Source of the DNA: Deltaproteobacteria bacterium | Lineage (GTDB): Bacteria > Myxococcota > Kuafuiibacteriia > Kuafuiibacteriales > Kuafuiibacteriaceae | Assembly: GCA_040218735.1 (NCBI GenBank) | Contig: JAVJQW010000023.1 | Span: forward strand, 256,001-320,000 | Direction of reading: 5' to 3' | Length of the DNA stretch: 64,000 bases | In this document: in pieces, positions 1-64,000 of the stretch | How positions within the stretch are numbered: position 1 is the stretch's first letter | How the letters are laid out: each line of letters begins with the position of its first letter | Program-made: the position numbers and the translations under genes | Notes under the pieces: generated by a model | The model's database searches: none | What the model saw: the letters and a program-made list of their open reading frames with translations, nothing else | Told to the model about the DNA's origin: nothing

Positions 1-132
1 CGTCGAGGGTCTGGGCCTGGGCCTGAGCGGTCGTCGCGAGGAAGACGGCGACGACGAGAGAGCCGATCCGGGCGGGGCGCACCCGCTTAGCCAACCCGAT
101 GGCGAGCGGCTCGACAAGCCCCGAGCGCGCCG

Positions 133-1032
133 TCACGTCCCGCGAATCTTGTCGGAGTAAGCGAGGATGGCCCGGACGTACTCGTCGTTCGGGTTGTACG
201 CCCGAAACGCCTTCGCCCGAGCGTCACGGCTGTCACGTTTGTAGCCGTGCACCACGAGGTAGTTCGCCGTGCTCGCGACCGCGTCGGGGATGGTCGACAG
301 ATCCACGACCCCGTCCGCGTCCCCGTCGACCGCCCACTTCAGGCTCGCCGGCATGAACTGGGTGATCCCGATGGCGCCCGCCCAGGACCCCTTGAAGCCG
401 AGCGGGTCCATCTGACGGGAGCGCGCATACTTCAGGAGCGTCGCGAGGTTCTTCACCGCGTAGCGCACCCGCCGCTTCACCCGCTTGGCGTTCTTCTTCC
501 GCGACACCGCGCCGGACTGGTCGAAGTCCCCGCGCGCCGCCGCCGCGTCGGCCATCTGCTGTAGGTAGGCCATGTTCGCGACGAAGACCTGGGCGACCAC
601 GAACGACCCCTGCACCTCCCCGAACCGCGACTCGGTGTTCATCATCGCGAGGAGGTCCTCGATGCTGACCTGGTACTCTCTGCTGACCGCCTCCAACACC
701 TTCGCGTGATCGACGCGGAACTTCCGTCCGAGCGCGAGGCGCGACTTCGAGGTGAGGATGCTCATCACGCTGCGCACACGTTTGTGCTGGCGCTTCGGCG
801 ACAGGGGCGAGGCGTACTTCTCGACCCACTTCAGCTCTTTGCTCGTGACCTCGATGCGCTTCAGGAACGCGTCGACCTCGTCTTGGGTGAGCGTGATCCC
901 CCCGCTCGACTTCTCGGGTTTCTTCGCCGCCGCGATCAGCGCCTTGTACTCCGGGGTCTTCTCGAACCACGCCACGTCGAAGGTCGGCGGCGGAGCCATA
1001 CTGAGGAGCCCGGCGAGCAGGGAAGGAATCAC
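133..1032 (-). CDS. Lytic murein transglycosylase, MltB/SLT_2 family
   Basis: Motifs ESRFG, GSWAGAIGITQFMPAS and AVDGDADGVVDL...DAVASTANYL typical of MltB-type enzymes; hydrophobic N-terminus. Confidence 0.88.
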   Translation of the reverse strand: MIPSLLAGLLSMAPPPTFDVAWFEKTPEYKALIAAAKKPEKSSGGITLTQDEVDAFLKRIEVTSKELKWVEKYASPLSPKRQHKRVRSVMSILTSKSRLALGRKFRVDHAKVLEAVSREYQVSIEDLLAMMNTESRFGEVQGSFVVAQVFVANMAYLQQMADAAAARGDFDQSGAVSRKKNAKRVKRRVRYAVKNLATLLKYARSRQMDPLGFKGSWAGAIGITQFMPASLKWAVDGDADGVVDLSTIPDAVASTANYLVVHGYKRDSRDARAKAFRAYNPNDEYVRAILAYSDKIRGT

Positions 1033-1133
1033 GGCGTCACCATGATCCGCCGAGGATCCACGCGCAAGGGAGACCGCATGGTGGTGCGACGCGAACGTCC
1101 CGGGACGGATTCAAGCGCGCGCGAACGAATCCG

Positions 1134-1541
1134 ATGACAAGGGCAGACGTGAGGCGTACGATGCGCGCAGTGCGGCGTCTGTTCGCCAGCTTCTTGGCCC
1201 TGTGGGTGATCCTCGCGACGACGGGTGTCGACGCGACGGTCTACTTCTGCGCCGGGATGGGCGAGGTCAGCCAGCACCCCTGCTGCGCCGGCGACGAAGA
1301 ACCGGCAGGCCCCCGCATCGAGGAGCTCGGGCACCACGGCTGCTGCGCCGTCGCCTCGCTCGAGCAGGACGAACGCGCCACCGCCGCGCCCGACGCCCCC
1401 GCGGTGTCCTTCGTCGCGACGCCGGCGCTGATCTTCGCCCTCCCGCAGCCCGTACCCGCGCCCCTCGCGCGCTTCACGTACGCACGCGGTCCCCCCGGGG
1501 GCCCCCCCTTGTTCATCGAACATCGCGCCCTGCTGATCTGA
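1134..1541 (+). CDS. Small Cys/His-rich exported protein (HYC_CC_PP/DUF2946-like) leading the metal-efflux operon; start may be ATG 1161
   Basis: Hydrophobic N-terminus, YFC, HPCC, HHGCC, Pro-rich segment, RGPP, C-terminal LFIEHRALLI; lies directly upstream of cusC-like gene. Confidence 0.65.
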   Translation: MTRADVRRTMRAVRRLFASFLALWVILATTGVDATVYFCAGMGEVSQHPCCAGDEEPAGPRIEELGHHGCCAVASLEQDERATAAPDAPAVSFVATPALIFALPQPVPAPLARFTYARGPPGGPPLFIEHRALLI

Positions 1542-1587
1542 AACGCCCTCCTTCGCGCACTTCTCTTCGCGACGAACGGAGGACCCC

Positions 1588-2793
1588 ATGGTGTTCACCA
1601 CGATGGGCGCGGTCGTACTTGCGGCCGTCGCCACGTCGACCCCCACGCTGAGCCGCAGCGCGCTCATCGCACGGGTCGTCGACCAAAACCCGCGGCTTCG
1701 CGCCTCGGCCTCGGCCGAAGCACGAGCTCGCTTCGCCGCCGACGGCGCCGACGCCTGGCCCGACCCGATGGTCGCGTACCGGTTCTCGCCGCCGAGCATC
1801 TTCGACGACCGCGTCCGCTACGGGCAGGCGATCGACGTGCAGCAGCGCATCCCGTGGTTCGGGAAACGCGGACAGATGGAGGCAGCAGCGCGTGCGGAAG
1901 CGGACGGCGCGAAGGCGTCGACCGAAGCCCTCGCGCTCGACCTCGCGCTCGAGACCTCGCGGCTGTTCGACGAGGTCGCTTACGTCACGCGCGCGGAGTC
2001 GATCTTCGGGCAACACGTCGAGCTGCTCGAGACGCTCCGCGCCACAGCCGACGCACGCTACGCGACCGGCCAGGCGCTTCGGCAAGATGTCTTGCGCGCC
2101 GAGGCGGCGCTCCTCCATACGCGGCACCGCCTGATCGATCTCGCGAGCCAACGTGCCGTGCTCCTCGCGCGGCTCGACGCGCTGATGCACCGGGGCCCCA
2201 ACGCCGAGGCCCTCGTCCTCGACGGGGCGCCGCTCGCGGTCCTCCCCGGCGAACGGTCGACCGCCCCGGAGCTCCTGCGCATCGACGCGTCGCTTCGCAT
2301 GACGAGCGCGCAGGCGGAGTCGGCGCGGCTCGACTACTTCCCGGACCTCACCGTCGGCGGGACGTACAGCTCGATGTGGGCGCAGCTGTCGCACCGGTTC
2401 ATGGTCGGCGTCGGCGTGCAGATCCCGCTCGCGCTCGGTCGTCGCGAAGCCAAGGAGCAGGAGGTCGCCGCCGAACAGCAGCGCCTCGCCGAGCAACGCA
2501 AGGCCGTCGAAGACGACCTCGCCTACGCGCTCGACGCGGCCTCCACGCAGATGGCCGCCGCGAGACGCATCGTCGCGCTGTACGACGGTGAGCTGCTCGG
2601 CCTCGCGCGCGAGCGCGTCGCCGCCGCGCAGTCCGAGCTCGAGTCCGGGCTCGGGAGCTTCGCGGGCGTCATCGATGCGCAGCGCGAGCTCCTCACCCTG
2701 TCCTTGGAACGACACCGCGCCGAAGCGGACATGTCGATCGCCGCCGCGCGCGCGTGGCGTGCCGCCGGGATGATCCCCGGCGCGAAGGAGTAA
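1588..2793 (+). CDS. TolC/CusC-family outer membrane efflux protein
   Basis: NPRL, WPDP, QRIPWFGKRG, YFPDLTVG, RYATG motifs; first gene of RND operon; GGAGG upstream of ATG. Confidence 0.85.
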   Translation: MVFTTMGAVVLAAVATSTPTLSRSALIARVVDQNPRLRASASAEARARFAADGADAWPDPMVAYRFSPPSIFDDRVRYGQAIDVQQRIPWFGKRGQMEAAARAEADGAKASTEALALDLALETSRLFDEVAYVTRAESIFGQHVELLETLRATADARYATGQALRQDVLRAEAALLHTRHRLIDLASQRAVLLARLDALMHRGPNAEALVLDGAPLAVLPGERSTAPELLRIDASLRMTSAQAESARLDYFPDLTVGGTYSSMWAQLSHRFMVGVGVQIPLALGRREAKEQEVAAEQQRLAEQRKAVEDDLAYALDAASTQMAAARRIVALYDGELLGLARERVAAAQSELESGLGSFAGVIDAQRELLTLSLERHRAEADMSIAAARAWRAAGMIPGAKE

Positions 2794-2796
2794 GCC

Positions 2797-3990
2797 ATGC
2801 GCTTCATCGTCCTCCTCTCGCTGCTCACCTCGTCCATCGCCTACGCCCAACCAGCGTCGCAGCCCGCGTCACGCCCCGCGTCGCAGCCCGCGCACGAAGG
2901 ACACGACCAAGTCGCGCACTACACGTGCCCGATGCACCCGTCCGTGAAGAGCGCGGAGCCGGGCAAGTGCCCGATCTGCGGGATGCCGTTGACCCCGGTG
3001 AAACAGTCCGAGCTGGAGACCGGCACCGTCGTCATCGACTCCGCGACGCGGAAGAACGTCGGCATCCGCACCGCCGAGGTCACCGTGCAGCCCATCACGC
3101 GCGAGCTGCGTGCCTTCGGCGACGTCGCGTACGACGAGGCGCGCCTCTTCGACGTCGCGCCACGCGTCCACGGGTGGGTCGTCGCGCTCGCCGCGCGTGT
3201 GTCCGGCCAACGGGTCTCGCGCGGGCAGGTCCTCTGCACGCTGTACAGCCCGGACGTGTACGCGGCGGAGCTGCAGCTGTTGGACGTCTTGGCGCGGGGG
3301 GCGGACCGTCGCTCCCTCGCGACGTTCGAACGGAAGCTGAGCCTCCTCGGCGTCGCGCAGCGCGACATCGAAGCGTTGAAGAAGCGCCGCACGCCCCACG
3401 AAGCGATCCCGATCCGCGCGCCCGCGAGCGGCTTCGTCATCGACAAGAACATCGTCGAGGGCACGCACGCCGACGCCGGGACGCGCCTCTTCCGCGTCGC
3501 CGCCCTCGACTCCGTCTGGCTCGAAGCACGTTTGTTCGAAGAGGACGCTTCGCTCGTCGCCGTCGGCCAGGAGGTGAAGGTCGAGCTCGCGCACGTCGCC
3601 GGCCCGGCAGCGACGGGGCGCGTGGTGCAGGTGCTCCCGTACCTCGACGGCGCGACCCGCAGCGTCGTCGCACGCGTCGCGCTCGACAACCCGGACGGCC
3701 ACTACAAACCGGGGATGTACGCGGACGCGACCTTCTCCATCCCCGTGGGCGAAGTGCTGCAGGTCCCCGAGGACGCCGTGTTGTTCGCCGGGCGGACGCG
3801 GTTGGTGTTCGTGGAGCGCGACGGAGATCGGCTCACCCCCGTCGAGGTCACGACGGGGCTTCGCGCGAACGGAAGGATCGAGATCCGCGAAGGGCTGAAA
3901 CCCGGCGACCGCGTCGTGGTGTCCGGCAACTTCCTCGTCGCCGCCGAGAGCCGGCTGCGTTCGGCGGCGCGGTACTGGAGCGACGAGTGA
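2797..3990 (+). CDS. cusB: CusB-type RND periplasmic adaptor with heavy-metal-binding domain
   Basis: YTCPMHP...PGKCPICGMPL domain; LYSPD, KPGMYA, GDRVVVSGNFL..AES motifs. Confidence 0.9.
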   Translation: MRFIVLLSLLTSSIAYAQPASQPASRPASQPAHEGHDQVAHYTCPMHPSVKSAEPGKCPICGMPLTPVKQSELETGTVVIDSATRKNVGIRTAEVTVQPITRELRAFGDVAYDEARLFDVAPRVHGWVVALAARVSGQRVSRGQVLCTLYSPDVYAAELQLLDVLARGADRRSLATFERKLSLLGVAQRDIEALKKRRTPHEAIPIRAPASGFVIDKNIVEGTHADAGTRLFRVAALDSVWLEARLFEEDASLVAVGQEVKVELAHVAGPAATGRVVQVLPYLDGATRSVVARVALDNPDGHYKPGMYADATFSIPVGEVLQVPEDAVLFAGRTRLVFVERDGDRLTPVEVTTGLRANGRIEIREGLKPGDRVVVSGNFLVAAESRLRSAARYWSDE

Positions 3991-6900
3991 ATCGCCTCGT
4001 CGCTCGTTTGATCGAAGCGTGCGCGCGCGCGCCGTGGACGACGCTGTTGTTCGTCGCGGCGCTGCTCGTGTGGGCGGGGTACGCGATCCGTGACACGAAG
4101 CTCGACGCGATCCCGGACCTCTCGGATACGCAGGTGATCATCCTGACGGAGTGGCCGGGGCGGAGCCCGGATCTGGTGGAGGACCAGATCACGTACCCGC
4201 TCTCGTCGTCGTTGCTCGGTGCACCGAAGGTGAAGTTCGTGCGCGGGCAGTCGTTCTTCGGGCTGTCGTTCGTGTACGTCGTCTTCGAGGACGGCACCGA
4301 CCTGTACTGGGCGCGCAGCCGCATCGTCGAGTACATGGCGGGCGCGGCGTTGCCGGACGGCGTCACGCCGAAGCTCGGCCCCGACGCGACCGGCGTCGGC
4401 TGGGTCTTTCAGTACGCGCTGGTGGATCGCTCCGGCGAACACGACCTCGCCGCACTGCGCTCGCTGCAGGACTTCGACGTTCGCTACGCGCTGCAGAGCG
4501 TCCCGGGCGTCGCGGAGGTGGCGTCCGTCGGCGGATTCGTGAAGCAGTACCAGGTCACGCTCGACCCTGTTCGCCTGCAGGCCTTCGGCGTCTCCGTGCC
4601 CACCGTCGTGAAGGCGGTGCGCGCGTCGAACGCCGACGTCGGCGGACGCACCGTGGAGATCGCCGGCCACGAACACATGATCCGCGGCCGCGGCTACGTG
4701 AAGACCACCGAGGACCTCGAAGCGGTCGTCGTGAAGACCGGCGAGGACGGCACTCCGGTCACGATCGGTGAGCTGGGTCGCGTGGTGATCGGGCCCGACC
4801 AACGCCGCGGCGTCGCGGAGCTGAACGGCGAAGGCGAGGTCGTCGGTGGCATCGTCGTGATGCGCTACGGCGAAAACGCCCTCGCCACGATCGACCGCGT
4901 GAAGGCGCGCCTCGAATCGGTGCGCGCCGGGCTCCCGGACGGCGTCGAGCTCGAGGTCGTCTACGACCGCTCCGAGCTCATCGAGCGGGCGATCGACACC
5001 CTCGCGACGACGCTCCTCGAAGAGATGCTCGTGGTCGCGATCGTCATCTTCCTGTTCCTGCTCAGCCTGCGCAGCGCGGTGATCCCGATCGTCACCCTAC
5101 CCGTCGCCGTCGCGCTGGCGTTCATCCCGATGGCGGCGCAAGGGCTCACCGCCAACATCATGTCGCTCGGCGGGATCGCGGTCGCGATCGGCGCGATGGT
5201 CGACGCCTCGATCATCATCATCGAGAACGTCCACACCACCCTCGAAGGTCGAGAGCTGGAGGGCGAGGCACGTCGCGCGGCGGTGATCCGCGCGATGCAG
5301 GAGGTCGGACCGTCGATCTTCTTCTCACTGCTCGTGATCACGGTGTCGTTCATCCCCGTCTTCACGTTGCAGGCGACGGAGGGTCGGCTCTTCAAACCGC
5401 TCGCGTTCACGAAGACGTACGCGATGGGCTTCGCCGCGTTGATGGCGGTGACGCTCACGCCCGCACTCGTGGTGCTCCTCGTCCGGCGCGCGAAGTCCGC
5501 GAGCCGCCTCGAGCACCTCCTCGTCGCCCTGTACCGCCCCGTGGTTCGGTTCGTGGTGCGCCACCGCTTCGCGGTGGTGATCGTCGCCGTGCTGATCGTC
5601 GCCACGACCGTTCCTGTGTTCGCGCGGATCGGTTCGGAGTTCATGCCTCCGCTCGACGAGGGGGCGCTGCTGTACATGCCGACGTCCCCGCCCGGCATGT
5701 CGATCACCGAGGCCGCCAACGTGGTCCGGTCGATGAACCGCGAGCTGAAGAAGGTTCCGGAGGTCGTTTCGGTGTTCGGCAAGATGGGGCGCGCCGAGAC
5801 AGCGACGGATCCGGCACCGCTGTCGATGGCGGAGACGGTGATCGTGCTGAAGCCACGCGAGGCGTGGCGCCCCGGGCTCACGACCGACGCGTTGATCGAC
5901 GAGCTCGACGAACGAATGCGCTACCCCGGCATGCCCAACGTCTGGTGGATGCCGATCCAGACGCGCACCGAGATGCTCTCGACGGGCGTTCGCAGCCCGA
6001 TCGGCATCCAGATCTTCGGCGACGATCTGAAGACGATCGAAGACGCCGCCGTGCGGGTGGAGAAGGCGGTCGCCGAGATCGAAGGCACGCGGAGCGCCTT
6101 CGCCGAACGTTCGACCGGAGGGTTCTTCGTCGACTTCGAAGTGCGTCGGCGCGACGCCGCACGCTACGGCTTGTCGGTCGAGGACGTGAACACGATCGTG
6201 ACCTCCGCGATCGGCGGCATGAACGTCTCCCAGATCGTGGACGGCCGCGAGCGCTACCCGGTCAACGTGCGCTACGCGCGCGACTTCCGCGACACCCCGG
6301 ACGCGCTGGAGGAGGTCCTCGTCACCACCCCGTCCGGCGCGCACATCCCGATCTCCCAGGTCGCCGACGTCCACTTCCGCACCGGGCCGCCGATGATCCG
6401 CAGCGAGGCCGGCGCGCTCGTCGGTTTTGTGTTCGTCGATCCGGGCGACGTCCCGCTGCAGGACTACGTGGAGCGCGCGCAGGCCGTCGTCGCGGGGCTG
6501 GACCTCCCCGCGGGGGTGCGCGTCGGGTGGGCCGGGCAGTTCTCGCACCTCGAACGCGCGAAGGCGCAGCTGACGTTGGTGCTACCGCTGACGCTCTTCC
6601 TCGTCGTGCTGCTGTTGTACTGGAACACCGGCTCGCTCACCGAGACCGCGATCGTGTTGCTCGCGGTGCCGTTCTCGCTCGTCGGCGCGGTGTGGCTCCT
6701 GTTCGGGCTCGGCTACAACCTGAGCGTCGCGGTGTGGGTCGGGCTCATCGCGCTCGCCGGCCTCGACGCGGAGACCGGCGTCGTGATGCTGCTGTACTTG
6801 AAGCTCGCGTACCGCGATCGCCAGGACGGCGAGCCGCTCGTCGACGTCATCGAACGCGGCGCCGCCCACCGCGTGCGACCCAAGCTGATGACGGTGCTGA

Positions 6901-7106
6901 CCGGGATCGTGGGGCTCGTGCCGATCCTGTGGAGCACGGGGACCGGCTCCGACGTGATGCGCCGAATCGCCGCGCCGATGGTCGGGGGCTTGGTGACGTC
7001 GTTCCTGCTGGAGCTGACGGTGTACCCGGCGCTGTTCGCGATTTGGAAGGGGCGCGCTACAGCGTCGACGCCGAATCGATCAGGAAGCGACGCACCAGCT
7101 CCGTGA
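3987..7106 (+). CDS. cusA: CusA/CzcA heavy-metal RND permease (GTG start overlapping cusB stop)
   Basis: LDAIPDLSDTQVII, EDQITYPL, GPDATGVGWVFQY, NIMSLGGIAVAIGAMVDA, RPKLMT, RIAAPMVGG; real start is GTG 3987 inside ORF 2754..7106. Confidence 0.95.
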   Translation: MNRLVARLIEACARAPWTTLLFVAALLVWAGYAIRDTKLDAIPDLSDTQVIILTEWPGRSPDLVEDQITYPLSSSLLGAPKVKFVRGQSFFGLSFVYVVFEDGTDLYWARSRIVEYMAGAALPDGVTPKLGPDATGVGWVFQYALVDRSGEHDLAALRSLQDFDVRYALQSVPGVAEVASVGGFVKQYQVTLDPVRLQAFGVSVPTVVKAVRASNADVGGRTVEIAGHEHMIRGRGYVKTTEDLEAVVVKTGEDGTPVTIGELGRVVIGPDQRRGVAELNGEGEVVGGIVVMRYGENALATIDRVKARLESVRAGLPDGVELEVVYDRSELIERAIDTLATTLLEEMLVVAIVIFLFLLSLRSAVIPIVTLPVAVALAFIPMAAQGLTANIMSLGGIAVAIGAMVDASIIIIENVHTTLEGRELEGEARRAAVIRAMQEVGPSIFFSLLVITVSFIPVFTLQATEGRLFKPLAFTKTYAMGFAALMAVTLTPALVVLLVRRAKSASRLEHLLVALYRPVVRFVVRHRFAVVIVAVLIVATTVPVFARIGSEFMPPLDEGALLYMPTSPPGMSITEAANVVRSMNRELKKVPEVVSVFGKMGRAETATDPAPLSMAETVIVLKPREAWRPGLTTDALIDELDERMRYPGMPNVWWMPIQTRTEMLSTGVRSPIGIQIFGDDLKTIEDAAVRVEKAVAEIEGTRSAFAERSTGGFFVDFEVRRRDAARYGLSVEDVNTIVTSAIGGMNVSQIVDGRERYPVNVRYARDFRDTPDALEEVLVTTPSGAHIPISQVADVHFRTGPPMIRSEAGALVGFVFVDPGDVPLQDYVERAQAVVAGLDLPAGVRVGWAGQFSHLERAKAQLTLVLPLTLFLVVLLLYWNTGSLTETAIVLLAVPFSLVGAVWLLFGLGYNLSVAVWVGLIALAGLDAETGVVMLLYLKLAYRDRQDGEPLVDVIERGAAHRVRPKLMTVLTGIVGLVPILWSTGTGSDVMRRIAAPMVGGLVTSFLLELTVYPALFAIWKGRATASTPNRSGSDAPAP

Positions 7107-8487
7107 GATCGGAGTCCGCGAGGAGGCGCCCGACCTCTTCGTCGCTCGCCGGGCGTTGCTCGCGGCCGGTGATGAACGTGATCGGCGGATCCTTCGCCGC
7201 ATCGAACGCCATCTTCTCTTCGCCGTACGCGGAGACCTCCAGGTGCACGCTGTTGTACTGCGCGTTGTTGGACCGCGCGGCGATCACGACCTGGCTCTTG
7301 GGTTCGGCCGGGTGCGGGAGGCGAAGCTCCTGGCCGGCGAGGCACACCCCCTGGGTCTGGCGGATCAGCCCCAACAAATCCGGCGAGCGCAGCGCGCGAC
7401 GCGCCTCGGCGGTCTTCGTCCCGTAGACCGCGAGGTCGAGCTCGAACTTCCCCCGGTCGCCGATGTCAGGCGCGTAGGCGTAGTCGTCCCCGAGCAGGAC
7501 GCCGAGCTGCCGCGCGTACTCGAGGCGCTGATCGCGCTGCACGAGGAAGTCGCGGTTCATCTCGCGAAGGCGTTGAGGGATCGGGACGCGCCACTTGATC
7601 GCCCGCGCCAGCTCGACCGCGTTGTCGTCCGACGGCGCCTTGGCGAGCGCGCCGATCGCGTCATGGATCGCTTCGCTCCCGTCGACGAACGCGTCGAGGC
7701 GCTTCCGCGCCGCGGCGGGGAGCGGGAGCTGGTCGGCGGAGGGCAGACCGGCCGCGGCGAGCGCTCCTTCGAGGCGGGCCACGACCCCCTCGCGCGTGAC
7801 CGTCCCGTAGTTGCCCTTCACGTCGTCGGCGACGACGCGGGTGACCGCGTCGATGACCGCCTGGACGTCGGCGACCTTCGGCGACTTCCTGAGGTGCTTC
7901 GTGACGAGCATCTGCAGCTCGAGGCCCCCGGCGTTGCGCCCGGTCATCGCGCGGAGGCGAACCAGCGCGTTGCCCTCGAACTTCAGCCCCTGGTTCGTCA
8001 CCAGCGGGGCGATGAGCTCGGGCTGGACGTGGGACTTCTTGTCCTTCTCGAACGCGTCGACTTCGTCGTCGGTGATGACGCCGTCCGCCGTCATCACGTG
8101 CAGGTGATGCAACCCGACGAAGCGCTGCGCGAGCGCCTTCTCGACCTCCGCGCCGAAGGCCTCGACGAGCGTCTGCTGCCCGTCGGGCTCGACCCGGTCC
8201 GCAAACTCGTTCAGGAACGCGCCGATCTGTTGGCCGAAGACGGAGATCTCGAGGTTGGTGCCATCGAGCTCGCTCTTCGCGGCCTCGACGATGCGTTTGG
8301 CCGCGCTCGCGGTGAGCTTGGTCCCGTCGTCGACGAACTTCTGCAAGTCGTGTTGCAACCGTCCGGCGTTCGGCCGGAAACGGTGCCCACTCCTCAGCTC
8401 GGTCTGATACTCCCCCGGGTAACCGTGGTCGGGACCGACGAAGTGCTCGGTGCGGAATTGGAAGCGCGGTACGACCCCTGCCGACAT
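7057..8487 (-). CDS. Hypothetical protein
   Basis: Long ORF with protein-like composition; ATG 8487 chosen; no recognised family; 3' end overlaps cusA 3' end by 50 bp. Confidence 0.6.
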   Translation of the reverse strand: MSAGVVPRFQFRTEHFVGPDHGYPGEYQTELRSGHRFRPNAGRLQHDLQKFVDDGTKLTASAAKRIVEAAKSELDGTNLEISVFGQQIGAFLNEFADRVEPDGQQTLVEAFGAEVEKALAQRFVGLHHLHVMTADGVITDDEVDAFEKDKKSHVQPELIAPLVTNQGLKFEGNALVRLRAMTGRNAGGLELQMLVTKHLRKSPKVADVQAVIDAVTRVVADDVKGNYGTVTREGVVARLEGALAAAGLPSADQLPLPAAARKRLDAFVDGSEAIHDAIGALAKAPSDDNAVELARAIKWRVPIPQRLREMNRDFLVQRDQRLEYARQLGVLLGDDYAYAPDIGDRGKFELDLAVYGTKTAEARRALRSPDLLGLIRQTQGVCLAGQELRLPHPAEPKSQVVIAARSNNAQYNSVHLEVSAYGEEKMAFDAAKDPPITFITGREQRPASDEEVGRLLADSDLTELVRRFLIDSASTL

Positions 8488-8564
8488 CTCGCTCGGAGTT
8501 ATCGCCGGCAGGTGTATGCGAGTTGCCGACCCCGGTCCTGCGGACCGGGACATTCGGCCCCGGC

Positions 8565-9665
8565 TCAGATGGCGTCCATCATGAACGGGTAGGTCACGAT
8601 CACCACGCCCCCGCCGCGCGGCTTCGGGAACTTCAGCGTCCGCATCACCCGCACCACGCAGCCCTCCACGACCGCGCTGTCCAGCGAGGACTCCTGCACT
8701 CCGGCCGACGCGACCGAGCCGGTGGGGAGGATCTTGAAGCGCAGCGACACCCGCCCGCGGAGGTTCGGGTTCGCGTTGAGCTCGCGCTCGTAGCAGAACC
8801 TGAACCGCGCGAGGTTGCGACGAATGACCCGACCGACCGCCGCCTTGTCGAGCCCGTCGTTCAGGATGATGCGCCCGCCGGGCCGCACCGGCGAGTGCAG
8901 GTGTCGACCGCGCCCGCCGAGGTTGATGTTCGCGCCGCCGGGGCGCCCGCGCCCCGGGCCGATCCCGATGCCGCCGATCCCGATCGAACGACCGCCGCCG
9001 CCCGGGCCGTGACCGCGCGTGCCGAGCCCGCCGGCACCACCCGCGTCGCCCATGGCGGTACCGCGCAGGCCCCCCATGGCTTCGTTGATCCCCGCGCCGA
9101 GCCCGCCGGCGCCGAGGAGCCCTTCGAGGGCGCCGCCGCTCGCGAGCGCGCCGAGGAGACCCGAGCTCATCGCGATGTCGCGATCGCTGCCACCGCCGGC
9201 CTTCTTCGACGGCGCGGCGTCACGCAGCGGTGCCTTCGGACCGAAGCGCCCTTCATCGCCGCGGTGCCGACCGGCCCCGATGCGACCGGCGAGGTCGAGC
9301 GGCTTGTACCTCGGGTCCGGGCTCCGCGTTCGGTAGACCTTGATGTCCGGACGCACGCGAGCGAGCCCGTTGAATTCGAACGGCCGCGTCGGCGGCGTGA
9401 CCCACGCGGCGGCCACGAAGAACACGTGCGCCAACATGGAGATCGCGAAGACCCGCGCGACGCCCCAGTCGAGCGTCGATACCCGCTGCGGTCGTTCCGC
9501 CGCGTCGACCGACTGCGAACGAATCACGAGCCCGTCGCGTTCGATGCGCTCCGCATCGACGTGGACGTCGATGGGCCCACGCGCGAGCGTCTGCCCCGCG
9601 GGGAGGTGCACGGTGTCGAGCACCGTGTCTTGCCAGAGGAAGGTGACCTGTTTGCCCCGCGTCAT
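8565..9665 (-). CDS. GltG/AgmX-like protein with TM helix, Gly-rich linker and TonB-like C-terminal domain
   Basis: W.D.VL N-terminal motif, SMLAH TM segment, GGLGTRGHGPGGGG linker, C-terminal RFCYERELNANPNLRGRV...VEGC...FPKPRGGGVVIVTYPF. Confidence 0.8.
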   Translation of the reverse strand: MTRGKQVTFLWQDTVLDTVHLPAGQTLARGPIDVHVDAERIERDGLVIRSQSVDAAERPQRVSTLDWGVARVFAISMLAHVFFVAAAWVTPPTRPFEFNGLARVRPDIKVYRTRSPDPRYKPLDLAGRIGAGRHRGDEGRFGPKAPLRDAAPSKKAGGGSDRDIAMSSGLLGALASGGALEGLLGAGGLGAGINEAMGGLRGTAMGDAGGAGGLGTRGHGPGGGGRSIGIGGIGIGPGRGRPGGANINLGGRGRHLHSPVRPGGRIILNDGLDKAAVGRVIRRNLARFRFCYERELNANPNLRGRVSLRFKILPTGSVASAGVQESSLDSAVVEGCVVRVMRTLKFPKPRGGGVVIVTYPFMMDAI

Positions 9666-9705
9666 GTTCAACCGACACGACGCGAGGCGCGTTGGTTCCG
9701 GCGTT

Positions 9706-11625
9706 CTACGAAGCCTTCTGCGTCGACGCCGCCGCGTCCTCGGCTTCGAGGCGCGCGAGCAGGCGGCCGCCGGTCGTCGTGATCTGGTCGTGGAGGAAAC
9801 GCGCCCGCGGCTCGGCGCGCTCGAGGTAGCGCTCCAGCACCTCACGCCGCTCCGGGTAAGCGCGCGCCTGCTCGAGCAGGATCTCCACGACCGCTTCGTC
9901 GATCAGCTGCTGCGTCAGCCGCTCGGCGTGCAGCATCGCGTACGAGAAGTCGCGCTTGGGATCCCAGTTCTCGAGGAACCGCTGCGGCCACTCCTGCACC
10001 GGCTGCCCCTTCAGCGTACTGAACTTGGCGGCCGCCGTGCGTGTGAGGAGGTGCTGCTGACTCGACAGCGCGAGCGCCTGCAACCTCGCCACGCGACGCT
10101 CCAGCGGATCCCGCGCCGAGGCCGCGCGCCACTTCGTCTGCGCGACCTTGCGCGCGAACCGCCGCGGGTTCTCGAGGACGCCCATCAGCACATCCTTCAT
10201 CACCATCAGCGATTGGATCTGCGACGTGCCCTCGTAGATCGGCAGCACCATCGCGTCGCGCAGCAGCTTCTCGCCGCCGTACTCCGTCGTGTACCCGACG
10301 CCGCCGTGGATCTGGATGCAGCGTCGCGCCATCTCCACCGCCTTCTCCGACGCGAAGTACTTGAGCAACGGCGTGAGCCGCCGCGACTTACGCGCGAAGC
10401 GTTTCTGCCGCCGCTCGTGTTCCTTCCGATCCGCGTCCGCGACGAACCCGGCGTCGAGGAGCATCTTCGTCTTCTGCGCCATCTCCTCGTTCACCGCACA
10501 CGTCACGCCGAGCGCGCGAATCGCCTGGATGTCGGTCTGCATCTCTTCGAGGTACTCGGCGATCATCTCGTGGCGGTCGATCGTCTTGCCCATCGACACC
10601 CGCTCTTCGGCGTACGCCTTCGCCATCCGGTACGCCGACTCACACAGCCCGAGCGACTCGAACCCCACGCCGACGCGTGCGTTGTTCATCAGGAGCAGCA
10701 TGTACTTGAAACCTTCGCCGCGTTTCCCGATGAGCTGCGCGGGTGAACGATCGAACGTGAGGGAGGTCGTCGCCGAACCGTGGTGGCCGAGCTTCTCCTC
10801 GAGGCGATCGATCTCGACGTAGCGCTTCCGCCCGTCCTCGGTGTCGTCGTACGCCTTGGCCAGGAACATCGACAGCCCCTTCAGGCCGGCCATCGGATCG
10901 TCCGGGTCCTTCGCGTCCTCGGTGCGCGCGATGACGAAGTGATATTTGCCGTGCCCGGAGGTGATGAAGATCTTCGAGCCGGTGAGGAACCACTGGCCGT
11001 CCTCTTCCTTCGCGACGCACGACAGCCGCGCCATGTCGCTGCCGGCGTTCGGCTCGGTGATGTCCATCGCGCCCCACGCCTGGCCGCTGCGGATCTCCTC
11101 GATGGCGTCCGCGAAGCGGGTCTCGGCGATGACGCCGCGCTCGAGGTCGAACTTCGTCGAGCCCTCCTGGAGCGAGTACACGAGCATCGCCATCGCCATC
11201 GCGCCGTGGAAGCTGTTGTGCGTCATGACGGAGATGTCGCCGCGCGCGAGCAGCTCGCTCGCGAGGTAGAACACCGTGAGCGGGCAGTTCTGGCCGCCGA
11301 GCTCGCGCGGGATGGTGAGGCCGTGCAGCTCCAGCGCTTTGAGCTGGTCGAAGATCTCTTGGAGCGGCCCGCAGAAGACGACTTCGCCGTCCTTCATCTC
11401 CATCCCTTCGCGATCGATCTGCGCGGCGCGCGATGCGATCTCCTCCGCGCTGAAGTCCCCCACGAGCGCGAGGATGTCGCGGTACATCTCGACGGCGTCC
11501 TCCGCCTTGTCGAAGCCGTCGGGTGAGCGGTGGAAGAACTCCGTGAGCTCCACGATCGGCGCCCAGTCGATGCCCTTCTCGACGTAGAACTTCAGGTCGT
11601 CGTTGTCGGTGTAGAAGCTGGCCAT
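9706..11625 (-). CDS. Acyl-CoA dehydrogenase
   Basis: MDITEPNAGSD, GSKIFITSG, EEKLGHHGSAT, MNNAR, IQIHGGVGY, IYEGTSQIQ; ATG 11625 overlaps TetR stop. Confidence 0.93.
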   Translation of the reverse strand: MASFYTDNDDLKFYVEKGIDWAPIVELTEFFHRSPDGFDKAEDAVEMYRDILALVGDFSAEEIASRAAQIDREGMEMKDGEVVFCGPLQEIFDQLKALELHGLTIPRELGGQNCPLTVFYLASELLARGDISVMTHNSFHGAMAMAMLVYSLQEGSTKFDLERGVIAETRFADAIEEIRSGQAWGAMDITEPNAGSDMARLSCVAKEEDGQWFLTGSKIFITSGHGKYHFVIARTEDAKDPDDPMAGLKGLSMFLAKAYDDTEDGRKRYVEIDRLEEKLGHHGSATTSLTFDRSPAQLIGKRGEGFKYMLLLMNNARVGVGFESLGLCESAYRMAKAYAEERVSMGKTIDRHEMIAEYLEEMQTDIQAIRALGVTCAVNEEMAQKTKMLLDAGFVADADRKEHERRQKRFARKSRRLTPLLKYFASEKAVEMARRCIQIHGGVGYTTEYGGEKLLRDAMVLPIYEGTSQIQSLMVMKDVLMGVLENPRRFARKVAQTKWRAASARDPLERRVARLQALALSSQQHLLTRTAAAKFSTLKGQPVQEWPQRFLENWDPKRDFSYAMLHAERLTQQLIDEAVVEILLEQARAYPERREVLERYLERAEPRARFLHDQITTTGGRLLARLEAEDAAASTQKAS

Positions 11626-12260
11626 CACTTTTCTCCTGATTTGTTGGACTGGTGGGAGAGGTAGCTCTCCTCGAACAGGCTGGTGCGCGCGATGCGGATC
11701 AGCTCCGCCTGCGCGCGCGGATGAACGCGCCCTCGCGTGCGTTTGCCGAGGGCGGTGTTGAATGCGTCCGACGTCGAGAAACTCGCGAGCGCGAGGCACG
11801 AGATGTGGAGGACGTAGGACGGGGGATCGACGTCGGCTTGGATCTGCCCCGACGCCTGCCCCTTCTCGATGTACGAAGCGACGACGTCGACCCAAGGCCG
11901 AACCTGCTGCTCCATCACGCTCTTGGTGTCGCCGCTGCGATCGAGGAGCTCACGAACGATGAGGCGCGCACGGTCCGTGTCCTTCGCGAAGAAGTCGCAC
12001 AGCTCGTGCATCACGGCGTCGAACTTCGCGAGGCCGGTCAGCGCGGAAGCCATCAACAGCTTGGGGAGGATCTCGTTCCACCGCGAAAGCAGCTCGTCGA
12101 GCACCGCCTGCCCCAACACCTTCTTCGACGGGAAGTGGTAGAGCACCGACGGCTTCTTCACGCCGACCGCGTCGGCGACCGCCTGCAATGACGTGCCTTC
12201 GAAGCCGCGCGCAGCGATCAGCCGCGTGGCCTCCTCCAGGATTTGAGCCCGAACCTCCAT
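11625..12260 (-). CDS. TetR/AcrR family transcriptional regulator
   Basis: ILEEATRLIAARGFEGTSLQAVADAVGVKKPSVLYHFPSK helix-turn-helix; ATG 12260. Confidence 0.92.
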   Translation of the reverse strand: MEVRAQILEEATRLIAARGFEGTSLQAVADAVGVKKPSVLYHFPSKKVLGQAVLDELLSRWNEILPKLLMASALTGLAKFDAVMHELCDFFAKDTDRARLIVRELLDRSGDTKSVMEQQVRPWVDVVASYIEKGQASGQIQADVDPPSYVLHISCLALASFSTSDAFNTALGKRTRGRVHPRAQAELIRIARTSLFEESYLSHQSNKSGEK

Positions 12261-12279
12261 CGACCGCTCTGTCGGCCAC

Positions 12280-12299
12280 TGTCTACCGATCGGTAGACA
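12280..12299. promoter_or_regulatory. Perfect 20-bp palindrome, probable TetR operator
   Basis: TGTCTACCGA|TCGGTAGACA about 20 bp upstream of the TetR start, in the divergent intergenic region. Confidence 0.75.
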
Positions 12300-12365
12300 A
12301 ACGACAACCCAGTGGAAGCCCCGATATCTGGCGTCGTCGGACCCGCCTGAGGCACGCTCCGCCGC

Positions 12366-13673
12366 GTGCGTCGCGCGGTGTGGCTCGTGCTCCTGGTGGG
12401 CTGCAACGCCGCGCCGGTCGAGGCGCTGCAGCCGCCGCCCCTGGATATCGCGCTGACCCGGCTGTGGAGCCGCAACGGGGAGGTTACGCTGCAGGGCACG
12501 GCGGTCGGCCCCGACGGGGACGTGCTCTTGGCCGCCCGTCACACCGGGCCGCTGCACTACGAGCGCGAGCAGCTGTCGACGGATCGCGGGACTTCGTTCG
12601 TGCGGATCGACGACACCCCGGCGAGCGCGGGGTTCGTCTTCGACGACGTCGAGGTGGTCCGTACCGCGTGGACCACCGAGCCGGTGGTGTCCGCGGGGTT
12701 CCGCCGCTCGATCACGGTGTTCGGCGAGACGATCACGGCGCCCGGCGGCTTCGACACGGTCGTCGCCCGCCTCGAGTCGCGACGCATCGTGCACATCACG
12801 TCACCCGCCGACACGTTCGTGAACGGGCTCGCGGTCGACGCGCTCGATCAGATCTACGTCGCCGGCCGCTTCGCGCAGTCACTCGAGATCGCGGGCGAGC
12901 GCATCATGGGCGACGGCACCAACGACGCCTTCGTCGCGAAGATCGACGCCGAAGATCGCGTCGCGTGGCTCCTCGGACTCGAGAGTCCGGGGAACGACGC
13001 GGTCAGCGGCGTCGCCGTCACCCCCACGGAAGGGGTCTACGTGACCGGCACCGTGGACGGCGTGCTCGACCTCGGCGCCGTCCGCCTCGAATCGAGCTCA
13101 CCGCGCCCCTACCTCTTGGAGATCGATCCGTTCGGCGTGCCGGTGCGCGGTCGGGTGTTCGACGGCGACGGCTCGGCCGAGCTCGCCGTGCTCGCCGTCG
13201 ACGAGGCCACGCAAGCGCTGTGGATCGCCGGGACGTTCCGCGGCGCGATCGACGTCGGCGAGCGCCTCGTCTCGCGCGGGCAGGCCGACATCCTCGTGCT
13301 GCGTTTCGCGCCCGGCCTCGACGACTTCGAGGTCGCGCGCTACGGGAGCGAGGAGCTCGACGTCGTCGAAGCCGGTGCGGTGGATCGGTATGGGCGCTTC
13401 TGGATCACCGGCACGCTCCGGGGCGCGACGCCGCTCGGCCCCGACTTCCCGCGCGACGACGGGCTCGACGGGTTCGTCGCCGCGCTCCGCGCGCCGGGGG
13501 TCGTCACGTTCCGACGCCGGATCGGTGGCTTCGACGATCAGGTCGGCGCTGGTGTGGGGACGCTGCGCAGCGGGCACGTCCGATTCACCTTCCAGACGGA
13601 GGGCGTCTACGAGCTGTTCGGCGCGCCCGACCTGCGGCTACCGGGCGTCTACCTCGGCCAGTATCCGCGCTGA
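12366..13673 (+). CDS. Lipoprotein with SBBP-like beta-propeller repeats
   Basis: Lipobox LVGC; repeats IYVAGRF / VYVTGT / LWIAGTF / FWITGT followed by DAFVAKID / DGFVA. Confidence 0.65.
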   Translation: MRRAVWLVLLVGCNAAPVEALQPPPLDIALTRLWSRNGEVTLQGTAVGPDGDVLLAARHTGPLHYEREQLSTDRGTSFVRIDDTPASAGFVFDDVEVVRTAWTTEPVVSAGFRRSITVFGETITAPGGFDTVVARLESRRIVHITSPADTFVNGLAVDALDQIYVAGRFAQSLEIAGERIMGDGTNDAFVAKIDAEDRVAWLLGLESPGNDAVSGVAVTPTEGVYVTGTVDGVLDLGAVRLESSSPRPYLLEIDPFGVPVRGRVFDGDGSAELAVLAVDEATQALWIAGTFRGAIDVGERLVSRGQADILVLRFAPGLDDFEVARYGSEELDVVEAGAVDRYGRFWITGTLRGATPLGPDFPRDDGLDGFVAALRAPGVVTFRRRIGGFDDQVGAGVGTLRSGHVRFTFQTEGVYELFGAPDLRLPGVYLGQYPR

Positions 13674-13736
13674 TTCCGACTCGGTCGTCTATTCCACGCA
13701 ACTTCTCTCACACGCCGCCGATGTTCGAAGGGGCGC

Positions 13737-14159
13737 GTGGAACGTCTTCGATTCAACGACCTCAGCTTCGAGGTTCCGTCCGAGTGGCGGAACGAAACCG
13801 TCGTGACCCTCGCGGGCCGCGACTCGAAGCAGTTCGCGCCGAACGTCGTGGTCACCCGCGACTTCGGCGTCGAGGAGCCGCTCGAGGACTACGCGAAGCG
13901 GCAGGTCCCGGACATCAAACGGGCGACGAAGAAACACGAGCTGGTGTCGGAGCGTGAGGAGACGATCGCCGGGCAGAGTGCGTACGTGCTCGAGCATCGT
14001 TTCATGACTCAGGAGCGCGTCAGGGTCAGGCAGCTCCAGTATTTCGTCCGTGGCTCGGACGGCGTCATCGTGATGTCGCTGACCGTCGCCGAACAAGAAG
14101 TGAAGGGGCGCGCCAACCTGCTGCGGCGCATCGCGGCGAGCCTCACCGTCGAACACTGA
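13737..14159 (+). CDS. DcrB-related / DUF1795 (PsbP-like) protein
   Basis: FEVPSEWRNET, PNVVVTRD, LEDYAKRQ, VRQLQYF pattern; 140 aa. Confidence 0.65.
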   Translation: MERLRFNDLSFEVPSEWRNETVVTLAGRDSKQFAPNVVVTRDFGVEEPLEDYAKRQVPDIKRATKKHELVSEREETIAGQSAYVLEHRFMTQERVRVRQLQYFVRGSDGVIVMSLTVAEQEVKGRANLLRRIAASLTVEH

Positions 14160-14252
14160 CCGGCGTTGTCGCGGCACGAGCCACGTCGTCGACGTCTGCA
14201 TTCGGACGAGCCCGCGCGACCACCGAGCTGCGCGACGGGTTAGAGTCGGCGC

Positions 14253-14885
14253 GTGCGTCGGCTCCTCCTCCCGCTGCTCCTCTGCGCCTGCGCGTCCACG
14301 TCGCAGAGCCGCGAACGGTTCACCGACGTCCACCGCGAAAAGCTCGCCGCGTCGATCGCGAAGACATCCAGCGTGGCGTCCGACCACCAGTGGCGCGACG
14401 TCCCGGCCTACGACGGCGAGCTCGTGAACGCGTACATCGAGATCCCCCGTGGGACCTCCGACAAGTACGAGTTCGATCTCGCGAAGAACGAACGCGTCGT
14501 GGACCGGGTCCTCGATCCGTCGCTCGGCGGCTACCCGACGAACTACGGCTTCATCCCGCAGACCATGGCGTTCGACGGCGACCCCTACGACGTCCTCGTC
14601 CTGGGGCCGCCGCTCGAGGGCGGGACGATCGTGAAGACACGGATCGTCGCGCTGATGCACATGGACGACGAGAAGGGCCCCGACCCGAAGCTCGTCCTCG
14701 TGCCCGTCGACACGGAGCTCACGCTCGACGACGCGGAGAAGAAACGCATCGCGACCTGGTTCGACGGCTACAAGAAGTTCGAGCCCGACAAGTGGGCGAA
14801 GGTCACCGGCTGGTCGGACGCCGCCGCCGCGAAGGCCGCGCTCGACTCCGTCGTGGAGTTCTACCGCGTCGAACGTTCGAGGTAG
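14253..14885 (+). CDS. ppa: Family I inorganic pyrophosphatase with lipoprotein-type signal peptide
   Basis: IEIPRG..KYE, YPTNYGFIPQT, DGDPYDVLV signature, MDDEKGPDPKL, F..YK; N-terminal MRRLLLPLLLCAC. Confidence 0.88.
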   Translation: MRRLLLPLLLCACASTSQSRERFTDVHREKLAASIAKTSSVASDHQWRDVPAYDGELVNAYIEIPRGTSDKYEFDLAKNERVVDRVLDPSLGGYPTNYGFIPQTMAFDGDPYDVLVLGPPLEGGTIVKTRIVALMHMDDEKGPDPKLVLVPVDTELTLDDAEKKRIATWFDGYKKFEPDKWAKVTGWSDAAAAKAALDSVVEFYRVERSR

Positions 14886-15655
14886 TCGTGCGCGAGCGGC
14901 GTGACGGAGTCACACGGTCGACACAACGCAGTCGCGAGTCCGCTGTTGCGACGCGTGCGTCCCGCGATCGCCTTGAACACCGGACCGCTCAGCTGCTCGT
15001 CGCAACGTAGGCACGGGTTCAGCGCGCCGTCGTCGAGGTGGTACGGGTCGTCGATCGCCGAGAAACATTCGTCGGCGCACTCCGCCTGCGTGTGTTTGGT
15101 GTTGAAGTACCAGATCTGCGCGCACGGTCGCGTGAAGCCGAGGTTCATCAGGCACGCGAGGTGCTCCTCCTGCGTCCCGAAGATGTGGTCGAGGCCGCAC
15201 TGACGCACGGGCTTCGTGAGGTCGCCGACGCCGGCGTAGACGGCGAGGTCGTCGAGCGTCGAGCACACGCCGCACACGCCGCGGTGGGTGATGATCGCGT
15301 CCGCGTCCGCCGCCGCGTCGGGCGTGGCGTAGTCGACGAGGCGGTACGTCGCGCCGTCGACGTGGACGCCGCACACCGCGTCGGCGGGGATCGTCGGCGC
15401 CGCGGCTTCGTACGGATCCTCGGTCACCTCGGCGTAGGGCGTCGCGAGCTCGAGCGCCGCCCACCCGTCGAAGGTCGCGCGCGTGAGCGACGGCGCGGTC
15501 CAGTTACACGACGCGCAGGACGGGGCGCACTGGGCGTCGGTCAGCCCGGTGTCGGCGGTGGGGCGACCGAACAGGCGCTCTTCCTTGTCGCAGGTCTCGA
15601 GCGCCGGGCTCTTGCACGCCGACAACATAACGAGCGTGAGGGCCCACCACCGCAC
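14861..15655 (-). CDS. Cys-rich hypothetical lipoprotein
   Basis: Lipobox LSAC; THRGVCGVCSTLDDLAVY, CAQIW.FN, CLRCDE..SGPVFKAIAGRTRRNSG. Confidence 0.7.
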   Translation of the reverse strand: MRWWALTLVMLSACKSPALETCDKEERLFGRPTADTGLTDAQCAPSCASCNWTAPSLTRATFDGWAALELATPYAEVTEDPYEAAAPTIPADAVCGVHVDGATYRLVDYATPDAAADADAIITHRGVCGVCSTLDDLAVYAGVGDLTKPVRQCGLDHIFGTQEEHLACLMNLGFTRPCAQIWYFNTKHTQAECADECFSAIDDPYHLDDGALNPCLRCDEQLSGPVFKAIAGRTRRNSGLATALCRPCDSVTPLAHDYLERSTR

Positions 15656-15738
15656 GCGCCGAAGCTACCCCAGATCGGCGTCGCGCCTCTCGCCTCTTTG
15701 ACGTCGCGCGCTCGAACCGCCCAAGATGAAGTCGGCGC

Positions 15739-16452
15739 ATGCAGATCGCCGTGCTCAGCGACCTCCACATCGGCAAGAAGAACCGCCTCGACCGGTTCTG
15801 CCGCGCCGACGAAGCGGAGGACGGACTCATCCGGATGCTCGAGAAGCTCGAGCGCGCGGTGGATCGCGTCGTCCTCCTCGGCGACGTGTTCGAGACGCTG
15901 CGCGGCGGAGCGCCCGGCACCCTCGCCTCCGAGCTACGCGGCGCGATGGAGGCCTACCCGCGCCTCACGAAGCGCATCGTCGAGGACCCGCGCTACCGGT
16001 ACGTCTTCGGCAACCACGACGTCGTGGCGAAGAAGGTGCTCGGCGCCCCGGAGTTTCTCGTCGAGGAGGACCACGGGACCAAGATCGCGTTCTTCCACGG
16101 CCACCAGATGGATCGCCTCGCGCGGGGCCGCGCGCCGTTCTCGCGCCTCGGCGTCTGGATGGGCGGCGTCCTCGAACGCGCCGGACTGCCGGTCACCCAC
16201 CACGTGGACCAGCACAAGGGCGCCCCGACGCCCGACGCCCACAAGAAGGATCTCGCCGTCTACGTGCACGGAGCAACGCAGATTGCAGAGCAGATGGGCG
16301 CCGACGTCGTCGTGAACGGCCACACGCACCGCCCCCGCAAGACCTCGATGGGGGGTCAGCTCTACCTGAACAGCGGTACCTGGTTGGCGGGGCGGCGCGA
16401 GGTCGTCCTCCTCGACACGGGCGCGCAGACCTACGAGCTGCTGAACGAATGA
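15739..16452 (+). CDS. Calcineurin-like metallophosphoesterase (LpxH-like)
   Basis: SDLH, LGDVFE, GNHD, HGH, GHTH, YLNSGTW motifs. Confidence 0.85.
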   Translation: MQIAVLSDLHIGKKNRLDRFCRADEAEDGLIRMLEKLERAVDRVVLLGDVFETLRGGAPGTLASELRGAMEAYPRLTKRIVEDPRYRYVFGNHDVVAKKVLGAPEFLVEEDHGTKIAFFHGHQMDRLARGRAPFSRLGVWMGGVLERAGLPVTHHVDQHKGAPTPDAHKKDLAVYVHGATQIAEQMGADVVVNGHTHRPRKTSMGGQLYLNSGTWLAGRREVVLLDTGAQTYELLNE

Positions 16453-16548
16453 CGGCTGTGGCGCACCGTTTACGCGGTGCGTCGCACAGATGACGGATCC
16501 CGTGAGGATTGCATGCGCACCGCGAATGCGGTTTGAAGGCGGCGGCTT

Positions 16549-17742
16549 TTGCTCGACGTCGCGCTCAAGACCGTCCTGGTGACGCAAGCGCTCCTGCTCC
16601 CGGGGGGTGCGGATCTGACCCCCGACACAAAATGTGGGATCGAGCGCGCACCGGTAGGCACAGTGCGGAAGGTGGTGGCCTGGGGCGACAGTCTCGGGAA
16701 GATCCTCGTCGACGCCGGCGCCAACCGCGAAGAGGTCGCGAAGCTGCGACGCTCGATGCGCCGCCAACACAACCTCAGCCAGCTCGCCGTCGGTGACCAG
16801 ATGGACATCCACGTCCGAGACGACGGCGCGATCAGCTGGTTCCGCTACCGCCCCCACCTCACGACGGCGATATGCGCGCGGCGCAGCCTCCGAGATCGGC
16901 TCATCGTCCACCGTGAGGAGCTCGCCGCGCGTACCGAGACGGTGCTGGTGCAGACGGCGATCAACGGCAAGCTCCGCGACGCCCTCGAAGCGATCGGCGA
17001 AGACGCTACGCTCGCGCTCCTCGTCGACGACCTGTTCCCCAAGAACGTCGTGCGCAGCAAGGACGACGAGAACCGCTACCTACGCGTCGTCGTCGAGCGC
17101 CGCACCATCGAAGGTCAGCTCCTCGACTACGGACGCATCCTCGCGGCCGAGTACAAGGCGCAGCACAAACGACTGCGCGCCTTCCACTACGAAGGCAAGA
17201 ACGGCAGCGGCTACTACGACCAGGACGGGCACCCGATGCAGAGCACGCGCCTGCGCGCGCCGGTCGCAGGCGCACGCGTCGCGAGCGGCTACGGTTACCG
17301 CGACCACCCGATCCGCGGGCAGCGTCGGATGCACCGGGGCGTCGACTACAGCGCGGCGCGCGGCGCCGCGGTGCGTGCGGCGGCGGACGGCGTCGTGGTG
17401 TCGGCTGGCTGGGAAGGCCACCTCGGAAAGATGGTCGCGCTGCGCCACCGCGACGGCCTCGTCACCCACTACGCCCACCTGTCGGGCTTCGCGAAGCGCG
17501 CGCGACGCGGCAAACGCGTCAAGCAGGGCACGGTGATCGGCTACGTCGGCTCGACCGGCCTGAGCACCGGGGCGCACCTGCACTTCGAGACGCTCATCGA
17601 CAAGAAGTACATCGATCCGATGCGCCTCGCCGCGGCCAAGTCTCCCCGGCTCGCGAAGGACGAGATCGACGCCTTCCACACGGAAGTGCAGCGTTTGCTC
17701 ACCCTCCTGGACCCGTCGGGCCAGGTCGGGCGTGACGCGTAG
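16549..17742 (+). CDS. M23 family metallopeptidase (MepM/Csd3-like)
   Basis: HRGVD, YAHLS, GSTGLSTGAHLHFE; middle GRILAAEY...GYYDQDG domain; start uncertain. Confidence 0.9.
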   Translation: MLDVALKTVLVTQALLLPGGADLTPDTKCGIERAPVGTVRKVVAWGDSLGKILVDAGANREEVAKLRRSMRRQHNLSQLAVGDQMDIHVRDDGAISWFRYRPHLTTAICARRSLRDRLIVHREELAARTETVLVQTAINGKLRDALEAIGEDATLALLVDDLFPKNVVRSKDDENRYLRVVVERRTIEGQLLDYGRILAAEYKAQHKRLRAFHYEGKNGSGYYDQDGHPMQSTRLRAPVAGARVASGYGYRDHPIRGQRRMHRGVDYSAARGAAVRAAADGVVVSAGWEGHLGKMVALRHRDGLVTHYAHLSGFAKRARRGKRVKQGTVIGYVGSTGLSTGAHLHFETLIDKKYIDPMRLAAAKSPRLAKDEIDAFHTEVQRLLTLLDPSGQVGRDA

Positions 17743-17800
17743 TAGGATCTTTCGTCACACCTAGGTGACGGAAAGTGTCCCCGCCGGGCACTCATATACG

Positions 17801-20368
17801 ATGAACACCTGGATCGGGTCGCCGAAGACCGCCGCCACGTACGCGCTGACGCTCCTGGGCCTCACCGCGACCACACTTGGCTGCGACGACACCGGTCTCA
17901 CGCAGCTCGAGGGCAAGCTGGTGTTCGACGAGCTCGTCGACTTCGGTGACGTCCAGGTCGGTATCGAGAAGACGCTCTACCTGGAGCTCACCAACGAGGG
18001 CGGCGCGGTCGTCACCGTGGACGACGTCGAGGTCGACGCGACGATCTCCGGTTCCCGCTACCAGTTCGAGATCGACGACGACCCCTTCGACGTACGCGCG
18101 GGCGACGGTTCGCAGCTGCGCATCAAGTTCCGGCCCTTCGAGGCGATGGACGAACCGGCGGACTCGATCGTGAAGCTCGTGACGGAGGCCGAGGCCTTCG
18201 AAGTCACGCTCCGCGGTCGCGGCGTGGCGAGCGGCCTCATCGTCGAGCCCAACCCCGTCGACTTCGGCTCCGTCCTCCTCGGGAGCGTGGAGACGATGAA
18301 CGTACAGGTCACCAACGCGCTCTCGGAGTCGATCGAGCTGTTCACGAACGTGCGCGGCGGCGTCATCGACGTCGAGGTCACGGCCGGCACCGGCATGTTC
18401 GACGTGCAGGCGACCGCCGAGTCCGACGGCTCTCTCGGCACGTTGGATCCCGGTGCCTCGATCACGCTGCCGGTGCGATACGTGCCCTCGCAGATCGGCG
18501 AGGGTCGCGGCGACCGCGCGCGGTTCGTGCTGTCGAACTGCGACTTCGAGCTGTGCGAAGTGGAGGTGACGCTGATCGGGCGCGGGACGGACTCGGCGCT
18601 GACGTGTGCGCCGGAGTCGTTCGACTTCGGCGCGATCAACCCGGGGCGCACGCGCACCGCGACGATCACCTGCGAGAACTCGGCGAACGATCCGATCGAG
18701 GTGCAGCGCGCCTCGCTCGACCTCGTCTCGGCGCCGGAGTTCTCGGTGATGCCGATCTCCGTGGGGACGATCCGCCGCGGCGAGACCTTCGACGTCGCCG
18801 TGACGTTCGCTCCGACCGCAGCCACCCTCGGCGCGAGTGTGATGGGTACGCTCGTGGTCGAAGCGGCGAACCAGGACGGCGCGCCGCTGCGGCCTTCGCA
18901 AGTCACCTTGCTCGGCGCCGGCGGAGGGCCGGCGGTGGTCGTGCAACCCGACTTGCTCAACTTCGGCATCGTCGCGGTGCAGACCACGCACACCAAGCGG
19001 CTGCTCGTGACGAACGTGGGCTACGACGACCTCGTGGTGTCGAACGTGGAGCCCGACGTCGCGGGCACAGGCGCGTTCTCGGCTTCGCCGACGACGTTCG
19101 TGGTCGCGCCCGGCAACGCGCAGATCCTGGACGTGACGATCGAGCCGCAGGTCGACGGGATGGTGGAGTCGACGCTCCGACTGACGACGAACGACCTGTC
19201 GGATCCCACGCCCGAGGTCGTGCTCGTCGGCGAGGGCATCACGCTGCCGCCGTGCGCGTACACGGTGACGCCGCCGAACATCAACTTCGGCAACGTTCCC
19301 CTCTCGGAGGCGCCGTTGCTCGGCTTCCGCGTCGAGAACGTCGGCAACGACGTGTGCCTGATGAACGACGTCGACTTCGTCCCCCCGCAGACCGCGACGC
19401 CGGCGCCGTTCACGCTGGTCGACGGTCCGGTGACGAGCGCGATCATGATCGCGCCGGGCGCGTTCCACGACGTCCCGGTGCAGTACCAGCCGTCGCGCAT
19501 CGGCACCGACACCGCGACGGTCGGCTTCTACATCTCGAGCGTGACCAACTCGAACCCGGTCGTCCCGCTGTTCGGCGTGGGTGAGCCGCTCCTGGAGGTC
19601 ACGTGCCCGGCGACGGTCACCACGGCGGTCGGCACGCCGGTGTCGCTCGCGGTCACCGGCCGCGTCGCGGGCGCGAACATCACGGGTTACCAGTGGAACA
19701 TCGTGTCGAGCCCGGCGGGCGGCGCCGGCACGCCGGGGCAGTGGACGCCGAACCCACCGACCGCCGCGACCGAGGACTTCCTCGCGCTCATCGTCGGCGT
19801 CTACGACATCCGCGTCGACATCTTCGACGACGTCGGCCGCACCGCGTCCTGCGTGACGCGCGTGAACGCCCTCGGCGAAGGCCTCGTCGCCACGCTGCGT
19901 TGGAGCGGCAACGGCGACCACGACCTGCACGTGCACAACCCGGCGACGACGGTGCCGTGGTTCACGTCCCCCGACGACTGCTACTACTCGAACCGCACGC
20001 CGATCTGGGACACCGGCTTCGGCGCCGGCTTCGGCCCGAACCCGGAGCTCGACGTCGACAACACCTCCGGCTTCGGCCCGGAGAACACCCGCGTCAGCAC
20101 GCCGGTGATCGGACAACCGTACACCGTGGCGGTGCATCACTACTCGAGCGCGTCGGGCACCACGGCGACCGTGGAGATCTACTGCGGCGGCGTCGCGACG
20201 CCGACGCAGGTCTTCAACTCGACGACGTTCACGGGCTCCGCGTCGGGGAACTGCTCGGCGAACGAGTTCTGGAGGGTGGCGACCGTGACGTTCACGTCGG
20301 CGTCGACGTGCATCATCACGCCGATCGATACGTATACGCCGAGCTCGCAGGCCTGCACGATGTTCTAG
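17801..20368 (+). CDS. Large surface lipoprotein with multiple Ig-like (choice-of-anchor D/ASH-type) domains and YfaP-like C-terminal domain
   Basis: Lipobox TLGC; five repeats beginning DFGDV/DFGSV/DFGAI/NFGIV/NFGNV; C-terminal LRW..DHDLHV...DCYY...LDVDN..GFGPEN. Confidence 0.78.
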   Translation: MNTWIGSPKTAATYALTLLGLTATTLGCDDTGLTQLEGKLVFDELVDFGDVQVGIEKTLYLELTNEGGAVVTVDDVEVDATISGSRYQFEIDDDPFDVRAGDGSQLRIKFRPFEAMDEPADSIVKLVTEAEAFEVTLRGRGVASGLIVEPNPVDFGSVLLGSVETMNVQVTNALSESIELFTNVRGGVIDVEVTAGTGMFDVQATAESDGSLGTLDPGASITLPVRYVPSQIGEGRGDRARFVLSNCDFELCEVEVTLIGRGTDSALTCAPESFDFGAINPGRTRTATITCENSANDPIEVQRASLDLVSAPEFSVMPISVGTIRRGETFDVAVTFAPTAATLGASVMGTLVVEAANQDGAPLRPSQVTLLGAGGGPAVVVQPDLLNFGIVAVQTTHTKRLLVTNVGYDDLVVSNVEPDVAGTGAFSASPTTFVVAPGNAQILDVTIEPQVDGMVESTLRLTTNDLSDPTPEVVLVGEGITLPPCAYTVTPPNINFGNVPLSEAPLLGFRVENVGNDVCLMNDVDFVPPQTATPAPFTLVDGPVTSAIMIAPGAFHDVPVQYQPSRIGTDTATVGFYISSVTNSNPVVPLFGVGEPLLEVTCPATVTTAVGTPVSLAVTGRVAGANITGYQWNIVSSPAGGAGTPGQWTPNPPTAATEDFLALIVGVYDIRVDIFDDVGRTASCVTRVNALGEGLVATLRWSGNGDHDLHVHNPATTVPWFTSPDDCYYSNRTPIWDTGFGAGFGPNPELDVDNTSGFGPENTRVSTPVIGQPYTVAVHHYSSASGTTATVEIYCGGVATPTQVFNSTTFTGSASGNCSANEFWRVATVTFTSASTCIITPIDTYTPSSQACTMF

Positions 20369-20382
20369 CCCGCTGACGCACC

Positions 20383-20437
20383 GCTGACGCAGTCAGCCGG
20401 CGCCCTTGAACTTGAACTTGCCCTTTACCTTGCCCTC
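20383..20437. repeat. Left arm of 55-bp inverted repeat
   Basis: GCTGACGCAGTCAGCCGGCGCCCTTGAACTTGAACTTGCCCTTTACCTTGCCCTC matches the reverse complement of 20893-20947 at 52/55 positions. Confidence 0.93.
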
Positions 20438-20785
20438 GCGGCCGACGGCGAGACTCGTGAGCATCTTCACGATCTCCAACAGCAGCGCTCGTCCCTCGTC
20501 GAGCGGCGCGTGGTCGTCCAACAACTGACAGCAACGGACGGTGTCGAGGATCGCCGCCGACTCCGTCGCCGAGCGCCTCGCGATCCGATAGAAGCGGCGC
20601 TTCTCGGCCGGAGCGAACTCGCCGGCTCCCTCGGCGATGTTGTTGGCGATGGAGGTCGACGCGCGGTGAAGCTGGTCCTTCAGCGGCCCGAAGCCTCGAA
20701 TCGTGGCGGTGATTCTATGGGCGAGCGCGACGAACTCGATCGTGACCCGGTAGACGTGGAGCCTCTCGTGATCGAACTGTTCCAT
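20393..20785 (-). CDS. Four-helix-bundle protein (23S rRNA intervening sequence protein/Avd-like family)
   Basis: FDHERLHVY, LKDQLHRASTSIANNIAEGAG, RRFYRIARRSATE, IVKML; C-terminus runs into the left inverted repeat. Confidence 0.9.
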   Translation of the reverse strand: MEQFDHERLHVYRVTIEFVALAHRITATIRGFGPLKDQLHRASTSIANNIAEGAGEFAPAEKRRFYRIARRSATESAAILDTVRCCQLLDDHAPLDEGRALLLEIVKMLTSLAVGREGKVKGKFKFKGAG

Positions 20786-20892
20786 CCGCTCCGGATGCGT
20801 GGGTCGACGGTGATCGGCAACGTCTGCGTGATTGGAAATCGTTCAGGAGGCCTGAAGCTCGGCGCGCGCAGCGGTGGGGTGCCGCTCCGCGG

Positions 20893-20947
20893 GAGGGCAA
20901 GGTAAAGGGCAAGTTCAAGTTCAAGGGGCCCGGCTGACTTCGTCAGC
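20893..20947. repeat. Right arm of 55-bp inverted repeat
   Basis: GAGGGCAAGGTAAAGGGCAAGTTCAAGTTCAAGGGGCCCGGCTGACTTCGTCAGC. Confidence 0.93.
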
Positions 20948-20952
20948 CTGGG

Positions 20953-23250
<2,298 letters not shown>

Positions 23251-23293
23251 GGCCTCTCATTCGCACATGGCCGCGCGCTCGACAATCGACCGT

Positions 23294-24670
23294 TCAGAAG
23301 CTCCAACCCACGAGTGTGCTCAACGCGAGTGATCGGTCGAATCCGCCGGTCGCCGTCACCGCGCCCGAGAGCGGCCCTGGCGCCGAGAACAACAGCGCGT
23401 ACCCGGTGAAGCTCGCGGTCACGCCATATGTGAAACCGATCCGCGTTCGGCCGAGCAGCCCTGCGGCGAGATCGAACCCGAACGCGCCCGAGCCCTGCCC
23501 GTACCGCGTCCCCAGCTCACCCGCGCTCAGCACCGGGCGCAGTCCCGCCTCCGCGGTCAGCGTGATCGACGTGGAGATCGGCCACTGCGCGACACCGCCG
23601 AGCCGCACGTACGTATAACGCGCCGCACCCATCACTCCGTTGTCGCCGAGCGCGAAGGTGTCGTGCCCGAGACCGACCACACCGCCCACGTCGAGGAACG
23701 CGACGTCGAACGTGTATCCGACGGACGCCGCGAACCGATAGGCGTCCGACGACACGGGATCCGTACGCTCCAACGACGACACCCCGAGCCCGTAGTTCCC
23801 TTCGAACAGCAGGAAGGCCGGGCCGAGCGTGGACTTCGGTTTGAAAGGCGTGATGCGCAGCGCGACCGACAGCTCGGGGAACGCGCCGCTCGCGTGTTGT
23901 GCGTTGCGCTGATCCGTCTGACCGATCCGCGCGGTGCGCGAACGGAACGTGAACCCGCCGAGCGCCGCGATCAAACGACGCGCCGCCTTCTTGCGCGGAC
24001 GCACCGACGTCTGGGTACGCGTCGGCTCCGGTTCGGGCTCGGGCTCCGGCTCGGGGGGTGTGAACGAAGGCGCGGGGCTCGGATCGTCGATCTCCGGGTC
24101 CAGACCCAGCTCCTCGTTCGCAGCCTCGAGGTCCGTCATCTCGGGCGCCTCGTCCTTCGGCACCACGGGACGAATCAAACGGCGCGGTGACTCGCCGACC
24201 TGCTCGTCGAGGATCGCTTCCTCGTCGGGCTCGGGGAGGTCGGCGAGCGCACGCTTCAGCAACCGCTTCGCGACCGCACGAATCTTCTTCTTCGCACGTC
24301 CGTTGCGCGGCCCGGGCGCGGTGCCGGCAACGAGCACACGACCGTCGGCGTCGAGGATGGTGATCTTCGTCTTCGACCGCCGCCCGCGTCGCGTCACGCG
24401 GCCCTTCACGATCACCGACAGCCCCATCACCCGCGCGACCTTCGCGACGCCCTCGTCGGTCGTCGCGTCCACACCGATCTCGTCACCCTGATCGTAGACG
24501 TCCGAGCGCGCGACGATCTCGACGGAGGAGGTCAGCCCCACCAGCACCGCGCTGCGCGCGAGGCCGGCGCGCCAACCTTCGAAGTCCAACAACACGCCGC
24601 GGTGCTGCGCCGACGCGGCCGACGGCAACAGGAGGATCGAGAGCGCGAGCCACCAACCGAAACGTTTCAT
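23294..24670 (-). CDS. Exported protein with PE-rich linker and probable C-terminal outer-membrane beta-barrel
   Basis: Signal peptide MKRFGWWLALSILLLPSAASA; PEPEPEPEP linker; alternating beta-strands ending in VGWSF; ATG 24670. Confidence 0.6.
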   Translation of the reverse strand: MKRFGWWLALSILLLPSAASAQHRGVLLDFEGWRAGLARSAVLVGLTSSVEIVARSDVYDQGDEIGVDATTDEGVAKVARVMGLSVIVKGRVTRRGRRSKTKITILDADGRVLVAGTAPGPRNGRAKKKIRAVAKRLLKRALADLPEPDEEAILDEQVGESPRRLIRPVVPKDEAPEMTDLEAANEELGLDPEIDDPSPAPSFTPPEPEPEPEPEPTRTQTSVRPRKKAARRLIAALGGFTFRSRTARIGQTDQRNAQHASGAFPELSVALRITPFKPKSTLGPAFLLFEGNYGLGVSSLERTDPVSSDAYRFAASVGYTFDVAFLDVGGVVGLGHDTFALGDNGVMGAARYTYVRLGGVAQWPISTSITLTAEAGLRPVLSAGELGTRYGQGSGAFGFDLAAGLLGRTRIGFTYGVTASFTGYALLFSAPGPLSGAVTATGGFDRSLALSTLVGWSF

Positions 24671-25641
24671 CCCTCGGTCCCCCCGTCGTTCACGAAGACG
24701 AAGTCGTCGCCCGGCGCCGAGGCGTGACACCCCGTGCAGCCATCGACGCGACCCGCGAGCGGCACCCCCGCTTCGTTGGTGTCGAGCGCACCCGCGGGTG
24801 TGAACTTCGCCCAGAACCAGTCGCCACGATCCGGCGCGAAACCGTCGACCCGCTGCATGACGGTGATCGCCACAATGGACGCGGGGTCCTCGGTGAGGTG
24901 GTTGCGCTTCACGATGATCGACCCGGAGCCGAGCCCGCTCTCGTCGGCGGCGGCGACGTCGTTGAGGTGGAACTGGTTGTAGTCGCCGTGCGGGCTCGTC
25001 CCGGGCTGCATCCCGTCGAGGCCCGTGAAGGAGGGCCAAGACGTGTGCGTCGCGATCGCCGCCCAGAGGGTGCCGGCGCGCTCGAGATCCTGGTCGCCGC
25101 CGAACGTCGGCGTCGCGCCGTTGCTGAAGAGGTAGTCCTCGCCGGCCCCGACGTGGCACCCGATGCACCCGCCCCCGTCCTTGCCGACGGCGCCCGCGAG
25201 CGGCGTGCCGGATTCGTCGAGCGCGACGGTGCCGTCCGGATCGTACTGCGCCCAGAACCAGTCGAACTGCTCGGGGTTGAAGTTGCGCACGCGCTTCATC
25301 ACGGTGACCGCCTTCAGATCGGTGGCGGCCTCGTCGGCGAAGTTGCGCTTCACGACCACCGACCCGAACGCGAGGGTGTCGAGGTCGGCGGCCGCGACGT
25401 CGTTGACGTGCAGCGTCTGGTAGGCGCCGTGCGGGCTCGCCCCCGTCACGATCCCCTCCTTGCCGGGGAAGGAGGGCCAGGACTCGTGCCCCTCCAGCTC
25501 GGCCCACAGCGAATCCGCCGTCGCGAGGTCGAAGGCGCCGCCGTAGGTGGCGTCGCCCGCGCCGGGGTCGAACGATAGCTCCCCGACACATCCGGTGGAG
25601 AACAAGAGCAGCAGGAGCGCAGAGCGGGGTGGGCGCTTCAT
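24667..25641 (-). CDS. Lipoprotein with two tandem cytochrome P460-like domains
   Basis: Lipobox STGC; two copies of WPSF.G..G...G.SPHG.Y...GS.IVKRN...TVM.RV..F.P...DWFWA...CxxCH (CIGCH, CTGCH)...D(Y/F)(L/V)F. Confidence 0.8.
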   Translation of the reverse strand: MKRPPRSALLLLLFSTGCVGELSFDPGAGDATYGGAFDLATADSLWAELEGHESWPSFPGKEGIVTGASPHGAYQTLHVNDVAAADLDTLAFGSVVVKRNFADEAATDLKAVTVMKRVRNFNPEQFDWFWAQYDPDGTVALDESGTPLAGAVGKDGGGCIGCHVGAGEDYLFSNGATPTFGGDQDLERAGTLWAAIATHTSWPSFTGLDGMQPGTSPHGDYNQFHLNDVAAADESGLGSGSIIVKRNHLTEDPASIVAITVMQRVDGFAPDRGDWFWAKFTPAGALDTNEAGVPLAGRVDGCTGCHASAPGDDFVFVNDGGTEG

Positions 25642-25820
25642 GGGTCCGGTTGGGGAGTGCAGGTGGGATGCCATGGCCGCGCGGGCGGGATTTCGGGGTG
25701 GGTCCGTGGCACGAACCCCTCGCCCGGCGGTCGATCGGGGCGGTGGATCCTCGGTTCGGGGTCAGCGTGACCGCGAACAGGGTGGCGTCCTCGATCGCGC
25801 ACCGTGTTATGTACGCGGCG

Positions 25821-28259
25821 ATGCGGAGGATGGTGCTCGCGACGCTGGCGCTGTTCGGTTGCAGCGAGCTGGAGCCCCTGGAGCTCGACACGTGCGGGAA
25901 CGGCGTGTGGGAGCCGATGGCCGGCGAAGACTGCGACACCAACACCGACGAAGGTCAGTGCGGGCGCCCCGGCACCGCCGGCGCTTGTCAGTACATCTGC
26001 TCCACCTCATCGGACTGCCCCGGTGGCCGTCAGTGCGGCGCGGATCGGATCTGCCGCCTCCCCATCCGCCAGTTCCGAGCCGCGCCCGGCTCTCCGTACG
26101 CGACGGTCGGCAACCAGCTCGCGGTGGCGGACCTCGACGGTGACACCCACTTCGATCTGATCGGTACGAACGCGCGCGGCGCGAACGTCCTGTTCGGGGA
26201 CGGCGAAGGTGCGTTCTTCGATCGACGCTCCCTCACGACCGGTGCTCCGATGTCTCGCGCGATGCGGGCCGCGGTGACCGCGCCGAACCCGCAGCGCCTG
26301 GTGACGCCGATGGGGGCCGGGGTGCAGGTCCACGGCGTCGACGCGCAGCGCAACCTGAGCGCGGTGGCCAACGCGGCGCTCCCGTTCGACCTCGGAGATC
26401 GCGTGCGCCTGGTGCGGCTCCCTTCGAGCGGGCTTCAGGATCTCATCGCCGTCTTCCTGGAGGTCGGGCGAACCGTGGCCCTGACCACGTTCGGGCTGCC
26501 CAGCAAACCGAACGTCCTCGACCGGGCTCTGTCCGAACTGATCCCCGTCGCGGGGGACCTCGACGGTGACGGACTCCCCGAGCTCGTGGTGGCGTTCGGC
26601 GGCGAATCGGACGTGCGGGTGTTGCAGCTGCGCTGCGAGGACGGGGGCCCGGTGGCGACGTGCACCGACGAGCTCGAGTGGCGCGACACGACGACCGTCG
26701 CGTTCGGGGCAGCGGTCAACCAGCTGGCCCTCGCAGACGCCGACGCAGACGGCGACCTCGACCTCTTCGCGACGACCACGGGTGACATCCGGATCGCGCG
26801 GGGCCGCGGCGACCTCACGTTCGCAGCGCCGGCCGTCGACGGGCGGGTCGACTGCGGCGACGTCTGTACCTTGCTGGTGGTCGAAGACCTCGACGGTGAC
26901 GACCGCGCCGACTACGTGTTCGAGGCGGCGCTGGTCACGACGTCCAGCGCCGCGGCGCGGACGCGTCACGAAGCGAGCTCGGGGGAGCTCGACGAATGGT
27001 CGTACGCCGCGACGGGAGACTTCGACGGTGACGGGCGACGAGACGTCGCCGTCGCGCTCGAAGGAGAGTTCGGCATCGAGGTCGTGTACGGCGCGACCAC
27101 GCCCCTCTACAACGCGTTCTTCGAGGACACGTCGCAGCCGATCGCCGGACTCGTCGCCGCAGACTTCGACGGCGACGGGATCGACGACCTCGCCGCGGTG
27201 CTGCTCAGCCTGGAGGGATCGACCGTCGTCGTGCTCTACGGCGGGACCGCCGGCTTCAGCGCGCCCGTCCCGATGGGCCGCTTCGCCGGCGTGCGCGGGC
27301 TGCTGCCCGTCTTCCTCGCGGGCCCGCAGCCCGGGTCCGCGGACTTCCGTGCGGATCTGATCGTCGAGACGAACGACCCCGCGAGCTCGGGCGATCGGAT
27401 CGTGGTGTTGATCGCCACTCAGGAGCACCAGATGGTGTCGCCGCTGCTGCTGTCGCCGACGCCGGTGAACCCCATTCCGGCGCTCGCGGTCGCGACCGGG
27501 ACCTTCCTGTCGGAGACGGACGACGAGGACCTCCTCATCCTCGCATCGGACAAGGTGGTGCGGGTGCCGACGAACGCCGCGGGGGCCTTCGACCTCCAAC
27601 TCGCGGTGACGCAGGACCAGTCGTTCGTCGACGGCACGACGAGCCGCCGCCTGGTCGAGACGGCGCAGCTCGACGGCGACGCGTTCACGGAGGTGATCGT
27701 CGCGACGGGGACCCACCCCAAACCAGACACCGAGGGACGAAGTGTCGTGGTCTTCGATCCCGACTCTCCCTCGGAAGACCTCTCGATCGTCGAGCTCACG
27801 TTGCCGGACGCAATCTACAGCCCGACGAGCGTGCGGGTCGCGGCGCTCCCGCCGATCGCGGATCGGGTCCTCGTGGTCGGCTTCGTTGGTCAAGGAGCGC
27901 CGGGCGGCGTCGCGTTGTACTCGATCGCGGAGGACGGCACGGTGGCCGACGCCCCGACGGTGCTCCTCGCGGAGGAGGGGCGACAAGTGCTGTCGGTCGA
28001 AGTCGCCAACATCGACTCCGACGCGCTACCCGAGCTGATCGTGCTCACCGAGACCGACGTCTATTCGATCGAGATCCGCGACGGCACGTTCGTCTGGGGG
28101 CCGCCGATTCCGCTCGGGGACACCGTTCGACCGCCGAGCGCGTTTGCGACGATGCGCGCGACGGATCTCGATCGGGACGGGCTCGTCGATCTCACGATCG
28201 CCACCGAGCTGGGCCTGTACGTCTACCGCGCGGTGGATCGGCTAGAGGTGACGCCGTGA
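25821..28259 (+). CDS. FG-GAP/VCBS repeat lipoprotein
   Basis: Lipobox LFGC; CGNG...GEDCD Cys-rich N-terminus; many DLDGDG/DFDGDG repeats. Confidence 0.85.
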   Translation: MRRMVLATLALFGCSELEPLELDTCGNGVWEPMAGEDCDTNTDEGQCGRPGTAGACQYICSTSSDCPGGRQCGADRICRLPIRQFRAAPGSPYATVGNQLAVADLDGDTHFDLIGTNARGANVLFGDGEGAFFDRRSLTTGAPMSRAMRAAVTAPNPQRLVTPMGAGVQVHGVDAQRNLSAVANAALPFDLGDRVRLVRLPSSGLQDLIAVFLEVGRTVALTTFGLPSKPNVLDRALSELIPVAGDLDGDGLPELVVAFGGESDVRVLQLRCEDGGPVATCTDELEWRDTTTVAFGAAVNQLALADADADGDLDLFATTTGDIRIARGRGDLTFAAPAVDGRVDCGDVCTLLVVEDLDGDDRADYVFEAALVTTSSAAARTRHEASSGELDEWSYAATGDFDGDGRRDVAVALEGEFGIEVVYGATTPLYNAFFEDTSQPIAGLVAADFDGDGIDDLAAVLLSLEGSTVVVLYGGTAGFSAPVPMGRFAGVRGLLPVFLAGPQPGSADFRADLIVETNDPASSGDRIVVLIATQEHQMVSPLLLSPTPVNPIPALAVATGTFLSETDDEDLLILASDKVVRVPTNAAGAFDLQLAVTQDQSFVDGTTSRRLVETAQLDGDAFTEVIVATGTHPKPDTEGRSVVVFDPDSPSEDLSIVELTLPDAIYSPTSVRVAALPPIADRVLVVGFVGQGAPGGVALYSIAEDGTVADAPTVLLAEEGRQVLSVEVANIDSDALPELIVLTETDVYSIEIRDGTFVWGPPIPLGDTVRPPSAFATMRATDLDRDGLVDLTIATELGLYVYRAVDRLEVTP

Positions 28260-29455
28260 GCGCGACGGTGGTGTTGATCGCTGCGCTCAGCGTGGTCGGT
28301 GCGGATCGCTACGCGGAAGCAAAAGCGGTGTTCGACGCCGGACAGCAGGCGTTCGAGGCCGGGGAGTTCGTGGCGGCCGCGGCGGCGTACGAGCAGGCGT
28401 TGGAGATCATCCCGCCGCCCAAACCCGGCGGCGCGGATCCGCGCCCCGCGATCGTGTTCTCGCTGGCGCAGGCGTACCGACGGCACTACTTCGACGAGCT
28501 CGATCAGGAGAAGCGGAGCCTCGACTCACTCGACCGCGCGGTGGAGGCCTACCGGCGCTACCTCGTGATGTCGCCGACGGGATCGCGGCGGCTCGACGCG
28601 AGTGATCACCTCGCTCGCCTCGAGCTGGAGCTCGCGCGTGTGTCGATGTCCGGCATTCGGCGACGCGCGGCGGAGGCGGAGCGGCCGACGCGGATCATGA
28701 TCACGTCGAAGACCGTCGGCGCGCAGGCGTCGATCGACGGAACGCAGACGGCGACGGTGCCCGTCGTCCGCGAGGTCGCGCCGGGCAAACACAAGATCCG
28801 CGTCACGCGCACGGGTTACTTCCCCGAAGAGCTCGAGACGGAGGCGGTGAAGGGCAACCTGGCCGTGGTGCCCGTCGACCTGCGTGCGATGCCGGCGCGC
28901 CTGCGCGTCGAGGCGCCCAGCGACGCTATCGTCTCGGTGGACGGGCGCATGGTCGGCGTCGCGCCGATCCGTGCGGAGCTGGAGCTGGAGGCGGGGCGCC
29001 GGTTGGTCACGGTGACGGCCGCGGGGCGCCAGGCTTTCTCGCGGGAGCTCGATCTGTCGCGCGGTGTGCTGGAGTCGCTGCGGGTCGACTTGGAGCCGAC
29101 GGGTCAGCGACAAGCGGCGCGATACTTCCTGATCGGCGGCGGCGTGATTGCGAGCGCGGGCGTGATCACCGGCGTCCTCGCGCTCCTGAACAACGCGGCG
29201 GCGCGGGTGTACCTGCTGCGACGCGACATCGAACAAGAGTCCCTGACGCAGGCCGACCTGCTGAACTATCAAGCGGCCCGCTCCGACTACAACCGGTTCT
29301 CGGCGATCTCGGCGACGACGCTGTTCGTCGCGGCGGCCGTCCTCGCAACCGGCGGTTTGCTCTACGCCTTCGACTCCCCGTCGAGCGCGACCGGACCACG
29401 CCTGGAGGTCGCACCGCTCGAGACCCCGAGCTCGGGCGGCCCGTCGCCGTTCTGA
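28256..29455 (+). CDS. TPR plus PEGA domain protein
   Basis: N-terminal TPR-like helices, two PEGA-like domains (GAQASIDG...PGKHKIRV...GY; VSVDG..VG..P), C-terminal hydrophobic hairpin; overlaps upstream stop. Confidence 0.82.
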   Translation: MSATVVLIAALSVVGADRYAEAKAVFDAGQQAFEAGEFVAAAAAYEQALEIIPPPKPGGADPRPAIVFSLAQAYRRHYFDELDQEKRSLDSLDRAVEAYRRYLVMSPTGSRRLDASDHLARLELELARVSMSGIRRRAAEAERPTRIMITSKTVGAQASIDGTQTATVPVVREVAPGKHKIRVTRTGYFPEELETEAVKGNLAVVPVDLRAMPARLRVEAPSDAIVSVDGRMVGVAPIRAELELEAGRRLVTVTAAGRQAFSRELDLSRGVLESLRVDLEPTGQRQAARYFLIGGGVIASAGVITGVLALLNNAAARVYLLRRDIEQESLTQADLLNYQAARSDYNRFSAISATTLFVAAAVLATGGLLYAFDSPSSATGPRLEVAPLETPSSGGPSPF

Positions 29456-29479
29456 GTCGTCGATTGAGGTTGGGCTCCG

Positions 29480-29494
29480 ATAGCTGCTATCGAT
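29480..29494. promoter_or_regulatory. Candidate OxyR/LysR autoregulatory box
   Basis: ATAG-N7-CGAT, one mismatch to the ATAG-N7-CTAT OxyR unit, 5 bp before the oxyR start. Confidence 0.5.
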
Positions 29495-29499
29495 AGCGC

Positions 29500-30498
29500 G
29501 TGCCGAGCATCGCGCAGCTTCGTTACATCCTCGCGGTCCACCGCCACGGTCACTTCGGACGCGCGGCCGAAGCGGTGCACGTCTCCCAGCCGACGTTGAG
29601 CGCGCAGATCCAGAAGGCTGAAGACGAGCTCGGCCTCACGATCTTCGTGCGGCAGAACAAACCGATCACCGCGACCGAAAAGGGCTACGCCCTGATCGAG
29701 CAGGCCCAGGTCGTGGTGGCCGCGCACGAACGCCTCGTCCGCCTCGCGGAGGGGAAGTTCCAGAGCCTCGCCGGCGATCTCGCGCTCGGCATCATCCCGA
29801 CGCTGGCGCCCTACGTGATCCCGTGGTTCCTCACCGAGTTCGCCGAGCGCTACCCGCAGATCCAGCTCAACGTCATGGAGCGCACCACGGATGACGTGAT
29901 CCTCGGGCTGCAGCAACGACGCATCGACGTGGGGATGGTCGCGACGCCGCTCGATGAACAGCGCATCAAGGAGCGGATGTTATTCCACGATCCGTTCTAC
30001 CTGTACGCCCACGCCGACGATCCGATCCTCGAGCAGGACGAGGTCGATCCCCGTTCGCTGGAGGAGGATCGCCTGTGGCTCCTCGAGGACGGACACTGCG
30101 TGCGCAACCAGACGATGTCGCTCTGCGACGTCACCGGCGGGTGCGGGCACCTGCAGTCGGTGCGATTCGAGGCGGGGAGCTTCGAGACGCTGCGCAACCT
30201 CGTCGATGCGTCGGGCGGCTACACGCTGTTCCCGGAGACGTACGCGCGGCTGCTCCCGCGCGATCGCCGCCGCAGCCAGATTCGGCCGTTCTCCGAACCC
30301 ACGCCCACGCGGGCCATCGGGTTGGTGCACCTGCGCAGCAACTGGAAGCTCGATCTGATCGACGCGCTCGAAGCGAGCATCCTCGCAAACGTCCCGCGCG
30401 CGCTCCGGCAGGCGCCGGAGGTCGCGGAGGTCCTGCCGGTACGGAAGCCCGAGCCGATCAAGGGCCGGAAGAAGCGGAAGAAGAAGCGCGCGTCGTGA
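29500..30498 (+). CDS. oxyR: Hydrogen peroxide-inducible genes activator (LysR family)
   Basis: HFGRAA..HVSQPTLSAQI HTH; GIIPTLAPY; LLEDGHCVRNQTMSLC retains both redox cysteines; GSFETLRNLV. Confidence 0.88.
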   Translation: MPSIAQLRYILAVHRHGHFGRAAEAVHVSQPTLSAQIQKAEDELGLTIFVRQNKPITATEKGYALIEQAQVVVAAHERLVRLAEGKFQSLAGDLALGIIPTLAPYVIPWFLTEFAERYPQIQLNVMERTTDDVILGLQQRRIDVGMVATPLDEQRIKERMLFHDPFYLYAHADDPILEQDEVDPRSLEEDRLWLLEDGHCVRNQTMSLCDVTGGCGHLQSVRFEAGSFETLRNLVDASGGYTLFPETYARLLPRDRRRSQIRPFSEPTPTRAIGLVHLRSNWKLDLIDALEASILANVPRALRQAPEVAEVLPVRKPEPIKGRKKRKKKRAS

Positions 30499-31453
30499 AA
30501 CGCGCGCGATAGGCCGACGGCGGGACGCCGACCTTGGCCCGAAACGCGCGCCGCAGCGATTCGGTGGTGCCGAGCCCGACGCTGCGGGCCACGTCGTCGA
30601 GGTCCTCCGCACCGCGTTCGAGCAGTTGTCTCGCGGCCTCGACGCGCACGTCGCGGACGAAGCGCGCCGGAGTGACGCCCGTCTGCTGTGTGAACACTCG
30701 CGCGAAGTTCCGCGCGCTCATGTGCGCGCGCGCCGCGAGGGTCTCGACGCGGTGGTCGTCTTCGGGCGCGTCGACGATCTCCGCTTGGATCTCGGCGATG
30801 CGCCCCGGCGACGGGCGACGCTGCGCGAGGGCGGCGGAGAACTGCGACTGGCCACCCGGTCGATGGAGGTAGACGACGAGCAGGCGTGCGACGGTCATCG
30901 CGAGCTCGGCGCCGAAGTCGTCTTCGACCAGCGCGAGGGAGAGATCGATGCCGGAGGTGACCCCCGCCGAGGTGTAGATGTGTTCGTCCCGCACGTAGAT
31001 CGCGTCGCGGTCCACTTCGACGGCGGGGTCCGCCGCGGCGAGGGCGTCGAGGCACAGCCAGTGGGTGGTCGCGCGTCGCCCGCGGAGGAGCCCCAGCGCA
31101 CGGAGGACGAACGCGCCCGCGCACACCGAAGCGACGCGGCGTGCGCGTTTCGCGAGGCGCGCGACGGGGTTGAGCTCCCGGGCGGTCCAGCGCTTCGAGA
31201 CGAAGTCGAGCGAGCCGGCGACGATGAGCGTGTCGATGCGCTTCGGCGCCTCCTCGAAGCGCTTGCAACCGACCGTGAGCCCGCTGCTGCAACGCACGTT
31301 GCGCGTGGGTCCGACGACGGTCGTCACGTAGGCGCGTGATCGCCCCTGCGCCAGGCGCGTGCGCGCGGCCCCCTCGAAGACGTCGTGAGGCCCCGCCACG
31401 TCGAGGAGCTCGAAGCCGGGGAGCGCGACCAGGACGATGTGTCGGGTGGCCAT
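30458..31453 (-). CDS. GlxA-family AraC regulator (DJ-1/PfpI plus AraC HTH)
   Basis: LLDVAGP, SVCAGAF, ATTHW, TSAGVTSGIDL, RPGGQSQFS, MSARNFARVF. Confidence 0.92.
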   Translation of the reverse strand: MATRHIVLVALPGFELLDVAGPHDVFEGAARTRLAQGRSRAYVTTVVGPTRNVRCSSGLTVGCKRFEEAPKRIDTLIVAGSLDFVSKRWTARELNPVARLAKRARRVASVCAGAFVLRALGLLRGRRATTHWLCLDALAAADPAVEVDRDAIYVRDEHIYTSAGVTSGIDLSLALVEDDFGAELAMTVARLLVVYLHRPGGQSQFSAALAQRRPSPGRIAEIQAEIVDAPEDDHRVETLAARAHMSARNFARVFTQQTGVTPARFVRDVRVEAARQLLERGAEDLDDVARSVGLGTTESLRRAFRAKVGVPPSAYRARFTTRASSSASSGP

Positions 31454-31525
31454 ATCGGCAGTGTGGCAGAAAACGTGGGGCCAATGTCATTTGCGCCATC
31501 GCTTTTCGAACCTAAGCTCGGGATC

Positions 31526-32230
31526 GTGACTCGACATCAGTGCCTCCACGGTCCCGGGCTGCTCCCCCTCCTCGCCAAGGTCGCAACGCTGGAGGGCCAA
31601 CGCATCGCCCGTGTTCGGCGTCGGAGACGGAACCCAGCGCCACCGGTGCCGAACGATCTCTGGGCGCCTCCGGACAGCGCGCTGTGCCGCGCGGCCGCCA
31701 AGACGTGTGCGCTCCATTCCTCCGAAGCGCTCCTCGGGCACTGCGCGCGCACCTACGCGTTCGGCATGGCGCTCGCCGCCGCGACCGATCGCAAGCCGGA
31801 TCGCGAGCTGCTCTACGTCGCGTCCCTGTTGCACGACCTCGGGCTCACCCCCGCCTTCGACGGCGACGACCCATTCGAGCTCCGCGGCGCAGAGGCTGCG
31901 TACGCGTGGTGCATCGATCACGACGTCGAAGTGCGGCACGCCGAGCTCGTACACGAGGCGATTCGCATCCACACCTCGCTGGAAGCCGAATCACGCGAAC
32001 CGGAGATCGCGCTCGTGCACCTCGGCGCGGGCGTCGACGTGATCGGCTATCACCTCGAAGACGTGGACGGGTCGACGGTCTCCGCGATCCTCGAAGCCTG
32101 GCCGCGCGACGGCTTCAAGGACGAGATACTGGGGCTCCTCGGACGAGAGGCGAAGAAGACACCGAGCTCGCCCCTCGGTGTGCAGTGGCGACTCGGCTTC
32201 GCGAAGCGGGTGCGCGCGACGCCGTTCTGA
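31526..32230 (+). CDS. HD-domain protein (cyanamide hydratase-like); start uncertain (31484 or 31526)
   Basis: PDS, HCARTY, LLHDLGL, FELRGA, EAIRIH, PRDGFK; divergent from GlxA regulator. Confidence 0.78.
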   Translation: MTRHQCLHGPGLLPLLAKVATLEGQRIARVRRRRRNPAPPVPNDLWAPPDSALCRAAAKTCALHSSEALLGHCARTYAFGMALAAATDRKPDRELLYVASLLHDLGLTPAFDGDDPFELRGAEAAYAWCIDHDVEVRHAELVHEAIRIHTSLEAESREPEIALVHLGAGVDVIGYHLEDVDGSTVSAILEAWPRDGFKDEILGLLGREAKKTPSSPLGVQWRLGFAKRVRATPF

Positions 32231-32234
32231 CGCG

Positions 32235-35200
32235 CTACCTCCTGCGCCGGAGCACCATCAACCCGAGCGCGAGCCACCACGCACCGCCGGTTCCCCGCTC
32301 GGTGCTGGAACAGCTGCAGCCACCCTCCTCCTCCTTGGGCGGTGCCTCCGTCGCCGCGGCGACCCGGATCGTCGTCTCGGCCGAGGCGCTCAGCTCTCCG
32401 TCGTCGACGACCGCCATCAACACGATCGTCGACGCCTCGGCCGCGTTCGGCGCCACGAACAAGATCCCGTCGTTCGGGATCCGCTCCAGCTCCACCGACG
32501 GCCCGGACACCTGAGACCAGGTCACCGTGAGCACGTCGTCGTCCGGATCCGCGACCGTCGGCTCCACGCGCACCGTCGCGCCTGCGTCGACCTCCTGGTC
32601 CGGCGGCAGCGTGATCGTCGGCGCCATGTTCGGCGGCAGCACGGTGATCCGCACCTGATCCGAAGTCGTGAACTCACGCTCCGTCGCCGTCAGCTCGAGC
32701 GTGAGATCGATCGGCTCACCCTCGCTCGTCGGCGCCGTGAACGAAGGCGTCAACGTATCCGCGCCGGTCAACGTCACCACCGGGCCGTCGACCTGCGTCC
32801 ACTCCAGCGTGAAGTCATCTCCGTTGGGGTCCGTCGCAAACGCGATCAGCGTGACCTCTTCCCCGGACGCCACGTCGCGATCGTCCCCGGCGTTCACGTC
32901 CACGCCCAAGTTCGAGTTCAGGATCGTGACCGTGACCGACGCCGTGTCCGCCGCCGTGTCGTCGAGGACCGTCAGCTGGAATGTCACGACGGTGTCCTCC
33001 TCGACCAGCGGCGCGTCGAAGGTGCCGACCTGCGACAACGTCACCGACGGCCCGTCGACCTGCGCCCACAGGAACCGAAGCATGTCGCCGTCGACGTCCG
33101 TCGTGCCGGACGCGTCGAGCGGCACGGCGTCCGTCCCTTCGTCCACCGTGAAGTCCATCCCCGCGTCCGCGACGGGCGGGCGGTTGATGCACACGCCGTC
33201 GTCGGTCACGAGCGTCGGGAACGGCGTCCCGTCGATCCCGTCGAACGTGATGTCGTCGATCTCCCAACCCGCCCCGCCGAGCCGAGTGTCGGACCCCACG
33301 CGGAAGCGCACCTGGACGGTCTGCCCCTGGTACGCCGTCCCGAGATCCACCACGACGCGATCGAGCCCCGGGTAGCTCGCGTTGTTGCCGTGCCAAGCGT
33401 CCCGCCCCTGGAGTGGGTTCGGCGTGTCGTCACGGAGCACGCCGTCGTACGGCGGCGAAGCCATCGCACCGACGTCGACCCACGACATGCCGCCGTCGTC
33501 CGACACCTCGATCACCGCGCCGTCCCACGTCTCCTCGAGGTCGTAGCGATGATCGAACGACACCACGAAGCTCCCGGTCGACGACACCACCACCGGCACC
33601 GACGTCAGATACAGATCCGCCGGCGCACCCACGTTCGGGCAGTACCAGCGATGCGAAGACGCCGTCACGGCGATCCGCTCGCAGCGCTGCGAAGTCTCCA
33701 GCGTGTTGTCGAGCGTCGCGGTCCACGGCGACGACGGGGACTCCACGTCATCCGTCGCGCTCGTCTGCGCCACCACGTCCCAGTTCACGCGGAACACCGC
33801 GGAGCCACCGACCGTCGAGGTCGGGACCAACGTCGGATCCTCGATCACCACGTCGAACGGGATCTCGTGCACGTCGGCGGAACCCATCAGCGCCACGTCG
33901 AGCTCCACCTCCGCCACGTCGAACGGCGCGAACGACGGCAGCGTCACGACATTGCCCGCCGGGAACGACACGCGACCGTCCGGGCTCGTCACCGTCGCGA
34001 TCGCCGTGGTCAGCCCGGTGACGCCGACGTTCTTCACGAACAGCCGCAGGCGCCCCACCTCCCCGGCGTCGAGCACGCCGTCGCGATCGCAGTACGTCGC
34101 TTCGTCGTTCAGGCTCGCGTCCGAGAGCTCCACCGCGTTGCCGACCACGAAGCTCTCCACCACCGGCGCGTTGTCCGTCGCCGCGCGGTCCGGCGCGACG
34201 GCGCCGAGCCCGGCCCCGCGACGCGCAAACGCGCGGTACAGCGACTCGAAGTCCACCGGATCGTTCGCGTACGCCGCCGCCAACACGCCGTCGCGCGCCT
34301 CGACGAACGTGGGGTTCGCGGGCGTCATCTTGAGGCCGCCGACGAGGTACCGCGTCATGCGATCTCGCGCTTGATCGAACGTCAGCCGCGAATCACGCAG
34401 CAGCGCGACGTAACACTCCCACAACATCGTCGACCAGACCTCGCCCGTGCGGTGCACGGCGGCGTTCGAGGCGCCGTCCAAACCAAAGTACGTCGGCACG
34501 CCGGGCGGCAGCGCGACACCCTCGGCGATCATGCCGAACGTCAGCGCGTTCTTCGCGAAGTCGACCGAGTACGGCACCCGCCGGATCCCGTAGTACGGGT
34601 GTTTGTACGAGCTGTTCACGCCGACGCCGAACGTGCCCTGCCAATCGTTGTTCACCGCGATCTGCGTGTCCGCCTCGGACGCGGTCATCAGCAGGCTGAC
34701 GAAGTCACTCCACCCCTCGCCCATCCCGCGCGCCTGGTTCGCGGACAGCCCGGACGCGTTCGAGATGAGTCGGTTCGACAGGTAGTGCCCCCACTCGTGT
34801 GACACGACGACGCCGTCGAGGCCGGAGTCCTTGTCCGGTCGCTCGACCTGCGCGAGCGTCACCGTCACCGCCTCGCCATTCGCGATCGCCGCGCGGATCA
34901 CATCGCCGCGCTGCTCGGTCACGGAGACCATCGGCACCGGCGTGCTCGCACCGGACTGGTTCATGTCCGGCGGCACCCACCCGAAGCGGTTGTCCGTCAG
35001 GAGCAGCCCGATCGCACCCGCCGCCTCGGCGTTCTCCGCCTTCGTCCCGAAGTTGCAGTTGCCGCGCGCGACGAGCGCGATGTTCCCCGCCACCGTGCTC
35101 GAGTTCACGTACGGCGAGCAGCCGTCGGTGACGGTGTCCGTACCGTCGTCGACGACCACCAGCGTCCCCGTCACGGAGAAGCTCCGCGGGTCGGTGAACC

Positions 35201-36650
35201 GCGAGTTGCCGGCGACGAAGAGCCCCGAGAGGTTGGCGGGGGACGCGATGTCGATCGTGGCGTTCGGCCGCGCGTCCCAGATGTACATCTGCATCCGGGG
35301 GCGTGCGCCGTCCGCGCGCGTCGACATGTTGGCGTTGCTGCGCCCGCTGTAGTCCTGCACCTCGGCGCGGATGTTGTCGTCGTCCTGACCGCCGCGACCG
35401 TAGTTGTCCGTCTGTGCGTTGCCCGCCGCCTCGTCGAAGCCGCGGTCGTAGAACCAGTCGTGCAGGTAGTTGTTCATGTAGAACAGCTGCACGATCGCGG
35501 CGCGCTGCGAGAGCTCCGGCGCGGCGGCGATGTCGTGGTCGTAGTCGAACGTCGCGGTCGCGGTGATCGTCGCGCGAAAGTCCGAGCCCGACAGCCCATC
35601 CGGCGACTCGAGATCCGCGTAGGCGTCGACATTGTTGCCGTTCGTCTCGGTGGCGTCGCTCTGAAGCCACGGATCCATCGTGGAGATCGGCCCGTGGTCG
35701 AGCGTCACGAGGCTCGCCTGTCCGACCTGCGTGACGTACGGGACGTAGTCCCCCGTCGGGTGCGGCAACCACGCGTTGCCCTGCGGGCCCTCGTAGAACA
35801 GGTGCGGGAGGTTCGGCTCCGCGTAGACGCGGTACGTGAACGCCGCGTCCTCGGTGAGGTTCTTGCGGAAGAGCACGCGCCCCTCCACCGCGTCGATCAC
35901 GTACGCGTAGACCGCGGAGGTCGGTCCCGCGTCGCGCTGCACCGCGAGCTCGACGTGGTACGCCGCGTACAGCCCGGTCGGCATCGCGTACACGACCGGA
36001 CGCACGCGCAAACGCTCCGGGAAGAGGCGCCCGAACGGCCCCTCGACGTCCGGTCCGCGGTACCACGTCCAATCCCCCCGCGCGGCCCCCTCGGCGAAGT
36101 CACCGGGCGCGAACAGCGCGCCCGACAGATCGAGCGCCGCCATCGCGACGGCGGCCTCCGGCGTCAGCTCGCGCCCCGTCGTGTACGCCGCCTCGCGGAG
36201 CGCCTCCGACGGCAGGTAGCCGGAGATCGCGACGAGCTCGTTCGCCTGCGTCATCACGACGTGCAGCTCGTCTCGAAACAGCGGCACGTCCGCGACGCGC
36301 GCGCCGAACGTCACGACGACCGCGCCCTCGCCGGTGTCGTGCACCTCGTCGAGCACGAGCCGATCCGCCGCGGCCGCGTCCGTCCGATAGAGCGCGGCGT
36401 ACGCGGCGAAGTGCTGTCGCGCGGCGAGCTCACGCGACGCGCCGTCGGCGCGCTGCCCGCGCTCCGCCCAAAAGAAGGACGGCACGCCGAGCCGGGGCTC
36501 GTGCGCGGTGACCTGCCCACGAGTCGCGCGAGTCAGCGCATCGCCGGCGAGCGTCGCACCGAGCTCGGCCCGGTGGTCACTTCGGAGGAATTCGTCATGA
36601 TTCGGCGGGAGTGTGCCGAGCCCCGAGAGGAGGACGAGCGTGGTGATCAA
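32235..36650 (-). CDS. M36 (fungalysin) metallopeptidase with PA domain, Ig/PKD-like repeats and MYXO-CTERM tail
   Basis: GNNVDAY, GFDEAAGNAQ, HEWGH, GMGEGWSD, PA domain RGNCNF..K..NA; repeats W.QVDGP.V.L; C-terminal GGCSC...WWLALGLMVLRRRR. Confidence 0.92.
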   Translation of the reverse strand: MITTLVLLSGLGTLPPNHDEFLRSDHRAELGATLAGDALTRATRGQVTAHEPRLGVPSFFWAERGQRADGASRELAARQHFAAYAALYRTDAAAADRLVLDEVHDTGEGAVVVTFGARVADVPLFRDELHVVMTQANELVAISGYLPSEALREAAYTTGRELTPEAAVAMAALDLSGALFAPGDFAEGAARGDWTWYRGPDVEGPFGRLFPERLRVRPVVYAMPTGLYAAYHVELAVQRDAGPTSAVYAYVIDAVEGRVLFRKNLTEDAAFTYRVYAEPNLPHLFYEGPQGNAWLPHPTGDYVPYVTQVGQASLVTLDHGPISTMDPWLQSDATETNGNNVDAYADLESPDGLSGSDFRATITATATFDYDHDIAAAPELSQRAAIVQLFYMNNYLHDWFYDRGFDEAAGNAQTDNYGRGGQDDDNIRAEVQDYSGRSNANMSTRADGARPRMQMYIWDARPNATIDIASPANLSGLFVAGNSRFTDPRSFSVTGTLVVVDDGTDTVTDGCSPYVNSSTVAGNIALVARGNCNFGTKAENAEAAGAIGLLLTDNRFGWVPPDMNQSGASTPVPMVSVTEQRGDVIRAAIANGEAVTVTLAQVERPDKDSGLDGVVVSHEWGHYLSNRLISNASGLSANQARGMGEGWSDFVSLLMTASEADTQIAVNNDWQGTFGVGVNSSYKHPYYGIRRVPYSVDFAKNALTFGMIAEGVALPPGVPTYFGLDGASNAAVHRTGEVWSTMLWECYVALLRDSRLTFDQARDRMTRYLVGGLKMTPANPTFVEARDGVLAAAYANDPVDFESLYRAFARRGAGLGAVAPDRAATDNAPVVESFVVGNAVELSDASLNDEATYCDRDGVLDAGEVGRLRLFVKNVGVTGLTTAIATVTSPDGRVSFPAGNVVTLPSFAPFDVAEVELDVALMGSADVHEIPFDVVIEDPTLVPTSTVGGSAVFRVNWDVVAQTSATDDVESPSSPWTATLDNTLETSQRCERIAVTASSHRWYCPNVGAPADLYLTSVPVVVSSTGSFVVSFDHRYDLEETWDGAVIEVSDDGGMSWVDVGAMASPPYDGVLRDDTPNPLQGRDAWHGNNASYPGLDRVVVDLGTAYQGQTVQVRFRVGSDTRLGGAGWEIDDITFDGIDGTPFPTLVTDDGVCINRPPVADAGMDFTVDEGTDAVPLDASGTTDVDGDMLRFLWAQVDGPSVTLSQVGTFDAPLVEEDTVVTFQLTVLDDTAADTASVTVTILNSNLGVDVNAGDDRDVASGEEVTLIAFATDPNGDDFTLEWTQVDGPVVTLTGADTLTPSFTAPTSEGEPIDLTLELTATEREFTTSDQVRITVLPPNMAPTITLPPDQEVDAGATVRVEPTVADPDDDVLTVTWSQVSGPSVELERIPNDGILFVAPNAAEASTIVLMAVVDDGELSASAETTIRVAAATEAPPKEEEGGCSCSSTERGTGGAWWLALGLMVLRRRR

Positions 36651-36810
36651 GACGGCGCCATTCTACCCAATCGGCCCCCCTTCGGAGCGGGCGGCGGGTG
36701 CCGACGGCACGAATTCGCCTGGCGGCGACCGCAGCAGAGGAGCACGCGTTCTAGGAATCGTCAGATCGATTGAATGGACCCGGTGTGTTCGGCGTCGGTA
36801 TGCCCACATC

Positions 36811-37869
36811 ATGCTACGACGACTCCTGCCCCTGATCCTCGTCTCGATCCCCGCCCTCGCCGAGGCGTCGGTCTACGAGACGTTCCTCGAGCGTCTGGAG
36901 GAGAAGACCACCCGCCTCGCGCGCGGCGGCTGGACCTCGCGCGACGTCCAAGACCTCTCGGACGAGGTCGCGGGGCGCCCCGCCGCCGACCCGACCGCGT
37001 ACGTCCGGTTCGTGCGGTTGCTCGCGAACGTCGTGAAGTCGGTAGAGCCCGGAGGGGTGATCTCGCAGGAGATCGAAGTCACGCGGATCGTCGCGTCCGC
37101 GAAACCGGACGGCGCTCGCGGCCGCGCGGAACACGAAGCGTTCCTGCGCGCCTTCACGGATCAGCTCGTGCGTGCCTCCGCCGGCGGGGTCATCTCGAAG
37201 GAGATCGAGCTCGCCGAGATCGTCGCGGGCGTGGCGCCGAACAAGGAAGTCCCGCCGCGCGGGTACGAGGGCGCCTACGCGGCGTGGTCCAGCGGGCTCG
37301 GGCGGGTGGAGAAGGAGCTCGCGCGCGGCGGCCTGATCTCGAGCGAGAAGAAGCTCATGGATCTGTACCGAAGCCTCCAACCCCAACGCGGCGCCGCCCC
37401 GGTCGCGCCGCCGCCGGTCGCCGAGCCCACCCCGTCCTCGGGGCAGGAGCGGTTCTGCGGGAGGTTCTTCGCCGTCCGGGAGCGCATCGAGCGCCAACGA
37501 CGCGGCGTCGTCATCCTCACACGCGAAGGCGACGCGATCGCCATCGACGACTGCAACGAGTGGTGGCTCGCGGGCGGCATCACCTCGATGACACGCCTCG
37601 GCCGTCAACTCGTCTTGCTTGGCCGCGACGGCGTCGCGCTCCTCGTGGACAAGGACCACGGCGTGCACCGCCTCGCGCGTGATGTCAGACGGGTGGAGTC
37701 GGACGGTCGTCGCTCCGCGCGGCTCGTGCGTCGCGAGGACAGGTCCCAGACCGTCGAAGTCGCGCGCGAGCCGGCGGGCGGCAACCACTTCGCGGTGAAC
37801 ATCGGCGGGCGACGCAAGCTCCTCCCCCGCCTCTACGAATCGACGCGCCGCAAGATCCGCGGGCGCTGA
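36811..37869 (+). CDS. Secreted hypothetical protein with four helical GG(V/L)IS.E repeats
   Basis: Signal peptide MLRRLLPLILVSIPALAEA; repeats ARGGWTSRD, PGGVISQEI, AGGVISKEI, ARGGLISSE; Pro linker; beta-rich C-terminus. Confidence 0.6.
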   Translation: MLRRLLPLILVSIPALAEASVYETFLERLEEKTTRLARGGWTSRDVQDLSDEVAGRPAADPTAYVRFVRLLANVVKSVEPGGVISQEIEVTRIVASAKPDGARGRAEHEAFLRAFTDQLVRASAGGVISKEIELAEIVAGVAPNKEVPPRGYEGAYAAWSSGLGRVEKELARGGLISSEKKLMDLYRSLQPQRGAAPVAPPPVAEPTPSSGQERFCGRFFAVRERIERQRRGVVILTREGDAIAIDDCNEWWLAGGITSMTRLGRQLVLLGRDGVALLVDKDHGVHRLARDVRRVESDGRRSARLVRREDRSQTVEVAREPAGGNHFAVNIGGRRKLLPRLYESTRRKIRGR

Positions 37870-39609
37870 TCAGACTTCACGAAGCTGGTAGAGCTGGCCG
37901 TCGGTGAACCCGAGCGACCGGTAGTACCCACGCGTGCCGATCGCCGAGATCACCGCGACGCGTGCGAACCCCTCCGCCGCAGCGATCACACACGCGCGCT
38001 CCACGAAGCGGCGCCCGAGCCCCGCGTGCTGCGCGGCGCGCTGCGAGCGCTCGCCGATGCCGAGCGCCGCGCCGTACACGTGGACCTCGCGGATGATCGC
38101 CGCGCCCTGCAGCTCGTCGACGGCAGCTTCCGTCGCCTTCGGGAGGGACAGGCGGAGGAAGCCGACGATCCGGTCCTCCTCGGTGACGGCCTCCAGGAAC
38201 ACCTCTTCGCTCACCGCGGCGTCGTAGCGTGTCTCGCGGTCCGTCAACTCACCTTGCACGGGCCGACCGCGGATCTCTCGGCTCCTGATGTCAACCTGGG
38301 TTGCGCCCTTCGCCCGCAGTCGAGCCTCGGCGACCTCGCGCAGGTTGGAGGTCTTGTTACCGACCACGATGTCGTGGGACGGGATGTCGCGAATGACCCG
38401 CGTGAGCCGGCAGTACCTCGGGACGCGCACCATGCAGCGTTCGAGCAGGCCGACCAGCGCTTCGTCGTCGTACGGCACCCACGTGCCGTCGCGGTAGCGC
38501 TCCATCAGCTCCGCGGTCTCGATCAGGCTGGTCGGGTAGAGCTTCAACTCGTCGGGTCGGAAGTCCGGGTCGTCGAAGATGCGTACGAAGTCGGCGGCGT
38601 CGCGTTCGACGTCGGAGCCGTAGAGGTTCGGCATCCAGTGCGCGTGAATCTTGAACCCCACGGAGCGGAGCAGATGCATCGCCCGGCGCGTCGCGGCGAC
38701 GTCGTGGCCGCGCCGGTTGGCGGCGAGCACCGCATCGTCGAGCGCCTGGTAGCCGATCTGCACCTTCGTCGCGCCGAGGCGACGGATGCGTTTCACCTCG
38801 TCGAGGTCGATGTGGTCCGGGCGCGTCTCGAGCACGAGGCCCACACACCGCGACGACGCGGACTCGTTGTCGGCGTGCGCCGCCTCCAGCTCGTCCCAGG
38901 TCGCGGACTCCCAGTCGCCGACCATCGCGCCCTGCGCACCTTCGATGAACCGCGACACCACCCGGTTGTACGTCTCGGCTCGATCCGCTTCGTCGTCCAG
39001 GCGCTCGAAGTCGACGTGCCGCGCGTCGGGCGCCGCGCTGTCGGCGACGAAGTCGTTCATCGCGTCGAAGCACCGCTTGATGAACCAGATCTGATACGGC
39101 TCCGGATAGAACGACCACGTGCCGCCGAGGACGATCAGCTCCACCTTGTCGACGACGTGCCCGTTCACGAAGAACGCGTGCAGACGCGACATCGTCTGCG
39201 CGTACGGATCGAACTTGTTCTGCATCGCGCGCTGCGCGCCGGGCTCCATCGCGAGGTAGCTCTTCGGCATCCGCACGTCGTTCGGACAGAAGATGCAGCG
39301 CCCCGGGCAGGGGAACGGCTTGGTCAGCACCGTCACCGGCGCGACGCCGCTCGCGGTGCGGATCGGCTTCATCCTCAGCTTGCGCGCGAACGGCGCGGCG
39401 TCCCAACCGAGGGCATCGGCGAAGTGCCGCACACCGCGGATGAGCTCGCTCTTGGAGAACATCTCGCGGCCGTTCTTCGGGAAGCGCCCGAGCAGCTTGC
39501 GGAGCGCGCGGTCGTCCACCGCGTCGAGCGCTTCGACCGCCACGTAGATCCCTTCGAGCTCGGCGCGGTGCGCCTCGGGCTCGAAGTCGTATTTATGCGG
39601 ATTCGGCAC
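37870..39609 (-). CDS. elp3: Elp3 radical SAM/GNAT tRNA U34 modification enzyme
   Basis: KPIRTASGVAPV, CPGRCIFCP, PKSY, DKVELIVLGGT, ETRPD, RGH, HWMPNL, PDELKLYP, RVIRDIP, IRSRE, IREVHVYG, QHAGLG, VISAIGTRGYY. Confidence 0.93.
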   Translation of the reverse strand: MPNPHKYDFEPEAHRAELEGIYVAVEALDAVDDRALRKLLGRFPKNGREMFSKSELIRGVRHFADALGWDAAPFARKLRMKPIRTASGVAPVTVLTKPFPCPGRCIFCPNDVRMPKSYLAMEPGAQRAMQNKFDPYAQTMSRLHAFFVNGHVVDKVELIVLGGTWSFYPEPYQIWFIKRCFDAMNDFVADSAAPDARHVDFERLDDEADRAETYNRVVSRFIEGAQGAMVGDWESATWDELEAAHADNESASSRCVGLVLETRPDHIDLDEVKRIRRLGATKVQIGYQALDDAVLAANRRGHDVAATRRAMHLLRSVGFKIHAHWMPNLYGSDVERDAADFVRIFDDPDFRPDELKLYPTSLIETAELMERYRDGTWVPYDDEALVGLLERCMVRVPRYCRLTRVIRDIPSHDIVVGNKTSNLREVAEARLRAKGATQVDIRSREIRGRPVQGELTDRETRYDAAVSEEVFLEAVTEEDRIVGFLRLSLPKATEAAVDELQGAAIIREVHVYGAALGIGERSQRAAQHAGLGRRFVERACVIAAAEGFARVAVISAIGTRGYYRSLGFTDGQLYQLREV

Positions 39610-39689
39610 GCGACGACGTTCTCGATCGAGGGCACGCGCGAGCGCAAGGCCTCTGCTAGACTCCGCGCCGCTCGCACGAGCGTCGTCCC

Positions 39690-40874
39690 ATGTCGAAGAA
39701 GACCGTCCTGAACGCCGCGTTGCTGATCGGCAGCATGGCCATCGCGTTCGCCGTCGCGGAGGCCGGCCTGCGCGGCTACCGCAAGATGCAGCACCGCTAC
39801 TCCGCCGAGAACGCGCAGAAGCGCGCGCACGGCTGGATCCGCGAGAAGAGTCAGGACGCCTTCGACCGCGAAGGTGAGTTCTACGGGCGCTGGGACGAGT
39901 TCGCGAAGATGCGCTACAGCGCGTACCTCGGCTACTGGCCGGCGAGCGGCGTCACCGGCAACGGCTACGTCACGAACGCGCAGGGCTTCCGCAACGTCGA
40001 CGACGTGGCCCGCGAGAAAGCCGACGGCGAGCTGCGGGTCTTCGTCACCGGCGGCTCCACCGCGTGGGCGGCGGGGGTTCGGCAAGAGGACACCTACGCC
40101 GTCGCCCTGGAGGGGATGCTCCGCGAACGCCTCGGCAACCCGAACGTTCACGTGTTCAACGCGGGCGTCGGCGCGTACCTGTCCACGCACGAGCGCATCG
40201 TCGTCACGAACAAGATCGCGCGCCTCGAGCCCGACGCCGTCGTGCACCTGTCGGGGTGGAACGATCCCTACGCCGGCTACCGCGGCTACTCGGTGATGGA
40301 CGACCGCTGGGACTACACGAGCTCGGCCGCGGTCCTCGGCACCTACCACCGGCTCTTCGTCTACGACGCCGACAGCGCGAGGATGATGGACCCGGGGCCG
40401 CCGAAGCCGCACGAACACGGCCTCGCCACGTTCTACTACCTGGATCAGATCTACTACGCGAAGCGCCTCGAGGCGGCGCGCCGACCGCACCAGGCCGTGG
40501 TCGACGACTTCGTCGAGAACCTGAGGCTCGCGAAGGCTGCGGTCGCGGACGACGTCCCCTACGTCCTCGCGCTGCAACCCACCCTCTACGCGACGGAGAA
40601 GAAACTCACCGAGTGGGAGCAGCTCCTGGTCACGAAGAACGAGGCCGCGACGCCCGCCTACGGTCAGTACAACGCGCGGGTCTACGCGCTGTACCGCGCG
40701 CAGCTCCCCGACGCGATGACCGCGTTGGGCATCACGTACACGGACACGGACGGCGCGATCGCCCCCGAGCCCCGGTCGGTGTTCACCGATCACGTCCACT
40801 TCGGCGACCGTGGCAATCGCCTGCTTGCGGAGCGCCTCGCCCAGGTCCTGGAGCCCGTCCTGAAGGCCCGGTGA
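39690..40874 (+). CDS. Membrane-anchored SGNH/GDSL hydrolase-like protein
   Basis: N-terminal TM with AEAGLR; NAQGFR, GGSTAW, NAGVGAY, GWND, DHVH motifs. Confidence 0.8.
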   Translation: MSKKTVLNAALLIGSMAIAFAVAEAGLRGYRKMQHRYSAENAQKRAHGWIREKSQDAFDREGEFYGRWDEFAKMRYSAYLGYWPASGVTGNGYVTNAQGFRNVDDVAREKADGELRVFVTGGSTAWAAGVRQEDTYAVALEGMLRERLGNPNVHVFNAGVGAYLSTHERIVVTNKIARLEPDAVVHLSGWNDPYAGYRGYSVMDDRWDYTSSAAVLGTYHRLFVYDADSARMMDPGPPKPHEHGLATFYYLDQIYYAKRLEAARRPHQAVVDDFVENLRLAKAAVADDVPYVLALQPTLYATEKKLTEWEQLLVTKNEAATPAYGQYNARVYALYRAQLPDAMTALGITYTDTDGAIAPEPRSVFTDHVHFGDRGNRLLAERLAQVLEPVLKAR

Positions 40875-40908
40875 CGAACGCTTGCCTCACCGCTCGGGGT
40901 GCAAGAAG

Positions 40909-42069
40909 ATGCGCGCCGTCCCGGGTCTGGCCTTGCGCATCCGTCACCAAATCACCGCGATCGCGAGCGTTTTCGTCCTGTTGGTGGCCGGTGAGCTGCA
41001 CGCGGAGAACCGCGTCGCGTCGAACCTGAGCCTGTACACGGACGACGACGCCACGGACGTCGTCACCAGCGTCACGCGCATCAGCGCGGACCCGTGGGAA
41101 GGCGGCACGATCGAGGCGAGCTACCTGATCGACATCATCTCCAGCGCGTCGGTCGATCTCGTCAGCAGCGCGACGGGGCGCTTCGACGAGAACCGCCACG
41201 CGCTCGGCGGCGCCGTCACCCACGCGCTCGACGGCAAGAGCTTCAACCTCAACTACGGGTACAGCCAGGAGAACGACTACGTCGGGCACGGCATCGGCGC
41301 GGGTGCGAACTTCGAGCTCGCGGAGCGGAACGCGACGCTCGGCGTTTCGTATGCGCTGGAGCTGTCGCAGATCGGGCGCGCCGACGACCCGACGTTCGAG
41401 GAAGGCCTCACCACCCACGCCATCGATGTGAATGGATCGCAGATCCTCACGCCGTGGCTCGTGGTCAACGGCGGCTACGCGCTGGCGCTGCAGAACGGGT
41501 ACCTGGCGAAGCCGTACCGGTACGCGCGCCTCGGCAACAACGGCATCGTTACGCAACCGGGTGCGTCGGGTTCGCTCCAGACGGAGCGGCTCTTCACGCC
41601 CGAGTCCGGCGTCCCCGAAACGCACCCGGACTTCCGCATGCGGAACGCGCTCTACGCGGGGATCAAGGCACACCTCGTGCGGGAGACGGCGGCGGAGCTG
41701 CGCTATCGCTTCTACGTCGACAACTGGGCGCTCTCCGGCCACACGATCGAAGCGCTCGGACACCTGGGCTGGAACAAGAACTTCGGCGCGCGTTTGCGGT
41801 ACCGCTTCTACGCGCAGGGCGCCGCGTCGTTCTACCAGTTCGACTACGCGACGCCGCAGCGTTACATGACGCGCGACCGTGAGCTGTCGCCGCTGACCTC
41901 GCACCTCGTGGGCCTCAAGTTGTTTGCGCGCGTCGAGGACCTCGGGTTCCTGTCGGCGCTCGGGATCACCGCGAAGGCCGACCTCTTTCGCTACGACTAC
42001 TCCGACTTCCCGCTCCTGCCGACGCGGCAAGGCTTCGTCCTCGAGACCGGGGTGGAGGCGGTCTTTTGA
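40909..42069 (+). CDS. DUF3570 family outer-membrane beta-barrel protein
   Basis: IDIISSAS, SQENDY, GYLAKPYR, E.HPDFR.R, YRFYVDNW..GHT, RYRFYAQGAASFY; terminal Phe. Confidence 0.82.
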   Translation: MRAVPGLALRIRHQITAIASVFVLLVAGELHAENRVASNLSLYTDDDATDVVTSVTRISADPWEGGTIEASYLIDIISSASVDLVSSATGRFDENRHALGGAVTHALDGKSFNLNYGYSQENDYVGHGIGAGANFELAERNATLGVSYALELSQIGRADDPTFEEGLTTHAIDVNGSQILTPWLVVNGGYALALQNGYLAKPYRYARLGNNGIVTQPGASGSLQTERLFTPESGVPETHPDFRMRNALYAGIKAHLVRETAAELRYRFYVDNWALSGHTIEALGHLGWNKNFGARLRYRFYAQGAASFYQFDYATPQRYMTRDRELSPLTSHLVGLKLFARVEDLGFLSALGITAKADLFRYDYSDFPLLPTRQGFVLETGVEAVF

Positions 42070-42542
42070 AGCGAATCTTCCCGCTGCTGCTCCTCGCGGC
42101 CTCGTGTATCGAGAACGAACCCGTCACGCTCGGTGACGTGAACTTCGATACGTATCGGTGCCAGGTGCAGCCGATCATCGACGCCAAGTGCTCGATGCTC
42201 GCGTGCCACGGCGACGTCCGGCGCCCGTTTCACTCGTTCACGCGTAACCGGATGCGGCTCGAGGGGAGTGACATCCAGCGCGACCTCCCGCTCACCCAGC
42301 GCGAGCTGGATCTGAACTACGCGAGCGCGCTCGGCTTCGTGACGGACGATCCGGACGTGTCCTGGCTGCTCCTCAAGCCGCTCGACTCCGACGCGGGCGG
42401 CTACTACCACCGCGGCAAGGAGATCTTCGGCGGCCCCGACGTCTTCAGCGACACCGAGGACCCGGACTACCAGATCATGCGCAACTGGCTCGCGGGCGCC
42501 GAAGAAGACCCCGCGTGTGTGTACCCGGGGACGGAGGGCTGA
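42066..42542 (+). CDS. Small lipoprotein with CX4CH motif (putative atypical c-type cytochrome)
   Basis: Lipobox AASC; VQPII...CSMLACH; LLLKPL...YH; YQIMRNWL. Confidence 0.65.
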   Translation: MKRIFPLLLLAASCIENEPVTLGDVNFDTYRCQVQPIIDAKCSMLACHGDVRRPFHSFTRNRMRLEGSDIQRDLPLTQRELDLNYASALGFVTDDPDVSWLLLKPLDSDAGGYYHRGKEIFGGPDVFSDTEDPDYQIMRNWLAGAEEDPACVYPGTEG

Positions 42543-42543
42543 C

Positions 42544-43275
42544 GTGAAGTATCTGCTGCTCGCCCTCGCGCTGCTCGCTTCGACGCCCGCGTACGCGTTC
42601 CACACCGACGAGACGTTCGAGGAGAACGCCGCGGCGGGCGGTGCGAGCGGGATCTATTACACCGGCTCGCCGCGCTCGCGCGCGTGGGACTGCACGGCGT
42701 GCCACCTCGACCCGCCGGGGGCGGTGTCGTTCACGCTGTCGGCGTCGCCGCGCACGTTGTTCACCGAGATGCGTTACACGCCGGGGGAGACCTACCAGAT
42801 CACGGTGGGGTTCCTGAACGAGTCGAAGGGGCTGGAGGCCTCGGCGAACTACAACTCGTTTGCGTTGGAGATCCTCGACCCGGAGACGATGCCGGTCGGT
42901 GGGTTCTTCGGGTTCGACGAGGCCATTGTCTCGACGATCGGCAACGGCGGTGTGTTGTTCGCTATCGGCCAGAAGAACCTGAACCTCATCGAGTGGCGGT
43001 TCTCATGGCAGGCGCCGATGGACGGGCCGGACTACCTCGACTTCTACCTCGCGGGCGTCGACGGTGACGGCGCGAGCGACGCGATGGTCGCGTCGTCCAA
43101 CCCGGGCAACGACGACGTCGTGACGGGCGCGCTCCGCATCGCACGGGACGGCGCGACGCCCCCGCCGCCGATCCCACGCACCGGCGTGTCCGGGAGCGGC
43201 TGCACGACGGTCGCCAACGACGCGTCGCTGTTGTGGCTCCTGCTCCTGCTCCCCCTCGTGCGAAGGATCCGATGA
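42544..43275 (+). CDS. Secreted CXXCH protein with Reeler-like domain and MYXO-CTERM-like tail
   Basis: Signal peptide; TGSPR...CTACH; YTPGETYQITV; WRFSWQAP; FYLAGVDGDG; GSGC...LLWLLLLLPLVRRIR; GTG 42544. Confidence 0.68.
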   Translation: MKYLLLALALLASTPAYAFHTDETFEENAAAGGASGIYYTGSPRSRAWDCTACHLDPPGAVSFTLSASPRTLFTEMRYTPGETYQITVGFLNESKGLEASANYNSFALEILDPETMPVGGFFGFDEAIVSTIGNGGVLFAIGQKNLNLIEWRFSWQAPMDGPDYLDFYLAGVDGDGASDAMVASSNPGNDDVVTGALRIARDGATPPPPIPRTGVSGSGCTTVANDASLLWLLLLLPLVRRIR

Positions 43276-44465
43276 CCAAACCCATTCACGTCGGCGTCGA
43301 TGCCACCACCTGGTGGAACGACCGCGGCTTCGGCCGCTTCACCCGCGAGCTCCTCATCGCGCTCCTCGAGCGGGAGGACTCCGGGTTCGAGTACACGCTG
43401 GTCGTCGACCGCAAACCCGACGGCGCGTTTCCGAAGAACGCGAAGGTGATGTCGGTCGACACCGCGAAGAACCTCGACGAGTCCGCGGTGGGTGACACGT
43501 CGCGGAGCCCGCTCTACCTGTTCAAGCTCGGCGCGGCGCTGCGCCGGCAGAAGTTCGATCTGTTCTTCTACCCCGCAGTCTACTCGTACTTCCCGATGCT
43601 CGCGCGGATGCCGTGTGTCGTCTGCTATCACGACACCACGGCCGAGCGGTTCCCGAAGCTGATCTTCCCGACGACGAAGAACTACCGGCTGTGGCAGGCG
43701 AAGACCTTCCTCGCGCGCGCGCAGACCACCCGCGCGATGACGGTGTCGCAGGCGTCGGCGGGCGACCTCGAGCAGATCCTCCACTTCTCGCGTAACAAGA
43801 TCGACGTGGTCACCGAGGCCGCGGACCCGGTGTTCCGCGTGACGGGCGACGCCGAGCACACCCGACGCGTCCGCGAACAACACGGCATCGGCGAGGACCG
43901 CCGCGTGCTCGTCTACGTGGGCGGCATGAACCCGCACAAGAACCTGCTCGGCCTCTTGAAGGCGATGCCGGACGTCGTGAAGAAGACACCCGACGTACAC
44001 CTCGCAATCGTCGGCAGCACTTCCGGCAAGGGGTTCTGGGACGACGTCCCCGGCCTGATGCGCTTCGTCGAAGACAACCCGCCGCTGTCGGAGCACGTCA
44101 CGTTCACCGGGTACATGAGCGACGAAGACCTCGTCGCGCTCTTCCAGACCGCGAGCGCGCTGGTGTTCCCGTCGCTGTGGGAGGGCTTCGGTCTCCCCGC
44201 GGTGGAGGCGATGGCGTGCGGCGTCCCGGTGCTCGCGAGCCGTCGCGGGAGCCTCCCCGAGGTCGTGGGGGACGCGGGCTTGTTCTTCGATCCCGAGTCG
44301 CCGTGGGCGATGTACACGACGATCACCAAGTTCCTCGAGAACGAAGAGATGCAAGAGGACTTGCGCAAGAAGGCGCGCGCGCGCGCCGAGACGTTCACCT
44401 GGTCACGCGCCGCAGAGCTCGCCGAGGTGTGCTTCAGGAAGTGCGTCCAAGATGGCCGACGCTGA
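43272..44465 (+). CDS. Glycosyltransferase family 4
   Basis: RGFGRF, YVGGMNPHKN, FPSLWEGFGLPAVEAMACGVPV, SLPEVVGDAG. Confidence 0.92.
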   Translation: MTKPIHVGVDATTWWNDRGFGRFTRELLIALLEREDSGFEYTLVVDRKPDGAFPKNAKVMSVDTAKNLDESAVGDTSRSPLYLFKLGAALRRQKFDLFFYPAVYSYFPMLARMPCVVCYHDTTAERFPKLIFPTTKNYRLWQAKTFLARAQTTRAMTVSQASAGDLEQILHFSRNKIDVVTEAADPVFRVTGDAEHTRRVREQHGIGEDRRVLVYVGGMNPHKNLLGLLKAMPDVVKKTPDVHLAIVGSTSGKGFWDDVPGLMRFVEDNPPLSEHVTFTGYMSDEDLVALFQTASALVFPSLWEGFGLPAVEAMACGVPVLASRRGSLPEVVGDAGLFFDPESPWAMYTTITKFLENEEMQEDLRKKARARAETFTWSRAAELAEVCFRKCVQDGRR

Positions 44466-45870
44466 CCAAGGCGCGAAGCGGCGGACGTTCTTCGACTTCA
44501 TCCTCCTCTCCGGCGGCGAGAGCCTGAGCAAGGTCGCCGGCTTCATCGCGTTCGGGTACCTCGGACGCACCCTCACCAAAGAAGGCTACGGGACGGTCGA
44601 GACCGCGGCGTCCTTCGTCGGGTTCTTCTCGATCATGGTCGACTTCGGCCTCGGCACGATCGGGGCGCGCGAAGCGGCGAAGGACCGGAAGGTCGTCCCT
44701 TCGTACGCGGCGTTGATCCCGGGCGCGCGGCTCCTGCTCGGCGTCCTCGCCGTGCCGGCGATGTTGTTGCTGTCGTACCTGATCGTCGAGCCGTCGGCGC
44801 GCCCGCTGGTCTGGCTGTTCGCGGCGAGCCTGCCGTTCCTGGTGCTCAACCAACGGTGGCTCTTCCAGGGCATCGAGCGCATGACCGTCGTCGCGGGCGC
44901 ACAGCTCCTGCGGATGGTCGCGTTCCTCGCCGCGGTGCTGCTCCTGGTCCGCAGCGCCGACGACCTGCTCGCGGTCGGCTACGCCGAGGTCGGCGCCGTG
45001 GCGATCATGGCGCTGTACTTCGTCGGCAACCAGCTCCGTTTCTCGATCCCGGTGCGTCTGGCGTGGCCGCGCGATCCACTGAAGGGATTGTTCTCGGAGG
45101 CGTGGTTCGTCGGGCTCGGCCAGATGGTCTGGGCGTTCAACCAGCACACCCCGGTGCTCCTCATCGCCGGGCTGGTGTCCGCGACGGAGGTCGGTGTCTA
45201 CGGCTCGGCGAATCGAATCTTCGTCTCGCTGTCGACGTTCTCGATGCTCTACCACTTCAACCTGTTCCCGACGATCTCGCGCCTGCTCGTCGAATCGAAG
45301 GAAGCGTTCGACCGCGCCATCGAGGCTTCGTTCCGCGTGACGTCGTGGGCGTCGGTCGCGGTCGCGGTCGCGTTGACGATCCTCGCGGAGGAGGCCTGCA
45401 CGATCGCGTTCGGCGCGGACTTCGCGAGCTCAGGTCCCGCGCTCGCGATCCTCGCGTGGAGCCTCCCGATCACCCTCGTCTCCGGGCACGCGCGGTGGGG
45501 TCTCGTCGCGTGTGGCCAGCAGCGGTACGGGCTCGTGGCGCAGGTCGGCGGCGCGGTCGTCACCGCGGGGCTCGGGTTCGCGATGGTCGCGGAGTACGGC
45601 GCGATCGGCGCGGCGATCACCAACGTCGTCGCGGCGTCGGTGGCGTGGGGGGTGTGCCAGTTCTACGCGGTGCGGCACCTCGGCCGCATGCCCTTCCTCG
45701 TAGCGTCGATCAAGCCGGCGGTCGCGGCGATCACGGCGCTCGGCGCCGCGCACTTCGTACCCAACCCGTGGGTCGCGACCGCGGCAGCGGCGGGTGTGTA
45801 CGTGGTGGTCGCGCTGGTGATCGAACGCGCACTGATCACCGACTTCTCGGATCTGTTGGCGCGGCGATAG
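44452..45870 (+). CDS. Wzx-type polysaccharide flippase
   Basis: YLGRTL..EGYG, DFGL..IGAREAA, WLFQGIERM, VGVYGSANRI, YGAIGAA; many TM segments. Confidence 0.85.
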   Translation: MADADQGAKRRTFFDFILLSGGESLSKVAGFIAFGYLGRTLTKEGYGTVETAASFVGFFSIMVDFGLGTIGAREAAKDRKVVPSYAALIPGARLLLGVLAVPAMLLLSYLIVEPSARPLVWLFAASLPFLVLNQRWLFQGIERMTVVAGAQLLRMVAFLAAVLLLVRSADDLLAVGYAEVGAVAIMALYFVGNQLRFSIPVRLAWPRDPLKGLFSEAWFVGLGQMVWAFNQHTPVLLIAGLVSATEVGVYGSANRIFVSLSTFSMLYHFNLFPTISRLLVESKEAFDRAIEASFRVTSWASVAVAVALTILAEEACTIAFGADFASSGPALAILAWSLPITLVSGHARWGLVACGQQRYGLVAQVGGAVVTAGLGFAMVAEYGAIGAAITNVVAASVAWGVCQFYAVRHLGRMPFLVASIKPAVAAITALGAAHFVPNPWVATAAAAGVYVVVALVIERALITDFSDLLARR

Positions 45871-45897
45871 CCACGAACGGCCGTACCCGGAGCGGGT

Positions 45898-46725
45898 ATG
45901 ATGCCGTCGTTGGCGACGCTCCCTCAGCTCCTCGACGGCCGCAGCGTCGCCGTCCTCACCGGCGCGGGCGTGAGCACCGACTCCGGCATCCCCGACTACC
46001 GGGGCCCCGCGACGCGCGACCGCGTGCGGCAGCCGATGCAGCACAAGACCTTCGTCACGAACGCCGACGCGCGAAGGCGGTACTGGGCCCGTAGCGTCGT
46101 GGGCTGGCCGCGCATCCGTGACGCCGGCCCGAACGGCGGACACGAAGCGCTCGCGCACCTCGAACGCGCAGGGCTCGTCCACGGCGTCATCACCCAGAAC
46201 GTCGACGGATTGCACCAGCGCGCCGGGAGCCGGCGGGTCATCGAGCTGCACGGCGCGCTCGCCGATGTCGTCTGCCTCGCGTGCGGGACGCGCGAGCACC
46301 GGGAGGGCCTGCAAGCTCGCTTGCTCGCGATGAACCCGGGGGCGGACCGCGCCGCGGAGGTCCACGCGCCCGACGGCGACGCCGATGTCGACGATCTCGC
46401 CGGCTTCGAGGTCCCCACTTGTCAGCTCTGCGACGGCGTCCTCAAACCCGACGTGGTGTTCTTCGGCGGGAGCGTGCCCCGCCCGCGGGTGGAAGCAGCG
46501 TACGCGCTCGTCGACGCAGCCGATGCGCTCCTCGTCGTCGGGAGCTCCCTCGCGGTGTTCTCCGGGCTGCGCTTCGTCCGGCGCGCCCACGCCGCCGACA
46601 AGCCGATCGTCATCGTGAACCTCGGCCCGACCCGGGGCGACCCGATGGCGACCACCAAGCTCGAAGCCCCCGCCACGCCGACGTTGCGAGGCTGGGCAGC
46701 TGTCCTACCCACGACGGCCGTCTGA
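45898..46725 (+). CDS. cobB: NAD-dependent protein deacylase, sirtuin class II (SIRT4-like)
   Basis: GAGVSTDSGIPDYRG, RRYWARS, TQNVDGLH, HG..C..C, KPDVVFFG, GSSL.VFSGLRF. Confidence 0.88.
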   Translation: MMPSLATLPQLLDGRSVAVLTGAGVSTDSGIPDYRGPATRDRVRQPMQHKTFVTNADARRRYWARSVVGWPRIRDAGPNGGHEALAHLERAGLVHGVITQNVDGLHQRAGSRRVIELHGALADVVCLACGTREHREGLQARLLAMNPGADRAAEVHAPDGDADVDDLAGFEVPTCQLCDGVLKPDVVFFGGSVPRPRVEAAYALVDAADALLVVGSSLAVFSGLRFVRRAHAADKPIVIVNLGPTRGDPMATTKLEAPATPTLRGWAAVLPTTAV

Positions 46726-46752
46726 TCGCGCCCACGCCGGAGTCGATGCAGT

Positions 46753-49257
46753 ATGGGGGTCATGCCTCGGAACTGGTCCCTGCTCGCGATCCTCGTCCTG
46801 GCGGGGTGTGACTGCGGCGAGGGCACGACCGACCCCACGCCGGACGGCGGGCCCGACGTCTGCGGGGCGCTCGTCGCGTGCGGCGACACGTGCTGCGAGG
46901 CCGGCGAGATCTGCAGCGCCAACACCACGTGCATCGAGGAGGCGTCCTGCACCACCGTCGTCTGCGACGGCCAGTGCTGCGACAGCGGCGAGCAATGTGA
47001 CAGCGGCGCGTGCACGATGGTGAGCTGCCCGACCGTGGTCTGTGGTCCGTCGAGCGCGTGCTGCGCCGCTGGGGAGAGCTGCATCGCCGACGTGTGCTGC
47101 GCCGCCGACAGCGTGTGCGGGTCCGCGTGCTGCGGCTCCGACGAGCTGTGCGACCAGGGCGTGTGCAAGATGGATTGCGGCAACGGGGAGGTCGGGTGCG
47201 GCGCAATGAACGAGTGCTGCGCCGCCGGTGACATCTGCTACCTCGGCGCGTGTGTGACGCCCGGCGATCCGTGCGCCGCCGCCGGCTGCGCGACGCGCCC
47301 CGACGAGGCAGCGTGCCCGCCCGGGCAGGTGTGTGATCCAGGGCTCGGCTTCTGCGTACCGCGGCAGATCGATGAAACCTGTCAGTTCATCCCGCAGGTC
47401 GGTCAGTTCGATCCGCAGCCGCTGTTCACCTGGGGCCAGCGCCGCGAGCGGACGTGCACCACGGCGACGGAGTGCCAGACCGCGGAGACATGCACGCAGG
47501 GCATGTGCACGCCGACGTGGCCGCACGTCACGCCGCAGGAGCTCCCCGAGTGGTACCAGTCCACGTCGATCCCGATGGTCACCGACCTCGACGGCGACTG
47601 CGTGCCGGAGATCGTCTTCAACACGTTCCGCGACAGCGCCTTCACCACGAACGGCGTCCTGCGGGCGATCCGCGGCGACGACGGCTCGCCGGTGTGGACG
47701 GTGACCGACGAGGCCTACCGCACCGACGCCACCGCGAACCTCGCGATCGGCGACGCCAACGGGGACGGGACGGTCGAGATCTACGTCGCCGCCGCGAACA
47801 AACGCATCCTCGCGATCAACGCGGACGGCTCACCCCGCTGGACCTCCGACCCGTTCACCGGCGCCGACGACAGCGGCTCCGTCACCATCGCGAACCTCGA
47901 CGGCCTCGGGGACGCGGAGCTCGTCTTCGGCTCCGCAGTCTACGACGCGCAAGGTAGCTTGCTCTTCGAGGGGGCCGCCGGCCGCGGCATCGCGGGGCAG
48001 GGGCCCATCGCCTGCATCGCGGACCTCGATGGCGACGACCGCGCGGAGCTGATCGCCGGCCAGACGATCTACGAGTTCACCGGCACCGTCGCGGGTGGCG
48101 ACTTCGCGGGCGCCGTTCGAATGACCTCCACCGCGCCCGACGGTTACTGCGGCATCGCCGACCTCGACGGGGACATGGCCCCGGAGATCGTCCTGGTCGC
48201 CGGCGGCACGGTGTACGTGCTCGCGGGGCAGACGGCCGCGGTGCGTGCGCAGCTCGCGATCCCCGGCGGTGGCCAAGGCGGCGCGCCGAACATCGCCGAC
48301 TTCGACGGCGACGGGACGCCGGACATCGGTACCGCGGGCGCGAGCAACTACGTGGTCATGCGCTTCGCCAACGACGCGCTGACGTTGCTGTGGCAAGCGC
48401 CGACGGAGGACGACTCGTCCTCGCGCACGGGGTCTTCGGTGTTCGACTTCGACGGCGACGGCCGGAACGAGGTCGTCTACAACGACGAGGAGTACGTGCG
48501 CATCTACCCGGGTGTGGAGCCCGACTGCCTGCTGACGCCCCCCGGCGCGGGGTGCGACGGCGTGATGAACGACGACGAGATCCTCTTCCGCGATCTGTCC
48601 TCGTCACGCACGCGCACCGAGTACCCGGTCATCGCGGACATCGACGGCGACTTCAAAGCGGAGATCGTCTTCTCCACGAGCAATGAGGCGGGGTTCCTCG
48701 ACCCGATGCTCGTCGCCGACGCGGGCATCGAAGTCTGGCGCGACGCGCTCGACAACTGGGTCGCGACGCGCCCGGTGTGGAACCAACACGCGTACCACAT
48801 CACCAACGTCGGCCTGCTCGGCGAGGTCCCCGTCGTCGAGATGCCGAGCTGGCGGACCTTCAACAGCTACCGCCGCAACGCGCAGGGCGAGCGCGACACG
48901 TTCTGTGCGCCGAACCTCCGCATCGTGGAGCCGAAGGTCGATCCGCTCCAGTGCCCGGACCTCGTCTTCACCGCGTTCGTCGTGAACGAAGGTTGCCTCG
49001 GCGTCGGGCCGGGGGTGTCCGTCGCGCTCTACGACGACGAGGGCAACTTCCTCGGCAACACGACCACCACGACGGCGATCGCCCCCGGCGCCGCCGCGGC
49101 GGTGGAGATCCGTTTGGAGAACCTCGGCGTGTCGTTCTCGTTCGAGGTGAACGCGGTGGTCGATGACGACGGCATGGGCAACGGCGCGAACAACGAGTGC
49201 GAGGAGGACGACAACACCTCCGACACCGTGGTCGCGGAGTGTGAGACGGGCGTCTGA
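46753..49257 (+). CDS. Cys-rich FG-GAP/VCBS repeat lipoprotein with C-terminal CARDB-like domain
   Basis: Lipobox LAGC; CG..CC..GE.C repeats; DLDGD/DFDGDG repeats; D.SS.RTGSSVFDFDGDG, WNQHAYHITNV; NECEEDDN. Confidence 0.85.
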   Translation: MGVMPRNWSLLAILVLAGCDCGEGTTDPTPDGGPDVCGALVACGDTCCEAGEICSANTTCIEEASCTTVVCDGQCCDSGEQCDSGACTMVSCPTVVCGPSSACCAAGESCIADVCCAADSVCGSACCGSDELCDQGVCKMDCGNGEVGCGAMNECCAAGDICYLGACVTPGDPCAAAGCATRPDEAACPPGQVCDPGLGFCVPRQIDETCQFIPQVGQFDPQPLFTWGQRRERTCTTATECQTAETCTQGMCTPTWPHVTPQELPEWYQSTSIPMVTDLDGDCVPEIVFNTFRDSAFTTNGVLRAIRGDDGSPVWTVTDEAYRTDATANLAIGDANGDGTVEIYVAAANKRILAINADGSPRWTSDPFTGADDSGSVTIANLDGLGDAELVFGSAVYDAQGSLLFEGAAGRGIAGQGPIACIADLDGDDRAELIAGQTIYEFTGTVAGGDFAGAVRMTSTAPDGYCGIADLDGDMAPEIVLVAGGTVYVLAGQTAAVRAQLAIPGGGQGGAPNIADFDGDGTPDIGTAGASNYVVMRFANDALTLLWQAPTEDDSSSRTGSSVFDFDGDGRNEVVYNDEEYVRIYPGVEPDCLLTPPGAGCDGVMNDDEILFRDLSSSRTRTEYPVIADIDGDFKAEIVFSTSNEAGFLDPMLVADAGIEVWRDALDNWVATRPVWNQHAYHITNVGLLGEVPVVEMPSWRTFNSYRRNAQGERDTFCAPNLRIVEPKVDPLQCPDLVFTAFVVNEGCLGVGPGVSVALYDDEGNFLGNTTTTTAIAPGAAAAVEIRLENLGVSFSFEVNAVVDDDGMGNGANNECEEDDNTSDTVVAECETGV

Positions 49258-49299
49258 CGTGGCGCGGCGCTTCGATCGCTGCTAACTCCCGTCCCGACG

Positions 49300-50217
49300 G
49301 TGCGCGACGCGAGGACCAGCATCGAGCGAGCCCTCTTCTTCGGGCTACCCGCGTTCGTCCTCGTCGCGAGCTACGTCGCCGTCGCGATCGACACCGGACA
49401 CGCCTGGGCCTGGATGCAGATCGCCCACGAGTCCGGCGACAAGACCCTCCTCGACACCCTGCTGTACTTCGACCACGCCGCGCGCGAGCTGCCCGGCGAC
49501 CTCGTGCTCGGCGTCGCGGTGGCCGGCGCGATGATCGCCCAGGGTCGTCGATCGAACCGCGCCGACACGCCGATGCTCGGCGCGTGGGTCGCGGTCGTGC
49601 TCGTCATCTTCGTGGGCTCCGCGTCGAAGGTCGGCGTCGACGGTCTGGTCGCCAACCTCACGCAGATGTACACCCGCCCCGGCGCACCGCCGGACTGGGG
49701 CGCGCACTGGCGCTATCACTTCCTGTCGCGGCTGGGGCTCATACTCATGTGCTGGTGGGCGGTGGCGCTGCACCGGTGGTGGTTCCGGGAGGCGGCCGAC
49801 CGTCCGTCGCGTCGTCCGTACGTCATCGCGCTCGTGGCGTTCGGTGGTTTGTCGCTGGTGTTCATCCCGACGCTGGAGCCGTTCTTCGAGCCGCGCTTCC
49901 TCGGGCACCAGGCGCGCGAGGCCATGACCCACGCGATCGTCACCGTGCCGCTCGCGCTCGGCCTCTGCTACGCGCAGTCCGAACGCGGTGGGACCGAAGC
50001 GCGATCGAAGCTCGGGCCGATCGCGATCGTGATGGCGCTGTCGGCGGCGTGTGTCGTTTACGTCGGGCTCGGCGCGGTGCTCATGGACGCGAGCGGCGAC
50101 GCGCAGAGCAAGAACCCGGTGCGCCTCGTCGCGACGCACTTCTACGAGCACGGGTTCACGTACCTCGTCACGCCGTTCTTCGCCGCGTGGCTGCATCGGT
50201 TGTGGTCGAAGTCGTGA
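49300..50217 (+). CDS. Hypothetical multi-pass membrane protein, His-rich
   Basis: About 8 hydrophobic segments; overlaps start of downstream GT4. Confidence 0.65.
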   Translation: MRDARTSIERALFFGLPAFVLVASYVAVAIDTGHAWAWMQIAHESGDKTLLDTLLYFDHAARELPGDLVLGVAVAGAMIAQGRRSNRADTPMLGAWVAVVLVIFVGSASKVGVDGLVANLTQMYTRPGAPPDWGAHWRYHFLSRLGLILMCWWAVALHRWWFREAADRPSRRPYVIALVAFGGLSLVFIPTLEPFFEPRFLGHQAREAMTHAIVTVPLALGLCYAQSERGGTEARSKLGPIAIVMALSAACVVYVGLGAVLMDASGDAQSKNPVRLVATHFYEHGFTYLVTPFFAAWLHRLWSKS

Positions 50218-51440
50218 GCCTGCGCTTCGTCATGGTCACGACGTTCTACCCGCCCTACAACTTCGGCGGGGACGGCGTGTACGTGCGGCGCCTCGCGCAC
50301 GCGCTCGTCCGGCGCGGTCACACCGTCGACATCATCCACGACGCCGACAGCTACGACGTCCTCAGCGGCGGGCGCGACGTCACGCCGATCGAGGAGCCGC
50401 CGGGGCTGACCGTCCACACGCTGAAGAGCCCGCTCAAGACGGCGTCCCTCCTCGCGACGCAGCAAACGGGGCACCCCGTCGTGAACGGCCGCAAGATCCG
50501 AGCGCTCCTCGACCGCGGTCGCTACGACGTCATCCACTTCCACAACATCTCGCTCGTCGGCGGCCCCGGCGTGCTCGCGTACGGCGACGCGATCAAGGTC
50601 TACACCGCGCACGAGCACTGGCTCGTCTGTCCGTCGCACATCCTGTGGCGCCACGACCGCGAGGTATGCACCGGCCGCGAATGTCTGCGCTGTGTGTTGA
50701 ACCACGGGCGCCCCCCTCAGGCGTGGCGACGTACTTCACTCCTCGCCGACAAGGCGAAACACGTCGACACCTTCTTCGCGCTCAGCCAGTTCTCCGCCGA
50801 GAAACACCGTGAGTTCGGATTCACCGAGCCGATGACGGTGGTCCCGTCGTTCCTCCCCGACCGGGACGAAGCGCCCAAGGTCGAGCCGCAGCCGACGCCG
50901 TACTTCCTGTTCGTCGGGCGCCTCGAGAAGATCAAAGGCCTGCAGGACGTCATCCCGATGTTCGGCGCCGACGCCCCCGCCGAGCTGTGGATCGCCGGCA
51001 GTGGCGACTACGAAGCCGAGCTTCGCGCGCTCGCGGAGGGCAAGCCGAAGGTGAAGTTCCTCGGCAAGCGACCGCCCGAAACCCTCCCGGCGCTGTACGC
51101 CAACGCGATCGCGCTCGTGACCCCCTCCGTCTGTTACGAGGTGTTCCCGCTCGTGGTGTTGGAGGCGTTCCGCGAAGGCACCCCGATCGTCGCGCGCCGC
51201 CTCGGGCCCTACCCGGAGATCGTAGACGAGACCAACGGCGGCCTCCTCTTCGGCGACCCGACCGAGCTCCGCCACGCGCTGCGCCGCATCCCGACGCTCC
51301 GCGACGAGCTCGGCGCCAACGCCAAACGCGCGTTCGATTCGCAGTGGAGCGAGGACGTGTCGCTGTCGGTATACTTCGACGAGATCCGAAAGATCGCCGA
51401 GCGCCGAAACGACCGCCGGGTCCTCGACGCGCTCGCCTGA
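50214..51440 (+). CDS. Glycosyltransferase family 4
   Basis: TTFYPP..FGG, HEHWLVCP, FVGRLEKIKG, PSVCYEVFPLVVLEAF; GTG 50214. Confidence 0.9.
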   Translation: MSLRFVMVTTFYPPYNFGGDGVYVRRLAHALVRRGHTVDIIHDADSYDVLSGGRDVTPIEEPPGLTVHTLKSPLKTASLLATQQTGHPVVNGRKIRALLDRGRYDVIHFHNISLVGGPGVLAYGDAIKVYTAHEHWLVCPSHILWRHDREVCTGRECLRCVLNHGRPPQAWRRTSLLADKAKHVDTFFALSQFSAEKHREFGFTEPMTVVPSFLPDRDEAPKVEPQPTPYFLFVGRLEKIKGLQDVIPMFGADAPAELWIAGSGDYEAELRALAEGKPKVKFLGKRPPETLPALYANAIALVTPSVCYEVFPLVVLEAFREGTPIVARRLGPYPEIVDETNGGLLFGDPTELRHALRRIPTLRDELGANAKRAFDSQWSEDVSLSVYFDEIRKIAERRNDRRVLDALA

Positions 51441-51447
51441 CGAAGCC

Positions 51448-52215
51448 ATGCGCGCCATCCTCACCTTCCACAGCGTCGACGACTCCGGGTCGGTGATCTC
51501 GTTTTCGCCGTCCACGTTCGCAGCGCTGATCGAAGCGGTCGGCCGACGCCACGCCATCGTGGATCTCGACGCGCTGCTCGACGGCGGCGACGGCGTCGCG
51601 ATCACCTTCGACGACGGGATGCGCTCGGTCTTCCAGCACGCCCTCCCCGTCCTCGAAACCCACGGCGTCCCCGCGCACCTCTTCCTCACCACCAACACCG
51701 TCGGCCGCCCGACGCCGTGGCCCGACCCGCCCGCCGACATCCCGGCGTTCCCGATGCTCGGGTGGCACGAAGTCGAAGCCCTCGCACGCGGCGGCATCCG
51801 CATCGAGAACCACACCACCTCGCACCCCGATCTGCGCGCGACCTCGGACGCCGACATCACCACCGAGCTCGACCACGCCGACGCCATCATCGAGGAGCGC
51901 CTCGGCCGACGACCGAAGTACTTCGCGTATCCGTTCGGCTACTACGACGGACGCACCCGCGACCTCGTGCGCCATCGCTACCGCGCGAGTGTCACCACCG
52001 AGCTGCGCACCCTCGCAACGGACGAGGACCCGACGGCGCTCCCGCGCCTCGACGCGTATTATCTGCAGGACCCACGCTGGTTCGAGACCCTCGGCGATCC
52101 CGCGACGCGCGCCTATCTCTCCGCGCGGAGCCTCCTGAGGACGATGCGCGGCTCCCACGTCGTGCCCCAGGCCGGCTACGCCGCGGCGGTGCGGCGCGCG
52201 ATCCTGCCGAGCTGA
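51448..52215 (+). CDS. Polysaccharide deacetylase (NodB/CE4)
   Basis: ILTFHSV, ITFDDG, HTTSHPDL, FAYPFG. Confidence 0.9.
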   Translation: MRAILTFHSVDDSGSVISFSPSTFAALIEAVGRRHAIVDLDALLDGGDGVAITFDDGMRSVFQHALPVLETHGVPAHLFLTTNTVGRPTPWPDPPADIPAFPMLGWHEVEALARGGIRIENHTTSHPDLRATSDADITTELDHADAIIEERLGRRPKYFAYPFGYYDGRTRDLVRHRYRASVTTELRTLATDEDPTALPRLDAYYLQDPRWFETLGDPATRAYLSARSLLRTMRGSHVVPQAGYAAAVRRAILPS

Positions 52216-52271
52216 CGCGGACTTCGACTTCGTCTCACCAACCGGCCGCGCTCGGTTGTACGGTAGTGCAC

Positions 52272-53156
52272 ATGCGCCGCGTCAGCCCGCTCGCAGCCCT
52301 CGTCATCGCGGCCTGCTCGACCGGCACCTCGGACCTCGACGCCCGTGACGCCGGCGCGATCGAACGCGACGCCGGTCCGCGCGACGCTGGCTTCCGAGAC
52401 GGCGGCACCCTCGACAGCGGCACCCCCGACGCGGGCGCCAGAGACGGCGGCGAACGGGACGCGGGGAGCCGCGACGCCGGCTCGCGAGACGGTGGCACCT
52501 GCGCGCCGGGCACGCCGCGGTTCGAGATGGATCCGGCGAGCGTGCTCATCTTCCACGACGTCACCACGGACCTCGACGCTCTGATCACCAACGACGGCGA
52601 CGGCGAGCTGCACCTGATCTCGGCTCGCATCGAGCCTGGCCCCGACACACCGGCCGGTGAGTTCTCCATCCCCGGGTGTAACGGCAACCCGTGCCCGCTC
52701 GAAGTCGCGCTCTGCGCTGGCGACACGCTGACCCTCCCCGTGAACTTCACGAACACCGACGGCACCGAGACGGACTTCGCCGTCCTTCACCTCGGGACGA
52801 ACCTGCCCGGCGACCCCGTCCGAACGCTGGACCTTCAGGCCCTTCGCGCCAACTGCGCGCCGCCCCCCACGCCGATCTTCGAGGTCTCTACGCTGACGGC
52901 GACGGTCGGCGCGACGGTCGTGCTCGACGGCTCGATGTCACTCCCGGGCGGCCCGCCCGGCACGCAGGTCGTTCGCTGGGACTGGTCGTGGATCTTCACG
53001 CCGCAACCGACGCCGACCATCGTCGGCCAGGGGAACGTTCGGGCGTCGTTCGTCCCCCAAGCGTCGGGGTCGTACTTCATCCAGCTGCAGGTGCAGAACG
53101 CCTGCAACGCCTACTCGCTGGCCCCGTCCAACGCGGCGGTGAACGTCTCGCCCTGA
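52272..53156 (+). CDS. Lipoprotein with RDAG/RDGG linker, Ig-like and PKD-like domains
   Basis: Lipobox IAAC; repeated RDAG/RDGG; V.LDGS.S...W.W...G.Y PKD-like pattern; ATG 52272. Confidence 0.7.
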   Translation: MRRVSPLAALVIAACSTGTSDLDARDAGAIERDAGPRDAGFRDGGTLDSGTPDAGARDGGERDAGSRDAGSRDGGTCAPGTPRFEMDPASVLIFHDVTTDLDALITNDGDGELHLISARIEPGPDTPAGEFSIPGCNGNPCPLEVALCAGDTLTLPVNFTNTDGTETDFAVLHLGTNLPGDPVRTLDLQALRANCAPPPTPIFEVSTLTATVGATVVLDGSMSLPGGPPGTQVVRWDWSWIFTPQPTPTIVGQGNVRASFVPQASGSYFIQLQVQNACNAYSLAPSNAAVNVSP

Positions 53157-53165
53157 CGGCGACGC

Positions 53166-54452
53166 TCAGTTACAGGCGCAGCCGCCGCCGGCGCCGGCGG
53201 CACTTCCGCCGGAGGAGGCTTCGCGGGACTCGAGGAAGGTGCGCTCGACCATCGCTTCTTCGATGTCGGGGCCGCGGGTCATGACGGCGGTCGCCATGCG
53301 GCCACGCTCCCACGCCTTAACGTTCACGCAGCCCGCGAAGAACGCGAGGAACATCGCGCCGCTCGCGGCGAGCGCGACCGCGCGTGCGCGACGCGAGCGG
53401 AAGAGCAGAATCACCGAGGCGATCAGCGCGGCCAGCGTCGCGAGCAACCACATCGGCGGGGGCTGCGGGCCCTTCGGCGTCGTCACCACCGGCGGGACCT
53501 CCGTCGAGTTCCACGGCGGGTTCGTCGGGTTGCACGCGCCCACGCCCTGCGGACACGCGGCGCGCCGGAACTCGGCGACGTCGTCGTCGTACGTGTCGCT
53601 GTAGCCGTCACCGTCGACCGCCGCGATGTAGAAGCGGATGCGCCCGTTGCCGACGCTCGGCGCGGGGTTCGGCGCCTGCCAGAAGAAGTGCCACTGCACG
53701 TTGTTGAAGGCCTGGCCCGCGTCCGGCGTGATGTCGCCGCCGACGTTCGCGACGATCGTGTCGCAGCTCTGATCGCAGGTCCACTGACCGAACGGCGGGT
53801 TCGAGTTCGGGTCCGACAGGCGCCACCGGTGCAGGCTCATTGTCGTCGGCCCGCCCTGCAGGATCGCCGGCGGGTACGTCGCACCGAACGAACACAGCTC
53901 CGAGCCGCTGTTGCACGCCCCCGCGGCGGTCGAGCCCGGGTTGTTGTCGCTGTCGGGCTGGAGGATGCCGGCCTGCGGGCTGCCCGCGTAGTTCGCGTAC
54001 TGGTTGCCCTCGCTCATCACCTCCGCGGACATCAGGTTGCGGTTCTCCGCCACGCGCGGGCACGCCACCTTCTCGGCGGTGCCCATCGGGTTCTCGTAGC
54101 TCCCGTTCGACGGCTGTCGACCGCGGTGCTCACCTGTCAACGTGACCGTGACCTTGTAACGCGCGCCGGGCTGGTACCCGTTCGCGAAGATGTCGTCCGC
54201 GACGAGCGAGCCGCCATTGTCACGACGTGTGGTCACCTGAACGCCGATGCGCTCGTTCGGCGGGATGTTCTGACTCCCGAGGTGGCAGCTCGTGCACGTG
54301 ATCCCGAGGCTCCGCGGCGACCCCGTCGCGAAGTTGCCTCCGGAGCCGCGCCACGGTCCTCGCGAGAACGGGCTGCCCCAGTCCCAGGCCATGGCCTCAC
54401 CGGCGAGGCCCATCGATAGGAAGAGCGAAGTAGCGATGACGATCTTCTTCAT
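53166..54452 (-). CDS. Secreted CXXCH/Reeler-like protein fused via two TM segments to a C-terminal DUF4266 domain
   Basis: TGSPR...CTSCH, YQPGARYKVTV, WHFFWQAP, FYIAAVDGDG; C-terminal GCVNVKAWERG...REASSGG...GGGCACN; ATG 54452. Confidence 0.72.
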   Translation of the reverse strand: MKKIVIATSLFLSMGLAGEAMAWDWGSPFSRGPWRGSGGNFATGSPRSLGITCTSCHLGSQNIPPNERIGVQVTTRRDNGGSLVADDIFANGYQPGARYKVTVTLTGEHRGRQPSNGSYENPMGTAEKVACPRVAENRNLMSAEVMSEGNQYANYAGSPQAGILQPDSDNNPGSTAAGACNSGSELCSFGATYPPAILQGGPTTMSLHRWRLSDPNSNPPFGQWTCDQSCDTIVANVGGDITPDAGQAFNNVQWHFFWQAPNPAPSVGNGRIRFYIAAVDGDGYSDTYDDDVAEFRRAACPQGVGACNPTNPPWNSTEVPPVVTTPKGPQPPPMWLLATLAALIASVILLFRSRRARAVALAASGAMFLAFFAGCVNVKAWERGRMATAVMTRGPDIEEAMVERTFLESREASSGGSAAGAGGGCACN

Positions 54453-54463
54453 CTTCGTTCTCC

Positions 54464-56002
54464 TCAGCGCATGCACTGCGTCGGGTCACACGGCGGTGTG
54501 ACGTTGGGGGGCGTGCCGCACTGCGACGTGCTGCCCTGGGTGCACTGCGGGCACTGCCCGCCGTTGGTGTTCAAGTCGAGCGCGGTGTCGTTGCGCGTCG
54601 GGAGGGGGAGGTTGTTGCAGTTCGCGGGATCCGTCTGGCCGTTCAACCACCCGAGGATCGCCTGGTAACGCACGTCGTTCGTCGACGCGAAGATGTCGAA
54701 GTTGTCGTGCACGTGCCCGCGCGGGTCCCCGGTGAGCGGCTGCGTGAGCAGCTCGTTGTTCGTCGACGCCGGCGCATCGAGCGCAAACAGCCGCGCGTTG
54801 TCGTAGTTGAAGGCCCACTCCGCCGTCGTCAGCGGATCCGGCCCGCAGTTCGCCTCCGGATACTGACCACCCCCGTTGCAGAACCCGGGGTTGATCGGCC
54901 CGTCGTGGTCCTTGCCCGACAGCAGCGGCGCCATGCGCTTCATGTTCACCGCGAACGTCTGCAAGCGACGCGTCGGCGTGTCCGTCGTGTGGCAGCCGAG
55001 GTACGCGCAGCTCGCCTCGAGGATCGGCTGCATCCGGCACCTGAAGTAGTTCTCGTCGAGGTTCGGCAGCGCCGTCGTCGTGGGGCACGCGGCGTCGCCG
55101 CAGGTCCGCACCGCCGTGCCGTTCGGCGTCGCCGGGAGCGCCCACGGCTGGCACGTCGTCTCGTTGCAATTTGTGTTGCAAGCGCCGTTGCTGCAGCCCG
55201 GGGCGCCGCAGTTCATGTCCGTCGACGGGTAGTCACACATCGACGTGCCCGGGTTGCACATCGCGCCGTTGATCGTGAACGTGCGGAGCGTCGTCGCATC
55301 GACGCAGGTCGGCGCCGGCGGCTGGTCACACACCACGCCATTGCCGAGGCAGGAGCCGTCCCCCTGGCAGGCGTCGCCCATCGTGCACGCGTCGCCGTCG
55401 TCACAGGTCGTGATGTTGCCGTCGACCATGTACGAACATGCGCCCGTCTGCTCGTCGCAGGTGCCGGGCACCGCGTAGCAGGTGGTCGGCGGCGTGTTGC
55501 AGGTCCGGTTCGCGCAGGGGTTCGGGCACAGGCCGGCGGTCACCGAGCCGCACATGCCGGGGCACGACACCGTCTGCTGGTTGTAGTTGCACGTCCCCAT
55601 CGAGCACGAGCCCTGCGTGTCGTAGACCACCGAGGTGTCGGCGTCGCTGCAGGTCGGCGCGGGCGGGGTGTTGCACATCATCGGCGTGCCGGCGCACGAG
55701 CCGTCGGCGGCGCACATATCCCCCTGGGTGCAGGCGTTGCCGTCGCTGCACGACTGGCCGGGGGCGAGCGCGTAGCTGCACGTCCCGTTGGCGCAGGTCC
55801 CGGTCGGCGCGTGGCACTGCGAGGGCGGCGTGTTGCACACGACGTTCAGGCAGGGGTCGTTCGGGTCGGACCCGCCGTCCCGCTCCGTCCCGATGCAGAT
55901 CCCGTTGTTGCAGGGGTCGTCGGGTTGATCGCGGTCCACGTTGCAGGCCGCGGCTGTCGTACACAGCCAGGTGAGCGCGAAGAGTCTGAAAAGCGTGCGC
56001 AT
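54464..56002 (-). CDS. Cys-rich lipoprotein with C-terminal CX4CH domain
   Basis: Lipobox AAAC; duplicated C..PP..C...C.DG.ACT.GD.C..DGSC.G units; C-terminal QPILEASCAYLGCH...LLTQPL...H...YQAILGWL; ATG 56002. Confidence 0.7.
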   Translation of the reverse strand: MRTLFRLFALTWLCTTAAACNVDRDQPDDPCNNGICIGTERDGGSDPNDPCLNVVCNTPPSQCHAPTGTCANGTCSYALAPGQSCSDGNACTQGDMCAADGSCAGTPMMCNTPPAPTCSDADTSVVYDTQGSCSMGTCNYNQQTVSCPGMCGSVTAGLCPNPCANRTCNTPPTTCYAVPGTCDEQTGACSYMVDGNITTCDDGDACTMGDACQGDGSCLGNGVVCDQPPAPTCVDATTLRTFTINGAMCNPGTSMCDYPSTDMNCGAPGCSNGACNTNCNETTCQPWALPATPNGTAVRTCGDAACPTTTALPNLDENYFRCRMQPILEASCAYLGCHTTDTPTRRLQTFAVNMKRMAPLLSGKDHDGPINPGFCNGGGQYPEANCGPDPLTTAEWAFNYDNARLFALDAPASTNNELLTQPLTGDPRGHVHDNFDIFASTNDVRYQAILGWLNGQTDPANCNNLPLPTRNDTALDLNTNGGQCPQCTQGSTSQCGTPPNVTPPCDPTQCMR

Positions 56003-56099
56003 CGAATGCAGTCCTCGGGGAGGGGTCACAGAGTGAATACGAAGTAGCGAGGGCTCGTGGTCCACTCAAAGGGGAATCGAGCTACGCGTCAACCGGACA

Positions 56100-58100
56100 T
56101 CACAACGTCCGCCCGAGGGCGTCCACCAGCCAGTCGACGGTCATCGCGTCGATCCGTGCCACATTGTCGTACAGGCCGCGGTCGCGGAGCAGCGCGTCGA
56201 CCTTGTCGCGTTTGCCCGGACGGTAGTCGATGCCGACCACCGCGCACCCCTGCGACAGCGCGAAGATGTTCGCGTGGAAGCGCATCGCGATCACCGCGTC
56301 GATGCGCCGCAGGAGCGCCACGACGCCGTCGAGCGTCGCGTCGCCCTCCCAGACCCGGAAATCGACGTCGCTGCGCAGGTGCCGCGCGAGGCGATACGCG
56401 CTCTTGAGGTCCGACGAGCCGAACTGAATCGCGTTCATCGGGTAGTAGACGTAGCGAACCTTCTTCTTGCGCGACTTCGAGAAGATCTTCATCGCCTCGG
56501 CGAGCCGCTCCTCGAACCGCCGCTCCACGAACCGCGTGTACGAATCCCGCTGCTCCGGCGGCACCCCCGTCGTGAACAGTGGTCGGATTGGCCGAAGATT
56601 CAGGCCGACGATCTGCTTGTCCTCTCGATCTGCGACGAGCCGTTCGACCCACGCGCGATCCACGTCCGGCAGACGCGACAGCTCCTGCCCCCGCGACGCG
56701 AGGTAGTCGAACGCGGGATCGTGCCCGAGCTCCGGCGTCAGCCCGTCGAGGATCGAGCACTCCTGATCCGCCGCCGTGCGAATCGAGATGCGATTCGCCG
56801 CCAACGTGATCTGTCGACCGACCCACTCCGAAGGTTTGCGCTCGAACGGCCCCGCGCCGATCCCCTCCAGGACGATCGGCTTGCCCTGCTTCTTCGCGAG
56901 TGACACCGCGTAGAGGTGACGCACGAGCTGCTTCGGCAGATCCATCAACGGCCCGCCCGCGTAGACGACGCCGTCCGTCTCGGCGACCGCAGCCTCGATC
57001 CGGTCGTGCTCGTACAGCTCCACGCGGAGCTCCACCGGCGTGTCGAGCAACCGCACCAACCGCTGCGTGTGGTCCGGCCGCTGCGTCATCAACACGCCGC
57101 GCTTCGTGCCGAACTTCTCGTGCGCGCGGAGGAGGACGCCGCCGAGGATCGCGGCGTCGCCGATGTGCTCGCCACCGTACGCGCCGATCAACGTGATCGA
57201 CTCCATCTGCGTCCCGTCGGCGAGCGGCGGTGCCGCGCGCTCCGCCGCGAGGCGAACACGCGACCAAACGCCGAGCGCGCGCTGCCCGTCGAGCAACACG
57301 CCGCCGACGTCCTTCACCTGCGCGATGAGCTGCTCACGCTCCGCCGGACCTTCGTCGATCTGCAGGTCGTGTTCGTCCTCGACGGTCGGGAGGTTGCCGA
57401 CCTCGAGGCCGGACGCCGTGAGGTGCGCGACCGGTCGCGCGCCCGCGGGGCGCCGCGGACCGACACCGTCGAGCACGCCGAGCAGGAAGTGATGGTAGGC
57501 GGTGCGCTTCGGCGTATATGCGTCGACCTCTTCGTCGAGGAGCCGGTACTTCAGGAAGTCGCGGACGAACAGCTGCGCGTCTTCGTCGAGCGCGCCGTCG
57601 AAGTCCCAACCCGGCAACGCCCACGCGGGCGCGAGGCGCGGGTCGATGCGTTCGTCCTGCGCGAGGGAGAAGAGCCCCTCCAGCCGAAACACCAGCGGCG
57701 CGGTCAGCGGGACGACGAAGCGGATCATGACGCCGCGCGTGCGTAAGGTCTTCGCCGTCTCGAAGATCGGCGCGAGCGTGGTGGGGCGCTTTTGGAACGC
57801 CTCGAAGGTGTCGGCCTCCGCGTCGAGGACAAACGCGACGGTCAGCTCCAGGTTCTTCGCCGCACGGACCCAGGCGAGGCCCGCGTCGAGGTCGACCCCG
57901 TCGGCGACCTCGGCGAGCTGCACTTCGATCCGCGCGAGCTGCGGGAGCGCCGCGCGCATCTCCCCGAGCAGCGGTCCCACCGCGTCGACCGCGGGCCGCA
58001 CCAAGGTCACCGAGGTGACGCTCGCGAGGCGCCGATCTGCGAGCTGCGCGCTCTCGGGCGAGCCTTCGACGACGAGGTGCCGTACTTCCGTGCCGTCCAC
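56100..58100 (-). CDS. Polysaccharide pyruvyltransferase family protein with long N-terminal extra domain
   Basis: GAYGGEHIGDAAIL, AGGPL, GIGAGP, ISIR, DPAF, IAMRFHA.IFA, IDY. Confidence 0.82.
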   Translation of the reverse strand: MDGTEVRHLVVEGSPESAQLADRRLASVTSVTLVRPAVDAVGPLLGEMRAALPQLARIEVQLAEVADGVDLDAGLAWVRAAKNLELTVAFVLDAEADTFEAFQKRPTTLAPIFETAKTLRTRGVMIRFVVPLTAPLVFRLEGLFSLAQDERIDPRLAPAWALPGWDFDGALDEDAQLFVRDFLKYRLLDEEVDAYTPKRTAYHHFLLGVLDGVGPRRPAGARPVAHLTASGLEVGNLPTVEDEHDLQIDEGPAEREQLIAQVKDVGGVLLDGQRALGVWSRVRLAAERAAPPLADGTQMESITLIGAYGGEHIGDAAILGGVLLRAHEKFGTKRGVLMTQRPDHTQRLVRLLDTPVELRVELYEHDRIEAAVAETDGVVYAGGPLMDLPKQLVRHLYAVSLAKKQGKPIVLEGIGAGPFERKPSEWVGRQITLAANRISIRTAADQECSILDGLTPELGHDPAFDYLASRGQELSRLPDVDRAWVERLVADREDKQIVGLNLRPIRPLFTTGVPPEQRDSYTRFVERRFEERLAEAMKIFSKSRKKKVRYVYYPMNAIQFGSSDLKSAYRLARHLRSDVDFRVWEGDATLDGVVALLRRIDAVIAMRFHANIFALSQGCAVVGIDYRPGKRDKVDALLRDRGLYDNVARIDAMTVDWLVDALGRTL

Positions 58101-58177
58101 GAGCCGGGCGGTACGGCAATCCGAGACCCGTGTCCAACCCCATTCGTGACGGCGCCAGGCCGTGGTATCAGCGAGGC

Positions 58178-59098
58178 GTGATCGTCAAACCCCGAGGCAC
58201 TTGGCTGTCGCTCATGTTCTCCTGGCGGGGCAGCGTCATCACGTCGATCTGGCCGCGGCTGCTCTTCGTGCTGATCGTCTCGATCGCGGTGGAAGAGGCC
58301 CACCGCCAGAACGTCATCCCGGAACGCATCACCCTCACGCCCCTACCCTTCAGCCTGATCGGGCTCGCGCTCTCCATCTTCCTCGGCTTCCGCAACAACA
58401 CGAGCTACGACCGCTTCTGGGAGGGCCGTAAGCTGTGGGGCCGCGTCGTGAACACGTCGCGCAGCCTGACGCGCCAGATCCTCACGCTCGTCGCCTCCGA
58501 AGACGGCGCCACGCACAAGACACTCGTGTACCGGCTGATGGGTTACGTCCACGCGCTGCGCCTGCACCTACGCACGCAGAAGGATCTCTCGGAGCTGTCG
58601 CCCTTCATCGGCGAAGCGCGCGCGAAGGCGCTGGAGGGCGAGACCAACCCACCCATCGCGCTGTTGCAGGACCTCGGCGACGACTTCGCCGCGGAGTGGA
58701 AGAAGGGCAACGTCGACGCCTTCCACCTCCCGGTCCTCGAAGCCAGCCTCACCGAATTCGCGAACATCCAGGGCGGCTGCGAGCGCATCCGCGCCACGCC
58801 GATCCCGTTCTCGTACACGGTGCTGATGCACAGGATCGTGGAGCTGTACTGCCTCGGCCTCCCCTTCGGCATCGTGAACAGCACCGGCGTCGCGACGCCG
58901 TTCGTGGTGCTGATGATCGCCTACGCCTTCCTCGCGCTGGACGCGATCGGCGAGGAGATCGAGGACCCCTTCGGCACGGACAACAACGACCTGCCGCTGT
59001 CGCAGCTGTCGCGGATGATCGAGATCAATCTGCGGGAGCGGTTGGGGGAGGAGGAGCTGCCCGACCCGGTGACCCCGGTGAACGGGGTGCTGAGCTGA
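58178..59098 (+). CDS. Bestrophin family (YneE-like) channel
   Basis: FLGFRNNTSYDRFWEGRKLWG, GGCERI..TPIPFSY, IEDPFG...NDLPL; GTG 58178 gives MIVKP. Confidence 0.92.
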   Translation: MIVKPRGTWLSLMFSWRGSVITSIWPRLLFVLIVSIAVEEAHRQNVIPERITLTPLPFSLIGLALSIFLGFRNNTSYDRFWEGRKLWGRVVNTSRSLTRQILTLVASEDGATHKTLVYRLMGYVHALRLHLRTQKDLSELSPFIGEARAKALEGETNPPIALLQDLGDDFAAEWKKGNVDAFHLPVLEASLTEFANIQGGCERIRATPIPFSYTVLMHRIVELYCLGLPFGIVNSTGVATPFVVLMIAYAFLALDAIGEEIEDPFGTDNNDLPLSQLSRMIEINLRERLGEEELPDPVTPVNGVLS

Positions 59099-59101
59099 GC
59101 G

Positions 59102-60274
<1,173 letters not shown>

Positions 60275-60317
60275 GAAGACGAGTCAACCTGCTGCCTGAT
60301 GGGCTGTCAAACCGAAC

Positions 60318-61952
60318 TCAACTCGACTGCGCCACGCGTGCGTCGTTCTCGTACTTGTCGTCCCCCTCGGGACGCACGACCTCGCTCAAGTCGTACAGGA
60401 TCAGCACCATGCCGTAGCCCTCGACCGTCTCGACGCGACGCGCGCCGTGTCGGTCCAGGTAACGCGTCATGAATGCGAACAGCGACTCCTCGCTGCGCCC
60501 CACGACCTTGGGGTCCTTGGTCCCCTGGTACGTCGAGAGGACGAACCACACGCGCTCGCGCCCGAATACATCGTCCACGACGCGCGGCAGGTTCACGAAC
60601 CGGCCGTCGGGGTCGAGGCGCCGCGGCTCGTAGCGCCCGAGGTAGTCCATCGGGAGCCGGTACTTCGGACCGTAGTGGTCGTAGACCGTCCCGAGCCCCG
60701 CGCCGGACAGGAACACGAGGTCCCCCGGCTGCTTGCGCTCCGACAACTCGCGCGCGAGGTCTTCGAAGTCCGGCGCGGCGGCCGGTGCGTAGGTGAACTC
60801 GAACGTCTGCGGCATCACGGGGACGGTGACCGTGGCGACACAGACGACCGCGACCGCCCCGACGAGCCAGGAGCGACGCTCCGCGATCACCGCGATCCCG
60901 ACGCCCATGAGGATGCCCATCGAGGGCACCGCGAACATCAGGAGCCGTTCGATCGCGGGGTACTTCCGGAGCATCGACGCCGCCAACGCGAGGAGCGCCG
61001 GCCCCGCGACGAGCATCAGCAGCTTGTACTGCTTGCGAACGATCGCGGCGAAGATGCCGGCCCCCCCGATCGCACCCGCGAGGTACTTGTGCGCGAGGCC
61101 CCCCGGGTTGCTGTACGAGTAGAAGTAACGGCCGACGTACCAGCGTAGATCCGAGAGATCGCGCGGCGGGAACGGCGCGAAGCCCGGGTCCCAGTAGGTC
61201 GAGGCCCCCTTCGACGAAGCGACCGTGCTCTGCACGATCACCATCTGGTAGTGCACGGCGAACGCGGCGACCCACGTGATGCCGAGCGCCGCGACGAGGC
61301 CCATGCGACGGACGTCGCGACCCGACGACCACGCGTCCATCATCAACGCCGCACCGCAGGCCCCCAAGACGAACAGCGACGGCAACGACACCCACCCCGC
61401 CACGACGCCCGCGACCCCGATCACCCACCAACGCGCGCGCTCGTGCGGTTGGTCGAGCACCCGAACCGTCAGGAACATGCTGACGCCCGCGACCGCGGCG
61501 TCGATCGCGTACGGCTTCACCTCGGCGCCGTAGTACGTGAGCAGCGACGAGCTCCCGATGAAGAACATCGCCGACAACGCGGCGATCGGCCCGGCGAAGC
61601 GGCGCGCGATCGGGTAGACGACGGCCGTCGCGACGACGCTCCCCAAGAACGGGAACAGGCGGAAGCCGAAGTCGTTCGCGCCGGCGACCAGCGTCGACAG
61701 CTTCATCCCCGCGAGCACGCCCCAGGGCGCGACCTGCCGGTAGACGAACGGCTTACCGAGCTCGAAGAACGAGCGAGGCTCGACGTTGAGCGCGAGCGCC
61801 GCCTCGTCGCCCCACAGCGAGGGGCGGTAGAGGAGCGTCCCGATCCGCGCCACGATCCCAAAGAGGAGCACGACCGCAAAAAGTGCCAATTCGACCTTTG
61901 GTCGCCGCTCGAGCCAACGCCGCGCGTCGACTGCTGTCTCCCCCCAACGCAT
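60318..61952 (-). CDS. GT-C fold (ArnT/PMT, GT39-like) membrane glycosyltransferase
   Basis: R...SLWGDE, RLFP, YYGAEVKPYA; many TM segments and C-terminal periplasmic domain; start uncertain. Confidence 0.8.
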   Translation of the reverse strand: MRWGETAVDARRWLERRPKVELALFAVVLLFGIVARIGTLLYRPSLWGDEAALALNVEPRSFFELGKPFVYRQVAPWGVLAGMKLSTLVAGANDFGFRLFPFLGSVVATAVVYPIARRFAGPIAALSAMFFIGSSSLLTYYGAEVKPYAIDAAVAGVSMFLTVRVLDQPHERARWWVIGVAGVVAGWVSLPSLFVLGACGAALMMDAWSSGRDVRRMGLVAALGITWVAAFAVHYQMVIVQSTVASSKGASTYWDPGFAPFPPRDLSDLRWYVGRYFYSYSNPGGLAHKYLAGAIGGAGIFAAIVRKQYKLLMLVAGPALLALAASMLRKYPAIERLLMFAVPSMGILMGVGIAVIAERRSWLVGAVAVVCVATVTVPVMPQTFEFTYAPAAAPDFEDLARELSERKQPGDLVFLSGAGLGTVYDHYGPKYRLPMDYLGRYEPRRLDPDGRFVNLPRVVDDVFGRERVWFVLSTYQGTKDPKVVGRSEESLFAFMTRYLDRHGARRVETVEGYGMVLILYDLSEVVRPEGDDKYENDARVAQSS

Positions 61953-62074
61953 CGATCCAACGAAATCAGGATACCGGACGTCACGATCCTACGACGTCGG
62001 AGCCGGGATTCTGACACCGGGTTTCGAGGGTGTCGATGACCCGAAGGCCAGGTTTCGGGCTAGGCTGCGGCCCC

Positions 62075-62698
62075 ATGGAGCTCGTGGCGATCGACCACCT
62101 CGACGACGACGCACGGCGTCGTCTCGCGTCCCTCCACGCCCAGGCGATGCCCACCAGCCTCCTGACGCGGCTCGGCCCCGGGATCGTCCAACGCTTCTAC
62201 GCGCGGATCCCGGACGTGCAGCATTTCGTCGCCTTCGCCGCCACGCTCGACGGCGTCGTCCAGGGCGCCGTCGTCGGCACGCCGCAGCCGAACGCCGCCT
62301 TCGACGCGGTGGCGAACCCTCTGTGGCGATTCGGCGCCCACGTCCTCCGACACCGGCCCCACATGGTCGCGCAGCTGCTCTACGCGAAGCTGCGCCCCGC
62401 CCACGACGTCGCGCGCCCCACGAACAGCGTGGAGCTCATGTACATCTTCGCGTCGCCCGAGGCGCGCGGTCGCGGGATCGGGCGAGCGCTGGTGCAGCGG
62501 TTCGTCGAGGCCAGTCGCGCGCGCGGCGCGGAGCACGTGACGCTGAGCGTGGAGGTCGACAACGCCCCTGCGATCCAGCTGTACGAGCGGATGGGGTTCA
62601 CGATCAGCGCCGCGCGACAGCGCGAGGGGCGCACGCTGTGCCACCGCATGACCTTGACGCTCGAACCCGCCGCTTCGACGATGCCCGCGACGTCGTGA
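62075..62698 (+). CDS. GNAT N-acetyltransferase
   Basis: RGRGIGRAL, LSVEVDNAPAIQLYERMGF; ATG 62075. Confidence 0.85.
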   Translation: MELVAIDHLDDDARRRLASLHAQAMPTSLLTRLGPGIVQRFYARIPDVQHFVAFAATLDGVVQGAVVGTPQPNAAFDAVANPLWRFGAHVLRHRPHMVAQLLYAKLRPAHDVARPTNSVELMYIFASPEARGRGIGRALVQRFVEASRARGAEHVTLSVEVDNAPAIQLYERMGFTISAARQREGRTLCHRMTLTLEPAASTMPATS

Positions 62699-63639
62699 AG
62701 TACGCCGCGGTCAACATCAACTTCGACTCCCTCGGCGAAGCGTACGGCTTCCCGACCGACTACCGCGACCCGTCCTTTCACGCGATCGCGGATCGGTTCT
62801 TCGCGATCGCCGACAAGTACGGCTTCAAGTACAGCATCTACATCATCGCCAAGGATCTCGAGCGCCCCGAGAACCGCGCCGCGGTGAAGCGCTGGGCCGA
62901 GATGGGCCACGAGATCGGCAACCACACCTACCACCACCGCGTGAACCTCGGCGCGCTCTCCGATACGGAGCTCGACGAAGAGATCGGCCGCGCGCACGAT
63001 CTGATCGGCGACACCACCGGCGTCGCGCCCACCGGCTTCATCGCCCCCGTCTGGGCGACTTCGCAACGCGTGCTCGAGAAGCTCATCACGCTCGGCTACC
63101 ACTACGACACGTCGGCGCACCCGTCGTGGTTGATGTACCCGTCGCTCCTGAAGATGACGGTGAACCACCTCGGCAACGAGCGGATGTGGAGCTTCCTGTC
63201 CCGCCGCGACTTCGGCTACTTCCTCGCGGGGTCACGCCACCCGTTCCTGACGAACGGCGATCTCTACGGCCGACACTACGACCCGTCACGCCCTGCGCTG
63301 ACCGTGCTGCCGCTCCCGTCGACCCCCGCGCGCATGGCGTGCTGGCACACCCTCGCGTTCATGTTCGACTGGCCGGTCTTCGAACGCATCCTGACCGCGT
63401 GCCTCGAGAGCCTCGATTGCTTCTACTACCTGGTGCACCCGGCGGACCTCGCGCAGCCCTCCGATCTGGATCCGTCGATGAAGATCCACCTCGAGCGCCT
63501 CGACGTCCCGCTCGCCACGAAGATCAGCCGGCTGGAGCGCGCCGTGGAGCACATGCTCTCCGACGGTCGGGAGATCGTGACGATGCAGCGGCTCGCGGAG
63601 CACGCCCGCGCGCAGATCGAAGCGCGCCGCGCGGCGTGA
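62695..63639 (+). CDS. Polysaccharide deacetylase family protein
   Basis: NFDS, GHEIGNHTYHH, GFIAP.W, YHYDTS, HPAD; GTG 62695 overlaps GNAT stop. Confidence 0.82.
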   Translation: MKYAAVNINFDSLGEAYGFPTDYRDPSFHAIADRFFAIADKYGFKYSIYIIAKDLERPENRAAVKRWAEMGHEIGNHTYHHRVNLGALSDTELDEEIGRAHDLIGDTTGVAPTGFIAPVWATSQRVLEKLITLGYHYDTSAHPSWLMYPSLLKMTVNHLGNERMWSFLSRRDFGYFLAGSRHPFLTNGDLYGRHYDPSRPALTVLPLPSTPARMACWHTLAFMFDWPVFERILTACLESLDCFYYLVHPADLAQPSDLDPSMKIHLERLDVPLATKISRLERAVEHMLSDGREIVTMQRLAEHARAQIEARRAA

Positions 63640-63944
63640 TGCGCTGGCTGTACCACGTGCGCGTGCGCGCGCCGGTCACCGACGACTACGTCGGCCCCAC
63701 CTTCGCGAAGGAAGGCTTCACGCACTGCTCGTACGCGGACCGGATCCTGGAGTCGGCGTCGCTCTACTTCGCGGACCACGACGACCTCGAGCTGCTGATG
63801 ATCGATCCGCGCGGGCTGGACGTCCGCGTCGCCACCACGCCGCGCGGGCCAATGCCTCATGTGTACCAACCCATCCCGGCGGCGGCGGTTCAGCGCGTGA
63901 TTCAGCTCCCGACCGACGAGACGCTCGCGGACGTTTTGTCCTGA
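63639..63944 (+). CDS. DUF952 family protein
   Basis: LYH, EGFTHCS, YF..L.LL.ID, PHVY.PIP; ATG overlaps upstream TGA. Confidence 0.78.
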   Translation: MRWLYHVRVRAPVTDDYVGPTFAKEGFTHCSYADRILESASLYFADHDDLELLMIDPRGLDVRVATTPRGPMPHVYQPIPAAAVQRVIQLPTDETLADVLS

Positions 63945-64000
63945 GCCGCCAGGCTCCGCTCCACGAACGCATCCCGCGCGGGCGGCGACGGCATCCCGGC

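Follow-up and report, generated by a model that had tools for sequence, protein, structure and literature searches.

A probably mobile cassette with hairpin-and-hexamer ends around a four-helix-bundle gene

How does a single gene of the IVP/S23p family, which was first known from rRNA intervening sequences, come to lie, enclosed by inverted repeats, against the stop codons of two neighbouring protein genes? The cassette is 590 bp long, contains no mobility gene, and is built from one gene flanked on each side by five to six hexamers and, outside these, an end hairpin, the two sides being mirror images. It is likely mobile, since its arms and hairpins recur without the gene across the genome and the same site in related strains is either empty or holds another version. 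We propose that a transposase supplied from elsewhere placed it here by insertion at TA or CTAG, the cassette being a non-autonomous passenger moved in trans, and we hold this reading to be about as apt to be wrong as right. The observations beneath it are the anatomy of the cassette, dispersed gene-free copies, three versions and one cassette-free allele at a single site, and IS-borne forms of the gene with its arrays.

Anatomy of the cassette and its protein

The features of the locus are listed below in coordinates of the window, the whole 64-kb stretch of DNA that was analysed.

17765..20368, plus strand: left neighbour; 867-aa product with Ig-like choice-of-anchor D domains; host gene outside the cassette
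20366..20368, plus strand: left TAG, the left neighbour's stop; outer boundary and possible remnant of a TA/CTAG target duplication
20372..20382, plus strand: 11 bp that partly repeat the left hairpin half in tandem
20383..20398, plus strand: terminal hairpin on the left, GCTGAC-GCA-GTCAGC, whose GNA triloop is on the inward strand; contains the ORF's TGA stop
20403..20437, plus strand: hexamer array on the left, about 5.8 units of CTTGAA/CTTGCC; codes for the protein's C-terminal tail
20393..20785, minus strand: four-helix-bundle gene, 130 aa, IVP/S23p family, Avd fold (PF05635 / TIGR02436)
20786..20892, minus strand: leader, 107 bp, GGAG just 3 nt ahead of the ATG; partly replaced in strain X12
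20893..20927, minus strand: hexamer array on the right, identical to 20403-20437 in inverted orientation
20933..20948, minus strand: terminal hairpin on the right; sequence on the inward (minus) strand GCTGAC-GAA-GTCAGC
20953..20955, minus strand: right TAG, the right neighbour's stop; outer boundary
20953..23250, minus strand: right neighbour, 765 aa, glucose/sorbosone dehydrogenase and cytochrome c-like domains; host gene outside the cassette

The original prediction had described inverted 55-bp arms around one gene, TAGCCC reading inward on both flanks with each TAG serving as a neighbour's stop, and an ORF running into the left arm to give an odd tail. Arm alignment bears this out: 20383-20437 and 20893-20947 are identical at 52 of 55 positions, with a perfect 35-bp part (20403-20437 and 20893-20927), and a repeat search lengthens the arms to 58 nt at 93% identity. 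The TAGs end ORF 17765-20368 (plus strand) and ORF 23250-20953 (minus strand), and the 130-aa ORF 20785-20393 (minus strand) terminates within the left arm as GKVKGKFKFKGAG. Likewise, no rRNA or reverse transcriptase (RT) lies nearby; an Rfam search of the window gave no match, the cassette sits between two protein genes outside rRNA, and the closest RT-family gene is ~188 kb away on the same contig. Each arm has a palindromic hairpin outside (GCTGAC-GNA-GTCAGC) and a run of five to six hexamers inside. This hairpin-plus-hexamer structure, and the arm's being a dispersed repeat in the genome, were hidden from the sequence-only reading. The 3' half of the left hairpin is a 7-bp direct repeat of 20942-20948, a target duplication at this cassette would be CTAG/CTAC with one mismatch, and a search of the leader (20786..20892) found no sigma-70-type promoter.

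The assignment of the gene to the four-helix bundles (IVP/Avd-like) held, with scores above the cut-offs of both PF05635 (E 3.6e-17, 62.9 bits, cut-off 33.8) and TIGR02436 (E 1.3e-18, 67.2 bits, cut-off 24). The predicted protein model (pLDDT 89.5) has four helices only, and its nearest structures are S23/IVP structures, Xcc0516 (2gsc; Z 18.1, rmsd 1.9, 111 aligned; phmmer E 1.7e-7) and BT_0352 (2rld; Z 16.5, rmsd 1.2, 103 aligned), whose fold it resembles. The model also has the fold of Avd of diversity-generating retroelements (DGRs; 4dwl and 8ub7, Z 13.9 and 13.2, the former match with rmsd 2.5 and 114 aligned), at 9-10% identity. Xcc0516 is described as a homopentamer (PMC4990558), and Avd as an RNA-binding barrel of five subunits with a positive charge (bioRxiv 10.1101/2023.10.23.563531). 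Unlike Avd, none of the eight PF05635 matches of this genome has an RT beside it. A DGR or retroelement was ruled out, as none of the genome's five RT genes is near a PF05635 gene and 19000-22500 contains no long direct repeat pair. Among 63 sequences, 21 residues are invariant, including R41, S45, N49, E52, E56, K62, Y66, R67, R71, S72 and E75. Dipeptide tails end 83 of 119 homologues, against 0 of 119 mid-protein controls; the GSGSGS and GTGTGT tails, an annotation oddity, are translated hexamer arrays.

The entire cassette region folds in prediction into a single long stem (−308.7 kcal/mol, z −8.1, equalled by 0 of 20 shuffles). This fold would suit an element that acts as RNA, as the original prediction had suggested, in which read-through transcripts from either neighbour form a 55-bp stem that is cut by RNase III or terminates transcription, the cassette being kept for that role and DNA differences between strains arising by ordinary recombination or slippage. 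The arms do abut gene 3' ends, and the 23S intervening sequence (IVS) of Coxiella shares the plan, with a 28-bp terminal stem, adjoining heptamer repeats, the same gene family inside and RNase III excision (PMC4990558). However, neither cassette end has a U-run terminator, one strain lacks the cassette, and the dispersal, TAG targeting and IS-borne copies described below would be left without explanation. The GNA triloop hairpins of the ends are, moreover, a DNA motif, and a related tetraloop mini-hairpin is reported to be far less stable as RNA (PMC13037366). We regard an RNA-level explanation as quite improbable.

Dispersed arms and alternative alleles at one site

A unique local repeat is ruled out, as the arm occurs 38 times in this genome (at most 7 mismatches in 34 nt) and the control patterns 0 and 0 times. 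The 38 arms form 14 gene-free inverted pairs enclosing 44-167 nt, eight singles and one gene-bearing pair, which is this cassette. The closest gene-free copies reach a global alignment score of just 0.86, so the arm family is old, and the interiors of the gene-free shells are unlike the cassette interior (z <= 2), so the shells are not simple deletions of this copy. Unlike fresh IS ends, the arm copies vary in their outermost bases and in the spacing from TAG to hairpin. Among the 21 arm ends that abut called gene ends, 16 meet TAG, three TAA and two TGA, i.e., 19 of 21 TAG or TAA against 27% in the genome (TAG/TAA/TGA 148/49/534 of 731; p 1.8e-9). Insertion at TA(G) would set a cassette against stop codons with no harm done. 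C-GNA-G hairpins with stems of at least 4 bp, of six different stems, occur on the inward strand of 17 of the 38 ends and never on the opposite one; among random 40-mers, 0.7% contain such a hairpin. These strand-specific GNA triloops point more to single-stranded DNA than to RNA.

Such strand-specific hairpins, together with inverted doublets, singlets and solo hairpins directly after stop codons, recall REP, REPIN and RAYT systems, which share short hairpins in inverted extragenic multicopy doublets just past stop codons, singlets as decay products and other IS inserted in the repeat (PMC3733652, PMC6006769). REP termini also often provide the TAG stop of flanking ORFs (PMC3733652), and this genome has five Y1 transposase genes. 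The two hairpin-tagged inverted ends might thus be cut and pasted as single-stranded DNA by a HUH (Y1, RAYT-like) transposase, with a cargo gene aboard. We think this unlikely. In REPs, GTAG or GTGG sits 0-2 nt from the stem (PMC6006769), whereas the tetranucleotide 5' of the hairpin is variable here (counting only NTAG forms, CTAG 8, GTAG 8, ATAG 1 and TTAG 1 among 38 ends). The end hairpin was found within 1.2 kb of none of the five Y1 genes, and the elements of relatives use DDE transposases. Unlike REP, REPIN and RAYT elements, then, the cassette has no fixed GTAG/GTGG tag and no repeat-flanked Y1 gene, and the gene it encloses encodes a four-helix bundle, not a transposase.

Contigs of other strains contain two further, diverged cassette versions at the site between flanks 96-99% identical, giving a tally of three versions and one cassette-free allele at one chromosomal site. 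In X3, 10 differences in 1001 flank nt contrast with 37 in 334 inside, where in addition 112 nt are replaced by 118 (p 5e-15), and in X12, with 27/756 in the flank against 55/398 inside (p 8e-10), 79 letters of the leader are exchanged for 101 unrelated to them; in X2 flank and inside do not differ in this respect (15/979 flank, 8/514 inside). Divergence in X3 begins after 20400, i.e., past the left hairpin. Both of its arms appear to have changed together, as the X3 protein (P0005, from a contig of the same 15694 nt) has the tail GAGAGA and this alternative hexamer is also what a loose end at the right arm shows. The 11-bp partial copy at 20372..20382 is missing in X3, X4 and X5; the cassette-free X19 allele has one like it. 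Sites in X11 and X17 are covered in pieces only and stand outside the allele comparison.

The original prediction had looked to relatives for an empty-site allele, and X19 provides one, based on one contig (record 21) of one run: the cassette is absent, 20366 is joined to 20942 via 25 other letters, and one GAA hairpin is kept. Its deletion junction is the left terminal hairpin, and because the allele retains an element-derived hairpin it looks like a loss rather than a pre-insertion site. The suggestion that the element might invert fared less well, as the gene has the same orientation in both flank-to-gene bridging contigs (X3 record 9, X12 record 10), contigs being assemblies that drop rare variants. 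Among 19 family genomes in GTDB, none matches both flanks together to give a syntenic empty site; in G001, a genome of the same genus that is 75% complete, the hairpin lies beside other hexamer-like units and the gene gave no match. The locus is a natural series at one site with break points at a defined 16-bp hairpin. We speculate that in single-stranded DNA the arms fold back and the interior may be lost or swapped at the end hairpins, which are palindromes and direct repeats at once; this would leave gene-free shells or a solo hairpin.

IS-borne relatives and the search for an enzyme

Inverted hexamer arrays flank the homologous gene at 16 of 30 loci, compared with 0 of 109 shifted control windows. 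The original prediction had set against itself the possibility of a genome-wide REP-like repeat unlinked to the gene family; the repeat proved genome-wide, with its 38 arms, but it is linked to the family. Chance or artefact is ruled out by both sets of controls and by the occurrence of the cassette in other strains. In two relatives (G003 and G006) the gene and its hexamer arrays are bounded by IS ends of the IS5 and IS1182 types, with CTAG duplications. In G003, both IS ends are present at 13 of 17 fetched loci, with CTAG on both sides in 10 of the 13; four are long forms of 1367-1385 bp and nine are short forms (477-506 bp) with the gene between two right ends. The single long form whose translation was scanned encodes an open DDE transposase of IS4/5 type. 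The short, transposase-free forms of ~490 bp have the same build as our cassette. In G006, CTAG flanks both ends of 34 of 39 end-selected elements, which also show DUF772/DDE transposase remnants. The gene is missing from nine of the 39 and intact-like in only nine, and its absence from some elements shows that it is not needed in cis. DDE_3 and DUF4096/DDE transposases lie next to the gene in G023 and G032, and a CTAG-bounded end at locus L120 has 14 nt in common with one end of the arm family. Transposase fragments seen by eye at L110, L117, L120 and L123 were set aside, having no transposase Pfam match. With dispersed sisters, a cassette-free allele, exchanged interiors and IS-borne relatives, the original view of a discrete, probably mobile unit is upheld.

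Could the encoded protein itself drive mobility? A ring of it might grip both arrays and, by itself or helped by a host enzyme, bring about excision and renewed entry at the hairpins of the ends, with solo hairpins as targets and IS-borne copies as secondary captures. It is the sole gene in the cassette, a transposase is lacking between the arms of most homologues that have them, and genome G022 has 35 matches with no terminal repeat beyond the arrays in the loci compared. A crossover within the 3' half of the hairpin would account for the orientation of the loop in filled as well as empty alleles, and the different versions at one site have hairpins as bounds. Also in keeping are the 21 invariant residues and the share of listed gene differences at third codon positions (14/20 and 17/29 in two comparisons). 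Nevertheless, we consider this improbable: no nuclease or recombinase fold is present among the model's best structural matches, Y66 is Leu in Xcc0516, the gene is missing from nine of the 39 G006 elements and intact-like in no more than nine, solo hairpins are few in this genome (two or three among 29 matches), and the Coxiella gene is described as decaying and probably unexpressed (PMC4990558). Under the preferred reading of transposition in trans, the four-helix protein would not be the cutting enzyme but a passenger, likely a putative five-membered ring gripping its own roughly five hexamers as single-stranded nucleic acid.

Five transposase queries found no transposase with these ends in this genome, whose 70-contig assembly is broken at repeats, and the ends of its IS1182-type element differ, which ruled that element out as cognate. 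When 301 genomes of the phylum were scanned with a 19-nt pattern of the ends, only single matches came up, in five of the 300 other genomes (four outside the genus). Two metagenome scans yielded 0 matches and then 12, all coding matches or unrelated arrays, and a profile search of the matches for a four-helix gene gave an empty output in a run without a positive control. A Pfam transposase lies within ~1.5 kb at just 2 of 40 GTDB loci. Counting against a transposase acting in trans are thus this low number, the lack of a cognate enzyme, the variable termini, the age of the family and the unlike shell interiors.

Known systems and a possible element class

Mobile insertion cassettes (MIC), MITEs and transporter IS resemble the cassette in having inverted ends round a passenger gene, no transposase, and gene-free miniatures (PMC3129680, PMC3184786), and the likeness extends to G003 and G006, where full IS with a passenger occur with transposase-free derivatives and CTAG duplications. 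Unlike in MIC and MITEs, each end here combines a GNA hairpin with a tandem-hexamer array on its inner side, the termini are variable, a cognate transposase was not found, and one passenger-plus-array module occurs with unrelated transposase families. ORF-bearing 23S IVSs (Coxiella burnetii helix-45, S23p) share the gene family, a long terminal inverted repeat, stem-adjacent short tandem repeats, sporadic distribution and a deletion-prone gene (PMC4990558), but our cassette lies between two protein genes, outside rRNA, and has dispersed gene-free sisters.

It is conceivable, though unlikely, that IVP/Avd-fold genes constitute a distinct class of mobile cassette acting on single-stranded DNA. 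A putative pentamer would read about five hexamers per end, one per subunit, with exchange at GNA mini-hairpins and no enzyme in cis; such cassettes would hitch-hike on IS5-, IS1182- and IS630-type transposases and integrons, ORF-bearing 23S IVSs would be rRNA-landed copies, and Avd a member recruited by a reverse transcriptase. Our literature search found no account of this element class outside rRNA. PMC4990558 treats inter-species movement of ORF-bearing rRNA intervening sequences and the role of the S23p protein as open. Because relatives add IS-borne forms with intact ends to the natural series at this locus, both can be put to the test with a single protein of 130 aa and a repeat of 35 nt, and the mobile cassette reading offers an unexplained gene family a testable route of spread.

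The median length over 40 arrays is 5.1 units; the arrays of two-gene cassettes of this genome are much longer, which counts against a five-hexamer ring. As a separate observation, the long arrays of one two-gene cassette (C66) are mainly direct by eye and have an inverted score of only 14.5, and describing them as inverted is doubtful.

Anatomy of the cassette and its protein

The cassette, a 590-bp inverted-repeat unit at 20366-20955, lies in a genome (G000) of 11.6 Mb, 68.8% GC and 70 contigs. Its two arms are inverted copies with 52 of 55 positions identical, form the longest inverted pair within 19000-22500, and each consist of an outer hairpin and an inner hexamer array. As originally noted, they enclose a single four-helix-bundle gene, which passes the PF05635 and TIGR02436 cut-offs, and the outer boundaries of the cassette are the TAG stops of two convergent neighbour genes. 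The ORF is translated through the left array, and its stop codon lies inside the left hairpin.

Features of the cassette (arms, 20383-20437 and 20893-20947)
20383-20397, left hairpin, GCTGAC-GNA-GTCAGC, palindromic
20403-20437, left hexamer array, 35 bp
20785-20393, minus strand, four-helix-bundle ORF, above both cut-offs
Between the arms, with the ORF, leader, 107 bp
20893-20927, right hexamer array, 35 bp
20933-20947, right hairpin, GCTGAC-GNA-GTCAGC, palindromic

The absence of rRNA and reverse transcriptase from the neighbourhood, as originally stated, was borne out: the 64-kb window contains no Rfam match, and none of the five reverse transcriptase genes of G000 is near any of its eight PF05635 matches. 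The cassette resembles an intervening sequence (IVS) of 23S rRNA but is located outside rRNA. Membership of the rRNA IVS was rejected on the Rfam result and on flanks that are protein genes, and membership of the DGR systems on the location of the reverse transcriptase genes.

The predicted protein model (pLDDT 89.5) has helices at residues 10-28, 33-53, 59-85 and 93-114, a disordered tail and a conserved basic patch, K62-R71. Its structural matches are 2gsc (Z 18.1), 2rld (16.5) and Avd (13.9 and 13.2), with unrelated bundles ranking below Avd at Z 13.1 or less. Published work describes Xcc0516 (2gsc) as a homopentamer (PMC4990558) and Avd as a pentameric RNA-binding barrel (bioRxiv 10.1101/2023.10.23.563531), and links the two families (PMC10053308).

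The arm in the genome and across the gene family

The 34-nt core of the arm has 38 copies in G000 at up to 7 mismatches, comprising 14 gene-free inverted pairs (shells), 8 singles and the cassette; two control patterns each had no copy. The arm is a dispersed repeat, and the cassette is the one gene-bearing pair. The shells have 44-167 nt between their arms; a related interior is common to 8 of the 14, and none resembles the interior of the cassette (z <= 2). The arm family is old, since even the two most similar shells align globally at just 0.86. Looser searches of G000 revealed further stages: some arm pairs are built of other hexamers, at C54:58558 a spacing of ~20 nt separates two hairpins, and at C27:20706 a solo hairpin is flanked by TAG and CTA.

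At the 21 arm ends that abut gene ends called by a codon model (score of at least 0.3; the other 17 of 38 have no such call), the stops are 16 TAG, 3 TAA and 2 TGA, compared with 148, 49 and 534 among 731 long ORFs genome-wide (p 1.8e-9). The inward strand has a C-GNA-G hairpin with a stem of at least 4 bp at 17 of the 38 ends and the opposite strand at none; in random 40-mers the frequency is 0.7%. Six different stems bear the GNA loop, in a comparison where the first four base pairs are paired by selection and the copies are kin. GNA triloops are described as very stable in DNA (PMC3201870, PMC13037366), and a related tetraloop mini-hairpin as much weaker in its RNA form (PMC13037366). We regard it as quite improbable that the cassette works at the RNA level, as an intervening sequence or terminator.

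It had been proposed that homologues be examined for flanking inverted hexamer arrays, and such arrays were found. Among 40 homologous GTDB loci, whose titles often name Myxococcota, Polyangiaceae or Kofleriaceae, both flanks reach at least 200 nt in 30; 16 of these carry an upstream-downstream inverted repeat (score of at least 18; 13 of 17 near-full matches) and 14 carry period-6 arrays on both sides of the gene, against 0 of 109 shifted windows in each case. The repeat-armed design thus belongs to the four-helix gene family. The hexamer sequence varies between loci. Median length over 40 arrays is 5.1 units, with values from 3.5, a limit set by the detection threshold, to 8.7. A dipeptide repeat is C-terminal in 83 of 119 homologues and mid-protein in 0 of 119. 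By analogy with TRAP, a five-subunit ring may bind five hexamers.

Several related arrangements were noted. At L102:1785-2861 a homologue adjoins a tyrosine integrase that contains a Phage_int_SAM_4 domain; this may be an integron. Four AT-rich metagenome contigs (L152, L154, L155, L160) have long intergenic CTTGAA/CTTGCC arrays, the same hexamers as the cassette, and no four-helix gene was detected in their fetched DNA. G000 itself holds a second four-helix cassette family (C66:239660-241270; also at the starts of C13, C33, C43 and C70), in which long GGA(T/C)TC-type arrays enclose a divergent gene pair and the ends are TAG/CTA; several of its copies break the assembly. The strongest PF05635 match in G000 (C39:37223-37516, 125.6 bits) is altered at its 5' end, and short GCTGGC/GCAGCC-type inverted repeats flank it.

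Allelic versions between strains

Eight of 22 sequencing runs from other strains were compared, all as assembled contigs; X5 yielded fragments, and nothing about the site could be read from X11 or X17. Run X2 carries nearly the same version as G000 (8 differences in 514 nt inside, 15 in 979 in the flank). In X3 and X4, from one study, the flanks are ~99% identical to G000 (X3, 10/1001 and 9/977 differences), while the interior has 37 differences in 334 nt; in X3, 20401-20512 is exchanged for 118 other letters (inside versus flank, p 5e-15). In X12, 79 nt of leader and arm are exchanged for 101 nt, with 27 differences in 756 nt of flank and 55 in 398 inside (p 8e-10). The protein matching the X3 version (P0005) has a GAGAGA C-terminus and the loose end at the right arm of X3 reads the corresponding other hexamer, which suggests a joint change of the two arrays with the hairpins left in place. 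Third codon positions account for 14 of 20 (X3) and 17 of 29 (X12) of the in-gene differences listed, which are just part of all differences; this excess suggests that selection acts on the four-helix protein.

An empty-site allele, sought as proposed, was found in one contig of one run, X19 record 21 (977 nt, depth 14; differences 20/367 and 10/99), other X19 contigs containing gene copies. Here 20366 is joined to 20942 via 25 letters, and one GAA-loop hairpin is retained; the junction lies within the 7-bp direct repeat that the two palindromes share in their 3' halves. Because this end sequence of the element remains, we read the allele as probable loss rather than as a pre-insertion site; alternatively, the solo hairpin may be an insertion target. 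The suggested mobility is thus supported as exchange and absence of the unit, but inversion is not, both contigs that bridge flank and gene having the orientation of G000. This locus contributes a series of alleles at a single site, whose break points lie at a defined hairpin, together with insertion-sequence-borne twins of the cassette in the same family. In the full texts searched, which cover a minority of subscription journals, repeat-armed cassettes with a four-helix-bundle gene are not described outside rRNA.

Insertion-sequence-borne relatives and the proposed mode of movement

The protein was matched in 10 of 40 related genomes, with 104 matches in G006, 35 in G022 and 26 in G003. In G003, both ends of one insertion sequence are present at 13 of 17 fetched loci, with CTAG on both sides in 10 of these 13 elements. 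Four are long (1367-1385 bp); at L077 an open frame of 279 codons ahead of the four-helix gene encodes a DUF4096/DDE transposase, which at L073 is split in two frames. The nine short elements (477-506 bp) are built like the cassette, with the gene enclosed by two copies of the array-bearing end. In G006, where the end motif occurs 120 + 126 times, CTAG lies on both sides of 34 of 39 elements chosen by their ends alone; these span 477-2141 bp, each is incomplete in its transposase or its passenger, and the four-helix gene is absent in nine and intact-like in nine. No full-span match to a 481-aa transposase query was found in G006 among the 150 of 383 candidates scored. These elements (L169-L207) represent a single IS1182-type element that carries a four-helix passenger and is present in ~120 copies. 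Internal deletions occur in 39 of 39 examined, nearly all differing in length, with retention declining from both ends, which is unusual for an IS family. In G023 and G032, the gene adjoins DDE_3 and DUF4096/DDE transposases. The Pfam sets of these transposases correspond to the IS5, IS1182 and IS630 families.

Transport by insertion sequences is probably not a general rule, and stand-alone cassettes are the common form: the 40 GTDB loci have just 2 with a transposase and 1 with a tyrosine integrase (among 150 of 154 filtered ORFs), and no terminal repeat was seen beyond the arrays of the two-gene cassettes of G022. The latter (L030, L036, L083-L088) are multicopy, with two convergent four-helix genes between GCGGGA-type arrays. 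That the four-helix protein itself drives mobility we consider improbable.

As for the moving enzyme, G000 contains an element of IS1182 type and two or more further repeat families bounded by CTAG, which shows that CTAG-targeting enzymes have acted in this genome; the ends of these elements differ from those of the cassette. Neither pattern searches of 301 genomes nor two scans of metagenomes yielded a partner transposase for the cassette ends; because the G000 assembly breaks at repeats, it may lack such a partner. REPIN-like mobility by an HUH enzyme is unlikely, as the hairpins carry no fixed tag of the kind it requires and the hairpin lies within 1.2 kb of 0 of the 5 Y1 transposase genes of G000 (C21:261781, C58:38714, C21:77699, C29:100618, C24:83881). 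No REP-like flanks were found at these five genes, four of which are closely related and have a short AT-rich upstream motif in common. We favour, with about even confidence, a non-autonomous passenger that functions in the manner of a mobile insertion cassette (MIC): a transposase supplied in trans would insert it at TA/CTAG, and fold-back at the end hairpins would then gut, remove or exchange it.

Other repeats also meet the arms. Other insertion elements lie in or against hexamer arrays and the gene 3' end in G003 (L069, L079) and G006 (L051, L181). In G000, an IS110/IS1111-like repeated element, whose short inverted repeats are subterminal, interrupts the hexamer arm at two loci (ends of C33 and C23, starts of C9 and C54), its middle unassembled; in X11 record 4 the flanks from the C23 end and the C9 start are apparently joined by an uninterrupted arm. 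A CTAG-bounded, two-hairpin repeat of ~80 bp has several dozen copies on many contigs (e.g. C46:99445, C61:110606, C14:53385), often in tandem or against IS1182-type element ends and, where C9 begins, once within an arm. Finally, an element of ~170 bp that has long terminal inverted repeats and is bounded by TAG/CTAG occurs at the ends of C8, C13, C21 and C56 and at C64:201871.
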